DNA of 64,000 nt. Source: Piromyces finnis finn (taxonomy: Eukaryota > Fungi > Neocallimastigomycota). A program made the position numbers and the translations under genes. Below the pieces are notes generated by a model. The model did not search any database. It was given only the letters and a program-made list of their open reading frames with translations, and had not been told where the DNA came from. The stretch lies in NCBI GenBank assembly GCA_002104945.1, contig MCFH01000042.1:419119-483118 (forward strand), written 5' to 3'. Positions 1 to 64,000 of this stretch are shown one piece after another. The first letter of the stretch is position 1, and every line of letters begins with the position of its first letter.

Positions 1-797
1 TTTAAAATTTCATCTATCAATTTCTAATGATTATAATATATAATAGATATATACTTATTATTTAATATTTAAAAATATAAATTTTATAAAATATTCTCAA
101 TTTAATTGAGAAATTGGTGTAACAAAAGAATATGAAAGTTGAAATATCATCTAATGTTACTTACAAATGCATTCCATTCGTCAATAATTGATTCCATATA
201 TAAATAACTTGGGAAGAAACATACAATTCCATCAGGAACAATTTTTGAAAATTCTACCAATATTTGACCATAATTTCTTACTACAGCTAAATCGTTTCTA
301 ACTTCGAATTTTGAACTTACAGCTACTTGATCACTACCACGAGTAATAACCTAATAATTCATAAATAAATTAAAAATTTTTATTAATATATATTAATTCT
401 TTTATTAAAAATGTTTTTATATATATATATATATTATTTTCTTTACCATTGGTAAGAAACAATTTCTTGTTAAACTCATTTGATAACTCTCGGTTACTAC
501 TGGTTTAAAGCCTAGCAATGTAGGATATAATTCCATTGGTGATAAAGTACCTGATGTAATAACAACAGAACTAAATCTATCAAATACTGGTTTTATAGCA
601 ATAGTAGAATCAAGACAACTAAAATTATATTATATACACTTATTATTAATAATAATTATTATACTTATTATTAATTATATTAAAAACATTTTTACCATAA
701 ATGAATAATTGGATTTGGTATTGTATCTGAATCATTTTCAAATGGTTCAATAATAACAATAAAACCTATTATTTAATTTTAATATAAATTAATTTAA

Positions 798-840
<43 letters not shown>

Positions 841-3277
841 CTATTTATATTATTTTATCTATTTTTTTTATCAATATATAGATTATATAATTTTGTTGGT
901 AAATTTTACCTTTTTGATATGTAGATACTAATGTTGCAAAATTGGCAACTTTTTGCAATGAATAATGATCTTCAATATCATTTAATTCCAGTGTTCGAAT
1001 TAGTGAAATCAAACGTTCTGAACAAAATCTAATAATAATAATAATTAATAAATAAGTAAATAAATAATTTAATAATAAAATAAAATCAATTAAATAATAT
1101 AGATATAACCTTAATGGTTTTCGTTCAATAAACGAAACTTCTTTTAAATGAAGTAAAAAAGATGTTGGACTTTCTGCAACAACATGTAATACTCGTAGTC
1201 TTGTCTTTTTATTATTTAATGAAATATATATATATATTTAAAAGAAAAGAAAAATTAATAAATTTTCTAATGATATTTACTATTTGAAAATTTATGTAAT
1301 AAAGTTTACAAATTATACTTTTAAATATTCAATAAATCTTCTCAAAAATGCTACAAAATGTTCTGCTCTTCTAATATTTCCAGGAACAGCTTCATTTAAA
1401 ATTTCAGTTGGCAATACTAATTATTATCAAATAAAGATATACCGGATTTTATAAATAAAAATTTTATATACCATAATAAATATTTATATCTAATTATATT
1501 ATTTTTACTTGGATTTGTCATATATTCATCTGTTTCTCTATTTATATTTTCTTCTTTTAGACCTTCTACCAATCGTATATATTCTGATTTTAATTGATCT
1601 GCATCCTTTTCTTTAATTCTATAATATTTAATATAAATATTATTTAAAATTTTAATATTTTTTTTTCCTTTAAAAAAAAGGATAAATTCTTACTATATTG
1701 TATATGGATTAAAATACCAACTCTTTAATTCTTTCATTTAAAGCTTCAACACTTCTTGCACTGGCATCTAAAACGTTTCTAGTAATATCAATACTCATTG
1801 ATTCAGTACATACATTATCTAATGATAATTATAATTAAAAAAAATTAATAAATATTAAATATATTAGGTAGAAGATAGGGTTTAATAAAATACCAATATT
1901 GTGAGCTTCATCAAATACTACGATAGAATCTTTTTTAATTTCTTTTGAAATTAATTCTGCTACTTTTGGGTCAAGTAAATAATAGTAACTATATACTACT
2001 ACATTAGAATATGGTATCTTTTTTTTTTTTTTTTATTAATTATATTATTAAAAGTTTCAATTAATTTATTATTAAAAAAATATTATAATTTGAAAATCTT
2101 TATTGTTGTACCATTCTTCTTGCTAAAAAATATGGACAATAGGTTTTTTCATTGCAAAAATTTTTTAAATCTTCCAATGTATATACACCCGCTGGCATAG
2201 AGGCATTTTCACTACTATTTTCTAAATTCTATTATATTTAATTAAAAATATAGAATTTAAGAATATATATTTATTATATTGTATTGAGTGAATTATACTT
2301 GAAATTAATTCAATTACATACTTCATAATAATCACATAAAGGAAAATCTTCTATATCATCACTATTTTCTCTTTTTTCTCTTATCCATGATGCTGTTAAA
2401 TTTCTACATTTGGAATCAATTGTTCTTCCTCTCTTTTCTTTTGTTACCTAACAAATAGAATTGGTTTATAAATTTAAAAATTTCTTTTTTTTTTTTTTAA
2501 TTACTTTTATTTTTAAAAAGATTAATACCTGTGGATGAATACACAAATTTCTTCTTGAAGTTAAGCCTAAACCTAAAAATTGTTCTTTCAAACCACAACT
2601 TTCGCGATAATCCATTAATCTTTTTAATTCCTGTAAAGTTTTTTCAAGTTCAGGAATTGTTCTTGAACAATATACTAATTTTCTATGTTCTGGATAATGC
2701 TAATGTCATTTATGAATGTTAAAATTTTGATTTTTTTTTTTAGCTAATGAAATAATTAAAAAAAAAAAAAAAAAGAAAAATTCTAAAATTTTAATATTCT
2801 TTATATAAATATTACCATTTGATATGCTACAATTAAGGACAATAAGGTAATAGTTTTACCTGTACCGGAAGGCATTTCTAATAAACAATGCCCCTTTAAA
2901 TAAATTAATATTACTTTAATATTCAAATTTTTTTTTTAAAAAATTTTATAATAAGTGTATTACTTTGGCATCAAGACTTTTTTTCAAGTCTTTCATATAA
3001 GAATATTGTTCAGGGTATATATAATCATATGGAAAGTATACTGGAAGATCATCAATATAAAACCTTTTAAAGTTATGAAGTATATTTGTTTTATTTTTGG
3101 AAATAAGGCGTTTTTTAAATAATAGTAATTTTAAAGAAAGAAATGATTTCAAAATTGTATATATTCGTAATTAATAATAATTTTAACAAATTCTATTATA
3201 ATTATATAATGCATTTCGCATAATGCATATATATATATATAAGTTATCATTTGAACATATTTCTAGACTTACTTCAT
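1..3277 (-). CDS. RAD3: TFIIH helicase subunit XPD/Rad3 (multi-exon; 3' part runs off the left edge)
   Basis: Spliced manually. 5-nt first exon ATGAA|GTAAGT (3277-3273), then [22 protein letters not shown], Walker [10 protein letters not shown], Fe-S cysteines (LCIHP, SKCR, LCDYYE, YCPYF), VVFDEAHNI, and [18 protein letters not shown] near the window edge. Confidence 0.97.
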
Positions 3278-3718
3278 TTTTAATATGTAAAGAAAACAAA
3301 TTGGTCTAGGTGATAATAAAAATTAATTGAAATTATTTTTATTTTAATAAATTCATTTAAGAAATTTCAAATGATTTTAGATTAAAATAAAAATAAAAAT
3401 GGAATAAAATTGAAATAAAATTCAATCACTTTTTTTTTATTAATGTATATTTATTCCTTTTTTTTTTATTTTTTACTTTTTTTTTTTATTATTTTTTTTT
3501 TTTTTTTTGCTTTTGTATTTGTATATTTACAATGTTAAAAGTCTTTTTCAAAAAAACAATTTTAAATGAATGAATAAAAAAAAACTTTATTATTTTTTTT
3601 TCTATAAATTTGATTTTTGTATTACATTTGAACTTTTAATTTTTAAATTTTTTTTTTTTAAATTTTTAATGAAAAAAAAAAAAAAAAAGAATTTTCATTA
3701 TTGATGGTATTTCATAGA

Positions 3719-5265
3719 TTAATAGAAAATAGTATCTTTATTAATAATTCTAACTAAACCTCTGTATTTTTCTTCCTTTCCTATACTCCATAAATAAGTA
3801 TCAATATCTGTTTCTAAAATTTCATTATCCATAAATGTAATATTTTGTTCTTTTAATCTTTGAGCTATTTTTTCGCAAGCTACAATTGATGCTGCTCTTA
3901 ATTTTACATCTGTATTTGTTTTTGACATATTTTCCTTATTTTCAATAGCGGAAAGAATATCAGATGATGGAGAAAGAACACCAAGATCAATTAAAACAGT
4001 TGGAATAACATTGTCTGCAAAAATTGTTAAATTTTCAACACCTTTAATATCAAATAATGGATATTTTTTATGGAAAGCTTTGTAAAGACTATATACAAAT
4101 AATTGGGCTTTCTTGAAAATGAATACCTCTATATTACGTTGAATTATTTATAATATAATTAATAACAAACATGAATATCAAATTAAAATATACAATATGA
4201 AACCTAAAAAAAAAAAGAATTTAAAAAAATTATTAGTCATTACCTTTATTATTAACTACAGCTGAATCTTGGAAGGCAGTTAATACATTTACTACTCCTT
4301 TTAATATTACTTCTGCTCTGTTCACTTCATTTTTTGTAGAATTGATTAAATACATTATAAATTGAGCAAGACTTCTGTAACCTCCTTTTTTTAAATCTAA
4401 CGCAGTTTTTTGGAAAACATTTCTCAATTTTTCGGCAAATTCACGAAGACAATGTTGTGTACTAACGGTAACACCTGGCATGTTTTCACTTTCTTTTTCT
4501 TCACCTAATAATGGAATTTGGAAAATTGAAGATATATCTGTAATAGTAAGTCCAGCCATATGATTACATGTACCATATTGCATTTTTGATATATGCATAC
4601 TAATAATTCCGAATTTGATAGTATTAGCAGCTCCCTATATATTAAATATATATTATTGAAAATTCATTTATATATATACATAATAATAATTAAAAAAAAA
4701 TAATTAATTATTTTATTATTTTATTATTTTATTATTTTATTATTTTATTATTTTATTTTATTTTATTTTAAATAAACAACTGTTGCTTATTTAAAATAGA
4801 ATATTATCATTTTATTTTTATAATTTTAAATTTAAATTTTTAATTAAATTTTATTTATTACTCTATTACAGGCTTCGTGAAGTTCATCTCTCCAACCACT
4901 ACCAAATGCCAATAAAGCATTTAAACCAACAAAATTTAGTTCTTCTTCTAAAGTATCAAATTTTAATGGAACTTTTAAGGGATTGTTTGTATCGTAATAC
5001 TTTCCAAATGATTCGAAATTATTGCTTTTTATTCTTTCTATAAATTTATCAATATGTTCGTCAGAAATCTAATAGTATAGACAAAATATGATACATATTT
5101 TTAGTAATTTATCATTGAAAAATATTAATTTTCCATTTAAAATTATATGGAAAAAAATATTACTTTAATTGAATTTTCATTTTCTTTCTGTAATTCTCTA
5201 CAACTTCTTCTAACGGCTTCTATATAATCGTCTTTTGGTAATATTGGATTATCTAATGCTGACAT
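3719..5265 (-). CDS. QNG1: Queuosine salvage protein / Q-nucleotide N-glycosylase (DUF2419, QNG1/C9orf64 family), 4 exons
   Basis: Spliced protein has ALLAFGSGWRDELHE..GAANTIKFG, FIFKKAQL, LTIFADNVIPTVLIDLGVL, DVKLRAASIVACE, DIDTYLWSIGKE and C-terminal KDTIFY*, all DUF2419 hallmarks. Covers ORFs 4233-4598 and 3719-3928. Confidence 0.85.
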
Positions 5266-5382
5266 GATTTATACAATTTTTTACTTTTATTATAATTAAA
5301 TAGAATAAAAAATTAAAAGATTAAAAAATCTTAATAAATAATTAAATTAATTAATGAAATTAATTATTAATTAAAAACATGA

Positions 5383-5392
5383 ATACACGTGT
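5383..5392. promoter_or_regulatory. E-box/CACGTG palindrome (ACACGTGT) in the QNG1-PCC1 bidirectional promoter
   Basis: ATACACGTGT lies between divergent ATGs at 5265 and 5485, in otherwise almost pure A/T sequence. Confidence 0.45.
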
Positions 5393-5484
5393 TTTTTAAC
5401 ATAGATTTATAATTTTTATTTTTATTTTTATTGTTATTATTATTTTTTTTTTTTAAATATATATTCTTTGTGTTAAAAGTAAAA

Positions 5485-5969
5485 ATGTTTGACCATCAAT
5501 TGTAATTAATCTTTAACTTGGAAATGTTATTATAATTTAAAAGTAAATTGCTTATTAAAATAAATTTATTTATAAATATAATTAGAACAATAAGGATTCC
5601 ATATCCAGAAGAAAGATATGCTGAAATTGCTGCTAAAACTTTAAATGTAGATAAAGAATTAAAAGAAAATGTCATTCGTAGAAGTATAACTACCGAAAAG
5701 AATGTTTTGATAATGTAAGGATTTTTATAACAAATTCAAATTAGATATTAAAAGTTCAATTAAAAATTATTTAAATTATACTAATTGTAATTATAAATGA
5801 CTATCATACTTTTTTTTTATTTTCAATTTTTAAATTCACAATTTAAAATTTAAATATAAAAAGAAATTTTGAATGTACAAATGCAAAATCACTTAGAACT
5901 TCAACACAAAACATAATGGAATTATTAACTCTTATTACGAAAACTATGAATGAATTTGGAGATGCATAA
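5485..5969 (+). CDS. PCC1: EKC/KEOPS complex subunit Pcc1/LAGE3, 3 exons
   Basis: Spliced: MFDHQL|TIRIPYPEERYAEIAAKTLNVDKELKENVIRRSITTEKNVLI|INFECTNAKSLRTSTQNIMELLTLITKTMNEFGDA*. Typical Pcc1 pattern; not in the ORF track. Confidence 0.92.
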
Positions 5970-6038
5970 AATTTAATATAACACCTGTACTGCTATTCTC
6001 TTTTCATTTACTTTATAATATCAATAATTTTATGTAAA

Positions 6039-6039
<1 letters not shown>

Positions 6040-6086
<47 letters not shown>
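6040..6086. repeat. (AAT)n trinucleotide microsatellite
   Basis: Uninterrupted taataataat... run of roughly 15-16 units downstream of PCC1. Confidence 0.9.
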
Positions 6087-6092
<6 letters not shown>

Positions 6093-6383
6093 TAAAAAAT
6101 CTAATTTTATAATAAATTAAAAAAAATTAATGAAATTTCATTTCGAAAAAACTTTTAAAAAAAGAATATTTATTTAATAAATAATATATTTTCTAAAAAG
6201 AGAAATATTATAAAGAGAAGTAATAATAATAATTTTTAATAGTTATGTTATAGTATCTGTACTTTATTTAAATTCTTTTATTATTTTTTTTATTAAAATA
6301 AAAATTTTATATTTATAAAATAATTTTTTTCCTTTATTTAAATAAAAATTTTTTATATTTTAAGTAATATTATTACAAAAAAA

Positions 6384-8177
6384 ATGGAGGATTTAGATTA
6401 TTATGAATTATTTGGTTTAAAAATTGAGAGTACTCAAAATGAAATTAGAAAGGCATATTAGTAAATATTATATATTCATAATATATTATTAATGATTTAA
6501 CAAATGGTATATTATACTATTCATTCATTGAAGAAATTAATTTAATTTTTTTCTTTTTTTAATTCAATTGCAAATTTAAAAAGTAAAAAAGCTTTAAAAT
6601 ACCATCCTGATAAAACTAAAGATGAAGATAAAAGTAATAAATATATACTTTTTTTTTTATCTTATTTCTTTAAATTTTATTTTATTTTAAATATATGTAT
6701 TAAATATTCCTTTAAATAATTATATAATTTTAGTTAAAATATTCTTGAAATTAACAAAGGCATATGAAACATTAAGTGATCCTAAAAAGAAAAGAGAATA
6801 CGATGAAAAAATAAAAGCAAAATTACATCAAAAGGAAAGAATAGAAAAATTTGATTCTAAGAGAAGACAAATGAAAGAAGGTACTTGATTTATATATTAA
6901 TATTCCAAAGTCTTTCATATTGGTAATTATATAATTTATATATCTATATAATTTTTATTTTATAAAGACTTGGATTTAAAAGAAAGAGCTTATAAACGTC
7001 AAAAAACCGAAGAAGCATTATCAAAAGAACAACTAAAAAATGAAGTAAGAAAGAAGAAAGAAAAAAATATAGTAATTCAAAAATTTATATATAAATTTCA
7101 AATTAAAAATTTTATATTAATTAATAAAAATTAAGATAAATCGATTAAGAGAAGAAGGTATTAGAATACTAAATCAAGCAATGGAAGAAGAAAAAGCAAA
7201 TGAAGAAAAGAGTCAAAATAATTTAGGTTTGCATTAACCTTATTTATTTTAAAAGTTAAAAATATATATATAAATATATAAATTCTAAATTTTAAAATTT
7301 ACAAATTTCATTAATTTTTAAATTTCATTTTTACAATAAACCTCGCAGAATCTCAAATATCGGATATTGATAAAACATTGATATTAAAATGGAAAATAAA
7401 ATACAATTTTACTCAAGAAGATTTAGATGCAATATTTTCAAAGTATGGCGATATTGATTACTTGAAAATAAAATATTCAAAAAAAAAAGGAACAGCTGTT
7501 ATTCAATTTAAATCTTTATATTCTGCTGTAAGTGCTCTTCTTAAGTATTATATTTATTTAATCTGTATAATATGGTTACATTAATTTTATTTGTAATATT
7601 ACAATAAAATATAATTAAATTTATTCAAGTATTCAGTGATTCAAGATAAACAAGATAAAAGTAATAAATTGATAAATAAAATTGATATAGAATGGGCACA
7701 GAAGGATGAACCTAAAATTATAAAACAATTTGAAAATAGTTTTAAAAATGAATATAAAAGATATAAACAAACAGTAGAAACCACAGATAACAAATCCAAC
7801 AATAGTAATAGCAACAATAATAATATGGATGATGATGGATCAACAGATACAAAGAATTCATCAAATAACAGTAGTAATAAAATAAGTAGTAAAATAGATA
7901 CATTACTCAAAGAACAAAACTCAGATATACCTTCAACATCATTTAGTTTTTCATTTAATGCCACAGAAGTATTTATAAAATTATATAATTTAATATTTTT
8001 TAATTATTTAATTATATAATATTAATATTATTACTTTTTTATCTTTATACTTTTTTTAATATATTATAGAAAATGAATATGAGTTTGGATGATTATGAAA
8101 ATTATACTTTGATGAAGATGAGAAAATTGGAAAAAGAAAAAAAGAAAGAGGATATATTGAAAGAAAATAATGAATGA
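6384..8177 (+). CDS. DNAJC17: J-domain plus RRM protein, DNAJC17/Cwc23 spliceosome-associated co-chaperone
   Basis: Spliced: MEDLDYYELFGLK...KAYYKKALKYHPDK (HPD motif), a coiled-coil region, an RRM (FTQEDLDAIFSKYGDID...KGTAVIQFKS) and the conserved tail DDYENYTLMKMR. Confidence 0.9.
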
Positions 8178-8480
8178 TACTCTACTATATATAATATAAT
8201 AATATATATACCATTATGATCAATAATGTAGAAGATAATATATAAATTACAAAGTGCATAAATTAATTTTATTATCAAAATTTGAATAATACTGGAAAAT
8301 AATAAATATATTTTTTATTATTTCATAATAATACATGCAAATATTATGTGTTGAGATATTATTTTAGCCATTCTTGTTTATTTTATGTTTTTAACGAATT
8401 TCATTTAAAATTAGTGAAAAAAAAAAAAAAAGTTTTCCATAAATTGAAAAAGAGCGTTATATTATTTATTTTTATTTTGC

Positions 8481-9670
8481 TTAATTTTGTTTTGGTATAG
8501 CTGGATATTCCTTTCCTTCATAAATTATTTTACCATTTGAATAAAGGTTATCTAATATTTGTTCAAGATTTGAATTTATTCCTCTACAGCCTACAATATA
8601 AATGTAATAGAAAAAAAAAAATAATAATAATGATAATAATAATTTAATAATAATTTTATTATTGTTATCAAATACTTTTTATTTCTACAATATACCATTT
8701 GTAACTTTTTGTGCCCATGAGAAATATTGTTGTGCTCTTTCAATAGACCTATTTAAAAATCATTTAATAATTATTTAAAAATGATTATAAAATAAATAAT
8801 ATTCATTTTACCAGCCAATAGGAACTGATTTTTGAAGGTCTCTTAAATTATAAATTTTATCTGCCATTTTAACAGCTTTTCCTCTGTCAGATTTGTGTGG
8901 AGCAGTTACAACTTGTAATCTAAATATGATATAAAAATGAAAATTTTAATAAAATAAAATTTCAAATTGGAATTTAATAAAATTGTTTTTTGTTTAAATA
9001 TATATATATATATAATAATAATACCTTTTTCTTTCAGCAGATGGTAAAGACTTATCATCTGTAACTTCTTTAACAACATCAGTAACTTCAGAACCAAAAT
9101 TTGCTGTTATCTAATTATTGATATTTATATTTAAATAAATTTAGAATACTAATAATATTTTCATAAAAAAATTAATTACTTTTTAACATACTTCGTCAAA
9201 AGAAGTATCAGTATCTTCAACTTTAAAAAAAAAGAAAAAAATTTTATACATGTTTATTAGTCATTAGGCATTGTCTTAATTATATCTAAATGTAAATATA
9301 AATAAAAAATATTTACCAGTATCATGAAGAATTGCTGCTTGAATGGTTACTAAATCTTTTACTCCTCCTTCAAAAAATAATATATTAGCAACACCAATTG
9401 GATGATTTACTATAAAAATTATTATTTAAATTTTAAATTAAATATAAATTAACATTTTTATTATTATACTTCAAATTTAAATATATTATTTAAAGTATAT
9501 TACACTTTTTTTTATATATTTAATTTTATTATTTTATACATACTATATGGAGTTCCAGCAGCATCTTTTCTTTTTTGAAAACTGTGTTTTAAAGCAGCGA
9601 AATTCATTGCTTTTAAAATTCCTGACATTACAGTTACACTTGAATCAACACAATTAACTAAAGATGCCAT
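8481..9670 (-). CDS. HDDC3: HD-domain hydrolase MESH1/HDDC3 (ppGpp hydrolase / NADPH phosphatase family), 7 exons
   Basis: Spliced: [33 protein letters not shown]...[17 protein letters not shown]...[19 protein letters not shown]...[13 protein letters not shown]...[14 protein letters not shown]. Near-colinear with the animal MESH1 sequence as I recall it. Confidence 0.95.
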
Positions 9671-9804
9671 TTTCAAATTTTCGAATTAATAATACCAATA
9701 ATACCAAAAGTAATTATATAAAATAAAAAAATATTATTTTTATTTTATCTTGTTTTTAAAAATAAAAATAATCAAAAAAATTAATTTTTATATTTATTAA
9801 AAAT

Positions 9805-9813
9805 ATACACGTG
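9805..9813. promoter_or_regulatory. E-box/CACGTG element upstream of MESH1
   Basis: ATACACGTG about 135 nt upstream of the ATG at 9670; identical 9-mer to 5383-5391. Confidence 0.4.
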
Positions 9814-10256
9814 ATTTATTAATTAAATTAAAAAATGTTAAAAAGTTTATAATGAAAGCTTAAATAGGATAAGTTACATTAAATTAATAATCCTGAACGA
9901 TTACAAGCTTATTGAAATAATGCTTTGTTTTTGTTTTTTTTTTTAATATTTATAATTTTATAAGAGTGGTATTACTATTTATTATTTTATTTTTCGAAAT
10001 GAAATAATTAAAATATCAAAACTTTATATATTTACTGAAATATTTATATCACTAATATAGTAAAATTTAGTTCTAACATTTATATATATATTTTTAGTTT
10101 TCATTCATCATAATAATATTTAGTATTATGATATTAAATACCGAAATTAATAGTAATTATTAAAAAAATGTAATGAATGTTAATTTAATATGAAATAATT
10201 ATAATAATTATTATTGAAATTAATGGTAAAATGTGATAGAATTTATAACTAAAGGG

Positions 10257-10296
<40 letters not shown>

Positions 10297-10465
10297 TAAA
10301 CATATTTTTTGATAAAAGATTATTTCATTTGTACAGTTTTATCTATAAATGAAATAAATATATAAAAACTTAAAACTAATATAATTCTATTGGTATATTA
10401 CTTATTAAATAGATTTTTTTTTTTTTTTTTTTTTTTTTAAAATTACTGAAAATAAAAAATTAATA

Positions 10466-13400
10466 TTAGAATTTTGGAGAATTAGCAATAGATCTATTGG
10501 TATCATCTAAAGAATTAAAGTTTTTATATACAAAATTATCAAAATCGAGATTATTACTATTATTAAAGTTTATATCCGTTAAAATTGGGTCACAATAATA
10601 ATTTAGTGTTGAATTTTCACGTTTTAATTCTGTATTATTTTGTTGATTTATGGTTTCATCAATATTTTCAAAAGTTCCACTTTTATTACTTCCGTTTAAT
10701 TCACCTCTCGCTATTTTAGATTTTTTGATAAATTAGAAAATAAATGAAAATATAATATACTATATATATTTTATTTTTTAAAAACTTTATTATTAATAAT
10801 AATTACCGATGAAGTAAGACGTATCTAAACAATCATTTGGTGATGGGATAAATGGTGCTGGAAGATTACGAATATTGTTCCAGTCTAGTTCTTTGTAAAA
10901 TTCATGTTCTCTTATTTCTTTTATATTCCCATATATAATTTCATAATAAATATAACATATACAATATATTAATAATTTTTATTGTATAATTTTTCTATTC
11001 ATAATTTTAATACAAATTTTAATATACCTGGTTCCTTAAATCTTAATTTCGGATTTGGATCCAGTAGATGCTTAATCAAATCTTTTGCATTTTCAGATAC
11101 TTCTTGATCTTCTTCATCTTCTTCTGGCCATTGTATTTCTATTTATTTTTTATTAAAAAATATTTAATTTATTTTTGTTATATTTAAGATATAATATCTT
11201 TTTAAGTATTATCTATAGTTACTTTGATCAAGTATATTTTTAAATATAAAGCTTGGAGATTCATCTGTAAATGGAGGATATCCATATAAAAATTCAAATA
11301 AACACACACCTAAGGACCACCAGTCACCTTCACAACCTATTTCAAGAAATTTAAATATTTATTAAATATAAAATAATCATAATATTTGAATAATATTTCA
11401 ATATTGTTTTTTTTTTTTATTACCATTTCCAAAACCTAATAATAACTATAGATAAATAAAAATATAAAATGATTAAAATTAATAAATTAATAAATACGTA
11501 TATGTCATTTATTTAACTTTATTGCATACCTCTGGGGCTAGATAATCCGGTGTACCTAAAAGGTCTCTATTATTACTTGTCTTACTTTTTTCATCTGATG
11601 ATTTATTGCGGATGCCATTACCTCTATCATTCTTTTTTATTGCAATCCTTCTTCTTCGGGTTAATATTCTTTCTTCTTTATGGTTTTTTGATATTGATCC
11701 ATATCCATCATTACTGTTAACAACAATTCTCGATAATCCAAAATCCTATATATATATTTTGTTTTTATTTTTAACATAAATGTTTAAATATTAAAAACTT
11801 AAAAATCATTTTATATAATTTTTATATACTGTACTTACGGTTAATTTTATATGTCCTTCTTTATTAATAAGTAAGTCTATGTTATAGATAATAATATTAT
11901 GTTAATAATAATAATAAAAAAAATATTTTTAATTACAAATAACATTAGAATCTTTACTATCTGGTTTTAAATCACGATGAATAATAGAGTTTTTATGTAA
12001 ATACTCTAGAGCAATAGCAGTTTCAGCAATATATATTTTTGCCATATTTTCATCAAAATATCCAAAATTATTTAATAGTGAACTTAAATCACCTATATTA
12101 TTATATTTTGAAATTTAAAATAATTTTCAATAAAAAATTTATTATTAATATTACTATAAATTAAAATATATTTTACCTCCAATTAAATATTCCATAACCT
12201 TTAAAAATCATTTTTATGAATAATATATATATAATTTACAATGGTTAGTAATTTTATAAGTTATATTGTTTATATAATTTATATTGGTTGTATCTATTAT
12301 ATTAACTATACATACCAAATATAAATATTCTTTACTATGAAAAGCATAATATAATTTAACAACAAAAGGATTTCTGGATAATTCCAATACCTTCTTTTCT
12401 GCTAACACTTGACTTACCATATTTTTTCTAATCATATCTGATTTTTTCATAACTTTAATGGCATATAAATCTTGGGTTGCACGTTTTCTTGCCAAATAGA
12501 CTTTACTGTAATTGAAAGAAATAATTTTTTAAAAAAAAATTCGTTATTAAATATTTAAATTTAATTTTATCCACATGAATTTTATATAAAAAGTAAGTAT
12601 TTACCCATAAGCACCACGACTAATAGGTTTAATAATTTCAAAGTCTTTAATACTTGGAATTGTATTTTTACCTATGACCTATTAATTAATTTTAAAAAGT
12701 TAATATTATTTATACATAACCAATAATATTTATCCATTTATTTCATTTATTATAACATTACTTGTTTTGTTCCGTTAATACTGCTAACTCTTTTATGATA
12801 ATTTGCTCTTCGAATTAATTCACTAAATAATGAAAAGAATTTTTTTGGAGATTCGTCTAATTTAATTATACATTTTTATTAGTAACTATAGATAAATTAT
12901 TAATTATACTACAGTTTAACATTATACCGTGTTGATACATTCCAGACATTCTATTCTTATCAATTGATGTTGTTGAATTAAGACTCTTGTCACTTGTGCT
13001 TGTAATGTCTTGAAGCGATGTTTTATCTTTAAATAAAGTTGAAGATCTTTGATTATGAGTAATTTCTGAATTTTTATTTATCATTCTTGTTTTGTTATAA
13101 TTTAATTCTAAAGCTTTATAAGTTCTAACAGCTTGAAGCTCATTAATTAACTAATAAAAATATTTAGAAAAAAAAAACGTTTTAATAATTTCCTTTTTTT
13201 TCATAATGATATATATATTAAATTATTTTAATTTTTTACAATTGTTCTTAAAGAAACACCAATATTATATATATCTTTGTGAATAACTGGTGGTTTATCT
13301 TCCAATATCTTCTTAAGTTTAAAAATATATTTTTCTAGTCTTTCAACTTGATCATCTTGATGACGTGATACTTTAACATCAATTTCCATCATTCTTTTTT

Positions 13401-16400
13401 TTTTTTTTTTTTTTTTAATTAATAAATTTTATTTCAAAAAATTAATGAATAATAAAGGTTTTTGAAAAAAAAAAAAATAAATTACCTCAGGAAGATGTAA
13501 TCATATATTTCTAAAATCTTAATATGAAACATTAATTGTCTTTTATCCTAAAATAAAAAAAAATAAAAATATAAAAATAAAAAAATTTTAAGGTTTGATG
13601 ATTAATTATATATATTATATTTATATAACTTTGGAATATACCATTATATTTTTCAATGCTTTATAATCTTTATGTAATTTTTTTAATTTTTGAGAATTAT
13701 CATATAATCTCATTTCTTGTTCCTGAATTACAGCACAAACTTTTGAATGTTCACCCAAATTCTCTGCCAATATCATTTCTTCACAAATTCTGCATAGTAC
13801 GATATTAGTTTTAGGTTCGTTAATAGTATCGATAGATGAATTGACATTTTTTGATATTTCTTTTTCATTAGGAATATTAGAGGGAATAATTTTGTTTGAA
13901 ATTTTTTCATTATCATTATTATCGTTCTTTAATTCATTATCATTTAATTCCTTGTTATTTTGATTATTATTTTTATCATTAATTTGTTCATTCTCATTTA
14001 TTTCATTACTATCTTCACTTTCATCTACTTCATGATTAGTTGAAAAACATTTACTTAAAGGACTATTTTGTTCAGTACTATATGTTGAACTTTCTCTATG
14101 AGTTTTATTTACTGCTGTAACAATATTTGATTGCTTTGTGACTTCGTTTTGACTATTAAAACTAGAAATACTATTTGTTTTTATAGATCCATTTTCTTGA
14201 TCTATAATTTTACTAGTGTCTGTGTTACAAATAGTTGAACGAAAAGCGTTTTTCTTACTTATATTAACTAATTTATTAGAATCTGATCTACATCTTCTAT
14301 GCTTTAATTCAGTACTATCTACACTATCTACACTATTACTATCACTACTATCTATGGAAGAAATATTTTGAGAAGATGAAAATGGACTAAATGCTGATTT
14401 CAATGATTTTATTATTCCTAAAAATCTCTATTTTTTTTATTTTATTTAATAATATATTATATATAACAATTATGAATTTAATAATTATTATTAATATTAA
14501 AAAAAATTTTTCTCTACCTTATCCTTTTTATTATATACCGAATGACTTTTAATAATATTAATTTTTAATTATCATATATATATATGCATATGTATTAAAA
14601 ATATTAGTGTGTTATTTTTAATTTTAAAAAAACAATAAATTATAATCTATTAAAAATTAATAACTCGTTATATTACTTTGAAGCCGAATATTCTTCATTC
14701 ATTAATTGTTTTTCTGATTTAATATGATTTTTATTTTCTGTTTTTTTCTTTTCTTTCTTAATTTTAAATACCTTTGCTTTACTTGTTTTTTTGGATTTGT
14801 CATTTTCATGAGAGTGATCATTATTATCTTCATCATTTATACCATCAGGATCATTCAATAATTCTGAACAATTTTCTACTGAAGATTTATACTGACTTGT
14901 AAATTCTGCTTCCCCATCATCAATTAGATTAGTACTTTCTTCTTTCATATGATTAGGAATATATACTGCCTTTACTTCAATATTATTACAATCGTCATTT
15001 TTTAATTTATCATCTTCAATAGTATCTTTCACTGTATTTTCGTCTACATCTTTATTTATTTTTTCTTTTTCTCTGATATTGTTATCGCTTTTACTACTTA
15101 TTGTGTCATTTACATATGTATATATATTATTATTGGATTTTTCTTTTTCTTCTTCTAAATTATTTTCATTATTTAAGTTATTTATTTCATCTATTTCATT
15201 ATTTTCTTGGTATGAATGATCATTAAAATAATCATTATTTTTAATGTCACATACAACATTTTCTTTAATATGTTGTAATTTTATATCAAATGAAACGGAT
15301 GATTTTTTCTTTGGCATCACATAATCATCACTATTTTTTATGCTTTCAAGTAATGATTTTTTTCTATAATTTTCATCTTTCAGATATTTGTTACTTTTTA
15401 GATTCTCATCAAATACCAAAATTTCGTTGGAATCTCCAATTTGATCGATATTTACAGTGTTATTATTATTATTTTTATAATTTTCAAAATCTTTGTTTAT
15501 ATTACTCTTAGAATTATCAACGGAACTATTGATGTTGGATGAACTGTCACTATAATCATTGAAATTAAACCCACTGGATAGTTTACTGGTTCTTTTGTAT
15601 GAAATATTGGGTTTATTCATTTTAATTAATTCTAGTTCATCTGATTCCAATTTTTCAATACTACTAATATATTGATTATAAAATTCTGAAATTCTAACGA
15701 CTGGTGCATAAACATATAGCAATTTTGTAAGTATATCTTCTACTTCTGGATCTCCTACTACTAAAGATTTTTGTTCGTTAATTAAGTCATTTAATTCTTT
15801 CATAAAATTAATAGCAACTGATGTTCCAATGTACTTTTCTGCAGGTGTTTTTAAAATATCGGCAATTACTTGTTCAATTTTTATTAAAAGTTTGGTATGA
15901 CAAGATGTGAAAATGGATGGTGGCCAACTTTTTGAATAAACTTGATTTATTTTTGGTCGTAGATAAAATTCGAAATTCTCATTATTGTTAAAGTAATTAC
16001 TTTTATTATTTTCGTATGTATTATTTGTGGTACTGGTATTATTTATTTTTGGCAGGCATGAACTCCTTTTATTACTATGATCTTTTTTAATGTTATTATA
16101 AATGGAATAATCAAGATTTTGTAAAGAGTTATGATCACCTATGTTAGAAGAAAACATTTTATTTTTCATTGTACTATTAGAATATGCTAATACAAGACAA
16201 TCCATACTACTACTTAATACTTTTTTATTATCTGGATTTCCACTACTCTTTAATTTCTCAAAATATGAACCTTTATTATTTCTTTTAATTTTATCTTTAT
16301 AAATGTTTACATCTTTATTTCCAAATACTTTCCTCTGAGGTTCATTTAATTCTTGAATTCTTGTTGATAAACTACTTTTTGATTTATTTAATGTTTTACT

Positions 16401-19018
16401 TTCTTTTATATTATCATTAACATTATTTAAAGCATTTAATGAATATTCTGATTGTGTTGGAGTTTTTATAGAACTACTTTCATTATCTAATATTATAATT
16501 GGACATAATATTATTTTTGAATAAAAAAATTATATAATAAATAATACAATAATACATTTTTTATTATAAATAATTAATAAAATGTTTTTTTTTTTTTTGG
16601 AAAATACCAAATAATAAAAAAATATAGATAGATAAATAAAATATATATTACCATTATCATTACCGTTAATTGAGGTTAATGACTGATTAATATTATTAAT
16701 TGAGCCAATATTATTAAATAAACTATAATTACTCTCATTAAAATTGATATTACGATCAATATTAATAGATCCATTTGAATAATTAATAGATAATAATGAT
16801 GATAAAGACGAAGAATGATTATTACAGTCATATTCTAATTTGTTGCCATTAAAGATGTCATTATCCATATTTCTTAATTCCTCATTATCAAAATTACTAT
16901 CTTTATCCTCTAGCCAAACTGTATAAATTTCATATATTTCGGCATCAGCCTTTTCTTTTGTTTCAATAAATTCCTTTATTGAATTATTTTTTATATTTAT
17001 TATATAGGAATATAGATCATTTCCATAATTATTCCTACTACTTTGATTAAAATCAGATGGATCACTATAAAGAATCGGATAAATTTGTTGACCATTAATT
17101 GTTGATATTCTATTTTCATTGAAATTTGAAATATTTGAAATACTTGTATCAGCATATTTTTCACTATAACTACTTCCATTACTATTTTCAATATAATCAA
17201 TATTACTATTTCGCTTACTAGCTATTGGAATATTTTTACTTTTAGGTATTTTTAAGTTATCATAAAAATTGCTTAATGAATTATCTATCAAAAAAAAAAT
17301 AACAATATATTAATTTATTATTATTAAATATTGTAAATTTCCATTTATACATATATCATTAGAAGGTAATAAAGAAAAAATAATATGCGTGTATATGATG
17401 AAATAAGAAAAAAATATAATAAAAATATTACCACTATAATATTCACTATCATCATTATCTTTTCCATAATCACTTAATGTTATCATACATTGATTATCTG
17501 ATGATTCATCCTGTATAGAATTTTTCAATTTTGATGCTTTACTTGTATAAGAAGGAGCTTCAAGTATTTTGTTTATTTGTTTGTTTTTAGTTTTTTATTA
17601 AAATATATATATATATATATATATTTATTGAAAAATAATACATAAGTTAATATGTTGATTCCAAATACTTAATATAGAATTATTCTCTTTCTTTTTTTAA
17701 AAAAAAATACTAATAAAAATTGCCCTATTTATATAAAAAATATATATATATTATTTTTACTTATTGAATTGGTAGATGATGTTTTCACATTATTTCCTGA
17801 AATACATAGATTTATTAAAAGACTACTATTTTCATTAATACAATCTACACTATTTTTATTCATATAATCCATACTACTTTTATTCGTAGAATCCATATTA
17901 TTTTTATTCATATATTCCATGCTATTTTTATTACTTAGATAATCATTACTATTTCTATCATCAATAGGATTAGATTTAAACATTTTACTTTGATTAGTAA
18001 TGTTCATGATTGTGGATTCGGATTGAACAAATTTATTGCATTCTGGATTGACTAAGGATCGATCACTTCCATCGTATAAACTATAATAATTTACATTAGA
18101 TATACTTTTAGTATGAAAATGATTAGTATTCCTCCTAAGTTTAGTAACTGGCGATGCCGGAAGAGATGAACAATCGTCATTACTATTATTTGAATTATTA
18201 TAATTAATAGGTATACCATCCAAAAAGTTTTTTTTATTATTTGGATTATTAAAATTTTGAATGGATTGTTTAAATATTTTAAAATTTGTTGAAGAATTTA
18301 CTACTGAATTTGTCGATAGTGTACTTAAACGATTACTAAGATTAGAATTTCGACTATGATTATCTTGTACTTGAGGTTGAATTTTTGGTTGAATTAAACT
18401 TAATCTTGGTGATTTTGACATTTTTTTCAATTGTTGAGAATAGGATCTTCGTAATTTCGGAGCAAATGAAGGCATAATGGAAGAAGTTGATGAATATATG
18501 TATTCAGGTTGTGATGGTTGTGGTGTAGATGATAATTCTTCCTCTGCCATTTCTTTAATCTTTCTCTCTTCTTCTAACTTTTCTAATATTGGAAATGAGT
18601 TAAATCATAAAAAAAAAAAAAAAGATTATGAAAATAATATTATTATATTAAAATAAATCGATAAACTTTTTTTATTTATTAAATCATTACTTAATGAATT
18701 ATCTGTTTGTAATAATGACCGATATGCTGATTTTTCAAATGTTTGATACTATAAAAAATAATTAATTTTTTTTTTTTTGTATATATAATGGGTATTTGTT
18801 AATTATCTATTCATTGACTTTACTTGTCTTCTATTTTTAATTAAAAAAAAAACTATGTTTTTAAAAATATTTTTTATAATTACATTTATATTTTCTTTTA
18901 GCGGCGTGGAAGGAACAGATTGAGATGAATAATTACTACTTTGAGAATCATTTGAATCATTATCTTGTTTCAATGCAACTTTTAATGTTGGTTTATTTAA
19001 ACAGTATAATTTACTCAT
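10466..19018 (-). CDS. Very large Rim15/IRE/Greatwall-type AGC Ser/Thr kinase with long Asn/Ser-rich N-terminal regions
   Basis: Kinase exons: [50 protein letters not shown] plus insert, [30 protein letters not shown]|WD-region AGC tail, ending ...[21 protein letters not shown] zinc finger near 13735-13800. Start at 19018 and several N-terminal exon joins are inferred. Confidence 0.88.
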
Positions 19019-21321
19019 TCTTATATTGTGTTTATTGAAATATATATATATATATATAAAAAAATATTTTATTCTAATAAAATGTTAAGATATGAATATA
19101 AAAAAAAAAAAAAAAAAGAAATTATAATAGTTCAAACAGAATAAAACTATGATTTTATTTTATTATATATTATATATATTATATATTATTGTTGTTGTTG
19201 TTGTTGTTGTTTCTATGTATATATAATGACAGTTTTATTTTTTTACTTTTTATTTTAAATTATTCTTTATATTTATATATTAGTTTTTCTATAATAATCG
19301 GTTATTTTCTTTTTTTTTAAAAAAAAAATAATTTTATAATATGGTATTATATAACCAATTATTACATTGTCGATAGATTAATAAATAACTGTGTCTTTTA
19401 ATATATATCATAACACACTTTTTTTTTTTTTTATTTTTATAAATATTAATAAATCGTTTATAAAATAATAAAACTATATATAATAATGAAAAGATATATA
19501 TATAATTATATATATATATATTTTTTAATTATACATAACTTTTTTTAATATACATATACAAATATATATATACTTATTAATGACATTTTTTGATTTAAAA
19601 AAAAAAAAAAAAAAAAAAATCCAATGTTCTTATTTAGAAAACTTTTTTTAATATTAAATATAAACTAATTTATATTAAAATGAACAAAATGGCTCATTGA
19701 AAAAATAAAAAAATAAAAAAAAAAAAAAAAACTTTAAAAGAAATGAATATATAAGATTATAAAATTTAAAATGATAAATAAAAATATAATTTATAATTCA
19801 ATAGAATCTCAGTTTATAATTCTATTCACTATTTTTTTTTATTTTATTTTTAAATCCATTTATCATAAATTTATAACATCATTCTTTTCTTTTTTAAAAA
19901 AAATGTTTTGATGAGTAAAAGCATAGATTTAGAATGTATATTTCATTGATCTTTAGCATTCGGATTAGAAAAAAAAAAGAAAAAAAAATAGAATCACAAT
20001 TATTAATTGTTTAAAATATTGTTACTATATATTTTTTTTTATCTTTTTCAATTATTTATTAAAATAATTATAAATAAAAATTAAGTTTAATCACTTTTTT
20101 TTTTTCTAAAAGTATTATTATGCTTTTAAGTTTAGAATTTTAATATTTAATCAGTTTCCAATTAATTAGATAGAAAATAATTATAAATCGTTTTAAAAGA
20201 ATAAAATATAGGATATATATATTTTATTATGGACAACAAAATTTTTTTTCCAACCTTAAACTGTATATTTTTTTTTTTAATCTTATGCTATGCTATATAT
20301 ATATGTTGTTAGAGACAATCTACCTCTAAATAGAAAATATTTCAATGAAGGAATAGTTGGAATGTATAAAAAAAAAAAGTAATGATAACAAAAGATAAAG
20401 AATTTAATTCTCTCTTTTAATTACTAACCTTTATTAAATTATATAAAAAAAAAGTTTTGAAAGTATATATTTATATTGCAATTCTAGGTATAAAAAACTT
20501 TTAACATTTATAAATCTAATAAAGAAAGCATTTAATCCAATCAATCCAATTTAAAATAATGCAAACTCTAATCTACAGATTTAAATAAACATTATTATTA
20601 ATTTTATAATTTATGCGATCAAGTAACTTAACTTTAAAAAGATTAAACATATTTATAGGAATTTTTAACTGAATATATTATAATTAATTGTACCATATTT
20701 CTATAGCATCATAGTAAATTTAATAAACGAAAATTGACTACATAATAAATTAATAGGTGAACATTATTAAAATGTATATATTCTATAAAATATGCATACG
20801 CTATATACTCTGCGTCTTAATTTATAATAAAAGAATAAATTTTTTCTAGAAACTTTTGAAATATAACTAAAACAATCATTTTTCTATGTACTGCCAATTA
20901 ATACAATAATTTTTTTTTTTAAAATTCTATCAAAAACATAATTTTAAAACAAAAAGTTAAAAAAAAAATAGTTTTTTTTATATGTATTAAGCATTCAAAT
21001 ATACCTATTCATATCTCTAATTTCTATTATGTCAATAAAATACTGGAATTTAGCCAAAGTAATAATAATGCCATCAATTTTTTATAGATGAAAAAAGAAA
21101 AAACTTTACTTTTATTATTGTTAATTTATAAAATCATTCTCAAGATTTACAATTAAAAGTATGAAGTATATAAGAAAATCCAATTTTAATAAACTCTATT
21201 TTAATGATGAATTTCATTTATATTCTTTTTATTGAATCTTTTATTGAATCCTTAAATCTTGATATAATCATATATTTTCTTTATTTTTATTCTTTTTTTT
21301 TTTTTTTTCATAGTATCATCA

Positions 21322-21612
21322 CTAAAAAATATTCTTATTAAATTTAAACACTCGGTTCTCATGATCAAATTTTCCATAAGATAAATCATTTTTTAGTGTT
21401 TTGTTATGACTATGGCTTTTTTTATTTCTTTTAACTATTTCATGTTTTTGACAAAAATTGATATTTTCTTTTGTTTCTTCTTTTTTAATATTAAAAGTGA
21501 TCAACGTCTTTTGATTATTTCCTTCATTTTTTTGAGAAATAAAAGGATAAGAAAACCCAGTCGAGATTAAAAATAATGCTACAAATAATACTATAATATT
21601 TATATATTTCAT
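21322..21612 (-). CDS. Small putative secreted protein (96 aa), unknown family; possibly a gene fragment
   Basis: MK + hydrophobic signal peptide (IIVLFVALFLISTGFS), then a hydrophilic region with a KR dibasic site. Less homopolymeric than the flanking DNA. Confidence 0.5.
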   Translation of the reverse strand: MKYINIIVLFVALFLISTGFSYPFISQKNEGNNQKTLITFNIKKEETKENINFCQKHEIVKRNKKSHSHNKTLKNDLSYGKFDHENRVFKFNKNIF

Positions 21613-22040
21613 TTAGAAGTGATAATAAATTAAGAAATTGTTTCTTTTTTTTTTTTTTAATTTTAATTTTATTATTTTTTAACTATAAAAATTTTTTTCT
21701 ATTTCATTTTAGTTCACTTTTTAAAAAGTTAAAAAAAGAAACTTTTTTGATTTGTTCAATTTAAAGTATAAAAATAAGGTATTCATTAAATAATAAATAT
21801 AAATCCTTTTTTGAATATATTTTAACTTTTTTTTTCCCCTTTTAAATGATAAATGATGTTTTAACATTTAAACCGAATAATTTAAAATATAAAGTTAATT
21901 ATAAATTCATGGGTAAAGCTTTACATTAAAAAGTTTTTCTTTCCTATATTGATAAAAAAAGAAATAATTAAAATGATTAAAAAAAAAAAAAGAAATTATA
22001 ACCATATAAACTCGATTTTTTTTTTTTTTTTTAAATTCAT

Positions 22041-22260
22041 AAAATAAAATAAAATAAAATAAAATAAAATAAAATAAAATAAAATAAAATAAAATAAAAT
22101 AAAATAAAATAAAATAAAATAAAATAAAATAAAATAAAATAAAATAAAATAAAATAAAATAAAATAAAATAAAATAAAATAAAATAAAATAAAATAAAAT
22201 AAAATAAAATAAAATAAAATAAAATAAAATAAAATAAAATAAAATAAAATAAAATAAAAT
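22041..22260. repeat. Perfect (AAAAT)44 pentanucleotide microsatellite
   Basis: 220 nt of uninterrupted aaaat. It generates the spurious FILFY ORFs. Confidence 0.98.
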
Positions 22261-22570
22261 AACCCACAAGCATATTGACACATTTCCTTTATTATAATAA
22301 TTATAATATTCTTTTTTTTTTTTTTAATTTTTTTTTCTTTATTATTATTATATATGCAATGTTAAAAATACACTTCTATTTCTATTATTTTTATTATTTT
22401 TTTTTAAAATAAAAAATAAATAATTGATTTTTGATAAATATAAGAACAATAAATAAAAAGATATAAAAAACTTTTTTTTTTTCAATTTCCATATTATAAT
22501 TGATATTTAATTATTTTTATGTTTGTATAACATTAATAAACTATTGGTAAAAATGATAGTTTTAATCCGT

Positions 22571-24931
22571 TTATTGTTCCATTTCTCCTAAAGCTTGTAG
22601 TGAAGAAGCCTTTATAGTGCGAATGCTCTGAAATTCATTAAATATAATTAAAAAAATAAAATTTTGATTAATAACACATATGAAAAATTTAAAATAAATA
22701 AATACGTATAGGCTTAATTATTCCTTGTTATATTAATATAATTAAATATATAAAATAATTACTTGTTGTAAGTATGGACTTAATTCTGGATCATTTCTTA
22801 TACTGTATTCTGAGTGAACATATGGAAGTGGTGGTAAATTAGTCATTCTTAATGGACCAGTTGGAGCTAATAAAATTAAGGACTTAAAGTGGGCAATGTA
22901 TTGATCTATAAATTATTTTATAGTTTATTAATGATTCGAAATTCGATCATTATTTTTTTTATACTATATATATAATAATTTAATATTATTTTGCTTACTT
23001 GGTTGTTCGAAAACAACTGGATAACCTAAAAGTAATTCATGATTGACACATTCAGTAATACCTAATCTACCACGTTTATCTTCTAAAGCACTATAATATG
23101 TAATTTTTTTATTCATAATTTGAATGTTTTATTTATTTTTTGTGAAAAAAAAAAATAATTGAAATTATTCATTAGTATAATTTTATTTTAAAAAAAAAAG
23201 TATTTAAATCAACAACATGTTATGTATCATTTTATTATAAATCAATTAATAAGAAAATAGATATTATTGTTTACCTTAAAGAGAATGGGAAGACACCAAA
23301 TCTTCTAGTAATTTCATTAAAAACGTTACGAGAAGCCTTTAATTTTAAGTTATAAGTCTTATTAACGTTACGTTGATATATGGTTGGCTTTGGTTCATTT
23401 TCACGAACTTTACCGTCACCAGTAGACATTAAAATATTGATAGAATAAACATCGTTATGACGGAATTCAAAATCATCATTTTCATTTGGTATAACAGAGT
23501 TTGGAATAATATGTTCTTGATCTTGAATGTATCTACGAACTAATGGAGAACAAGTATTTTCAACTGGACGACAATCAAAAATTTTTGCAACACGGTTAAT
23601 AGCTTTAGTAACATCAGAAGCCTTATTTCCTGGTTTAATTAAACGATGAGCAATTTCAAGAGCAACATAGGCAGCACAAATAACATCAGCAACACGACCT
23701 ATTAATAATGAATAATTCAAATTATTTAATTTATGAAAAGGAAATTAATTAATATTGATAAATGATTTGTTATTGGACTAATTTTATCTACATATATTAA
23801 CATTATATAAAATAATTTTTACCAATAATAGCCTTTTCTGGAGATGGGTTTAAAATAGTAGTGTGGGCAACTGAAGCCATATAACCATCAATGTGAACAC
23901 CTAATTCAACCTATATTATAAATATTACATAAAAATAATATATTTTTTTATATTAATAAAAACTCTTTACTTTAAAAAATATAAACCAAACGAAAAAAAT
24001 GTATTATTAATACCTTAACAATATCACCAGTTTGAAGAGTGTATGGATCTTCTGGTAATGGAGAGTAATTTTGAGAGCAATTACTAAAATTGTTTTTAAA
24101 AAATTTTTTTCATTAGTATTTACAAAACGCCTCTTTTTTTTTTGTACTATATACAAAATAGTATAAACTTTTTTTAAAAAAAAAATTAAATATTTACTTT
24201 AAATTAATACAGGTTGGGAAAGCAATACCCTTTTCGATATTAGATTTTTTAAAGAATTTGTTACACTATAATAATACATAACAAAAGTGAATGTTAATTA
24301 TATTTTACTTTATATATATTAAATATATTTTATTATTAAATCCTATTATGTTACTAACATATTCAACAATAAGATTATCACTGTAAGCACAAATTTCAGC
24401 AATGACAGCATCTGGCTTTAAAGCAGCAACAACTTGTTTTAAAACTTCATTGGCAATGTCTTTTTTTTATTATTATTATTATTATTATTTTGAATAGAAT
24501 ATTATAAAGATTTTAATTAATAAAATTAGTTGCTTGAAATTATTTATTTTTAAAAAAAATTTTAATTTATTTTTTCTTTGTGCTTATAAAATTAGTATAT
24601 ATATATATATTTTTTTTTTTTTTTGAATTTCATTAAATGTTCATCTGAATAAAAGGAATGTGATTATTTTTTTTATTCTAATTAATTAAATATATATTTT
24701 TTATAATTTCGGATTTTTGATTTTATATTTCCCATCTATATTTTTGATATATATTTCTTATTTCACTCAATCTATACACATTTCTATTATTTTAAAAATT
24801 ATTTAATGAATTCGTTATTGAAAATTACCAGATGCAATTTTGTATTTATTTAAAATGTTACTATCATGTAAATTGTTATCAGCATTTAATTTTGCTTGAT
24901 GTTCTTCAAAAGTAGTCATAGTATAATCCAT
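22571..24931 (-). CDS. Ebp1/PA2G4-Arx1 family M24-fold ribosome-associated protein
   Basis: Spliced: ILNKYKIASDIANEVLKQ, KGIAFPTCI, GDIVK|IELGVHIDGYMASVAHT, ADVICAAYVALE, YNLKLKASR..F.EI.RRFGVFPFSLR, LGITECVNHELL, FKSLILLAPTGPLRMT, ending GEMEQ*. Confidence 0.9.
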
Positions 24932-25146
24932 TATGATTTATTTTTATTTAATATATATTCAAAATAAATAGAGGAATAAAAAAAGGAAAGATTATAAATA
25001 TTGATAAAATTTAAAAAAAGTTTAAAATAAAAAAAGATAGTTTTTATTATTCTTTTTTTCTTGAAAAAAAAAAAAAAAATATTTTTAATAATTAAAAAAA
25101 ATTTAAAAAAAAAAAAAAAAGATCAATTCTTAATGGTTTCTTAAAA

Positions 25147-25158
25147 ATGATTGGTTAA
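25147..25158 (-). promoter_or_regulatory. CCAAT-box-like 12-mer TTAACCAATCAT in the Ebp1/Arx1-WDR55 divergent promoter
   Basis: ATGATTGGTTAA on the + strand; identical 12-mer at 32297-32308. Confidence 0.45.
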
Positions 25159-25252
25159 TAATCAATTATTAACTTTTTTTAAAAAAAAAAAAAATTTTTT
25201 TATTTTATTAATAATTTTTAAAATTTTAAAAATTAGACAAATTTTAAAATTC

Positions 25253-25527
25253 ATGGTAAAATTTTATTTTTATATTTTTGAATTATTATAAAATAATAAA
25301 AATTAAGGTAGAGCTACACGACCCCCACTATCACTCCACCACTCCCCATCACGATACCAACCACCAACTTTTTTTTAAACCATTATTTAAATGTTAATGA
25401 AATTATAGAGAAGGCATTTATAAAATAAAATGAATATAAATACTAAAAAAAAAAAAAAAAAAAAAAAAATGAATAACAAGGATAATATTTAAAAAATTCT
25501 CAATTTTTTCTATTCATAATAAACTTG

Positions 25528-25565
<38 letters not shown>

Positions 25566-26227
25566 ACATTTATATATTATATACCTTATAAAAATAAACC
25601 TTTATAAAAATTTAAAAAATAACAATAATAATAAAATAATAATGATAATAATATATACAAAAATGTTAATAATACACTTATATTTACAATAATATAAAAA
25701 GGACGGAAATCCACCAAAGAAGCTTACTTTTAATAGTCAAGTTTTTGACCTTGCATTTCATCCAAAAAATGAAATTGTAGCTGCAGGTTTACTTACCGGT
25801 GAAGTCTTTTGGTATATATATTATAAATATTTTGAATTTATTTATTTTTTATTTTAAAAAAAAAAATAAAAAAATAAAAAAAAAATAGACATTAAATTAT
25901 TAAATATGAATACACCAATAGCTACAAATACTCTGTAGAAAAGGAAAATGAATTAAAGTATCAATTATCTGAGCATAAAAAGTCATGTCGTTCAATTGAA
26001 TTCAGTCTCGATGGAAACAGTAATTATCAAAAGCTATTATTAAAAAAAATTTTTTTTTTTAAAAAAAATTGAATTTTTATAATAGTAACAATTCCTTTTA
26101 TTATTTAGAGTTATACACTGCTTCATTAGATCAATCTATTATTGAATATGATGCCAATACCGGGAAAAAAATATATTTAAATTCTGAAGCGCACGAGTAT
26201 GTTATCGACAATTATTTTTAATGAAAA

Positions 26228-26264
<37 letters not shown>

Positions 26265-27715
26265 TATCAATATAAAAAGGGAGAATGCAAAATATTAATT
26301 CTTGTTCCTATTCCTATATATGTATTTATTTTATGTATTATAAAAAATGGGTAATATTTTAGTTCACCAATTAATAAGATTTTATGTTTAAATGAAAATG
26401 TAATGGCTTCAGGAGATGATGATGGTATTGTTAAGGTATGAATCCACAATATGCATATATATAAATATAGGATATTAATCCCATGCGGATAAATCTATAA
26501 ATTAATAACATTTTCAATGTATATTAAATATATTTAATTTCTGGGGAAATGTTAAAAAAAGTTATGGGATGTTAGAGAAAATAAATCAATAATGCAATGG
26601 CAAGAAAATGAAGATTACATTTCCGATATGAAATTTGTTCCAGAAAAAAGAAACTTGTTGGTTTCTGGGTAAGTTTATATTTCAAAAAAAAAAAAAAATT
26701 TTTTTCTTTTAACAATAAATTACAATATATTGTAATTTTTATTATACTAAATTAGAAAAAATAAAAAAAAAATAATCGTATCAATTAATCATTTTATTAT
26801 TATTTATTAGTGCCGATGGTTATTTCTCCGTATTTGATATTCGTAAGAAAGATGTCTATGCTAGATCTGATAATTTGGATGATGAATTATTATCTATTAC
26901 TCTTGTTAAGGTAATTAAAAAAAAAAAAAAAAAAAAAGACTCGATGATTTTATTAATAAAAATAATAAATTTATCTATTTATTAATTTACCTATTTTATT
27001 TTATTACTATTATTATTATAATTTTTTTTTTTTAACAATTCATCCATAAAAAAAAAAAAAAAAGAATAAATCCAAGGTAATTGTTGGTACCCAAGAAGGA
27101 ATCTTAAATATCTTTTCCTATGGTGATTGGGGTGATGTTTCTGATCGTTTCCCAGGACATCCAAAATCGATTGATGCCTTATGTACCATTGATGAAAACA
27201 CTATTTGTACTGGTTCGAGTGATGGTTTAATTCGTGTAATTAGTATTTTACCAAATAAATTAGTTGGTGTTATTGGAAGTCATGATGACTATCCAATTGA
27301 ACAATTAAAACTTACACATGATGGTAAATTTATGGGAAGTTGTTCCCACGACAATTCCATTAAATTCTGGGATATTGACTATTTCTTTAATGATGATGGT
27401 GATGATGAAGAAGAAGAAGATAATTATGAATTTGCTGGATTTGCTGGTGGTAGTGATGACGATGATGACGATGATGATGAAGACGGTGAAGAAGAAGATG
27501 ATGATGATGATAATGATGAAGGAAAGAAAGATAAAGGAAAAAGAAAGTTAGAAGATAATGATGATGATGATGATGACAGTGATGATGATGACAGTGATGA
27601 TGATAGTGATGAAGATAAGAAAAAGAAAAAGAAGAAAAAGGCTAAAAAGGCTAAACGTGGTATTGGAGGTACTCATAAAACTAGTGGTAATTCCTTCTTT
27701 GCTGGTTTAGATTAA
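25253..27715 (+). CDS. JIP5: WD40 protein WDR55/JIP5 (ribosome biogenesis)
   Basis: Spliced: FDLAFHP..IVAAGLLTG, SCRSIEFS, MASGDDDGIVK|LWDVR, DNLDDELLS, GTQEGILNIF..GDWGDVSDRFPGHPKSID, GSSDGLIRV, SCSHDNSIKFWD, then an acidic and lysine-rich tail and FFAGLD*. The ATG-only first exon (25253-25255) is inferred. Confidence 0.92.
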
Positions 27716-28510
27716 GTTTTTTTTTTTTTTTTTCTCTCTTTCTCTCTCTATTTTCCCTAGTTTTTTTTTTTTTTTTTTACCTATTTTTTTATTATTGCCA
27801 TTATTATTAATATCATTAATTATCCTTTAATTTATTCTAATTTATTAAAAAAAAAAGAATAACATGTAATGATTATCCATAAAAAATCTATTTTATATCC
27901 ATTTATATATATAATATATGTATAAAATTAATTTCTTCTAACAATAGTTTATAATATAAATTAATAAAATTTTTTAAAAAAAAAAAGTTTTTTTAATGTT
28001 TTTCCTTTTATATATTAACAAACAAACAAACAAAAAAAGGTAATAATGTTTCAACCTTTTTGTAAAATAATTGTTTTTTGTGAAAATGACTATAAATCTT
28101 CAATTTTTTTTGTATAAAAATAAAGTAATAATAACACTTTAAAAAGTTGTTATTTTTTGTTTTATTTATTTTTTTTTTTTTTTAATATTTTATATCTTTA
28201 TTTTTTTTTTTGGCTTATTTTAATAAATAAATAAATAAAAAAAAAAAAAAAATTTAAAGTGAAAAAGAAAAAGAAAAATAATAATAGTTTTCTAGATTAA
28301 GGTGTATGTATATTATTATTGTATTAAAAAATTATTTCTATTAATTTCAAATGGAATTTAACTAGAAAAAATAAAATATAGAGTTATAGTTATGAAAATA
28401 AAAATAAAAAAAAAAAAAAAAATTAGGTCAATAGTATAAATATATATAAGAAAAAATAAAAGATTTTTTTTTTTTTTTTTAATTTATTTCATTTATAATT
28501 TTTTTTTTTT

Positions 28511-30878
28511 TTATTCTTCATCAAAATATTCAATGTCGCCATTAGCTGCTAATTCATCAAGTGCACTTTCATCGAATTCATTATCATCGAAATCATCATC
28601 ATATCCTTCACCATCTATACTTTCTTCTTCATCTTCATCCATAGCAGCAACATTATCTTCAGCTATTATTATTTTATTTTTATTTTTTTTTTTTTTAATT
28701 ATCATCATAATAATATAAAACAAAATAATTATTAATATAGTGGTTGTGTATATTTATACATGATCTAAAAAATTATTATGGGACAACTTTATATTTTTAT
28801 ATACTATGATATATGATATATATCTATTAAAAACAAAATAAATCAATTATTAGGACGTTATGCTTACCTTCTTCATCGTATACAACATCTGCTTCTTGAC
28901 TTACTCTCATTTGGTTACGAGTAACAAACTATACAGTCGGTAGAGAATAAATAAAATTAAATATATATATTTATTTATTTATTTAATTAATACCTATAAG
29001 GTTAAATCTATTTTCATTTTTCTTATTATACCAAAAATAATAATTACCTGTGAATTAATTAAATCAAGACGACCATTTAATTGTGATAATTTACCCATAA
29101 GGCTTGAACGTTCTTGAAGTAATTGATATAATTCACCAAGTTGAGAAGTTAACTCTGGAACCTAGTAATTTTTTTTTTTTTTGGAAAAAAAAAAAAAAAA
29201 TAGTTTATCAGTGAAATATGTTACATTTTTGCATACACATAATTTCATTTAAAATAATATATAATAATATATATTATATATAGAGTTAAATTTATATAAA
29301 TTAAAATATATATATATATCTATTTACTGAAATAAGATAGGACATATGTATCATAATAGTGTATCTAATCCATTCGAAAATGTAAACACCACGTTGTGGT
29401 TTCTTTTGAATTTTTTCCCTTAATAAATTAAGGAATGGTATAACATATTGTGGTGGAAGTCTTTCCAAGGTATTTCTAATGACTTTAACATTAGTAACGG
29501 CTAAACAAGTTTCCAGTAATTGTTTATCATTACTGTGGACGGCTTGTTGAAGCATATTTTGAATAGATTCACCCTTTGGAATAACTAATTTTTTTGATTT
29601 TGATGGTTCATCTTGTTTACTTGATTTTATTTCCATTTCTTTTATTTTTTCTTCTAAAGTTTTTTCATCTTCAACAGATTTTCCTTCTCCTTCTTCTTCT
29701 TCTTCTTCGTCAAGTAAAGACATACTGACCATAGTACTTGCCTTGGATTGAGTTACAGTAGCAGCAGCCTTTTTACTATCTTTTCTAATTTCACTTTGAA
29801 GTAAATTGGTAATAAGAGATCTGGATAATGAAATATCTTCTTTAAATTCACCACTTTCTAAAGTTAAATCAGAAATAATTTCGAATTTTGGTCTTACCAT
29901 AGATCCATAACCAACTAAAATTTGACATTCTCCTGGTTTAGAGGATTCAATGAAAGTAGCAAACATAATATTTAATAATTGTTTTTCTTCTTCTTCATTT
30001 TCCTTTTCATCTTCAAAATTGTAGTAAATCTTTAATTTGGAATCAAATCCTTTTGTTAATATCTTTTGTCTCTTTTTCTTGTCGGTATTTTCTTGAGTGG
30101 AAGACATATTATTCCAGAGATATAATACACCATCTTCACCGATAGCTAAAACATTATTATTTGAATTGACACTAACAGAAATTGGCATGGTATCCATAGT
30201 TAAAGCTGAAACTGTTTTTCCTTTTTCATTGTTATCCGTTTGACCCCAAATAGAAATAAATCTATCTTGATCAGCAACAGTGATAAAAGTATCATCATTT
30301 GAAAGGGCAACTTGACGAATATCAGTAGCATGTCCTGGGAAAGTCTTTAACAATAGTGTTGATAATAATTAAAAGTAATAAATATATTAATAGAGAAATT
30401 TAGAATTTTATGACCATTTATGATGAAAATGAGTACAAAATCATCATCGTCATCATCATCATCATTATAATCCATTAATTAATATTATTCCGTTCAACTT
30501 ATTTTATAAATCCATTGAACTAAATATGCATTGCAAAATAGATAGATAGATAAACAATAGGAAAAATAATATAATTTTTTATTTTTTTTTTTTTTTACCT
30601 TTACTAAAGACTTGGATTCTAAGTCAAATAAACTAATAGATTGACCAGCTACATATAATTTCTTATTATCATTGGAAATATTTAACTTTGAAACAGAATC
30701 AACACCGCTTAACCATTTACTGTTGATAAAGCGAAATATCGATGTAATTAAGAAGAATTATAATTTCAAAAAATAAAATAAAAATTTATAATTAATAATT
30801 TTATAATATATTCAAAAATAAATTTTTAAAAAGAAATAAATAATTCAAATTTAATGTTAATAATAAATTAACGTTAAA

Positions 30879-30911
<33 letters not shown>

Positions 30912-31906
30912 ACTTCATTTCAAGTCCGTTGCTGATATCCCATTCAACAATGTAACCATCAGTACCGATAGAATAACCCTTTTTAGCATTTTCTGAAAAT
31001 ACGAAATCAACGACTTTACTGTTATGACCTCCTTGTAATCTTTTAATAATATCCCCGTGAGTTAATGAATAAATTTCAATGTCACCTAATTCAGTACCTA
31101 ATGCTATATAATGATTAACAGTTGTAGTTGTTGAAACTGATTTTCTCTTCTTTCTTAATGAAATCTATTACCCAATTTTTTTATATATTGTATATATACA
31201 TAGATATTATTATTAATAAATATTTAAATGAACTTGTTAGTAATCTTTGCCAATAAAAAAAATAAAAAAAATTAATTTTAGATTTTTTTTAAAAAAAAAA
31301 AATTAAATTATAAAAATTTTTTTAAATTTCTATTTAAATCAAGCCAATTTGTATAGGTTTGAAAAGAATTTTAAAAACTTTTTTTTAAATAAATTGTTTT
31401 CTAAAATGTATATATAGATATAATATATAGATAGAGAGATAGAAAATTGAATTTCCATATTTAATTCTATTTTCAATTTTGAAAAAAAAAATTTTTTTTT
31501 TTTTTTGAATTTCTAATTGCAAAATCTATATTAATAGATAGTATCTAATAAAAAGGTAAAGTAATGACTAAAATACAATAAGAAAAATAAAATAAAAAAT
31601 ATTTACGTCAGATTCAATTTCAGAGATTTCCAATGATTCGCCCCAAGTTAAACAAGTATAACGACAATCGACTTGTTTTGGAACATATTCACCAATTAAA
31701 GTTGAAGTTTTTACATCCCAAATTTTTAATCTATGTTGATCGATAGCTTGAAGTACAGCAGCTAAATAACTTGGTGGAGTTGAATTTTTATTTGAAACTT
31801 TATCAAAACTTGCTAAAATTGGTGGTGGAACTTCAACAATATTAGTAAGTGCTGAAACTTTACTAGCAAATGAATTATTGGATTTTTTTTTAAACTGTCC
31901 TCCCAT
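28511..31906 (-). CDS. UTP5: SSU processome subunit UTP5/WDR43 (WD40 plus Dip2/Utp12 domain)
   Basis: RLKIWDVKT, YTCLTWG, IALGTELGDIEIYSL, GHNSKV, TFPGHATDIRQV, SIQNMLQQAVHSNDKQLLETCL, TLERLPPQYVIPFL, LNGRLDLINSQ and an acidic C-terminus. Confidence 0.92.
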
Positions 31907-32296
31907 TTTATATATATATATGATATTATGATGTATTATAAAGTTTCTTTTTTTTAATAATAAAAAAAAAAAAGAGGTATAAATAAAATGAATATTATAT
32001 AAAGAAATAAAAAAAAAGAAAAAAGAAAAGCAATAATAAATTAAATTTTTATAAATTATTAAATTTAAAATGGATTTCTTTTTTTGTTAAAAAAAAAAAA
32101 AAATTTTAAAATATTTTTTTTTTAATAATAAAGTTTCCAATATTGAATAATAAAAAATATTTTTTTTTTATTTATTATTTATTTAATAATAATTATTATT
32201 ATTATTTAATATTTAATATTTATTATTCAATTTTTTATAATTATTATTATTTTAAAAAAAAAAAAAAAATATAATATTTTTTATTTTTTAAATTTA

Positions 32297-32308
32297 TTAA
32301 CCAATCAT
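32297..32308 (+). promoter_or_regulatory. CCAAT-box-like 12-mer TTAACCAATCAT upstream of UTP5
   Basis: Identical to the reverse complement of 25147-25158. Confidence 0.4.
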
Positions 32309-33829
32309 ATATCAAGAAATAAAAAGTTTTTTTATTGGAAATGAAAATCAAAAAGGTAAAACTAATGATTTTTTAAAAAAAAAAAAAATCACTGGAGTGT
32401 GTGTTATTATAATGACCTTTATTAAAATGGGTATCAAAAAGGTTAATTCTTGCTGTTCTATGAAGAATGATAAGAATAAAGTAAGGAAAGAAAAAAAAAA
32501 AAAAGATAAAATTACCAACCAAAGAAACATTGATAAATAAAAATATACATTAGCTTTAATAATTAAATTGGAGTCGTCATGTTAATTTTTCTAAATGAAA
32601 ATGGAAAGATATATAAAAAAAAAATATTATTTATAGTATGTTTAAATGTTTAAAATAATAGTGTAAATGTAATGGTATTAAATGTTGAATGTACTGAAAA
32701 TTCATAATATTCGTCACTCATGTGATAAGTTTTTTTTTTTTTTTTTGACACATGTCATTATGATGAAATGTATTAAAGGTCCTTTAGGAGGGGAAATGTT
32801 AGTATAAAGAAAATGTCTTTCAGTTGTGATCTTTTATTTTATTTACATTATTTTTCATTTTACATTTTAATTATTCAAAGTTGTTGTGAATGTAATAAAT
32901 ATAATTTCCTTTTTTTTTTTTTTTTTTGTTAACTAAAAGGAAAATATCATATCGAAAATGGTAATAATTTTGCTAAAGTTTTACCCATTCCAATAGTTCC
33001 CTTTCCCCTTTTTTTAATAATAGGGAGGATGAAAAAATAAAAGTTTATCATTCATATGAAGCAAGCATTAAAATTAATTATTCATTCTTTATTAGTTAAA
33101 AAAAAAAAAAAAAAAAGTGGGTGTGTATTACATTGGTTAATATAATTATAATTTAAAATAGGACATGCCATGCTATACCATACTCTACATTAAAAATTTT
33201 TATAATCCATCTTTAAAGTTTATAGTTTTTTAAATTATTTATAAAGCACATGTTATTTCTAAAGTTTTTTTAAAAAAAATCTTTATGTTGCGATAAGCTT
33301 TATTTTAAAACTAAGAAGGATAAGCATAAAGTATGGTCATATATCGAAAGTCATCCGTCATTATTACTTTATAAAGATGAATAATAAACACTTTAATGAT
33401 TCATGGTTTATATTCTTTTTTTTATTATTATTATCATTGTTGTTGTTGTTTTATTTTATTTTATTATTGACATACATTTACAGTTTCTTTCTTCTAAAAT
33501 ATAAAATATATATGGATATTTGTATGTATATGTCCAGGTGTTGTATAAATATAAATGGGATTTCTTAAAAGTAATATCATAGAACCATTTTTAAAAAAAA
33601 TTTTTTTTTTTCGAGTAAAAAATGTATATTTAAGTAAAATTAATGAAATTCATTATTTTATAAAAAAGAAAAAATTATATATTACAAGATGAAATTATAA
33701 TATAATAATAGTAAAAAGGTTCTAAAGTATTTTTTGATAACTAAATATATAATAAAAAAGAAAAGGAAAAGATGATGGTGAAAAATTCTTTAAATAATTT
33801 TTTTTTCTTTTTTCCAAAAATAGTGTTTA

Positions 33830-34786
33830 TTAAAATTCCAACTTTCTTTGGAAATTGTCAGATGGCTTTAATAAAAATGAATAAATAAATAATTATATAT
33901 GAATAGTAAAAGAAAATATATATATAAAAACTTGTTAGTATACATGAAATATCTCTTTCTTAAAAAAAAAAAGAAAGAAAGAAAAGAAAAACTACATTAT
34001 TACTATAAAACAAATAAAACTTTTTTTTTTTTTTTAAAAAAAAAAAAAGACACTCATTTCTTTACTACTTACTTTTAATACATGTTTCTTTAATACAATA
34101 ATAATCATTATTGAAATTATAAGAGCAGTTGAAATAATTGAAATGACAATGATAGTGCCCTTATCAACTTTTGATTGTTCATCATTGTTGTTATTGTTAT
34201 TATTATCATTAGTATCGGGATTAGTTGAATTGGAAGGATTCGTAGGTAGAGCAGTTGTATTTTTATTTGAATTTAAATCATTTGAGAAACCGGTAGGTGA
34301 TGATGATACCCTTTGACTTGACGTTGTTTTCGTTTCATTAGTATTGGAAGAATTAGAGCTACTGTTATTATCATGGCTATTATTTTGATTTATTTTGGTA
34401 TCATTATTATTAGCATTATTGTTATTGTTGGTATTGATATTATTATTGGTATTTGTATTATCCATTTGGCCAAGAGTATTATTATTGTTATTACTATCTA
34501 GGTTTGTATTATTATTATTCATAGTATTGGTGTTATTATTAATGGAATTATCCATGGTATTACTATCAATAGAGGTATTATCATTGTTGTTGTTGTTGTT
34601 GTCATTGTCATTATTTCGACCGTTAGTATAAGAGATATTAATATTATATCCATTAAATATTGAAGGTGGATTATAATTATGACTTTTTTGGGAAGGGTCT
34701 GATAAATCCTCTCTAGCCACTAAAGATTTTCCATTAATACTAGAAAAGTATAAAATTGAAATTACAAAAAGTGTATATAGCTTCAT
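33830..34786 (-). CDS. Type I membrane protein, tail-less paralog B (signal peptide, Asn/Thr/Ser-rich ectodomain, one TM), 2 exons
   Basis: ORF 34034-34786 has donor ...HVLK|GTAAGT. Acceptor TAAAG at 33866 gives exon CCA TCT GAC AAT TTC CAA AGA AAG TTG GAA TTT TAA = PSDNFQRKLEF*. Confidence 0.8.
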
Positions 34787-36193
34787 TATGTTTTTATTTA
34801 TTTTTTATGATGGTATCAAATACTATAAATATATCTAATTTTTTTTTCTTTCAATAATAACAAAAAAAAATAAAAAAAAATGTCACTTGGTATGCCTTAG
34901 TATAGTATAAATAGATAAAAAGTCTATTTTTTATTATTATTCAATAAATAAATGTTGGTAGTTGGTGGTGGTAGTGGGTAAAAAAAAAAAAAAAAAAAAA
35001 AAAAAGTCTTTTTTTTTTCTTACATCATCATCCAAAAAAAAAAAAAGGTTTTTTTAATTTTTAACCTTCCGCAAATATTTCTAAAAAAGGATTTTCTTTA
35101 TTTAATGAATAATAAGAAAAATGGTTAATTTATTTATTCATTTAATTTTTAATTTATTATTTTGCGGTAACTTTTTTAATTAAAAGTTTAAATAAATTAA
35201 AATTAATTTAATTCAATTAAAAATTTATATTATGGAAAATGGAAAATAGAAAATGGAAAAAAAAAAAATTTTTTTTTTAAATTAAATTTCTTTTTATTAT
35301 TCAATTTTTTTTGTTAAAAAGAGTATCGAGATAAAAAAAAAAAGTTATCATTAACAACATTACTTTATCTAAAATTGTAGGGTTTAAATCTAGTAAAAGA
35401 AAAAAAAAATAAAAAAAAAAAAGATAAAATTTTATATTTTTTTTTATTTTTTTTCTTTTACTAGGATCTATTCTGAAAAAAAAAAAAAAATATTAATAAT
35501 TCTTCATTTAAAGGTTTTAATTTTTCCATGAATTGTTATTAATATATATTGGGGGGAGAGAAGAAAAGGTAAAAGGGAAAAAAGGTACCAATGGTTTATT
35601 TTGATTTTGATTTTTGTTTTTACTTTTATGGTTTTTTTATTTAAAACTTTTCTTTTTTTTTTTTCAAGTGAAATCTTTTTCTTTTTTATAATGATAGGGA
35701 AATAAAAAAAAAATTTAAATAAATAATATATATATTTATATATATATATATTCTATAAATAATCATGATTTGTATTGTATTGATATTAATGTTTTTAATA
35801 GTTCTTTTTCTTTTTGTATTTGTATATGTATTTGTATATGTATATGTGAAAATTATAAATTATAAAGATATGTTTATAATGTATATAAATAATATATAGA
35901 TACAAATATTAAATATAATAAAGTATTATGTATATATGTATATATTTCTTTTTTTCTTTTTTTTTTTTTTTTTTATGTGAAAATAAATACTATGCGAAGT
36001 AAAAAAAAAAAAAAGTTTATTATCGATCAATCAATATATAGTTATACAAATTTTAGGAAATAATAATATTATCAATAAATTAATTCTAAAAAAATTTTTT
36101 GCTACTTTTTTTTTTTTCTTTTTTAAATATATAATTAAAATAAAGGTAGAGGTTATCGATATAAACGATAATATATCATTTTGTAAATTTAGC

Positions 36194-38413
36194 TTAATCA
36201 AAGTAATCAGAAAAAAAGGTTTGTTTTACGAAATTTGGAGTAGTAGGAGAATTTGTATTAACCTTCACACTGTTTAAACTTTCAATTGATGGTGAACGTT
36301 TAGAGTTTAAATAAAGAGGAGGTGGAGTGGAAATGGAGGTTTCTTGAATTTCATTTGATGATATGTGTTGTTGTGATGGTTTAATACTTGTGCTATTATC
36401 CAATTTTTCTGAAAATGATTGTTGCTGCCTACCAATATTACTAATCGTTTGGGATTTCTCAGTTTCCTTTTCTTTAGTTGAAATAAATTGGCAATGATCA
36501 ACATTATTTATAGTTGGTGAATTTGACTGAAGATTATCCGTACCATTCGATTTTGGTAAACCAGTTTGAGGATTATCACTATTGCTTTTATTGGGTAGGG
36601 ATGATTGACCGTTATTCTTATTAACATTGTTTTGTGAAGATGATAATGACGATGGAGAGTCATTTTCACAATGAACATCCGATTTTAGGGGTAATACCGG
36701 ATAATCATCCTTAATATTAGTTGTATTTGGTGTAAATGGTGGACGATTGTCCTTGTCCTTACTTTCTGGTGTAAATGGTGGACGATTCTCGTTATTAGTA
36801 TCCATTAACGGTTGACCTGACGAAGAATTTGTTATGATTGGAACAACAGAAGAACGTTTATCCTTTACTTTTTTATCATCAGATGGAAGAGGAGGTAAAC
36901 TTACATAGGATTGACGTTTCTCATTCTTTATTTGGAATGGAGATGGTCCAGTAAAAGATTGACGATTATCATTCTTTGTTTGGCTAGCATACGATTGACG
37001 TTTATCCGAGGGTGTAAAAGAACTACGATTATCCTTAGTATATGGTTGTTGATATGGTATGGATGGTGGTGGGGGTGGTGGTGGTTGAGATGAATAACTA
37101 TGACGTTTATCCTTGGGTTGTAATGGTGTTTGACTGTTATAGGATTGATGCTTTTCTGAAGGAGTAAAGGAATTACGATTTTCATTAAAGGGGGATTGAT
37201 ATGATATTGGATTAGTATTTACAATAGGTCTTTGAAAACCTTCTGGATAACAAGGATTATTAATTTGACGTTTCATTACAAAACTATTTACAGAGGAAGG
37301 AAGAGAACTTCTTGCACCGCCTGGTTGATCACCATTATAAAATTCTGGACCATCATAAAAGTCTGATATTGGGGCAATACCTTCTAACTTTTGTTTGAAA
37401 TTTTTAGAAGGCTTTGTTTTTATATATATATATATAAAAATAATAAGAATAATAACAATGGTATACAATTATAGTATGAAAAAGGGGAGAAAATTTAGTA
37501 TGCTACACCATTTTTATTTTTATACAATACAATTAAAACCCGAAAATCTAAATATGAAGTTTACCTTGATTATGCTTTTTCTAAAAACATAAATACCTAA
37601 ACCAATGACAAAAATAATACAACCAATGATACTAGCTATGATAACCTTACGTCTTGAAGTATATTCGTCTTTGGCATCTTGGCCAATTTGATTATTACTG
37701 TCTGATGAAGAAGACAAGCCAGATGATGAATTATTAGAACTAGAATCTGATGATAAACTGGAATGATCATCATCAGAAACATTATTATTTGAGGCAGTAT
37801 TAGCTGTATCGGTATGAGTATTATTTTTGTTTTCTTTTTCTTTGGAACTATCATTAGTACTGGTATTAGTTTTGGTGTTGGTATTAGAGTTTGAATTAGT
37901 ATTAGTGTTGTTATTATTGTTTGTATTGGTATTGGTGTTGGTACTAGTATTGGAATTGGTATTAGTGTTGGTATGGGTATTGGAATTGGTATTAGTGTTG
38001 GTACTAGTATTGGAATTGGTATGAGTATTGGTATTGGAATTGGAATTGGAACTGGTATTAGTATTGGTATTGGAATTGGTATTGGTATTGGTATTGGAAT
38101 TGGAATTAGTATTAGTGTTGGTATTAGTGTTGTTGTTGGTATTGGTATTAGTATCTGTATTGTTAGAGTTATTAGTATGAGTATCTATATTAGTGTCTGT
38201 ATGAGTATCTGTATGAGTATCTGTATTAGTGTTAGTATTAATAGTATTATCCACTGAAGGTCTATCATTACCTTCTTTATTTTCAATACTTTCTACAGAA
38301 CTAGTTGTATTTAAACTATGACTAGTAACATCATCATCCCTTGATATTAAAACTTTACCACGAATAATGGATAATAATAATACTATAAATATAACAAAAA
38401 TATAAAATCTCAT
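36194..38413 (-). CDS. Type I membrane protein, paralog A, with ~400 aa Pro/Ser-rich repetitive cytoplasmic tail, 2 exons
   Basis: ORF 37520-38413 (signal peptide, NT-repeat ectodomain, TM) splices ...RKSIIK|GTAAAC to CAAAG|PSKNFKQKLEG..., joining ORF 36194-37468. Confidence 0.85.
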
Positions 38414-40567
38414 TGTGATTTAAAAAATAGCTTATAAATAATGTTGCAGGTGGTTATGGTATAGTAATATTTTTTATTATTGTTGTTGTTGTTGTTGTTG
38501 TTGTTGTTCCTATTTAAAAATTTGTATATTGATGGTACAATAATAACAATGATTGTATGAGTATTTTTTTTTTCCTCCTCTATATATAAAGTATTATGAA
38601 ATAAATATAAAATATAAAAATATATATATCAATGAATGAATGAATAATAATTTTATTAATGTATTGTCATTATTAATATGTTTGTTTTGTTCTTATTTGA
38701 AATTTTATATAATATAAAAATAGGTGAATGCATTACACAAATTATAAAAAATAAAAATTTTATTATTCTACCTACACACAAATAAAATGTTTCAGATAAT
38801 AGAAATAGTTCCACTTTTATTTTTTCTTTTCTTTTAAAACTATTAATTTCTTTTTTTTTTTTTTATTTTATTTTAAAAAAGAAAAGTAAGATAGAAAAAA
38901 AAAAAAAAGTTTTAAATGGCCAAATTTTACCTTTTCGTCAAAAAAAGGTAAATAAAAAAAAAAAAGAAAAAAAAAATGGTAAGCAAAGTTTAATATTAAA
39001 AAAAAATTTTTTTATTTTTTAAAACTCCAATAAAAATTCTTTTTTTATTTTCTTTTTTTTTTTTTAATCTAAAACTTTTTCTTTTATTTTTTTAATTAAA
39101 AAAAAAAAAACTAATTAAATAAATAAAAAGTGACTTTTTTAAAATTTTAATTTCAATAAAAGAAAATAATAATAATAATAAAAAATTGACTTTTTTTTTT
39201 TCTTTGTTTTGTTTTTTTAACGCTCGCTCGCTTTTACCCTAAAAAAGTATCGAAAAATAAAATAAAAAATAGAAATTCATAACAACTTTTTTTTAAACTG
39301 CATATTGTGTGATGTAGTATAGAATGAATTATCAAAAAAAAAAAAAAAAATTATAGTATTGCATATATTAGATTATATTGTAATATAGGCAATGAATATT
39401 AAATTAAAAAAGAATTTTTTTTTATCAAAAATTTTTAATTTTCCTTTTTTAGGTGATAAAATGAAAATGATTTTTTTTACTCAAAAGAAAATTCATTATT
39501 GGGAAAAAAAAAGGCAAATTTTTTGACATAGAAAGAAAAAAAGGAGGAAAGTTTAAAAGAAAAAGGTAAATAAAATAGAATGAAAAAATAATAGAATAAA
39601 ATTTGAATACATTCCTATAATAAGTATTATTAATTATTATAATGAAATATGAATAAGAAAAAAAAAATGAGATTGATCCTCTAACAATTCCTTTTTGAGA
39701 TTTGATCATATGATTTTTTACCATGAAAAGTAAAGAAAAAAAGAAATTCATTCCTTTTCTAATATTTTTATCGTACAAAAATGCAATGTATTGTAACTAC
39801 AATTTAACTACATTGTAATACATGTTGTAATGCCGCTCGTTGGACAAAGTGAAAATAGAAATAAACCATTCCTTCTACCACTACCACCACCACCCACCAC
39901 CACTGTTTTTTTTTTTCAAAAAAATAAAAACAACTAAAAATATAGAATAAAACCAAAGATAGTGACCAACAACATAGGCTATTATTATTTGTTTATTATT
40001 GTTTTGTGTTTGTTTCTTTTGTTTTCATTTATAATAAAATTATTTTTTAAAGAAAATAAAATTATTACTTAAGGAATTTTAAAAAATGGTTGTTTTTTCT
40101 TTTTTAATAAAAAAAACCTTTTTTTTTTTTAATTTTTCACTTTTATTATAGATATTTCTTTAAAAGAAAGTTTGTCTTTCGTTTTGTTTTTTCTTTTAAA
40201 AAATAAGAATTTATTTTTTATTTAAAAAAATACTTTTCTTTGTTTCATGAGAGTAAAAAAAATTAAAAGTGGTGTCAATTTACTATAGAGTTGAAAGAAA
40301 ACAAAAATTTTCTTTTTTCTTAAAAAATAAGTTCTTATTATATATGAATTAATTAAAAAAAAATATATAAAATAAATAATTAATTAAATAAAAGATATAA
40401 AAAATGACACTGGAGAAACAAAAATATTGAACATATTCCTATTTCTTCAATAATTTTTATACTTTTATAAAATTTTTATATTAATTTTAAAAATTCTAAT
40501 GTTTATTGTTTTTTTTTTTTTTTTGATTAAATTATTTTTATTAAAAGTTTATGAGATTTAGTTTCGT

Positions 40568-40869
40568 TTAGTTGTTCTTAATTCTTTCAACTCTTTCTGG
40601 TGAAATTAATGGATTCATTTGGCACATGTAAGTAATAGCCCACATAAGGTAACAGCAAGCTAAAGTCAAAACAATACTGGTTCTGATGACACTGTATATT
40701 TTAAAAAGTATATTATAAAAAAAAAGGCATTAAAAAAACATATCTTTAATATTAAAAATTTTATTCGAGATATTTACGCTTGGTTTGGACCCTTTGGAGT
40801 GAATAAGAGGGCAAGAACGGATAAAACGAAGATAACGGCAAGAACGATTAAAAGTACTCTAACACCCAT
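40568..40869 (-). CDS. VMA9: V-type ATPase V0 subunit e (Vma9/ATP6V0E), 2 exons
   Basis: MGVRVLLIVLAVIFVLSVLALLFTPKGPNQA|VIRTSIVLTLACCYLMWAITYMCQMNPLISPERVERIKNN*. PKGPN and CCYLMW..Y..Q.NPL motifs present; not in the ORF track. Confidence 0.95.
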
Positions 40870-43800
40870 TATAATATTATCTATATATAATTTATTTTTT
40901 TTATAAAAATTATTAATTATTTTGTAAATTTAAAAAATATAAAATATTTCTTTCTTTTTTTTATAGTTGTTGTTGTTGTTGTTGTTATCCATCTCAATTT
41001 CCAGTTTATACTGAACTTTTGTTATTTAAAAAAAAGAATTTACTAAACTCTTTGATTTTTATTTAAAAAATAAATGTGTTTCGACACTTTATCCGATATT
41101 AAAAATTATTATGATGTTTGAAATATGTATTATATGTATTGATAAATAAATCCATTTGTACTAATATTTTTATACTTTTGACAATCTTTTCACTTTTATA
41201 TATTTTATCGATCATTAAAAAATACCAATTCCCTTTTCTTTTTTTCATAATGATTATTATTTTTGATTAAATATTTTAATTGGTATCAAAAAAAAAAAAG
41301 TTTTCTTTTTTTCAATAAACTCTTTACAATTCTCACCATGATATATTGCTTTTATTTTTTCCTTTATAATTTTATTTTTAAAGTTTGATTTTGTAATACA
41401 TTCTTTTTTTTTAATTATTTATTTATACTTTATAGTTGTTGTTGTTGTATTTACAAAAGTACAAGTGAATTAAAATAATATATAAATTTTTACTCCGAAA
41501 TTTTAAAGTTTTCAAAATTCGGTTCTATTATATAAATTGCATTTCATCATCACCATCATCGTACTGAATAAATCTCTTTTTTTTTTCATAAAATATACTT
41601 TAATATTATATAAATAGATTATTACTTTATTTTAAATTTTATTTGTGGTTTTGTTTTAGAGAGTTTTTTTTTTTTTAAATTTTTTATTTTAGTTTATTTC
41701 TTTTTAACTTTTTTTTTTTTTTAATTTCTTTTTCTTTTTTTTTTTCTTTTTTTTTTTTTTTAAAAAAATTATACTTTTAATAATTTTAAATAAAAAAAAA
41801 TTAGAGAAATAATAAATTGAGGTAAAATAAAGAAATTTTTTTGATTTATTTTTATTTATTATTGCTTTCAACTAAATATAAAATAATATATTATTGATTA
41901 TATTTTAATATATTAAGTCTAATTTTTTTCTAAAAATTATTAGGCCATAATTATCATAAAAAAAGTAATAATCCAAATGAAAAATATTAAATAATATTAA
42001 ATACTAATAAATATTAATAAATATTAATAATATTAAATACTATTAATAATATTAATACTATTAAATATTAAATACTATTAATACTATTAAATAGTAATAT
42101 TAAATACTAATAAATATTAAATAGTATTATTCCTAATAATAAAATTTATTATTATTCATTAGTATTCTATTTAATTATGAATTAGTATTTATTCATAAAT
42201 TAAATTTTATAAAGATTCATTTGTATTATGATGATTATCAATATTCTTTTTTTTTATTTATTATCATTTTTCTACATTTTTTTAGTATTGATTAAAGTTT
42301 TATATTTTACCTTTTAGATAAATAATAAATAATATATGAAGGAGTATAATCTTAATAATTATTTAATATACAAAACTAATCTTGTTTTTTTTTTTTTTTG
42401 ATATTAAACAATATAAATATTATTGGTATATTTCTATTTAAAATAGTTATATTATTAGCCAATCATTACTATATAACTCATGACGTAATTAGTATAAATA
42501 ATGTTGGGCTTAAAAATTAATATATGGAGATTTTATAAATTGTTCACATGAATATCATTATATTTATATAGATTTATGTTATGTAATCCTTTGATTGATG
42601 TCGTGTGATCGTCTTGTGTAAACATAGATTTTATGTATAAATTTATTTGTATTGAAATAATGGCTTAGATATGTAAAAGGTAAAGAATAAATATCATATT
42701 TTATTATTCATTGCAAAATATTTATGGCTTATAATACCAAAAAATATCCACTCTATGGAAGATCAATTTTTAAAAGTTTAAAGTTATAAAGTTTAAATAA
42801 AATAAAATTCTTTTTTAATATTTACCTTGACGGGATCCTTTTTTTTTTTTTTTTTTTTTTTGAATAATAATGATTAAAATAATACCATTCAACATTGTAT
42901 CAAGAAACACGTCATCCTCATCATAATAAAATATATTGTTTTAAAATAACTAAAGAATATGACATTCATATTAACAAAAAGAATCTAACGATGCTACAAG
43001 AGTTTAAAAAAATGGTTAAAAATTGAAAATATATTTATAGAAAAAACGAGTATTTATATATTAAATATTAACATATATAGTTTATTTTGAGTGAAAAGAT
43101 TTTTAAAAACAACATAAAATAATAAATAATCCGGAAAATATAATAGAAAGAGAAAAAGAACATATATAAATATTGTCAATGTAAACCATTACAATAATGT
43201 TTGCAAGATAACATTTTAAATTTGACATATCAAAAAAAAAAAGATTTTCTATATTTTTTAATTTTGGAGGATAGATTGTTTCGAAATATTGTAAATATTG
43301 TAGGTATAAAATAAACCGGCTGGTCAGTTTATTTTATAAAAAGGAAAATAGTAATAGTTTACATGGAAAGGATAATGGATGAATTTAAAAAAAAAAATAA
43401 TAATAATTCTAATTTTAATAATCAGCTTAAAATTATTATTATACACATATATTATATACTTTTTCTAATTTTAATAATCAGCTTAAAATAAGTTTATAAT
43501 ATATGTGTAGGTAGTAATAGCTTGAGCAAAAGATAATATTGAATTCATAACTATAATATTAATATGAGAGTTGAAACTTTATAAAATTTGGTTAAACAAA
43601 ATCTATTTTTTTTTAATCCTATCTTTTTTTTTTTTTACCTAACGATAGCTATACAATTTATTTATAATTATTCTAGTGTTTTTTTGTTTTTTTGTTTTTT
43701 TGTTTTTTGTTTGTTTGGTTTGGTTTTAGTTGTTACTAAATAATTACAGTAAAAAAAAAAAGTTTAAACTTTATAAAAAAAATTTTTTAAATTTTAATTA

Positions 43801-44160
43801 ATTGACTTTAAAAAAATGTATCCAAATTCAAATACCAAATATAGAATAATGAATAAATTAAACAACTACCACCACACACCACTTGAAAAGAAAATGTAAA
43901 AAAAAAAAAGTATAAATACTACCCAAGGTATTACTTGAATTTAAAATTGAATAAATAATTTATTTATTTATTTTTTATATTATTAATTTTTTTTTATTCA
44001 AATAGGTTCACTCTAATAGTTAAATAAATATTCTAAATTCTTATTAAAAATGAATTGTAAAAAAGAGAGAGAATTTGTCTTTTATAAATAATATTTCTAT
44101 TGATATTTGTTTTTTGTTTTTGTTTTTTTTTTACTATTATTTATTTAATATTTTATTCCA

Positions 44161-44184
<24 letters not shown>

Positions 44185-44191
<7 letters not shown>

Positions 44192-45306
44192 CCAACTCTT
44201 TGTTCACATCTAGAATAACGGAATAAACCATTAATAAAACCGGCATAGGTGATGTCTTTTTTGCCTGGAACATAATAAATTTCTGAAAGACGAATTTGCC
44301 AGGGAGGATAACCGTATAATTGGAAATATTCTGGAGTTCCACCATAAATAATAATTAGTTCTGGATCACATCCATCATTTTTAAAAGTGTATTTAGAAAT
44401 AACTTCGTTCATGGCTTCAATCGTCATACACTGAACCTCACTACTTTTCATGGTTTTAGAAAGTAGTGATGCAACTTTAGCTATTTGTGGTTTACCATCA
44501 TCATAAGAAATGAAATTTACATGGAAATGGGAATAAAATGTCTTTTGTTTTTCATTATTATTTAAAATATAGGTATTGGTTAAATGACGAGCGGTGACCA
44601 AATCACCTGAACCATTAAACTTTATAGAAAATTCGGGTGCTGCTGGGAAATGAACTTCTTCATCAAAGGTATTGGCAATTTCTTTAATATGTTGCTTTAA
44701 GAAGCTGTTATAGTCATAGAAAGAAATATAAGGGATACCCACTTCTATTGACCAATAGATCAATTGCTTTATATTATGGAAAAGTTCTGTTGGATTTTCA
44801 TGGTCTTTAGGTTGGATTTGTATTATAAATGATAAATGTTTTGGGATTTTTTTCAAATAGACGACATTCATGGATAATGTCTTGGGAGTCAATTCAAATT
44901 TCTTTTCTGCCAATTTATCTTTTATATTCGATATTATTTTATTGAACATTAAATATATACTGTAGAATACATGCATTCCAAATAATATGACATAAAATAT
45001 TGGAGATAATATAAAATCAAGTTTGTTTTTTATCAAGGTTTGTTTAAAGCTACTTTCTTCACTTAGCTCTTTTTTCAAACATTGAAGATTATATTTTTCA
45101 AAAACATCTTCTGTATTCTCATTGTTTGTTTCTGTGGTGGTGGTGGATACCTTTGTTGTTGTATGAGATGGTGTTGAATTCTTTTGTGTATTATTGGTTT
45201 CTTCTGGGTTGGTTTTCTTTACAGAACCGTCATATCCTTCATCATATAAGGTATTTTCAGTTTCTGTACTATCATATCCAGTGTCTTTAATTATTTCAGT
45301 TTGCAT
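44185..45306 (-). CDS. NUS1: cis-prenyltransferase complex subunit Nus1/NgBR, intronless
   Basis: IPKHLSFII, WSIEVGIPYISFYD, ISYDDGKPQI, DPELIIIYG, YGYPPWQIRLSEI and C-terminal RXG motif in YSRCEQRVGK*. Confidence 0.95.
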
Positions 45307-46618
45307 TTTTTATTAAATATATCTATTATATAGTATTAATAAAATATGGTTTTATTTTTTTTAAAAAAAAAAAAAAGAGGAGGGAAGGAACTATTAAATG
45401 GATTTATTGAAAGTATTGGTATTATAAATTATTTATTATAAAATAATTATTTTATAATAATTATTATATTGTTATTATTATTGATTGTTGTTATTATTGA
45501 TTGCTGTTATTATTATAAATTAGTATTGTTCTTTTTGTAAATCGTTAATATAATGTTAGTATCGTTGGTGTTTTTATTTCCATAACTATTTATTATGAAT
45601 ATTGGAAATGACCAAAAGGAAATTTTTTTTTTTTAATATAAAACTTTTGGTGAAATTTTTGTTTTTTGCTGTTATTGTTGATTATTATTTAATAAATTAC
45701 AATAATTTTTTTTATTTTTATAAAATTAATTATGTCAATGTAGGTGTAATTATGATTGCCAAAAAAAAAAAAAAGGTAATATAATAGTATTCTTTTGTTT
45801 TGTTTTTTTTGAAATTGCTATTCAATAATTGGTTATTAAAGTAGTATATTTATATATATATAATAACAGTATTTTAGATATATTATTTTATCCCTATTAT
45901 TACAATTAAAAAATAAAGAAAACTTTTATATTAAATTGGTAAAAGGTTTGTTTTTTCCTTATCACCCAATTTAATGCTACTTTTTTTTTTTAACTTTTGT
46001 AAAGTTTCTTTAAAAAAAAAAAAGGAAAAAAATTTCTTGTTCTTTTTTTTTTTTTTACTATATTTTCTTTGACATTATATTAATAATATATTAGATTATA
46101 ATGATAAATATATTAATTATAATTAATTTTAATATAAATTTTAATTCTATCCTTTTTTTTTTAATACACAAAAAAAAAAAAAGATCAAAAGTAATATTTA
46201 AATAGCTACTTTTAAAAAAAGTATCAATATAATAATATAAATAATATAATAGTAATAGAATCTAATGAATGCATTACTTTTAACAACTAAAAAAGATACA
46301 AGATTTCGGTTTTATAAAAATAAATGTCATAATAAAAAAAAAAAAAAAAAGGGAATGGAAAATTAATAAAAAAAAGTTTACTGATTTTAATATTCCATAA
46401 ATTTATAAAAAATTTTGATCACCACCCTTGAAAAGTACCTATAGAAAATTATATTAAATTTCATATTAAAAAAATAAAAATATCATAGGAACAAAAGCAT
46501 TTCTTTTTCTATTATTATTATTATTATTATTATATATTTTAAACTAGTACACTAATTCAATTTAAATAATATTTTTTTATCTTTTAGAAAAAAACCTATA
46601 CTATTCCTATAATACTTC

Positions 46619-46621
<3 letters not shown>

Positions 46622-46675
<54 letters not shown>
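46622..46675. repeat. (TTA)n trinucleotide microsatellite
   Basis: About 18 uninterrupted units upstream of the GNAT gene. Confidence 0.9.
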
Positions 46676-46679
<4 letters not shown>

Positions 46680-46849
46680 GACTTTTTCATCTAAAAAAAA
46701 AAAAAATTTCAAATAGAAATAAAGTTTTTTTTATTATCCAATAAAATTCCACAATGAATTCAAATTTAATATGTTGAAATCTTTTAAGGAAAAGAAAAAA
46801 AAAATTTTTTTTTAAAAGTTTACAATAAAAAAAAAAAAAAAAGGAAAAA

Positions 46850-47509
46850 ATGGAAAGTAATAATAAAAATAATACATTGGTAATAACAACGTTGGAATCA
46901 TTAAAAGATTATTGTAATGTTTCAAAAGAAGTTCTTATAAATTCACTTCAAAAACTTGAAAAAAAAATATTTCCAAAAAATGAACAAATGGATATTTCAA
47001 CCGAAGTTAAAAAACGAACCAATACATTGGTTATAGCAATAACCTTAAATACACCTTCCACTTCAGATACCGTTAAAGCAACAACAACAACCGAAAATAA
47101 TTATACCCAAGAAAAAAATAAATTAAAAAATAAAAGAAAAAGTAAAGGAAATTTAAAAAATAATAATAGTAGTGGTCTAGTGAATTTCAATAAAAAATCA
47201 ACAACCGAAATCAATAGTAATAAATATTTTGTTGTTGGATATCTTATCTATTCAAAAAAGGATTCTATAATTAAATTTGCTGTCGATCCTTCTAAAAGAA
47301 ATCTTGGTACTGGTTGGAAATTACTTTCTTATTCAATGGAACGTATGACAAATCAAATGCCAAAAGGTCATAAAATAAATTTAGCAGTAGATATTAGTCG
47401 ACTTCCTGCACAACATTTATATTCTAAAGTTGGCTTTAAAATTAAAGAACAAATTGATAATTATTATGAACCAGGAAGACATGCTTATATTATGGAATAT
47501 TTTGTATAA
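46850..47509 (+). CDS. GNAT acetyltransferase, RimI/Naa-like, intronless
   Basis: Motif A KFAVDPSKRNLGTGWKLL, motif B AQHLYSKVGF, and C-terminal NYYEPGRHAYIM. Confidence 0.85.
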   Translation: MESNNKNNTLVITTLESLKDYCNVSKEVLINSLQKLEKKIFPKNEQMDISTEVKKRTNTLVIAITLNTPSTSDTVKATTTTENNYTQEKNKLKNKRKSKGNLKNNNSSGLVNFNKKSTTEINSNKYFVVGYLIYSKKDSIIKFAVDPSKRNLGTGWKLLSYSMERMTNQMPKGHKINLAVDISRLPAQHLYSKVGFKIKEQIDNYYEPGRHAYIMEYFV

Positions 47510-47687
47510 TAAATTCATTACTAGTTTAATTGATACATAAATATACCCTTTTTTTTTTTAAAAAAAAAAAAAAAAAGTACTTTATATTGATAGTAATATG
47601 AACTTGGAGAAAAAACTATAATAGTATGAAGATATATTATTATATAGTAGTATTTAAGTTACAAGAATTTAATTAAAAAAATATACC

Positions 47688-47847
47688 CTCATAAGCTATA
47701 TAGACTCATAAATTATATAGACTCATAAATTATATAGACTCATAAATTATATAGACTCGTAAACTATATAGACTCATAAATTATATAGACTCATAAACTA
47801 TATAGACTCATAAATTATATAGACTCGTAAACTATATAGACTCATAA
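47688..47847. repeat. 17-bp tandem repeat GACTC(A/G)TAAA(T/C)TATATA, about 9.4 copies
   Basis: GACTC starts at 47703, 47720, 47737, 47754, 47771, 47788, 47805, 47822 and 47839 (period 17). Confidence 0.95.
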
Positions 47848-48603
47848 CCAGATTTTTTTTTCCATCCTCTAGCTATCTAATTTCTATATTTATATATAAT
47901 ATATCATTCATGTGTTTTTCTTATACCTATTTATATTTGTTTATCCTATTTTTTATTCCTTATTTTTATTATGCATGACTATCTATACCTCTGCATATCT
48001 ACATCTTTATTGTTTCTTTTTCAATAAAGTTTATAAAAATATTTTTTTAAAATAAAAAATGGACTATGGGCTAGCGGCCGGTACAAAATTAAATTTTTGG
48101 CGGCATTTTCCCTTGATTTAATTTTTATTGCTTTTTTTATCAATTCCTACATTAATATAAATGTATATGTTTGGCCAATAATTTTTTGTGTTTGTTAATT
48201 AATGTATTTGTAACATTTAATTAAAATCTAAATTAAAAGATTTTCTTTTAGCAGGAAGGAGAAAGAAGAAAATGAGATGATGATAGTTCCATTAGGAATA
48301 ATAAAAGAATGTTGATTGAAAAGGAAAAAATAAAAAGTCTTAAAGTATAACTGAATGATGTACTGACTATATCGTGTAGGATGGGTAGAATATTTTAGGA
48401 ATAACTTTTGTTAATGGTATAGCCATAAAATTCAAACCAAAAAAAAAAAAAAATTTTAAAAAAAATTCCAAAATTGAAAATCTTTAATTTATTTTAATTC
48501 ATTAAAAAAAAAAAAAAAAAAAATATTGTTTATTAAACATAAAAAAAAATAAGAAAAACCACACTCACACAAACAGAAATTGAAATTAAAAAGAAAACAA
48601 AAA

Positions 48604-48679
<76 letters not shown>

Positions 48680-48832
48680 TCTTATAATATTAATATTTAA
48701 AAAGAAATTAAAGTAAATAAAATATAAAAAAGTAAAAAGTAATAATTTTTTTAAAAAAAAAAAAAGTCACTCAATGCTAACAAACAATTAATATTTCATA
48801 TAAAATTATTTTAAAAAAAGAATTATATCAAA

Positions 48833-51800
48833 ATGAAAAATTTAACAAAAAGACAGACGAAAAAAAAAGATTTTGATGCTTCTTTTGAAGAAAAAGAAAG
48901 TTTATTAAAAAAACAATTCCCAAGTGTAGAAGAAGAAGAAGAAAAAATTCATAAAAAACCATCAAATTTTGTAATTATTTTTTAGTTTTTCTTTTTTTTT
49001 TTTTTTATTATTATTATTAGTAATAGTAGTGGTGGTGGTGGTGGTGTTTTAAGAATAGATAAAGATGTAAACATTTTCATAGTTTTACAAAAAAAAAAAA
49101 AAAAATGTAACGTTAAAAGAAAATCTTTACTCAATAAAAGTTTTTTTTTTTTTTTTTTTTATATTTTTATTATTATTGGTGGTATTGTTGTCGTTTATAC
49201 ATATTATATTACATTATAGAAAAACAACTTTTCTTCTGGTGCTTATGATAATATAATTGCTATAGCATTAACAGTTTTTGCATTATGTCTCAGACTTCCA
49301 TACATTCATAATCCAAAGCAAGTTGTATTCGATGAAGTTCACTTTGGTGGTTTTGCTAATAAATACATTTCAAGAAAGTTTTTCATGGGTATTTACCTTT
49401 AAACTATATTATAAAATATTAATAATTTTCTAAAAAAAAAAAAAAACATTTAATATTATATTTTCAAAAACAAACATTAAAAAAAATATTATTATTATTT
49501 TACTGTATCTTTTATTATAACCATTATTAAAATTTAAATAATTCAAAAGATGTTCATCCACCTTTAGCTAAATTATTGATCACCTATGTCAGGTATTTTG
49601 ATTTTTAAATAATAAATAAATTTTTATTATAAAATAGTGATAAATAGTAATAATAAGAGATAATAATAATAATACACCACACTGATTAATCTTAATAATA
49701 TATAATATTTTTAATAATACTTTTATTAAAAAAAAAAAAAAAAAAAATGGTAAATTCAAAAAAAAAAAAAAAGTCAAGTATTTATGTACAATGGCTCTTT
49801 CCCATTCAAAAGTATTGGTGATGACATTCCAAAGGGTGTACCATACATTCAAATGAGAATGTACAATGCTTTATTAGGTGTTTCTCTTGTTCCAGTAGGT
49901 TGAAAAAAAATTGTTTTTAAAGGAATATAAAAGGTTTTTTTTTTAATAATTCAATAAATTCTTAATGAATGAATAAATTAGGTTGCTTTTTACACCGTTA
50001 GAGCTTTAGGTTTTTCCACCCTTACTGCCTTAATTACAGGAATTTTAGTTACTTGTGGTAGAAATCCATACATTTTTCTAATCCGTTAATAAAAATAATA
50101 AAATAATAGCAATATTAATACCTTTATTTTTTTTTTTCATATCAATAATACTATAGAAAATTCCTTAGCTACTCAATCTAGGTATTTAATATATGATTTA
50201 ATAATAAATATTTCTAAACCCAATACAAAATTGACATTAAATCAATTCATTCCAATTTAAATCTATGGATTCATCATTTATTTAGACTTATTTTATTAGA
50301 TGCTCCATTAATTTTATTCACTGGTATTACCCTTTTATCTTGGGCTAAATTCCAAAACCTCCAAAAAGTGTATGTTGTACCCTCCTTTCTATTAAAATTG
50401 TTAAAAAAAAAAAAAAGGTAAAATTTGATACTAATTATTTTATTTAATATAATGGATGAATAATAGTCCATTTAGTCCTGAATGGTGGAAATGGCTCGCT
50501 CTTACTGGTGTTGGGTAATTCTATAGTTTTTTTAAAATCATATATCATATAGATATATATATTGTATATATTTCATTTAACTAACTAATAATTCAATTGT
50601 TATATTAAATTTGAAATAAATAGTTTAGGTCTTGTTAGTAGTGTAAAGATGGTTGGTTTATTTAGTGTTGCTTACATTGGTCTTGCTACACTTAACAATC
50701 TCTGGAATGTATTAGGCGATTTAAACAATTCTATGGTAAACTTTCATTCCTTGTTTTTTTTTTTTTTTTTTTTACTTATTATTACACTATAAAATTCAAA
50801 ATACAAAAGTCGACTTTGGGTATTTCTATTATACTAAATATTAATTGCAAACTTTAATTTCAAACCTCTCTTCCTATAAAATATAATATATGTATATATA
50901 TATAAAAAAAAAAAAAGAAAAAATTCTATCAACACTTTATGGCAAGAGCCTTATGTTTAATTGTTATTCCAATATCCATTTATGCCTCATTCTTCTTAAT
51001 TCATTTCTTAGTCTTAAATCAAACTGGTTCTGGTGCAGCATTTATGTCACCTGAATTCCAAACGACCTTTGTTAACTCTACTATTCCATCCACTCAATTA
51101 CAAATTGGTTACGGATCTGAAGTTACTATTAGACATTTAAATACAAATGGTGGTTTCCTTCACTCTCACGGTTCCAACTATAAAACTGGTTCAAAACAAC
51201 AACAAATTACTTGTTATTCTCACAGAGATACCAACAATATTTGGATTATTGAAAAACGTAAAAATGCTAATTTTACTTCCTTTGAACCCTTAAAGAACGG
51301 TGATATTATTCGTTTACTTCACAAAACTACTCAAAGACGTCTTCACTCTCACGGTAATGATAAATTTAAGTAAGTACTACAACACTTTTATAGGGATAAA
51401 AACTTTTTTTTTTTTTTTGAGATAAAAAAAATAATAAATTTATTTTCACAAATTTACAACCTTTTATTAATCCAAATTCTTTTTTTTTTTTTACTATTAT
51501 ACAAAATTACTCTTTATTCTCTTTGCCTTTATACAACTAACTCTACCTACAAAACTCAACTATTTTTTATTCACTATCCTTCTATCTATAAAATACAACG
51601 ACAATTTCTTTGCCCCCTCCATTCATCTATATAAAATACAACGACTCTTTAATATACAATTAATGTACCGGATTTTGTTATCTATTATTATTTATTCCTC
51701 TTTTTTTTTTTTTTTTATTCTTTTCTCTGTAAAACCATTATTATTTATGATGATGATGAATAAAATTTAAATAGGCCACCAGTTTCTCAACAAGATTTCC

Positions 51801-52929
51801 AATACGAAGCAACCGGCTATGGTAATCCATCTATTATTGATAGCAATGATGAATGGCGTATTGATGTTATTGGTGCTAGTAAGGGACAACCTGTTCATTC
51901 CATTACATCTAAATTCCGTTTAATTCATGTTAACAATAAATGTGCCTTATTTAGTCACACTGTTAAACTTCCAGATTGGGCTTTCTCTCAACAAGAAGTT
52001 ACTTGTGGTAAAGGAGCTTTAAAGAAGAATACCATTTGGCTTTTCGAAACTAGTCAAAATAAATTCTGTAATACATTTTTTATATTATATAACAAACAAA
52101 AAAAAAAAAAAAAAAAAAAAAAACATACCTATAAATTCTATATATATATATTTTTTTTTTTCACTCCATAGACAATAAATTCCAATTTTTAAAAAAAAAA
52201 AATTCGACAAACTAATTTATATTTATTTATATATATACAATAATTTGATGCACAGTACCAAAAAATACAGAAAAAATTACATACAACAGACCAGGTTTTA
52301 TTAAAAAGTTTATTGAATTAAATACTGTGATGTGGAATGTTAATAAGGGATTAACCAGTTCACATCCTTATGAAAGTCATCCATCCTCCTGGTTATTCTT
52401 AAGAAGAGGTATTAGTTTCTGGACTGGTAAAAAAGATTATGTTGGTAGAATTTACTTAATTGGTAATCCAGTTTCATGGTATTTGGGTGCTGCTGGTGTT
52501 ATTTTCTATATTGGATTCTTTGCCATGACCCTCTTCCTTCAACAAATTCAACGTAAGAATAAGATATTCGATATCAATTCAACCTATTTCAGTAAGGGTG
52601 GATTATTATTCTCAGCATACTTTTGGCATTATTTCCCATTCTTTGTCATGGGTCGACAACTTTTCATTCATCATTACCTTCCATGTGTTTATATTTCCAT
52701 TATTCTTTCCATGATTTCGTTAGAAACACTCATTAAATATGTAAGACCAGCAAAAATCGTAATTCCAATCCTTATTGCTTGTTTATCTATCTTTACCTTT
52801 TTCTACTTTTCTCCATATACCTATGGTACTTTTATGACCACTAAACACTGTGAAAGAATGAAATTGCGTAAAACATGGGATTGGGATTGTAAATACTATG
52901 ATAAGAATGCTCATAAATTAAAAAAGTAA
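48833..52929 (+). CDS. PMT1: Dolichyl-phosphate-mannose protein O-mannosyltransferase (GT39), PMT1-like, multi-exon
   Basis: VVFDEVHFGGFANKY..FFM|DVHPPLAKLL, MIR domains (GGFLHSHGSNY.TGSKQQQITCY, RRLHSH, FRLIHV), SSHPYESHPSSW, YLIGNP, HYFPFFVMGRQLFIHHYLP. Subfamily call rests on FFMDVHPPLAK. Confidence 0.93.
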
Positions 52930-53081
52930 ATAAATTACACACTCTTTTTTTTTTTTTCTCCTTCTTCTTCTTTCCCTTGGATGTATTCTATCCAAAAAAA
53001 AAATACACCGTATAATTACTACACGTTTAAATCGTAAATGTAAAAAAAAAAAAAAGACAAATGATAATTATTAATGAATGG

Positions 53082-53117
<36 letters not shown>

Positions 53118-53613
53118 ATAATCATTAATGATATAGAAATAGAAATAGAATTATATAAATGGTGTAAAGATAAGAAAATGAAATAGTATACAATTAGAAA
53201 ATGAAAAAAAAAAAAAAAACACATCTTTACCCTTTATATTTTTTAAAATATATATATATATTTAATTTCCTTTTAAACCTATTTAACTAATGAATAAGAT
53301 ACAACTTTTTTTAATAGTCTATCTTTTTAACGTTTAAAAATGTTAATCCATATACTATTGAAAAAAAATAATAATAATAATTACTGCCTATAATAATTCA
53401 TAATTCATCAATAAATAAAAAAAAATAAAAAAATATCTCTATTTTTTTTTTTAATTAATGTGTTTCTAACCTTTTATCCTCTTCTTCTTCTTTAACTATT
53501 TTATTTTTATCTCTATTGATTCCACCATACCTTGAAAAAAAAAAAGATAAAAAAAAATATTATTATTAAATAAACTCTTGATAAAATAAAATTTTAAAAA
53601 ACTCTATTATCTG

Positions 53614-53651
<38 letters not shown>

Positions 53652-55977
53652 AAAATGGCATCTTCTTCTTCTTCCTTATTATCGGCGGTGATGTATTATT
53701 ATTTCAGATAAAAAAAGTTTATAATAATTAATCTCTTTTTTTTTTTTGTGTGTGTTAATTAATAAATAATAGATAATCTTACTATATTTAAAGATACTAT
53801 TATAATAATTTTATAATAAAAAAAAAGCATCATCTACCATGTAATAGTCCTATTAATTTGATGTATTAGATAGTTATGACCATACTGAACCTAATAATCT
53901 TTCTTTAAATCCTTATAGACTATATTCATTCTCTCTTCCTCTGCCTTGATTCTTTTCTTTCTTTCTTTTTCATATCATTTTCCTTTTTCCTTTTTTCCTT
54001 TTTTTTCCTCTTTCCACCGATCAATCTAATAAAAAATTTTTATCTTTCAATTGAGTAATTTTATATATTTACAATATATTCATAATATATTCATAATATA
54101 TGATATGTAATCTATTGCGTAGTAGGAAATTGTTCATGAATGTATTTGTTCATTCATATATTAAATTAAATTAATGAAATATATTTTATTATATTGTAAT
54201 ATATTGATGCATTTGAATTACCAAAGAATTTCATATCAAAAAAAATAAAAAAAAATGAAAAATGAAAAAGCTTTTTTGACTTTTTTTTTTTTGTTACTTT
54301 CAAAAGTATTCATTTGTTATCAAAAGAAGTTAAAAAAGAAAAAAAAAATTTTTTTTTGTATTTTAAAAGAATTGTATTTTCTTTTTTTTTTAATTGACTT
54401 TTGTTGTTGATGGTGGTGGTGGGTGGTAATGATGGTAATGATGATGATGGTGGGTGGTGGTGTTATGGTGGTATTAAAAAAGAAAATTAGGTTATTTTTT
54501 ATTTATTTATTTAAATAATGCTCCAATTTTCATTGTGCCTTAATATTCCTATCTTCATCTTACTATTGTGGTGATGGTAGTTGCTGTTGCGGTTATTACA
54601 TTAAATAATAGTGTTATTGTACATTTGTTAAAAAACAGTTGCCAATATTTTTTCAATAAAAGAATTTTTTTTTACTTTTTTTTAATGTATGTACCTAAAA
54701 TAATGTAAGAAAAAAAAAAGAAAAAACAGATTTGTAGGTTGACGGTTAATTAATAAAATCAATCAATAGTCATTATCATCATCATCATCCTTCATAAAAG
54801 AATATAATTTTTTATTCTGGTCTTCAAGTCCATATAAAAAAAAATACTTTGATTTTCTCTTTAAAAATGGATACGTTTTAACTATATAATAATTAATGTT
54901 TTATTTCTTTCTATTCTTCACTTGTTTTACCTCTTTCCCTTCCTACCTTTTACCTTTTTTCTTGCTATTCCTATTCTTCTTCTTCCTACGAAAATTAAAC
55001 CTTTTTTTTTTTATTATTATTATTATTAAATTGATAAAAAAAAATTTTTTTTTTTTTCTTTTCTATTATTTATTATTAAAAATACTTTTTAAATTTTTTT
55101 ATATTAAAAATTTATCATTTTTATTATTAATTTAATCATTTTTTTTTTATATTTTATTAATTATTTATTATACTAAAAAAAATTCTTTTTTTTTTTTTTT
55201 ATAGAAAAAAGTTCAATTAATTGTTTAAAAAAAAAAAAGAAAGAAAAAAAAATAAACAATTAAACCTTTCTTTTATTAAACTTTTATTATTTTTATATTA
55301 AATAAAATACATAAGTAAATAAAGAAATATTCTTTTTTTTTTTTTAAATATGAGATAAATGAAAAAAAAAAATTTAAAAGAGAAATAGTTAAAGTGAAAA
55401 TAAATAGTATAGAATTAACCTTTAAATAAATATATACAACTCAATTAAAGATAAAAACAGGAATATAAAAGATACAATGAAAAATATATATCTATTAAAT
55501 TTACCTATGAAATAATATATTTTACAAAAAAAAAAAAAAAGAGTCTTTATAATTTGTTTGTTTAATCGATTAAAAATTAGTTTATATGCAATTTATGTAT
55601 ATACACCAATTTCTTTAAAAAAAAAAAAAAGAAAAAGAAAAACTTTAAAAAATATAAATCTAATTTAATAGAAAGATCAAATAGAGTATACAAAAAATTA
55701 TATATGACAAAAAAAAAGGAATAGAAAAGAAAAGTGTAACTAAAAATAATCATCATATATATATCGAATAATATAAAATTATAATAGTATATATATTAAT
55801 GTTTTAAACATTTCAAATTTCAAAATTAGTCCATCAAATAATAATAGATAATCCTATAATTTTTTTTTCAACTTTTTTACCTATATATATGAATAGTAAT
55901 TTATATTTTTAAAAGTGTGAATATTAATTTAAATATTAATTTATTTTATAATATAAATATTTATTATAGTCATCATA

Positions 55978-58900
55978 ATGATTAAGGAAACTTTACGTTT
56001 TGATGAACGTGTAGTAGTCATTACCGGTGCCGGTGGTGGTAAATATGAAATTTATTATATTATTATTAATTTTGGAAGGGAGAGAAAGGAAATATAAGAT
56101 ATTTATATTTATTTAAATATTTTCATTTATATTGTAATTCCTTTTTTTTTTAATGTAACATTCATTTTCACTTGAAATTCAATTAAAAAAAAAAAAAAGG
56201 TTTTGGTCGAGCCCATGCCTTTTTATTCGCTTCTCGAGGCGCAACTCTTGTTTTAAATGATAATGCTATTATTTCAAATAATAATGGTCAACCAAAATAT
56301 TTAGTTGATGATGTTGTTAATGAAATTACTAAAGCTGGTTTCCATGCCATTGCTAACTATGAACCAATTGAAAACGGAGATAAGATCATCGAAGCTGCTA
56401 TGAACGCTTTCGGAAGAATTGATATTTTAATTAATAATGGTAGGACCAATACTATATTTTTTTTTTTTTTTGGAAAAAAAAACATTTATATCCATAAGAC
56501 TATCCTTTTTTATATCTATTAATCATTAAACAATTTATTCTTTTTATTGTTAATATTATTATTTATTATTGTGTCAATAATAATTTCGCTCAAACAAATT
56601 CTCGATAACTATTTAAAAAAAAATGCCAATATCCTTAACAACACAAACAACACCACCACAAAAAAATAATTTTTAAAAAAAAAACTTTTTTTAAATTATA
56701 GCTGGGTAATTTTCATTTTCTAAAATTTAAATATAGAATGCAATACTCTATATGACTATTCAATAAGTTATAGAGTAAAAAAAAAAATATTGACATTTAT
56801 TAAAATCTTTAATTTAAATATTCAATCTATATAAATAATTAGTGTTACTTGCAATAAGCCATTCAATGAAATGTCAGATAAGGACTGGGAATATGTACAA
56901 AGTGTCAATCTTCGTAAGTTTAATACTCTAAATAATTATTAAATTTAAAATCATCTTTTATACAAATATCAGATAATGTGTATATATTAATAAATAAATA
57001 ATTTAAATAATAAAAGATGGTGCCTACAAGGTTACCAAGGCTGTCTGGCCAATTATGCAAAGACAAAGATATGGTAGAATCATTAATATTGTTTCTGCTG
57101 CTGGTCTTTACGGTAGTTACGGTCAAGCTAATTATTCTTCAGGTATAATATAAATTTTATTAATATTGTAGTAATTGAAGAATAAAAATTTATGGCAATT
57201 TATTATACTCTACCTTTTAACATTATTTCTAAAAATACTCTATATTTTACAAATTTAATTTATAATGAAATGGATGAATTCGTTCATTCAACACTTTAAA
57301 TAACCTCATCCTGACCAAAAAATTAATGAATATAAATATGACCTTTTCAAAAAATAATCAACGAAATCAACCATTCTAAACATGTTGCCCCTAATAAATA
57401 ATCAATGAAATCCGTAAATATGAAAATGCTGTTCCTAATTATCAATGAAATACATAAATATGAATACGTTGTTTCAAATAAAATCATTGAATATCAATCA
57501 AATTTTATCGTTTATAGCCAAGATGGCTTTACACGGATTCACTTTATCTTTAGCTAGAGAAGGTTACAGATACAACATTTATTGTAATTGTGTTTCACCA
57601 TACGTTGCCTTAAATTATGATGCTTCTATTAAAGATAAATCTGTTCAAGTTGTCAAGCCAGAATTCTTATCCCCACTTTTAGTTTTCCTTACCCATGAAA
57701 ATACCAGAGAAAATGGTTCTCACTTTGAAGCTGGTGCTGGTTATATTGGTAAGTTAAGATGGGAAAGATCTCAAGGATCTGTATTTAAATCCGGTGAAAC
57801 CTTTACCCCAGGTGCTGTTGCTGCCAAATGGAATGAAATTAACGATTTCAATCAAAGTGACTATCCAACTTCTGCTTTAGATAACGATTGGTTCAGACTC
57901 TTAGAAAAGTCTGTTGCTATGCCATCTAACAATGAATCCATTGGTGAATTATCCTTCAAGGGTAGAGTTGTTATTGTTACTGGTGCTGGTGGTGGTATGT
58001 TTTTTTTTTTTTTTAATCCTTTTGATATAATAAATAGTAAAAAAAAAAAAAGTCAAATAGTACTAATTTTTTAAAATTATATTTATATTTTTTTTCTATA
58101 ATAAATAAAATAAAAAAAAATCATCAATACCATTATTTACATTATTCAACTCCATGATCCGTCATATGTCAATAACACAATAACTCTGTTTATATTATTC
58201 AATTCCATAATACATCGCCTACTAATAACACAACTCTGTTTATATTATTCAATTCCATAATACATCGCCTACCAATAACACAACTCTGTTTATATTATTC
58301 AACTCTATAATACATCATATACCAATAACACAACTCTGTTTATATTACTCAATTCCATAATACATGCTAATAATTCAAAAATAATTATACTCTTTCATGA
58401 TAATGAAAAACACATTAATAACTCAAAAATAATTATTCTATAATGAACAATATGTCAATAATACAATAATAATTATATTCACATAATGATATGATTCAAT
58501 TCCATGATATATAATATTACAATAACTATATTTATATAATGATATGATTCAATTCTATGATATATAATATTACAATAACTATATTTATATAATGATATGA
58601 TTCAATTCTATGATATATAATATTACAATAACTATATTTATATAATGATATGATTCAATTCTATGATATATAATATTACAATAACTATATTTATATAATG
58701 ATATGATTCAATTCCATGATATATAATCTATCAATATATTATATATAATATATGAAATTTATTATTTTATTATTATTATTAAATGAAATCCCAACCAACC
58801 CATGAATATATTCAAATTGTAATAATATATTATTAAGGTCTTGGTCGTGCTTACGCCAAGCACTTTGCTAAGTTAGGAGCTTCTGTTGTTGTTAACGATT

Positions 58901-61289
58901 TAGGTGTCCTTTTACGTGGTAGAGGTGCCAATACTCAAGTTGCTGATAGTGTCGTTGAAGAAATTAAGAGTATGGGAGGTATTGCTGTTCCAAGTTATGA
59001 CTCTGTTGAAGAAGGTGAAAAGATTGTTGAAACTGCCATCAAAAACTTTGGTCGTGTTGATGTTATCATTAACAACGCTGGTATTTTAAGAGATAGATCC
59101 TTTGCTAGAATGACCGATACTGATTGGATGATGACCTACAAGGTTCACTTAAAGGGTTGTTACAAGGTTACTAAAGCTGCTTGGCCATACATGGTTAAAC
59201 AAAAGTACGGTAGAATTATTAATATTACATCTGCTGCCGGTCTTTTCGGTAACTTTGGTCAATCTAACTATGCTGCTGCTAAGGCTGGTGTTATTGGTCT
59301 CACTAATACTTTAGCCTTAGAAGGTAAGGAACACAATATTACTGTTAATAGTATTGCTCCAAATGCTGGTACTAGAATGACAGCTACTATTATGCCACAA
59401 GAAATGGTTGAATTACTCAAGCCAGAATACACAGCCCCATTAATTAGTTTCCTTACCCATGAATCATGTACAGCTACTGGCGGTATCTATGAAGTTGGTA
59501 GTTGCTGGATCGCTCGTATCCGTTGGCAACGTAGTGGTGGTGCTTCTTTCGCCATCAACAAATTATTATATCCAGAAAGCATTGCTACCAGATGGCGTGA
59601 TATTATCAACTTTGAAGATGGTCGTGATACCTATCCAACTACTATTGAAGAATCTACTGCTCAAATGCAAGTAAACTTAAAGAATGTTGATAATTCAGCA
59701 GAAAACGAAGAAGAAAAGCAAGTTGCTAAGCAAGAACAAAAGCAAGAAGGCAATGAAGAAAACAACATTTCAAAAATTGATACTGAAGCCCTCAAAAAGA
59801 TTGTATTTAACAAGGAAAAGTTTTCTTACAGTGAAAGAGATGTTATCTTATATTCCCTTGGTGTTGGTATTACCAAAAAGGAACTCTCTTACGTTTATGA
59901 AAATTCTCCAGACTTCAAGGTTCTTCCAACCTTCTCCACCGTTCCAGCCTTAGACTACTTCTCCAAGATGAACCTCTCTAACATATTACCAATCTTTACT
60001 CCAGAAACCTTCATACAAACCAAACACTTTATGGAATTAAAAAAGATTTTCGAACCAAAAGATGTTGTTGTTTCAAAGGGTAAAATTGTTGACATAATAA
60101 AAACAAAACTAGGTGCTGTTTTAGTTACTGCTATATCCACTTATGATCAAGATGATAATGTCATTTGTTATAATGAATTCCACCATCTTCTTCGTCACGT
60201 TGATCACTATGATAACTGTCCAGAAAAGGCCTTAGAATCAAAGATGAATAACACTGTCGTTATTCCAAAGAGAAAGCCAGACGCTATTGTTAAGGAACGT
60301 ACTTCTGAAGATCAAGCCATTCTTTACCGTTTATCTGGTGAAAAGAACCCATTACACGTTGATCCAGCTATGGCTTCCATTGCTGGTTACAATTCACCAG
60401 TTTTACAAAACCTTTGTGTTTTAGCCATCAGTACTCTTCATGTCATTCAAACCTTCTGTTATAGTGATGTTGCTAGTGTTAAGTCTATTCAAGCTGACTT
60501 TGTTTCTCATGTCTTCCCAGGTGAAACTTTACAAACTAATATGTGGCAAGAAGGTACCAAGATCTTATTTACCGTCAAGGCTTTAGAAAGAGATATTGTT
60601 GTTATTTCTAATGCTGCTATCCAACTTCAAGGTCAGGCTATTGCTGGTTTAGCCATGCCAGATCCAGAAAAGAGTTGGTTAACCGTTGAAGGTTTCAAGG
60701 CCTCTAAGATTTTCGAAAAACTTAAGGCTACCTTAGAAGCCACTTCAGGTCCAGAAAGAAGACTCAAAACTAAACAAATAAATGCTGTCTTCCAATTTGA
60801 CGTACGAAATGATAAACGCGAAAGTCAAACATGGTATATAGATTATAAGAATGGTCAAGGTGATATAGGTATTGGTAAACCAACTCACTCAAAACCAGAT
60901 TTAATAATAGCTGCCAGAGATGAAGTTATAATAGATTTAGCTTCAAGGAAAATTACCGGTCAAAAGGCATACATGCAAAGTAAAATTAAGGTAAGCCTAT
61001 TTTTTTTTTTTTTTTTAATCTTTTTATTATTATTATTATTATTATTTCAATCTATTCCTATGTCTTTCTCTGCGCATACACCTACTTACATTTCTATTTT
61101 ATCTCTATTTTATGCATTCCAAATATATTCTATACATTTCATATATTTTATTCATTATATACATTATATTTTTTTATCCATTCCTACTATACATTACATT
61201 TTAATTTATAGTTAAAGGGTAACCATGCTTTAGCCATGAAATTAGATAGTATTCTTGCAGTAACAAAACCAATCATTGCAAAACTTTAA
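55978..61289 (+). CDS. FOX2: Multifunctional enzyme type 2 (FOX2/HSD17B4): SDR-A + SDR-B + hydratase-2 fold + SCP2, C-terminal PTS1
   Basis: Two TGAGG|GLG Rossmann motifs, NNAG motifs, YxxxK (NYSSAK, NYAAAK), [30 protein letters not shown], an SCP2 domain ([26 protein letters not shown]|LKGN..AMKL), and last exon ending ...KPIIAKL* (TAA 61287-61289). Confidence 0.95.
58171..58365. repeat. Intronic 50-bp minisatellite, about 3.8 copies
   Basis: (c/t)aactctgtttatatta recurs at 58181, 58231, 58281 and 58331. Confidence 0.92.
58484..58727. repeat. Intronic 53-bp minisatellite, about 4.6 copies
   Basis: atgattcaatt recurs at 58491, 58544, 58597, 58650 and 58703. Confidence 0.92.
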
Positions 61290-62446
61290 TTTTTTTAAAA
61301 AAATAAAAAATAATAAAAAAAAAAAATCATATATAAATTTCAAAAAATAATTAATTATAAAACGAAAATAAAATAATAATACAAAATACAAAAGAATAGT
61401 TTAAACAAAATTTCAATTTTATAGCTCTATTTAGTAGCAATATAAACAAAATATATATAAATAAGAAAAGAAATTTTTTTTTTTTTTTTAAAAAAAAAAA
61501 TTAATAATAATAAAAAGAAAAATTTAAAGAATAAAAAAAAAACATAAAATAATAAAAAAAAGAAAGAAAAAAATTGTATATGTTTTAAAAATCAACCAAT
61601 AAGAAAAAAAAAAAAAGAAAAAAAAAAGAAAAAAAGAAAAAAAAAAAAGAAAAAAAAAGAAAAAAAGAAAAGAAAAAAAAAAAAAAGAAAAAAAACTTTT
61701 TTTTTTTACCTTTCGTATATCATTCTCATTCTCTTTTGAAATCTAAACTTTTTTTTTTTTTTTTAATATAAAACAAAACAAAAATCTATATAACAATAAT
61801 AATAAATTTTAACATAAAATTAATATAGTAAAAAAAAAAAAAAAAAGGAAAAAAAGGAAAAAAAAAAAAAAAGTAATCATAAAAAGAAAAAAAAAGAAAG
61901 AAAATAGATCATTTTAAATATATAAAAAAAAATAATAAATATAAATGTAATTTTTTTTTCTTCTTCTTCTTCTTCTTTCCTTCCCTTTTCTTCAAAGATT
62001 ACCTTCTACTATGAAAGTTAGTTTAAGCAAATATAATATTTTTTATTATTTATTGGTTTTTCTTTTTTTTTTTTTTTTTTATTTTTATTTTTATTTTTAT
62101 TTTTAATAATACATGATTTTTCTTTCTCTTTTGTTGATACTACCTATTATTATTATTATTTTTTTTTTTTTTTCCTATTTCATCTATAGTATATCAATGG
62201 ATTATTCTATCTATGTTATATACATAGCACCACACATCCTTTTTTTTTTCTATGTAATAATTATCTGTTAAATATTTATTATAAAGGTTTATAAATATAT
62301 AAAGAAATATTAATTATTTTAGTTAATTTATATTAAAAGACTTTTTTTTTTATTATTATTATTATGTGTTTGTAGCTGATGGTGGTTTTTTTGGTAAAGG
62401 ACATTTCATGTTTCTGTTTTCGTTCTTGTTATTGTTTTTTTTTTTT

Positions 62447-63757
62447 TTAATTATTTTCGGTAGAAACATCTTGAACAATAAAGTTATAATATTTCATGGA
62501 AATGTCTTTAAAATTTTGGAAGAATTTTTCTGGACAGTTGTATGGACCGTTTACAGAGAAATAAAAGGTTTCTTTATTATGGAATCCATATAAATTTAAA
62601 AAGTAAAATTGATCATAAACAGCAATTTGATTAGAAAATTGAAGATTATCCATACCAACACCAACTAAACCTAAATGAGAGGTAAAGGTATAATTTGTTT
62701 TACAAGGATCAAGGAATTTGCTATAATTATTCATTGCTTGACCTTGTTCATCGGTTAAATTGGCCGCACTATAACCGGAAATACAGGCTTCTTGAGTATG
62801 ATAGGCTTCTTGGAATTTTTTGGAACAAACTAAAATATTTTCTAATGGATCATCTATTTTATCTACCATTGGATAAAGACTACCAACATGATAATAAAAT
62901 AGAGCCCTTTTAAATAATTCAGTGGCATAGGGATACTTACGATTATCCACTGGACACATCAAAGCAATTGGAATATCATCATATTTTCCTTGATGATATA
63001 CTCTAAGGGCTTCATTTTGAATAGCCATAACAATGGCTTGGGCCGTAACACCATGCTTTCTACAAAAAGTGGAAATTGGTGCATAAGGAACTTCCCATTG
63101 AGGTTGAATAACATGAGATGGTCGAGTAATTGGTGGATTTAATTCAGCATAAATAGCTTTAGAATTAATTTCAGGATCTTGGAAACCTTGACTTGTAATT
63201 TCTTCGGTATACCAACATTTTTTACCAAAGTCAAACACGGCTGGTTGATTACGAAAACTATCTAAACGTTCGGTGAATGGTTCATTCAAGGCTAAACAAT
63301 AGAAAATATCTAAAACATCAAAAGCTCCTCTACCATCAATAATACCATGACATATTCTTACCCTAATTTTTGTTTTTTCTTGTTCGGTTTCACCAATTTC
63401 TACACGCCAAAGAGGAGCTTTGTCAATTTCATACCATTCGGAAAGTTCATCTTCCAACGGGATTTTACCTTTAAGCATTTTTACTAAATTATCAAATTGA
63501 ATTTCGGAATCTTCAGCATACTGGAAATAATGTTGACCTTCTTTGGTAATAATTTTTAAACGTAATGTTGGAAATTCTTTTAAAAGAGTATAATATTTTT
63601 GACGTATATTGTCTATGGCTTGAATTGGTGTAACTTTTGACTTTGGTACAGTACCACTAACAGTAATCCAAGCTGCTAATGGATTATTTTCACTTGAATC
63701 AAGAATACGTAATAATTTTCCACTATCTTCAAAACTAATTTTTTCCATTTTTTCCAT
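62447..63757 (-). CDS. CoA-dependent acyltransferase (condensation / alcohol acetyltransferase-like fold), intronless, 436 aa
   Basis: Catalytic HxxxDG in RICHGIIDGRG, preceded by FPTLRLKI and APLWRV, with ALMCPVDNRK and FTSHLG in the C-terminal lobe. Confidence 0.82.
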   Translation of the reverse strand: MEKMEKISFEDSGKLLRILDSSENNPLAAWITVSGTVPKSKVTPIQAIDNIRQKYYTLLKEFPTLRLKIITKEGQHYFQYAEDSEIQFDNLVKMLKGKIPLEDELSEWYEIDKAPLWRVEIGETEQEKTKIRVRICHGIIDGRGAFDVLDIFYCLALNEPFTERLDSFRNQPAVFDFGKKCWYTEEITSQGFQDPEINSKAIYAELNPPITRPSHVIQPQWEVPYAPISTFCRKHGVTAQAIVMAIQNEALRVYHQGKYDDIPIALMCPVDNRKYPYATELFKRALFYYHVGSLYPMVDKIDDPLENILVCSKKFQEAYHTQEACISGYSAANLTDEQGQAMNNYSKFLDPCKTNYTFTSHLGLVGVGMDNLQFSNQIAVYDQFYFLNLYGFHNKETFYFSVNGPYNCPEKFFQNFKDISMKYYNFIVQDVSTENN

Positions 63758-63945
63758 TTTTTTTTTTTTAAAAAAATAAAAAGAAATAATAACAATAATT
63801 CAATTTCAAAATGTGAATTATCGAAAAAGAAAATAAAAATAAAATAAAAAAAATAAAAAAAAAAAAAAAATGTTGAAAAAAAATAAACTTTATTGTTGGG
63901 TTAGGTTAAATTTTAAAAATTTAAAGTTCACCTATCATTATATAA

Positions 63946-64000
63946 ATGGATCCGGTTCGAAGGATTGATTGTTTAGATTGTGACGACGTCATTCTGATAT
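63946..64000 (+). CDS. Possible 5' start of the next gene (runs off the right edge)
   Basis: aaATG GAT CCG GTT CGA AGG ATT GAT TGT TTA GAT TGT GAC GAC GTC ATT CTG ATA is open to the edge and abruptly richer in GC than upstream DNA. Confidence 0.3.
   Translation, partial: MDPVRRIDCLDCDDVILI

Follow-up and report, generated by a model that had tools for sequence, protein, structure and literature searches.

Gene structure and transcripts

The stretch of DNA analysed, hereafter the window, is the terminal 64 kb of the Piromyces finnis scaffold MCFH01000042.1, and the two are identical over the stretches compared (assembly GCA_002104945.1). A gene for MFE-2/Fox2 lies on its plus strand at 55978-61289. 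It has eight exons, including a micro-exon of 4 nt, and encodes a product of 1069 residues. The initial annotation had guessed that the DNA comes from a gut fungus, and rightly so: P. finnis is a strict anaerobe of the Neocallimastigomycota, and both the protein record ORX45061.1 and the scaffold record match.

All exons lie on the plus strand. Exon 1 (55978-56038) begins with the ATG, which is followed at once by the Rossmann β1 strand and the TGAGGG motif of SDR domain A, and is 100% identical to residues 1-20 of ORX45061.1. Exon 2 (56200-56439) continues SDR domain A and equals residues 22-100, again at 100%. The micro-exon CTGG (56702-56705), flanked by ag upstream and gtaa downstream, provides the Ala-Gly of NNAGV and restores the reading frame. 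It is required because a GT..AG model lacking it falls out of frame, and its addition corrects the exon count from seven to eight. The micro-exon is also backed by the segment NNAGVTC of the public P. finnis protein and by the mRNA of a relative (L002), which reads AAC G/CTGG/T GTT. SDR domain A extends through exon 3 (56843-56913), which matches the public protein and a relative's transcript, and exon 4 (57017-57142; Pfam adh_short, E 1.3e-8), which hosts the catalytic Ser and the Tyr of YxxxK. Motif alignment places the Lys of YxxxK in exon 5 (57518-57994), where SDR domain A ends and SDR domain B starts with the second TGAGGG motif. Exon 6 (58838-60990) is the longest and contains SDR domain B, a linker, the hydratase-2 N domain (about 59821-60195; Pfam MFE-2_hydrat-2_N, 9e-29), the MaoC domain (about 60265-60609; Pfam MaoC, 3e-23), and most of the SCP2 domain (60745-60990; Pfam SCP2, 2e-12). 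It ends at 60990 with AAG/gtaagc in phase 0. Exon 7 (61212-61289) opens in frame behind an AG acceptor and encodes the last 25 residues of SCP2, with the AKL codons at 61278-61286 and the TAA stop at 61287-61289. The seven exon peptides compared are 100% identical to ORX45061.1, the micro-exon being too short for such a comparison. The last exon had been described as missed by the open reading frame track. It is indeed absent from the bacterial-style list of open reading frames, but the public annotation has it, and the gene with that exon is already held in ORX45061.1; hence the exon is not new.

Splicing of the last intron as initially predicted is seen in close relatives, in transcript contigs free of introns (L002-L007 and L008/L009). 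In these contigs the junction between AAAATTAAG and TTAAAGGG is present, and the reading frame ends with AKL and a stop. The same eight contigs carry the complete open reading frame and the letters of the micro-exon, and in L008/L009 a poly(A) run directly follows the stop. Of the sampled words, a share of 0.53-0.59 occurs in four runs from a single organism, the exon share being 0.56; this is suggestive only, as the reads are unaligned. The gene is intact in P. finnis and expressed in close relatives.

Domain architecture and family assignment

The domain order of the P. finnis protein is SDR-SDR-hydratase2-SCP2. Pfam finds adh_short twice, at 1e-44 and at 5e-41. Domain A carries the motifs TGAGGGFG and SAAG...YSSAK, and domain B TGAGGGLG and SAAG...YAAAK. 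The double hot-dog fold of hydratase 2 is matched by PF22622 (9e-29) and PF01575 (3e-23). On exon 6 alone, the SCP2 profile (PF02036) scores 47.8 bits over profile positions 8-85 of 101. With the last exon included, as computed on residues 940-1069 of the identical public protein, the match reaches 73.2 bits and spans positions 7-100 of 101. The domain is thus complete only with the last exon, which is no chance open reading frame. The SCP2 region also matches the solved domains 1C44, 1QND, 2C0L_B, and 1IKT at 1e-9 to 1e-13. Over the whole protein, fungal Fox2 proteins, annotated as peroxisomal hydratase-dehydrogenase-epimerase, are the best homologues that carry a name, with 44-50% identity, 100% query coverage, and E = 0. 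Sequence matches in the PDB include 2ET6 (5e-178), 3OML (3e-128), 1S9C (5e-50), and also 1PN2. Profiles, fungal matches, and PDB matches agree with the initial description of an MFE-2/Fox2 with an SCP2 domain, and we assign the protein as the P. finnis orthologue of peroxisomal multifunctional enzyme type 2 in the ancestral early-fungal layout.

We then compared the protein with known members of the family. Like Fox2 of Candida tropicalis and Saccharomyces cerevisiae (2ET6, 1PN2/1PN4), it has tandem NAD-dependent (3R)-hydroxyacyl-CoA dehydrogenase SDRs with TGxGGG and Ser...YxxxK, followed by the hydratase-2 double hot-dog and a C-terminal PTS1. Different from Fox2 of yeasts and Mucorales, which lack an SCP2 domain, it has an additional SCP2 at its C-terminus. 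It also differs from the yeast enzyme in that the equivalents of human D510, H532, G533, and the LHGEQ stretch are replaced, and in having a strictly anaerobic host. Among the named homologues outside the clade, the closest ones, at the identity given above, are the SCP2-bearing Fox2 proteins of aerobic chytrids, Blastocladiomycota, Glomeromycotina, and Umbelopsis, which share the four-domain order and a length of about 1030-1070 residues. These proteins, with Batrachochytrium, Allomyces, and Rhizophagus as examples, end in AKL, SKL, or AKM, and unlike those of gut fungi they all retain SGD..NPLH, ILHG, and LHGEQ. Human HSD17B4 (D-bifunctional protein; 1ZBQ, 1S9C, 1IKT) is likewise composed of dehydrogenase, hydratase 2, and SCP2-like domain, but has one SDR domain instead of two. 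Its C-terminus is AKL as well. At the disease positions D510, H532, and G533 of the human enzyme, other residues occur naturally in the gut-fungus protein.

The C-terminal targeting signal

The P. finnis protein ends in AKL, which together with the TAA stop occupies 61278-61289. The earlier reading of this tripeptide as a canonical PTS1 is supported. AKL terminates all 16 Neocallimastigomycota sequences, 15 of which have the last ten residues in common. The underlying codons vary synonymously, being GCA AAA CTT in P. finnis, GCT AAA CTT in L002, and GCT AAG CTT in L008. Outside the anaerobic clade, 94 of 113 homologues end with the canonical pattern [SAC][KRH][LM], and AKL/SKL is the ancestral ending of the family. 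The signal in gut fungi hence reflects retention rather than gain. An N-terminal presequence was looked for in the open reading frame and none was found, as the Rossmann β1 strand begins right after the start; hydrogenosomal targeting is therefore unlikely.

Remodelling of the hydratase-2 region

Sequences from 33 aerobic fungi were compared with eight from anaerobic fungi, and human hydratase residue numbers were taken over from the alignment to 1S9C. Three sites stand out in the P. finnis gene. QTKH (60016-60027, plus strand) occupies the place of HGEQ, which is present in 33/33 aerobic fungi (human H406-Q409), and Ile stands in for the Leu before it (human L405). Glu828 (GAA, 60340-60342, plus strand) aligns with human D510, the catalytic Asp in the motif of hydratase 2. 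Asp is present at this position in 33/33 aerobic fungi, and the eight anaerobic-fungus sequences have Glu in five cases and Asp in three. Gln850-Asn851 (60406-60411, plus strand) replaces the His-Gly of 33/33 aerobic fungi (human H532-G533), and the eight anaerobic-fungus sequences all read Gln-Asn or Gln-Ser. The catalytic signature of hydratase 2 (S-G-D-x-N-P-L-H plus His-Gly) is thus incomplete, reading SGEKNPLH with the His kept, and VLQN where aerobes have ILHG. The equivalents of E366, R506, N457, G525, P529, and His515 are retained.

In humans, D510Y, H532R, and G533R leave hydratase activity undetectable and cause type II deficiency, and the three positions are 100% conserved in an alignment of 30 eukaryotes (PMC5471156). 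The gut-fungus changes (Asp to Glu, His to Gln, Gly to Asn or Ser) are conservative compared with the drastic human mutations to Tyr and Arg, so hydratase activity may survive.

The domains changed to different extents. Among columns near-invariant in the 33 aerobic fungi, those changed in at least five of the eight anaerobic-fungus sequences number 14 of 27 in Hyd-N, 14 of 41 in Hyd-C, 27 of 97 in SDR-A, and 4 of 98 in SDR-B. By this measure the second dehydrogenase domain is almost unchanged in the anaerobic clade. As SDR-A is altered at 28% of its near-invariant columns, the statement that both dehydrogenases are intact is limited to the Ser-Tyr-Lys residues and the glycine-rich motifs. In the tree, the stem of the anaerobic clade measures 0.62 changes per site, compared with at most 0.22 for the other inner branches drawn. 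All domains are under strong purifying selection, with dN/dS per domain of 0.03-0.09 against L002 and 0.06-0.16 against L008. For the hydratase-like domains, such selection is compatible with retained catalysis and equally with a function as scaffold.

Possible role in an anaerobic organelle

The clade-wide replacements in hydratase 2, the near-unchanged SDR-B, and the purifying selection together suggest that the enzyme has been repurposed: gut-fungus Fox2 is probably a peroxisomal enzyme in a new role and not a classical β-oxidation step. The reading we favour, with somewhat better than even confidence in it as a whole, is that Pex5 imports the Fox2 orthologue into an organelle of anaerobic gut fungi that descends from peroxisomes and works without oxygen, where the enzyme would have a non-classical role in lipid or redox metabolism. 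On the long stem of the clade, replacements would have hit hydratase-site residues that never vary in aerobic eukaryotes and are essential there, with dehydrogenase B left almost unchanged, and the hydration step of O2-dependent β-oxidation would no longer be performed. Today the enzyme would most likely interconvert (3R)-hydroxyacyl-CoA and 3-ketoacyl-CoA in an NAD(H)-linked reaction, with its hot-dog and SCP2 parts acting as scaffold and as modules that bind acyl groups or lipids; alternatively, the hydratase may have an altered specificity. Such a role would help to remodel lipids or to balance redox state rather than to burn fatty acids. The non-oxidative role suggested in the initial annotation is indirectly favoured by the clade-wide change of the hydratase-2 site under continued purifying selection, but it is still an inference. 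A more specific version, to which we give only a low probability, has a distinct O2-independent peroxisome harbouring a remodelled β-oxidation core enzyme, an oxidase-free Fox2. Such an enzyme could work reductively on ketoacyl-CoA, yielding (3R)-hydroxyacyl-CoA and serving as a sink for NADH or in chain elongation, or its rebuilt hot-dog site could act as a dehydratase/isomerase in anaerobic lipid remodelling.

A classical peroxisomal β-oxidation enzyme that still hydrates and dehydrogenates, in a complete O2-dependent pathway for micro-oxic episodes or behind an O2-independent first step, would account for the full four-domain architecture and for purifying selection everywhere, the hydratase-like part included. 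It is also consistent with the retained hydratase-motif His and the five further retained residues, and with the conservative nature of the changes, Asp still being present in three of eight anaerobic-fungus sequences. However, three hydratase positions invariant in all aerobic fungi compared have been replaced clade-wide or in most members, the same three that are fully conserved across eukaryotes (PMC5471156), LHGEQ is replaced too, and the stem branch is very long. None of the papers found reports acyl-CoA oxidase, thiolase, or catalase in gut fungi, a silence that does not make the genes absent, and the known anaerobic peroxisomes of Archamoebae do without β-oxidation (PMC8887013). We regard a classical function as rather unlikely. 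Still less probable, in our estimate, is a PTS1 relic in fungi devoid of the organelle, with a cytosolic protein such as a lipid-binding dehydrogenase keeping AKL only as part of the conserved SCP2 C-terminus. An ancestral AKL/SKL is by its presence alone no evidence of use, and peroxisomes in gut fungi have been called unclear in print (PMC5168858). Against a relic, AKL persists in every anaerobic-fungus sequence despite synonymous codon changes and a dS of 0.24-0.99 in the SCP2 part, whereas without peroxisomes a C-terminal tripeptide that is not part of the fold should change over time, and transcripts of the import machinery have been published for gut fungi (PMC5168858).

Hydrogenosomes as the target have the smallest chance of all and are scarcely credible. 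They are the well-known metabolic organelle of gut fungi, and a hydrogenosomal-fraction protein of Neocallimastix was reportedly recognised by anti-SKL antibodies in 1993, which would speak for such a destination. Yet the protein starts with Rossmann β1 and TGAGGG where aerobic orthologues start, leaving no room for a presequence, and the C-terminal PTS1 is the sole recognisable signal.

The favoured oxygen-independent organelle has a parallel in the anaerobic peroxisomes of Archamoebae (Mastigamoeba, Entamoeba, Pelomyxa), which are likewise peroxisome-derived organelles of anaerobes with PTS1 import; for gut fungi it is proposed here from sequence. The archamoebal organelles are reported to contain neither β-oxidation enzymes nor catalase (PMC8887013). 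P. finnis differs in retaining a β-oxidation-derived MFE-2 with a PTS1, so the absence of all β-oxidation enzymes that marks the archamoebal type does not extend to it. Only one paper remarking on possible gut-fungus peroxisomes was found. It describes transcripts from three gut fungi, P. finnis among them, that match the machinery of peroxisomal import, and leaves the existence of the organelle unclear (Seppala et al., 2016; PMC5168858); the TCDB 3.A.20 matches in its supplement take in generic WD40 and UBC proteins.

Implications

Peroxisomes are usually regarded as oxygen-using organelles. Here, an entire phylum of strict anaerobes has held on to the central β-oxidation enzyme throughout its history, import tag included. 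The enzyme is expressed and strongly constrained, yet its hydratase site has been rewritten where aerobes never vary. Gut fungi probably possess oxygen-free peroxisomes that put Fox2 to another job. Since both gene and C-terminus can already be found in public records, the value of the finding lies in the interpretation and in a marker, not in new sequence. The protein offers a concrete marker for finding and purifying the suspected gut-fungus peroxisome, whose existence was explicitly left open by Seppala et al. (2016; PMC5168858), and the clade would provide a natural experiment on what MFE-2 does after the oxidase step becomes impossible.

Gene Model and Identity of the MFE-2 Gene

The MFE-2/Fox2 gene was modeled on the plus strand by reading of positions 55500-61800 and fitting of GT..AG introns, and runs from an ATG at 55978 to a TAA at 61287-61289. 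Exons 1 to 7 are located at 55978-56038, 56200-56439, 56843-56913, 57017-57142, 57518-57994, 58838-60990, and 61212-61289, respectively. With these seven exons alone, the plain model goes out of frame after exon 2, and it was rejected. We therefore accepted a 4-nt micro-exon, CTGG (56702-56705), which is preceded by ag and followed by gtaa and supplies the exact missing letters. It lies within what appears to be a single 403-nt intron, and is needed for both the frame and the conserved NNAG motif; the public orthologue has NNAGVTC at the exon 2/3 boundary, matching the insertion. The eight exons sum to 3210 nt, equal to 1069 codons and a stop. Intron 5 (843 nt) is mostly filled by two tandem-repeat arrays with units of ~55-60 nt (~58140-58740).

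Each of the seven exon peptides of sufficient length for comparison matches the 1069-aa Piromyces finnis protein ORX45061.1 (BCR36DRAFT_121226, UniProt A0A1Y1V2T7) at 100% identity. Exact look-up places this protein on scaffold MCFH01000042.1 of GCA_002104945.1, and the window DNA is the final 64 kb of that scaffold, letter for letter where compared. The taxon guessed in the initial annotation, a gut fungus that is an obligate anaerobe, is therefore correct. The same annotation described the last exon as missed. The exon is real and translates as claimed, ending in AKL and a stop, but it is absent only from a bacterial-style ORF list and present in the public annotation. Hence, the gene, including its final exon and AKL ending, is already public and not new.

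The window spans record positions 419119-483118 of the 483118-nt scaffold, so that the gene lies ~2.7 kb from the scaffold end, and has a G+C content of ~17-30% throughout. A long A-rich/AG-rich low-complexity tract (61440-61700) separates the gene from the next downstream ORF (62447-63757, minus strand), which encodes 436 aa without a Pfam match. Other neighboring ORFs encode the C-terminal portion of a protein O-mannosyltransferase (52327-52929, plus strand; PMT_4TMC, 4.5e-49), a GNAT acetyltransferase (46850-47509, plus strand), and a WD40/Utp12 protein (29301-30353, minus strand). No peroxisome-related gene was found among the neighboring ORFs in the window. A single MFE-2 copy was seen for P. 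finnis among the cluster sequences. In Neocallimastix, each species has two or more distinct full-length copies, such as P0121/P0123 of N. 'constans' and P0122/P0128 of N. lanati, and one N. californiae copy (ORY54017.1) bears the GenBank name 'Fox2 protein'.

Transcript Evidence from Close Relatives

Exact-sequence look-up found no P. finnis transcript contig for ORX45061.1, the genome scaffold being the sole match. We then inspected intron-free transcript contigs of relatives. In six JGI contigs (L002-L007, 3.4-3.6 kb), which derive from a close relative, a 3210-nt ORF runs without interruption; this relative shares ~94% amino acid identity with the window over exon 6 and 89-95% nucleotide identity. 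Two Logan contigs (L008 and L009) contain an uninterrupted 1062-aa ORF directly followed by poly(A). The contigs are colinear with the window, exon by exon. The micro-exon letters appear in them as AAC G/CTGG/T GTT, at positions 466-469 of L002. The last junction reads AAAATTAAG joined to TTAAAGGGTAACCA, exactly as predicted, so the proposed splicing of the last intron is supported in these relatives (L002-L009). In addition, of the words sampled from 55800-61500, four runs of a single organism contain a fraction of 0.53-0.59, which is suggestive in view of the exon share of 0.56.

Family Assignment and Domain Organization

The protein is composed of two adh_short domains, A (spread over exons 2-5) and B (exon 6; Pfam 5e-41), followed in exon 6 by MFE-2_hydrat-2_N (9e-29), MaoC (3e-23), and SCP2. 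With exon 6 alone, the SCP2 match (2e-12) covers profile positions 8-85 of 101. When the last exon is included, using the identical public protein as query, the match reaches 73 bits and covers positions 7-100. The last exon therefore completes the domain and is no chance ORF, in agreement with the initial annotation, which had placed an SCP2 domain before AKL.

A word-based protein search found orthologues of Neocallimastigomycota to be 80-88% identical. They are followed, at 44-50% over the whole query, by Fox2 or 'peroxisomal hydratase-dehydrogenase-epimerase' proteins of chytrids, Blastocladiomycota, Glomeromycotina, Umbelopsis, and others. Many of these proteins have ~1050 aa and end with SCP2 like the gut-fungus protein, whereas those of Mucorales, Zoopagomycota, and Dikarya have ~900 aa and lack SCP2. 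The solved structures related by sequence are Candida tropicalis 2ET6 (5e-178), Drosophila 3OML, and human 1ZBQ, 1S9C, and 1IKT. Judged by homology, the assignment to the MFE-2/Fox2 family is in no doubt.

The C-Terminal PTS1 Is Invariant in Anaerobic Fungi

The AKL ending matches the canonical PTS1 pattern [SAC][KRH][LM]. Outside the anaerobic clade, 94 of 113 homologues have canonical endings, with SKL in 53, AKL in 32, and AKM, SKM, SRL, or ARM in the rest. AKL is the ancestral ending of the family on this comparison, so that its retention matters and not its gain. We compared 16 anaerobic-fungus sequences, from Neocallimastix californiae, N. lanati, N. 'constans', Anaeromyces robustus, Piromyces sp. 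E2, P. finnis, and metatranscriptome and Logan contigs. AKL is terminal in all 16, which answers whether the signal is conserved in related genomes, and 15 of them have the last ten residues in common. Its codons vary synonymously by lineage (GCA AAA CTT, GCT AAA CTT, and GCT AAG CTT), and the SCP2 part has a dS of 0.24-0.99; selection therefore keeps the tripeptide in place. At the other end, the protein opens directly with a Rossmann strand, placed just as in the aerobic orthologues, leaving no room for a hydrogenosomal presequence. The canonical PTS1, invariant in the clade, is the sole targeting signal that the protein shows.

The Hydratase-2 Site Is Remodeled

Eight anaerobic-fungus sequences were aligned with 33 aerobic fungal Fox2 proteins. 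Both SDR domains retain the glycine-rich motif and Ser...YxxxK, while three sites of the hydratase differ. The S-G-D-x-N-P-L-H motif is S-G-E-K-N-P-L-H in P. finnis (Glu at 60340-60342), with Glu in five and Asp in three of the eight anaerobes. In place of I-L-H-G, every one of the eight has V-L-Q-N or V-L-Q-S (Q-N at 60406-60411 in P. finnis), the H-G pair being present in all 33 aerobes. The N-domain L-H-G-E-Q is I-Q-T-K-H in P. finnis (QTKH at 60016-60027), and Q-T-K-H is found in seven of the eight. By alignment with 1S9C, these sites correspond to Asp510, His532-Gly533, and Leu405-Gln409 of human HSD17B4. An assignment of HGEQ to the human Glu366 site was discarded, as the alignment makes HGEQ His406-Gln409 and the Glu366 equivalent lies in the conserved VYEN. 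In a published series of human mutants, Asp510, His532, Gly533, and Leu405 are reported as 100% conserved across 30 eukaryotes, and D510Y, H532R, G533R, and L405P as having no detectable hydratase activity (PMC5471156). Further sensitive positions of that series, Glu366, Arg506, Asn457, Gly525, and Pro529, have their equivalents kept here, as has the motif histidine His515. The hydratase-2 site of the protein deviates from the universal signature.

We then counted columns that are near-invariant in aerobes yet changed in at least five of the eight anaerobes. Such columns number 27 of 97 near-invariant ones in SDR-A, 4 of 98 in SDR-B, 14 of 27 in the hydratase N domain, and 14 of 41 in the hydratase C domain. 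One SDR-A change is NNAGILRD to NNAGVTCN (56843-56860). Dehydrogenase B is the best-conserved part of the protein. In a maximum-likelihood tree with six anaerobes, the clade stem has 0.62 changes per site, compared with at most 0.22 for other inner branches and 0.015-0.087 for branches within the clade. Within the clade, dN/dS in every domain is 0.03-0.09 against a close relative and 0.06-0.16 against a distant one, with 0.05-0.16 for the hydratase-2 domain; the inter-domain linker alone is relaxed (0.39-0.52). The pattern is one of rapid change when the anaerobic lineage arose, mainly in the hydratase and dehydrogenase A, with conservation afterwards. By these measures, MFE-2 is not a decaying gene. 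It is intact, constrained, and expressed in close relatives.

Possible Role of MFE-2 in Gut Fungi

The remodeled site has to be weighed against the reading that the protein is an ordinary peroxisomal beta-oxidation enzyme performing both hydration and dehydrogenation. The substitutions Asp to Glu, His to Gln, and Gly to Asn or Ser are chemically mild, which leaves room for a working or re-specified hydratase. With the replaced positions reported as invariant across 30 eukaryotes and the human variants as inactive in hydration, we consider the classical role unlikely. The pattern points instead to MFE-2 having changed its job in gut fungi. Pex5 would bring the protein into a peroxisome-derived organelle, where it would no longer serve O2-dependent beta-oxidation as such. 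The function most likely kept would be NAD(H)-linked (3R)-hydroxyacyl-CoA/3-ketoacyl-CoA chemistry, with acyl chains bound by the hot-dog and SCP2 modules. Dehydrogenase B, the best-conserved part, corresponds to the domain that prefers short chains in yeast.

Anaerobic peroxisomes have been described in Mastigamoeba, Entamoeba, and Pelomyxa, and are explicitly stated to be devoid of beta-oxidation enzymes and catalase (PMC8887013; PMC8629394). In the incomplete literature coverage obtained, the peroxisome papers considered do not mention Neocallimastigomycota, and peroxisomes of this phylum are the subject of one sentence (Seppala et al., 2016, PMC5168858). That study notes transcripts similar to peroxisomal import components in P. 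finnis and two further gut fungi and leaves the existence of the organelle in doubt. The part of the supplements of that paper considered has no entry for a multifunctional enzyme, SCP2, MaoC, acyl-CoA oxidase, or thiolase, and its TCDB 3.A.20 matches include generic WD40 and UBC proteins. An anaerobic peroxisome-like compartment with a non-oxidative lipid role had been proposed in the initial annotation from the intact PTS1, together with the idea that SCP2 might carry acyl-CoA or tetrahymanol. What gives the present finding its value is that four features occur together: the host is a strict anaerobe, the PTS1 is retained and selected, the hydratase site is remodeled, and every domain is constrained. 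MFE-2 would thus serve well as a marker of the suspected oxygen-independent peroxisome of gut fungi, an organelle still to be described.

Follow-up and report, generated by a model that had tools for sequence, protein, structure and literature searches.

An altered but tightly conserved hydratase-2 domain in the MFE-2/Fox2 protein of the anaerobic gut fungus Piromyces finnis

The MFE-2/Fox2 protein of Piromyces finnis carries a double hot-dog hydratase-2 domain in which three signature motifs are altered, at positions that are invariant elsewhere, and these alterations, except for the Asp to Glu change of the catalytic motif, characterize the Neocallimastigomycota sampled. At a probability of roughly one half, our main reading is that this hot-dog domain is under selection and no longer functions as a canonical hydratase 2. 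The gene was analyzed within a window of 64 000 nucleotides (the whole stretch of DNA, to which all positions refer), and single exons or public proteins served as the queries in similarity searches.

Gene structure and domain organization

The gene comprises eight exons between positions 55978 and 61289 on the + strand. Its predicted product of ~ 1069 amino acids starts with SDR-A and SDR-B, which are followed by the double hot-dog hydratase-2 domain and SCP2, and it ends in AKL, which would serve Pex5-type import. The coding segments are as follows.

55978–56038, + strand: exon 1 (phase-1 donor GTAAAT), with the start codon and the NAD-binding loop TGAGGG of SDR-A
56200–56439, + strand: exon 2, SDR-A as far as ...ILINN, adh_short (Pfam)
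56722–56725, + strand: 4-nt micro-exon CTGG, between tatag and gtaatt, restoring the frame and completing NN-AG
56843–56913, + strand: exon 4 of the model, SDR-A
57017–57142, + strand: exon 5, SDR-A catalytic Ser and start of YSSAK, adh_short E 1.3e-8
57518–57994, + strand: exon 6, end of SDR-A, inter-domain part and TGAGGG loop of SDR-B
58838–60990, + strand: large exon, 717 codons from position 58840, covering SDR-B, the linker, the hydratase-2 N and MaoC domains and the greater part of SCP2
60745–60990, + strand: first part of the SCP2 domain (Pfam)
61212–61289, + strand: last exon, end of SCP2, PTS1-type A-K-L at 61278–61286 and stop codon

Applied exon by exon, Pfam identified all elements of the MFE-2/Fox2 architecture (SDRs, hydratase-2 N, MaoC and SCP2), the large exon alone matching adh_short (5e-41), MFE-2_hydrat-2_N (9e-29), MaoC_dehydratas (3e-23) and SCP2 (2e-12). 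The translation of this exon lies without mismatch inside P. finnis ORX45061.1, the product of exon 1 matches residues 1–21 of N. californiae P0002, and the same domain order was found in the full-length relatives P0002, P0006 and P0245. The best explanation of these data is that the gene encodes the single MFE-2/Fox2-type protein of P. finnis. Without the micro-exon the frames of exon 2 and exon 3 fail to join. An identical micro-exon with identical flanks is present in N. californiae (L001, 3885–3888), an mRNA (L002) reads AAT AAT GCT GGT across the junction, and the public P. finnis protein model carries NNAGVTCN, in agreement with micro-exon splicing.

A preliminary description of this DNA had reported an open frame, with TGxGxG, NNAG and YxxxK in both SDR domains, and reading of the sequence bore this out: the cofactor and catalytic motifs of MFE-2 SDRs (TGxxxGxG, NNAG, Ser and YxxxK) are present in both, the NNAG of SDR-A becoming visible only once the micro-exon is spliced in. 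The accompanying statement that both dehydrogenases are intact holds for SDR-B, which is canonical and keeps 91 of 100 conserved columns. It needs qualification for SDR-A, where the motifs are retained but only 77 of 105 otherwise conserved columns are kept; with 28 altered, this domain has changed as much as the hydratase domain.

Alterations in the hydratase-2 domain

The features of the hydratase-2 region, all within the large exon, are the following.

59821–60195, + strand: N-terminal (non-catalytic) hot-dog half of hydratase 2 (Pfam)
60013–60027, + strand: motif 1, IQTKH (codons ATA CAA ACC AAA CAC) replacing LHG(E/Q)Q
60100–60108, + strand: KTK replacing a near-invariant DKG loop (outgroup conservation 98, 98 and 94%)
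60196–60207, + strand: H-V-D-H replacing the glycine-rich G-x-G-G bridge that joins the hot-dog halves (outgroup Gly 99, 95 and 90%)
60265–60609, + strand: MaoC (catalytic) hot-dog half (Pfam)
60337–60357, + strand: G-E-K-N-P-L-H core, Glu (GAA, 60340–60342) for the catalytic Asp, catalytic His kept (60355–60357)
60403–60426, + strand: start of the central hot-dog helix, L-Q-N-L-C-V-L-A, with LQNLC at 60403–60417
60496–60498, + strand: Asp for a 96%-conserved Arg, a charge reversal (Asp or Glu in the whole clade)

The altered stretches were aligned by phmmer to LHGEQ, G-D-x-N-P-L-H and LHGLC of solved hydratase-2 structures, namely human 1S9C, Drosophila 3OML, Arabidopsis 7MKU (where the plant motif 1 is LHGQQ) and Candida 1PN2. 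The three altered motifs between 60013 and 60417 proved exact to the base, in both coordinates and residues, as first described. In the catalytic motif Glu stands for Asp, with N-P-L-H kept. At the N terminus of the central helix (residues 210–225 of the 293-amino acid piece in an AF2 model) the His-Gly pair is Gln-Asn, with Gln for His and Asn for the oxyanion-hole Gly, and the Ala encoded at 60424–60426 replaces another Gly that is invariant elsewhere. LHGEQ had been taken as the canonical form of motif 1, and its replacement by IQTKH stands; note, however, that the Glu of this motif is not essential, as Gln occupies the position in 35 of 225 domains, among them Arabidopsis ECH2 (7MKU).

Distribution of the changes

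The changes recur in both Neocallimastix paralogs and in Anaeromyces, Piromyces sp. E2 and three transcript lineages. Gln-Asn/Ser together with x-T/I-K-H was observed in 8/8 clade lineages, as well as in named proteins of five named species; His to Gln and Gly to Asn/Ser are fixed in the sampled clade, as are the His and Asp of the bridge at 60196–60207, and motif 1 occurs as IQTKH, MHTKH and IEIKH. Whether the substitutions are common to the Neocallimastigomycota, a question raised in the preliminary description, can thus be answered in part: the His-Gly and motif 1 changes are clade-wide, but the catalytic Asp is kept in five of the eight lineages or paralogs, Asp to Glu having arisen twice independently. 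Throughout the clade the catalytic His is invariant, an acidic residue (Asp or Glu) partners it in every case, and the segment Y-R-L-S-G-x-x-N-P-L-H-x-D-P is retained whole.

Outside the Neocallimastigomycota, a first sample of 225 domains had the Asp, and the His and the Gly of the HG pair, in 225/225 each. A second sample of 142 domains, consisting of further representatives with pairwise identity of at most 50%, had Asp in 140 (never Glu in the others), the HG His in 139 and the Gly in 142. Across both samples (367 domains) the Gly is replaced in none, the preceding His in three and Asp by Glu in none. Chance is far from accounting for the P. finnis replacements. The occurrence of Asp to Glu twice in the clade and never elsewhere indicates that the constraint on the catalytic position has changed. 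The combination of Glu/Asp, His, Gln, Asn/Ser and Thr that makes up the rebuilt site was seen in no other sampled hydratase-2 domain.

Of 68 hydratase columns with an outgroup conservation of 90% or more, 19 were altered in the clade, mostly radically (Gly to His, Asp, Thr or Asn; Arg to Asp; Asp to Lys), whereas SDR-B was altered in 9 of 100 conserved columns, conservatively in every case. The mean clade-to-outgroup tree distance, relative to the mean distance among outgroups, was higher in the hydratase domain (2.45) than in SDR-B (1.64). Protein searches in windows of 394–1255 and 160–509 amino acids, which oddly sized or unnamed proteins could escape, turned up no gut-fungal hydratase-2 paralog of canonical type.

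Fold and selection

The AF2 model of the hydratase piece had a pLDDT of 90 and a pTM of 0.89, and Foldseek matched it to 1S9C with E 1.5e-33 and TM 0.87/0.90; the double hot-dog fold with its overhanging segment is present in this model. The dN/dS ratio was 0.05–0.17 across every domain of the protein. Because it was 0.060 and 0.084 in the MaoC half, a level matching that of the canonical SDR-B, and 0.12–0.13 in the N half, the hydratase domain is judged from its codons to be under selection rather than decaying. The replacement residues are themselves conserved within the clade.

Functional interpretation

Mutants of a Phytophthora homologue provide a guide to the effect of such changes, with D194N, H199Q and G217A showing 2.6, 1.7 and 17.4 U/mg against ~ 60 for the wild type (PMC3823801); the role of the Gly amide is given in PMC11321319. 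The Asp/His dyad and the HGLC Gly had been described as required, and the equivalent mutants do have lowered activity, but for the Gly the requirement is not strict, given that G217A retains about 29% (PMC3823801). The changes in the clade are real, clade-wide and at positions invariant elsewhere, which makes a canonical hydratase 2 unlikely. Since invariant residues have been lost and yet the domain is tightly conserved, its job has probably changed or become non-catalytic. The earlier proposal of a pseudo-enzyme or of changed chemistry fits the clade-wide changes at invariant positions; it has to leave room for residual or altered catalysis, because the clade never loses the catalytic His or its acidic partner and shows a very low dN/dS.

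In the reading that we favor, the surroundings of the active site in the hot-dog domain were remodeled at the stem of the Neocallimastigomycota. At the N terminus of the central helix, where the backbone NH of the original Gly polarizes the thioester, His-Gly would have become Gln-Asn/Ser; in the N half the pseudo-symmetric His-Gly-Glu-Gln would have become Gln-Thr-Lys-His, and several glycine-rich loops and one Arg would likewise have been replaced before purifying selection froze the new residues. We infer a loss or weakening of hydratase activity, with efficient canonical (R)-enoyl-CoA hydratase 2 function gone, which would fit an anaerobe that is unable to run the O2-dependent acyl-CoA oxidase step. 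The protein would still need the domain in a scaffold or binding role, in which its acyl-CoA-binding tunnel and dimer core, perhaps together with some slight remaining catalysis, serve SDR-B, the still canonical 3R-hydroxyacyl-CoA/3-ketoacyl-CoA oxidoreductase.

Some observations are counterpoints to this interpretation. The catalytic residues are still a His and an Asp or Glu, within an unbroken motif segment; a side chain at the helix-start Gly position need not abolish the oxyanion hole, which is formed by a backbone amide; the HGEQ Glu is naturally Gln in a solved plant ECH2 (7MKU); and a dN/dS at the low level of an active SDR domain is what would be expected of a working enzyme.

It could be that the domain still works as an (R)-hydratase/dehydratase but polarizes the thioester through a non-canonical site, an alternative that we regard as possible, if less probable. 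The CoA esters of hydroxycinnamic acids are already 2-enoyl-CoAs, and the substrates may be enoyl-CoAs that need no oxidase, for example feruloyl- or p-coumaroyl-CoA from plant cell walls, in which case the remodeled pocket would reflect a new substrate range. Feruloyl and p-coumaroyl esterases are made by anaerobic fungi (references in PMC9108465), and Aspergillus niger FoxA/MFE-2 takes part in the peroxisomal, CoA-dependent shortening of hydroxycinnamic acids (PMC8140964), although changes of the present kind have not been reported as needed in FoxA. The constant His and acidic partner, the conserved hydratase-2 segment, a dN/dS of 0.06–0.08, replacement residues that are fixed rather than drifting and the ~ 29% activity of G217A (PMC3823801) all speak for activity; against it stand the replacement of a Gly that is replaced in 0/367 other domains, and the toggling between Asp and Glu in this clade only, which speaks for a loss of the usual geometry. 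A switch of chemistry, for instance to an acyl-CoA thioesterase, appears improbable. Hot-dog thioesterases such as TesB and FlK use Asp/Glu with Gln/Asn/Thr/Ser, and the gained Gln, Asn/Ser and Thr, beside Glu/Asp and His, would direct water onto the thioester instead of the double bond; polar residues were gained and then fixed at two thioester-facing helix-start positions, and the acidic residue is either Asp or Glu. Note, however, that Pfam and Foldseek matched only hydratase-2 and MaoC relatives, with no 4HBT/TesB-type similarity.

The loss of beta-oxidation is expected in strict anaerobes, and the changes could in principle mark a dying relic of that pathway or errors of assembly, but both are extremely improbable here. 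The same residues occur in five named species whose genomes were assembled independently and in the intron-less transcript contigs L002–L005, the frame is open through eight exons including the conserved 4-nt micro-exon, dN/dS is 0.05–0.17 in every domain, two copies are kept in Neocallimastix, and four runs hold 0.55–0.61 of the sampled words, with exons making up 0.58 of the stretch sampled. Assembly errors, the weak point foreseen in the preliminary description, are excluded by the exact large-exon translation in ORX45061.1 and by the recurrence of the changes in relatives. As far as sequence can decide, the assembly-error and pseudogene readings were rejected on the independent assemblies, the open frame and the low dN/dS.

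Comparison with known systems

The P. finnis protein resembles peroxisomal MFE-2 (human HSD17B4, Candida tropicalis and yeast Fox2, Drosophila MFE-2) in domain families, domain order and PTS1, and fungal Fox2 also in having two SDR domains. Its fold has a TM of 0.87–0.90 to human 1S9C, and identity over the hydratase domain is 31–34%. It differs from known MFE-2 in the Asp to Glu, helix-start His-Gly to Gln-Asn and HGEQ to QTKH changes, in the alteration of 19/68 hydratase and 28/105 SDR-A conserved columns, and in its host being a strict anaerobe. The monofunctional Arabidopsis ECH2 (7MKU) and Phytophthora capsici MaoC (3KH8) are likewise double hot-dog proteins with the hydratase-2 motif, but they keep the Asp, the His-Gly and the glycine-rich loops and have no SDR fusion. 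ECH2 tolerates Gln at the HGEQ Glu, while the Phytophthora MaoC mutants show the effect of altering Asp, His and Gly.

In non-catalytic MaoC partners, such as Mycobacterium tuberculosis ChsH2 and the N half of eukaryotic hydratase 2, the hot-dog is kept for substrate binding and pairing (PMC11321319), and by analogy the P. finnis domain may have turned into something similar. The ChsH2-type partners, however, are without the Asp/His dyad (PMC11321319), whereas the clade domain keeps an invariant His and an acid. The anaerobic Archamoebae (Mastigamoeba, Pelomyxa, Entamoeba) have import of the peroxisome type but neither catalase nor beta-oxidation, and their anaerobic peroxisomes contain an NAD-dependent dehydrogenase that lacks pathway neighbors and is thought to balance organelle redox (PMC8629394). 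Such redox balancing is a possible model for the role of the SDR domains in P. finnis MFE-2, with the differences that the archamoebal enzyme is a myo-inositol dehydrogenase, that the lineage is another and that no MFE-2 is reported there.

C terminus and biological significance

The C-terminal AKL at 61278–61286 conforms to PTS1, and AKL was found at 17/17 full clade C termini. PIIAKL ends 15 of 16 proteins of one set, the 16th (P0247) being a fragment short of the C terminus; P0006 ends in IIAKL and L005 in PIFAKL. From this signal we infer a peroxisomal location of MFE-2. The presence of peroxisomes in anaerobic gut fungi is uncertain (PMC5168858), and a literature search found no description on point of the variant, or of peroxisomes or Fox2 in Neocallimastigomycota, beyond the remark in that paper. 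Re-purposing of the hot-dog domain for an oxygen-independent job in a peroxisome-like organelle, either hydrating plant aryl-propenoyl-CoAs (ferulate or coumarate shortening without an oxidase) or hydrolyzing acyl-CoAs, is conceivable and rather unlikely.

A PTS1-tagged MFE-2 that is strongly selected, duplicated in Neocallimastix and rebuilt at its hydratase site is a concrete marker for a putative gut-fungus peroxisome. Through its natural replacements the clade domain also offers a test of which residues a hydratase 2 cannot do without. Should it prove to act on aryl-CoA esters or as a thioesterase, this would be a new reaction in the plant-biomass metabolism of anaerobic gut fungi.

Gene model and encoded protein

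The MFE-2/Fox2-type gene is intron-rich and lies on the plus strand at 55978-61289. Its exon model was built by eye and script.

Exons of the gene (window coordinates, strand)
55978-56038, +, exon 1
56200-56439, +, exon 2
56722-56725, +, micro-exon of 4 nt
56843-56913, +, exon 4
57017-57142, +, exon 5
57518-57994, +, exon 6
58838-60990, +, large exon 7
61212-61289, +, last exon

Searched exon by exon against Pfam, the early exons matched adh_short, and the large exon matched adh_short (5e-41), MFE-2_hydrat-2_N (9e-29), MaoC_dehydratas (3e-23) and SCP2 (2e-12); the encoded protein ends in A-K-L. Single exons and public proteins, rather than the joined spliced protein, served as search queries. 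The exact large-exon translation is contained in ORX45061.1 (P. finnis, 1069 aa, 'hypothetical protein'), and the micro-exon is already in that public model. This exon (CTGG, flanked by tatag and gtaatt) encodes the central part of NNAG in the first dehydrogenase domain, SDR-A; it recurs with identical flanks in Neocallimastix californiae genomic DNA (L001, 3885-3888) and is also present in the mRNA contig L002. Two tandem arrays (87-94% match) lie in the 843-nt intron 5' of the large exon, at 58136-58365 (50-nt unit, 4.5 copies) and 58468-58755 (53-nt unit, 5.5 copies). A convergent 436-aa ORF on the minus strand (62447-63757) had no sequence match in Pfam, NCBIfam or PDB. Its stretch C-H-G-I-I-D-G-R-G may resemble the HxxxDG motif of acyl-CoA-dependent acyltransferases.

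Altered hydratase-2 motifs

The altered motifs all fall within the seventh exon, exactly where the preliminary description had placed them. When the domain was compared by phmmer with the solved structures 1S9C (human), 3OML (Drosophila), 7MKU (Arabidopsis) and 1PN2 (Candida), IQTKH (60013-60027) stood opposite LHGEQ (LHGQQ in the plant enzyme), G-E-K-N-P-L-H (GAA at 60340-60342) opposite G-D-x-N-P-L-H, and V-L-Q-N-L-C (LQNLC at 60403-60417) opposite I-L-H-G-L-C. [quoted passage not shown]

The rarity of these changes was assessed by aligning all domains from two word-indexed searches, which gave 225 hydratase-2 domains outside the anaerobic fungi, and tallying their columns.

Residues at motif positions in 225 outgroup domains
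Catalytic Asp, 225/225
Catalytic His, 225/225
His of HG, 225/225
Gly of HG, 225/225
N-half motif His, 224/225
N-half motif Gly, 217/225
N-half motif Glu position, 182 Glu and 35 Gln

A second sample of 142 further, mutually distant domains had the Gly in 142/142, the Asp in 140/142 (never Glu) and the His of HG in 139/142. Exhaustive phmmer against 1.84 billion cluster representatives found the whole clade as one representative, the next best being Spizellomyces at 46% identity. Outside the clade, Gln was found in place of the His of HG in one domain only, the 303-aa protein P0315; with K-A-P-N-N-I-H it is without the catalytic Asp as well, and so looks like a hydratase-2 homologue that degenerated independently. 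The altered motifs are thus confirmed and are not due to chance.

Distribution in anaerobic fungi

Relatives were found in N. californiae, N. lanati and N. 'constans' (two paralogs each), Anaeromyces robustus and Piromyces sp. E2. The contigs added two separate lineages (protein P0006 with L002-L003; P0007 with L005), while L004 is of the N. californiae type; L002-L005 lack introns and so represent spliced transcripts. In public records, one of the N. californiae copies bears the name 'Fox2 protein'. In all nearest relatives the N-half motif reads x-(T/I)-K-H and the helix start is Gln-Asn or Gln-Ser, which excludes assembly error, and AKL ends all 17 full C-termini in the clade. At the catalytic acid, the two Piromyces species and one of the Neocallimastix paralogs have Glu and the remaining members have Asp; Asp is ancestral, and the change to Glu (GAT to GAA) occurred twice on the tree. 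Hence, of the three motif changes in the preliminary description, two are clade-wide and the third, at the acid, is recurrent and lineage-specific. In the Neocallimastix paralog pair, with one Asp and one Glu copy, both end in AKL.

Selection, fold and wider remodelling

Selection was estimated by the Nei-Gojobori method.

dN/dS of the window gene (vs N. californiae genomic DNA, L001; vs P0006 mRNA, L002)
SDR-A, 0.047; 0.088
SDR-B, 0.068; 0.072
Hydratase N half, 0.122; 0.133
MaoC half, 0.060; 0.084
SCP2, 0.169; 0.146

The hydratase-domain model (AlphaFold2, 65-sequence alignment; pLDDT 90, pTM 0.89) matched 1S9C in Foldseek (E 1.5e-33, TM 0.87/0.90), with the predicted central helix beginning at Asn in place of Gly. 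The hot-dog domain is folded, expressed and constrained. Within the clade, conservation of the protein peaks (98% identity, dN/dS ~0.01) in the 45 residues at 60610-60744, which separate the MaoC half from the Pfam SCP2 match.

In the outgroup, 68 hydratase columns are conserved at 90% or more, and the clade departs from 19 of them.

Altered hydratase columns outside the three motifs include (+ strand)
60100-60108, DKG to K-(T/S)-K
60196-60207, glycine-rich bridge G-x-G-G to H-x-D-x
60424-60426, further invariant helix Gly to Ala
60496-60498, Arg to Asp/Glu

Most replacement residues are the same in 8/8 clade sequences, as expected of a newly selected state and not of drift. By the same test, 9/100 columns are altered in SDR-B, all conservatively, and 28/105 in SDR-A, many radically (the columns being those with 90% or higher conservation among other fungal Fox2 proteins with two SDR domains). 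Divergence ratios (mean clade-to-outgroup tree distance over mean distance among outgroups) were 2.45 for the hydratase, 2.78 for SDR-A and 1.64 for SDR-B. Together these measures indicate that SDR-B is canonical and that SDR-A and the hot-dog domain are both remodelled. SDR-A (exons at 55978-57994) keeps its motifs, with changes such as ILRD to VTCN after NNAG and the loss of several Gly. It remains under strong purifying selection (dN/dS 0.05-0.09) and may have new substrate or cofactor behaviour.

Function of the hot-dog domain

In the Phytophthora capsici homologue, whose structure 3KH8 was itself among the phmmer matches, the mutants D194N, H199Q and G217A retained 2.6, 1.7 and 17.4 U/mg with unchanged CD spectra (PMC3823801). 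Wild type comes to ~60 U/mg, as a value of 91.2 U/mg is given there as 1.5-fold that of the wild-type enzyme (PMC3823801). Giving the Gly position a side chain thus lowers activity without abolishing it; no literature data were found on Asp-to-Glu or on changing the His before the Gly. The activity left in G217A, and the catalytic His and acidic partner that are always present, would suit a domain that is still an active hydratase with an odd site. The kept pair likewise counts against complete loss of function, and differs from ChsH2, a known inert MaoC partner in which the dyad is not kept (PMC11321319). Continued hydratase activity is nevertheless the less likely reading, for the most telling single argument is comparative: Glu was gained twice at a position where 367 other domains never have it, indicating that the canonical reaction no longer imposes its geometric constraint.

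We therefore favour, at a probability of about 0.5, a selected and remodelled hot-dog domain that is not a canonical hydratase 2 and has a binding or architectural role for the dehydrogenase. New chemistry in the domain is unlikely. Artefact or decay is highly improbable, given that the helix-start and N-half changes occur in all nearest relatives and that low dN/dS, the intact predicted fold and the mostly identical replacements speak against decay. The proposal of a pseudo-enzyme or changed chemistry beside two intact dehydrogenases holds in part: the motif changes are real, but SDR-A is remodelled too and the Asp/Glu and His are kept.

Anaerobic context

Whether gut fungi have peroxisomes is unclear in published work, although transcripts for import machinery exist (PMC5168858), and the three compartments of the N. 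lanati metabolic model do not include a peroxisome (PMC8561657). Anaerobic peroxisomes of Archamoebae are without beta-oxidation, and an NAD-dependent dehydrogenase there is thought to balance redox (PMC8629394). The FoxA protein of A. niger takes part in CoA-dependent shortening of hydroxycinnamic acids (PMC8140964). Such shortening is one oxygen-free use for an MFE-2, and it would require an active hydratase.
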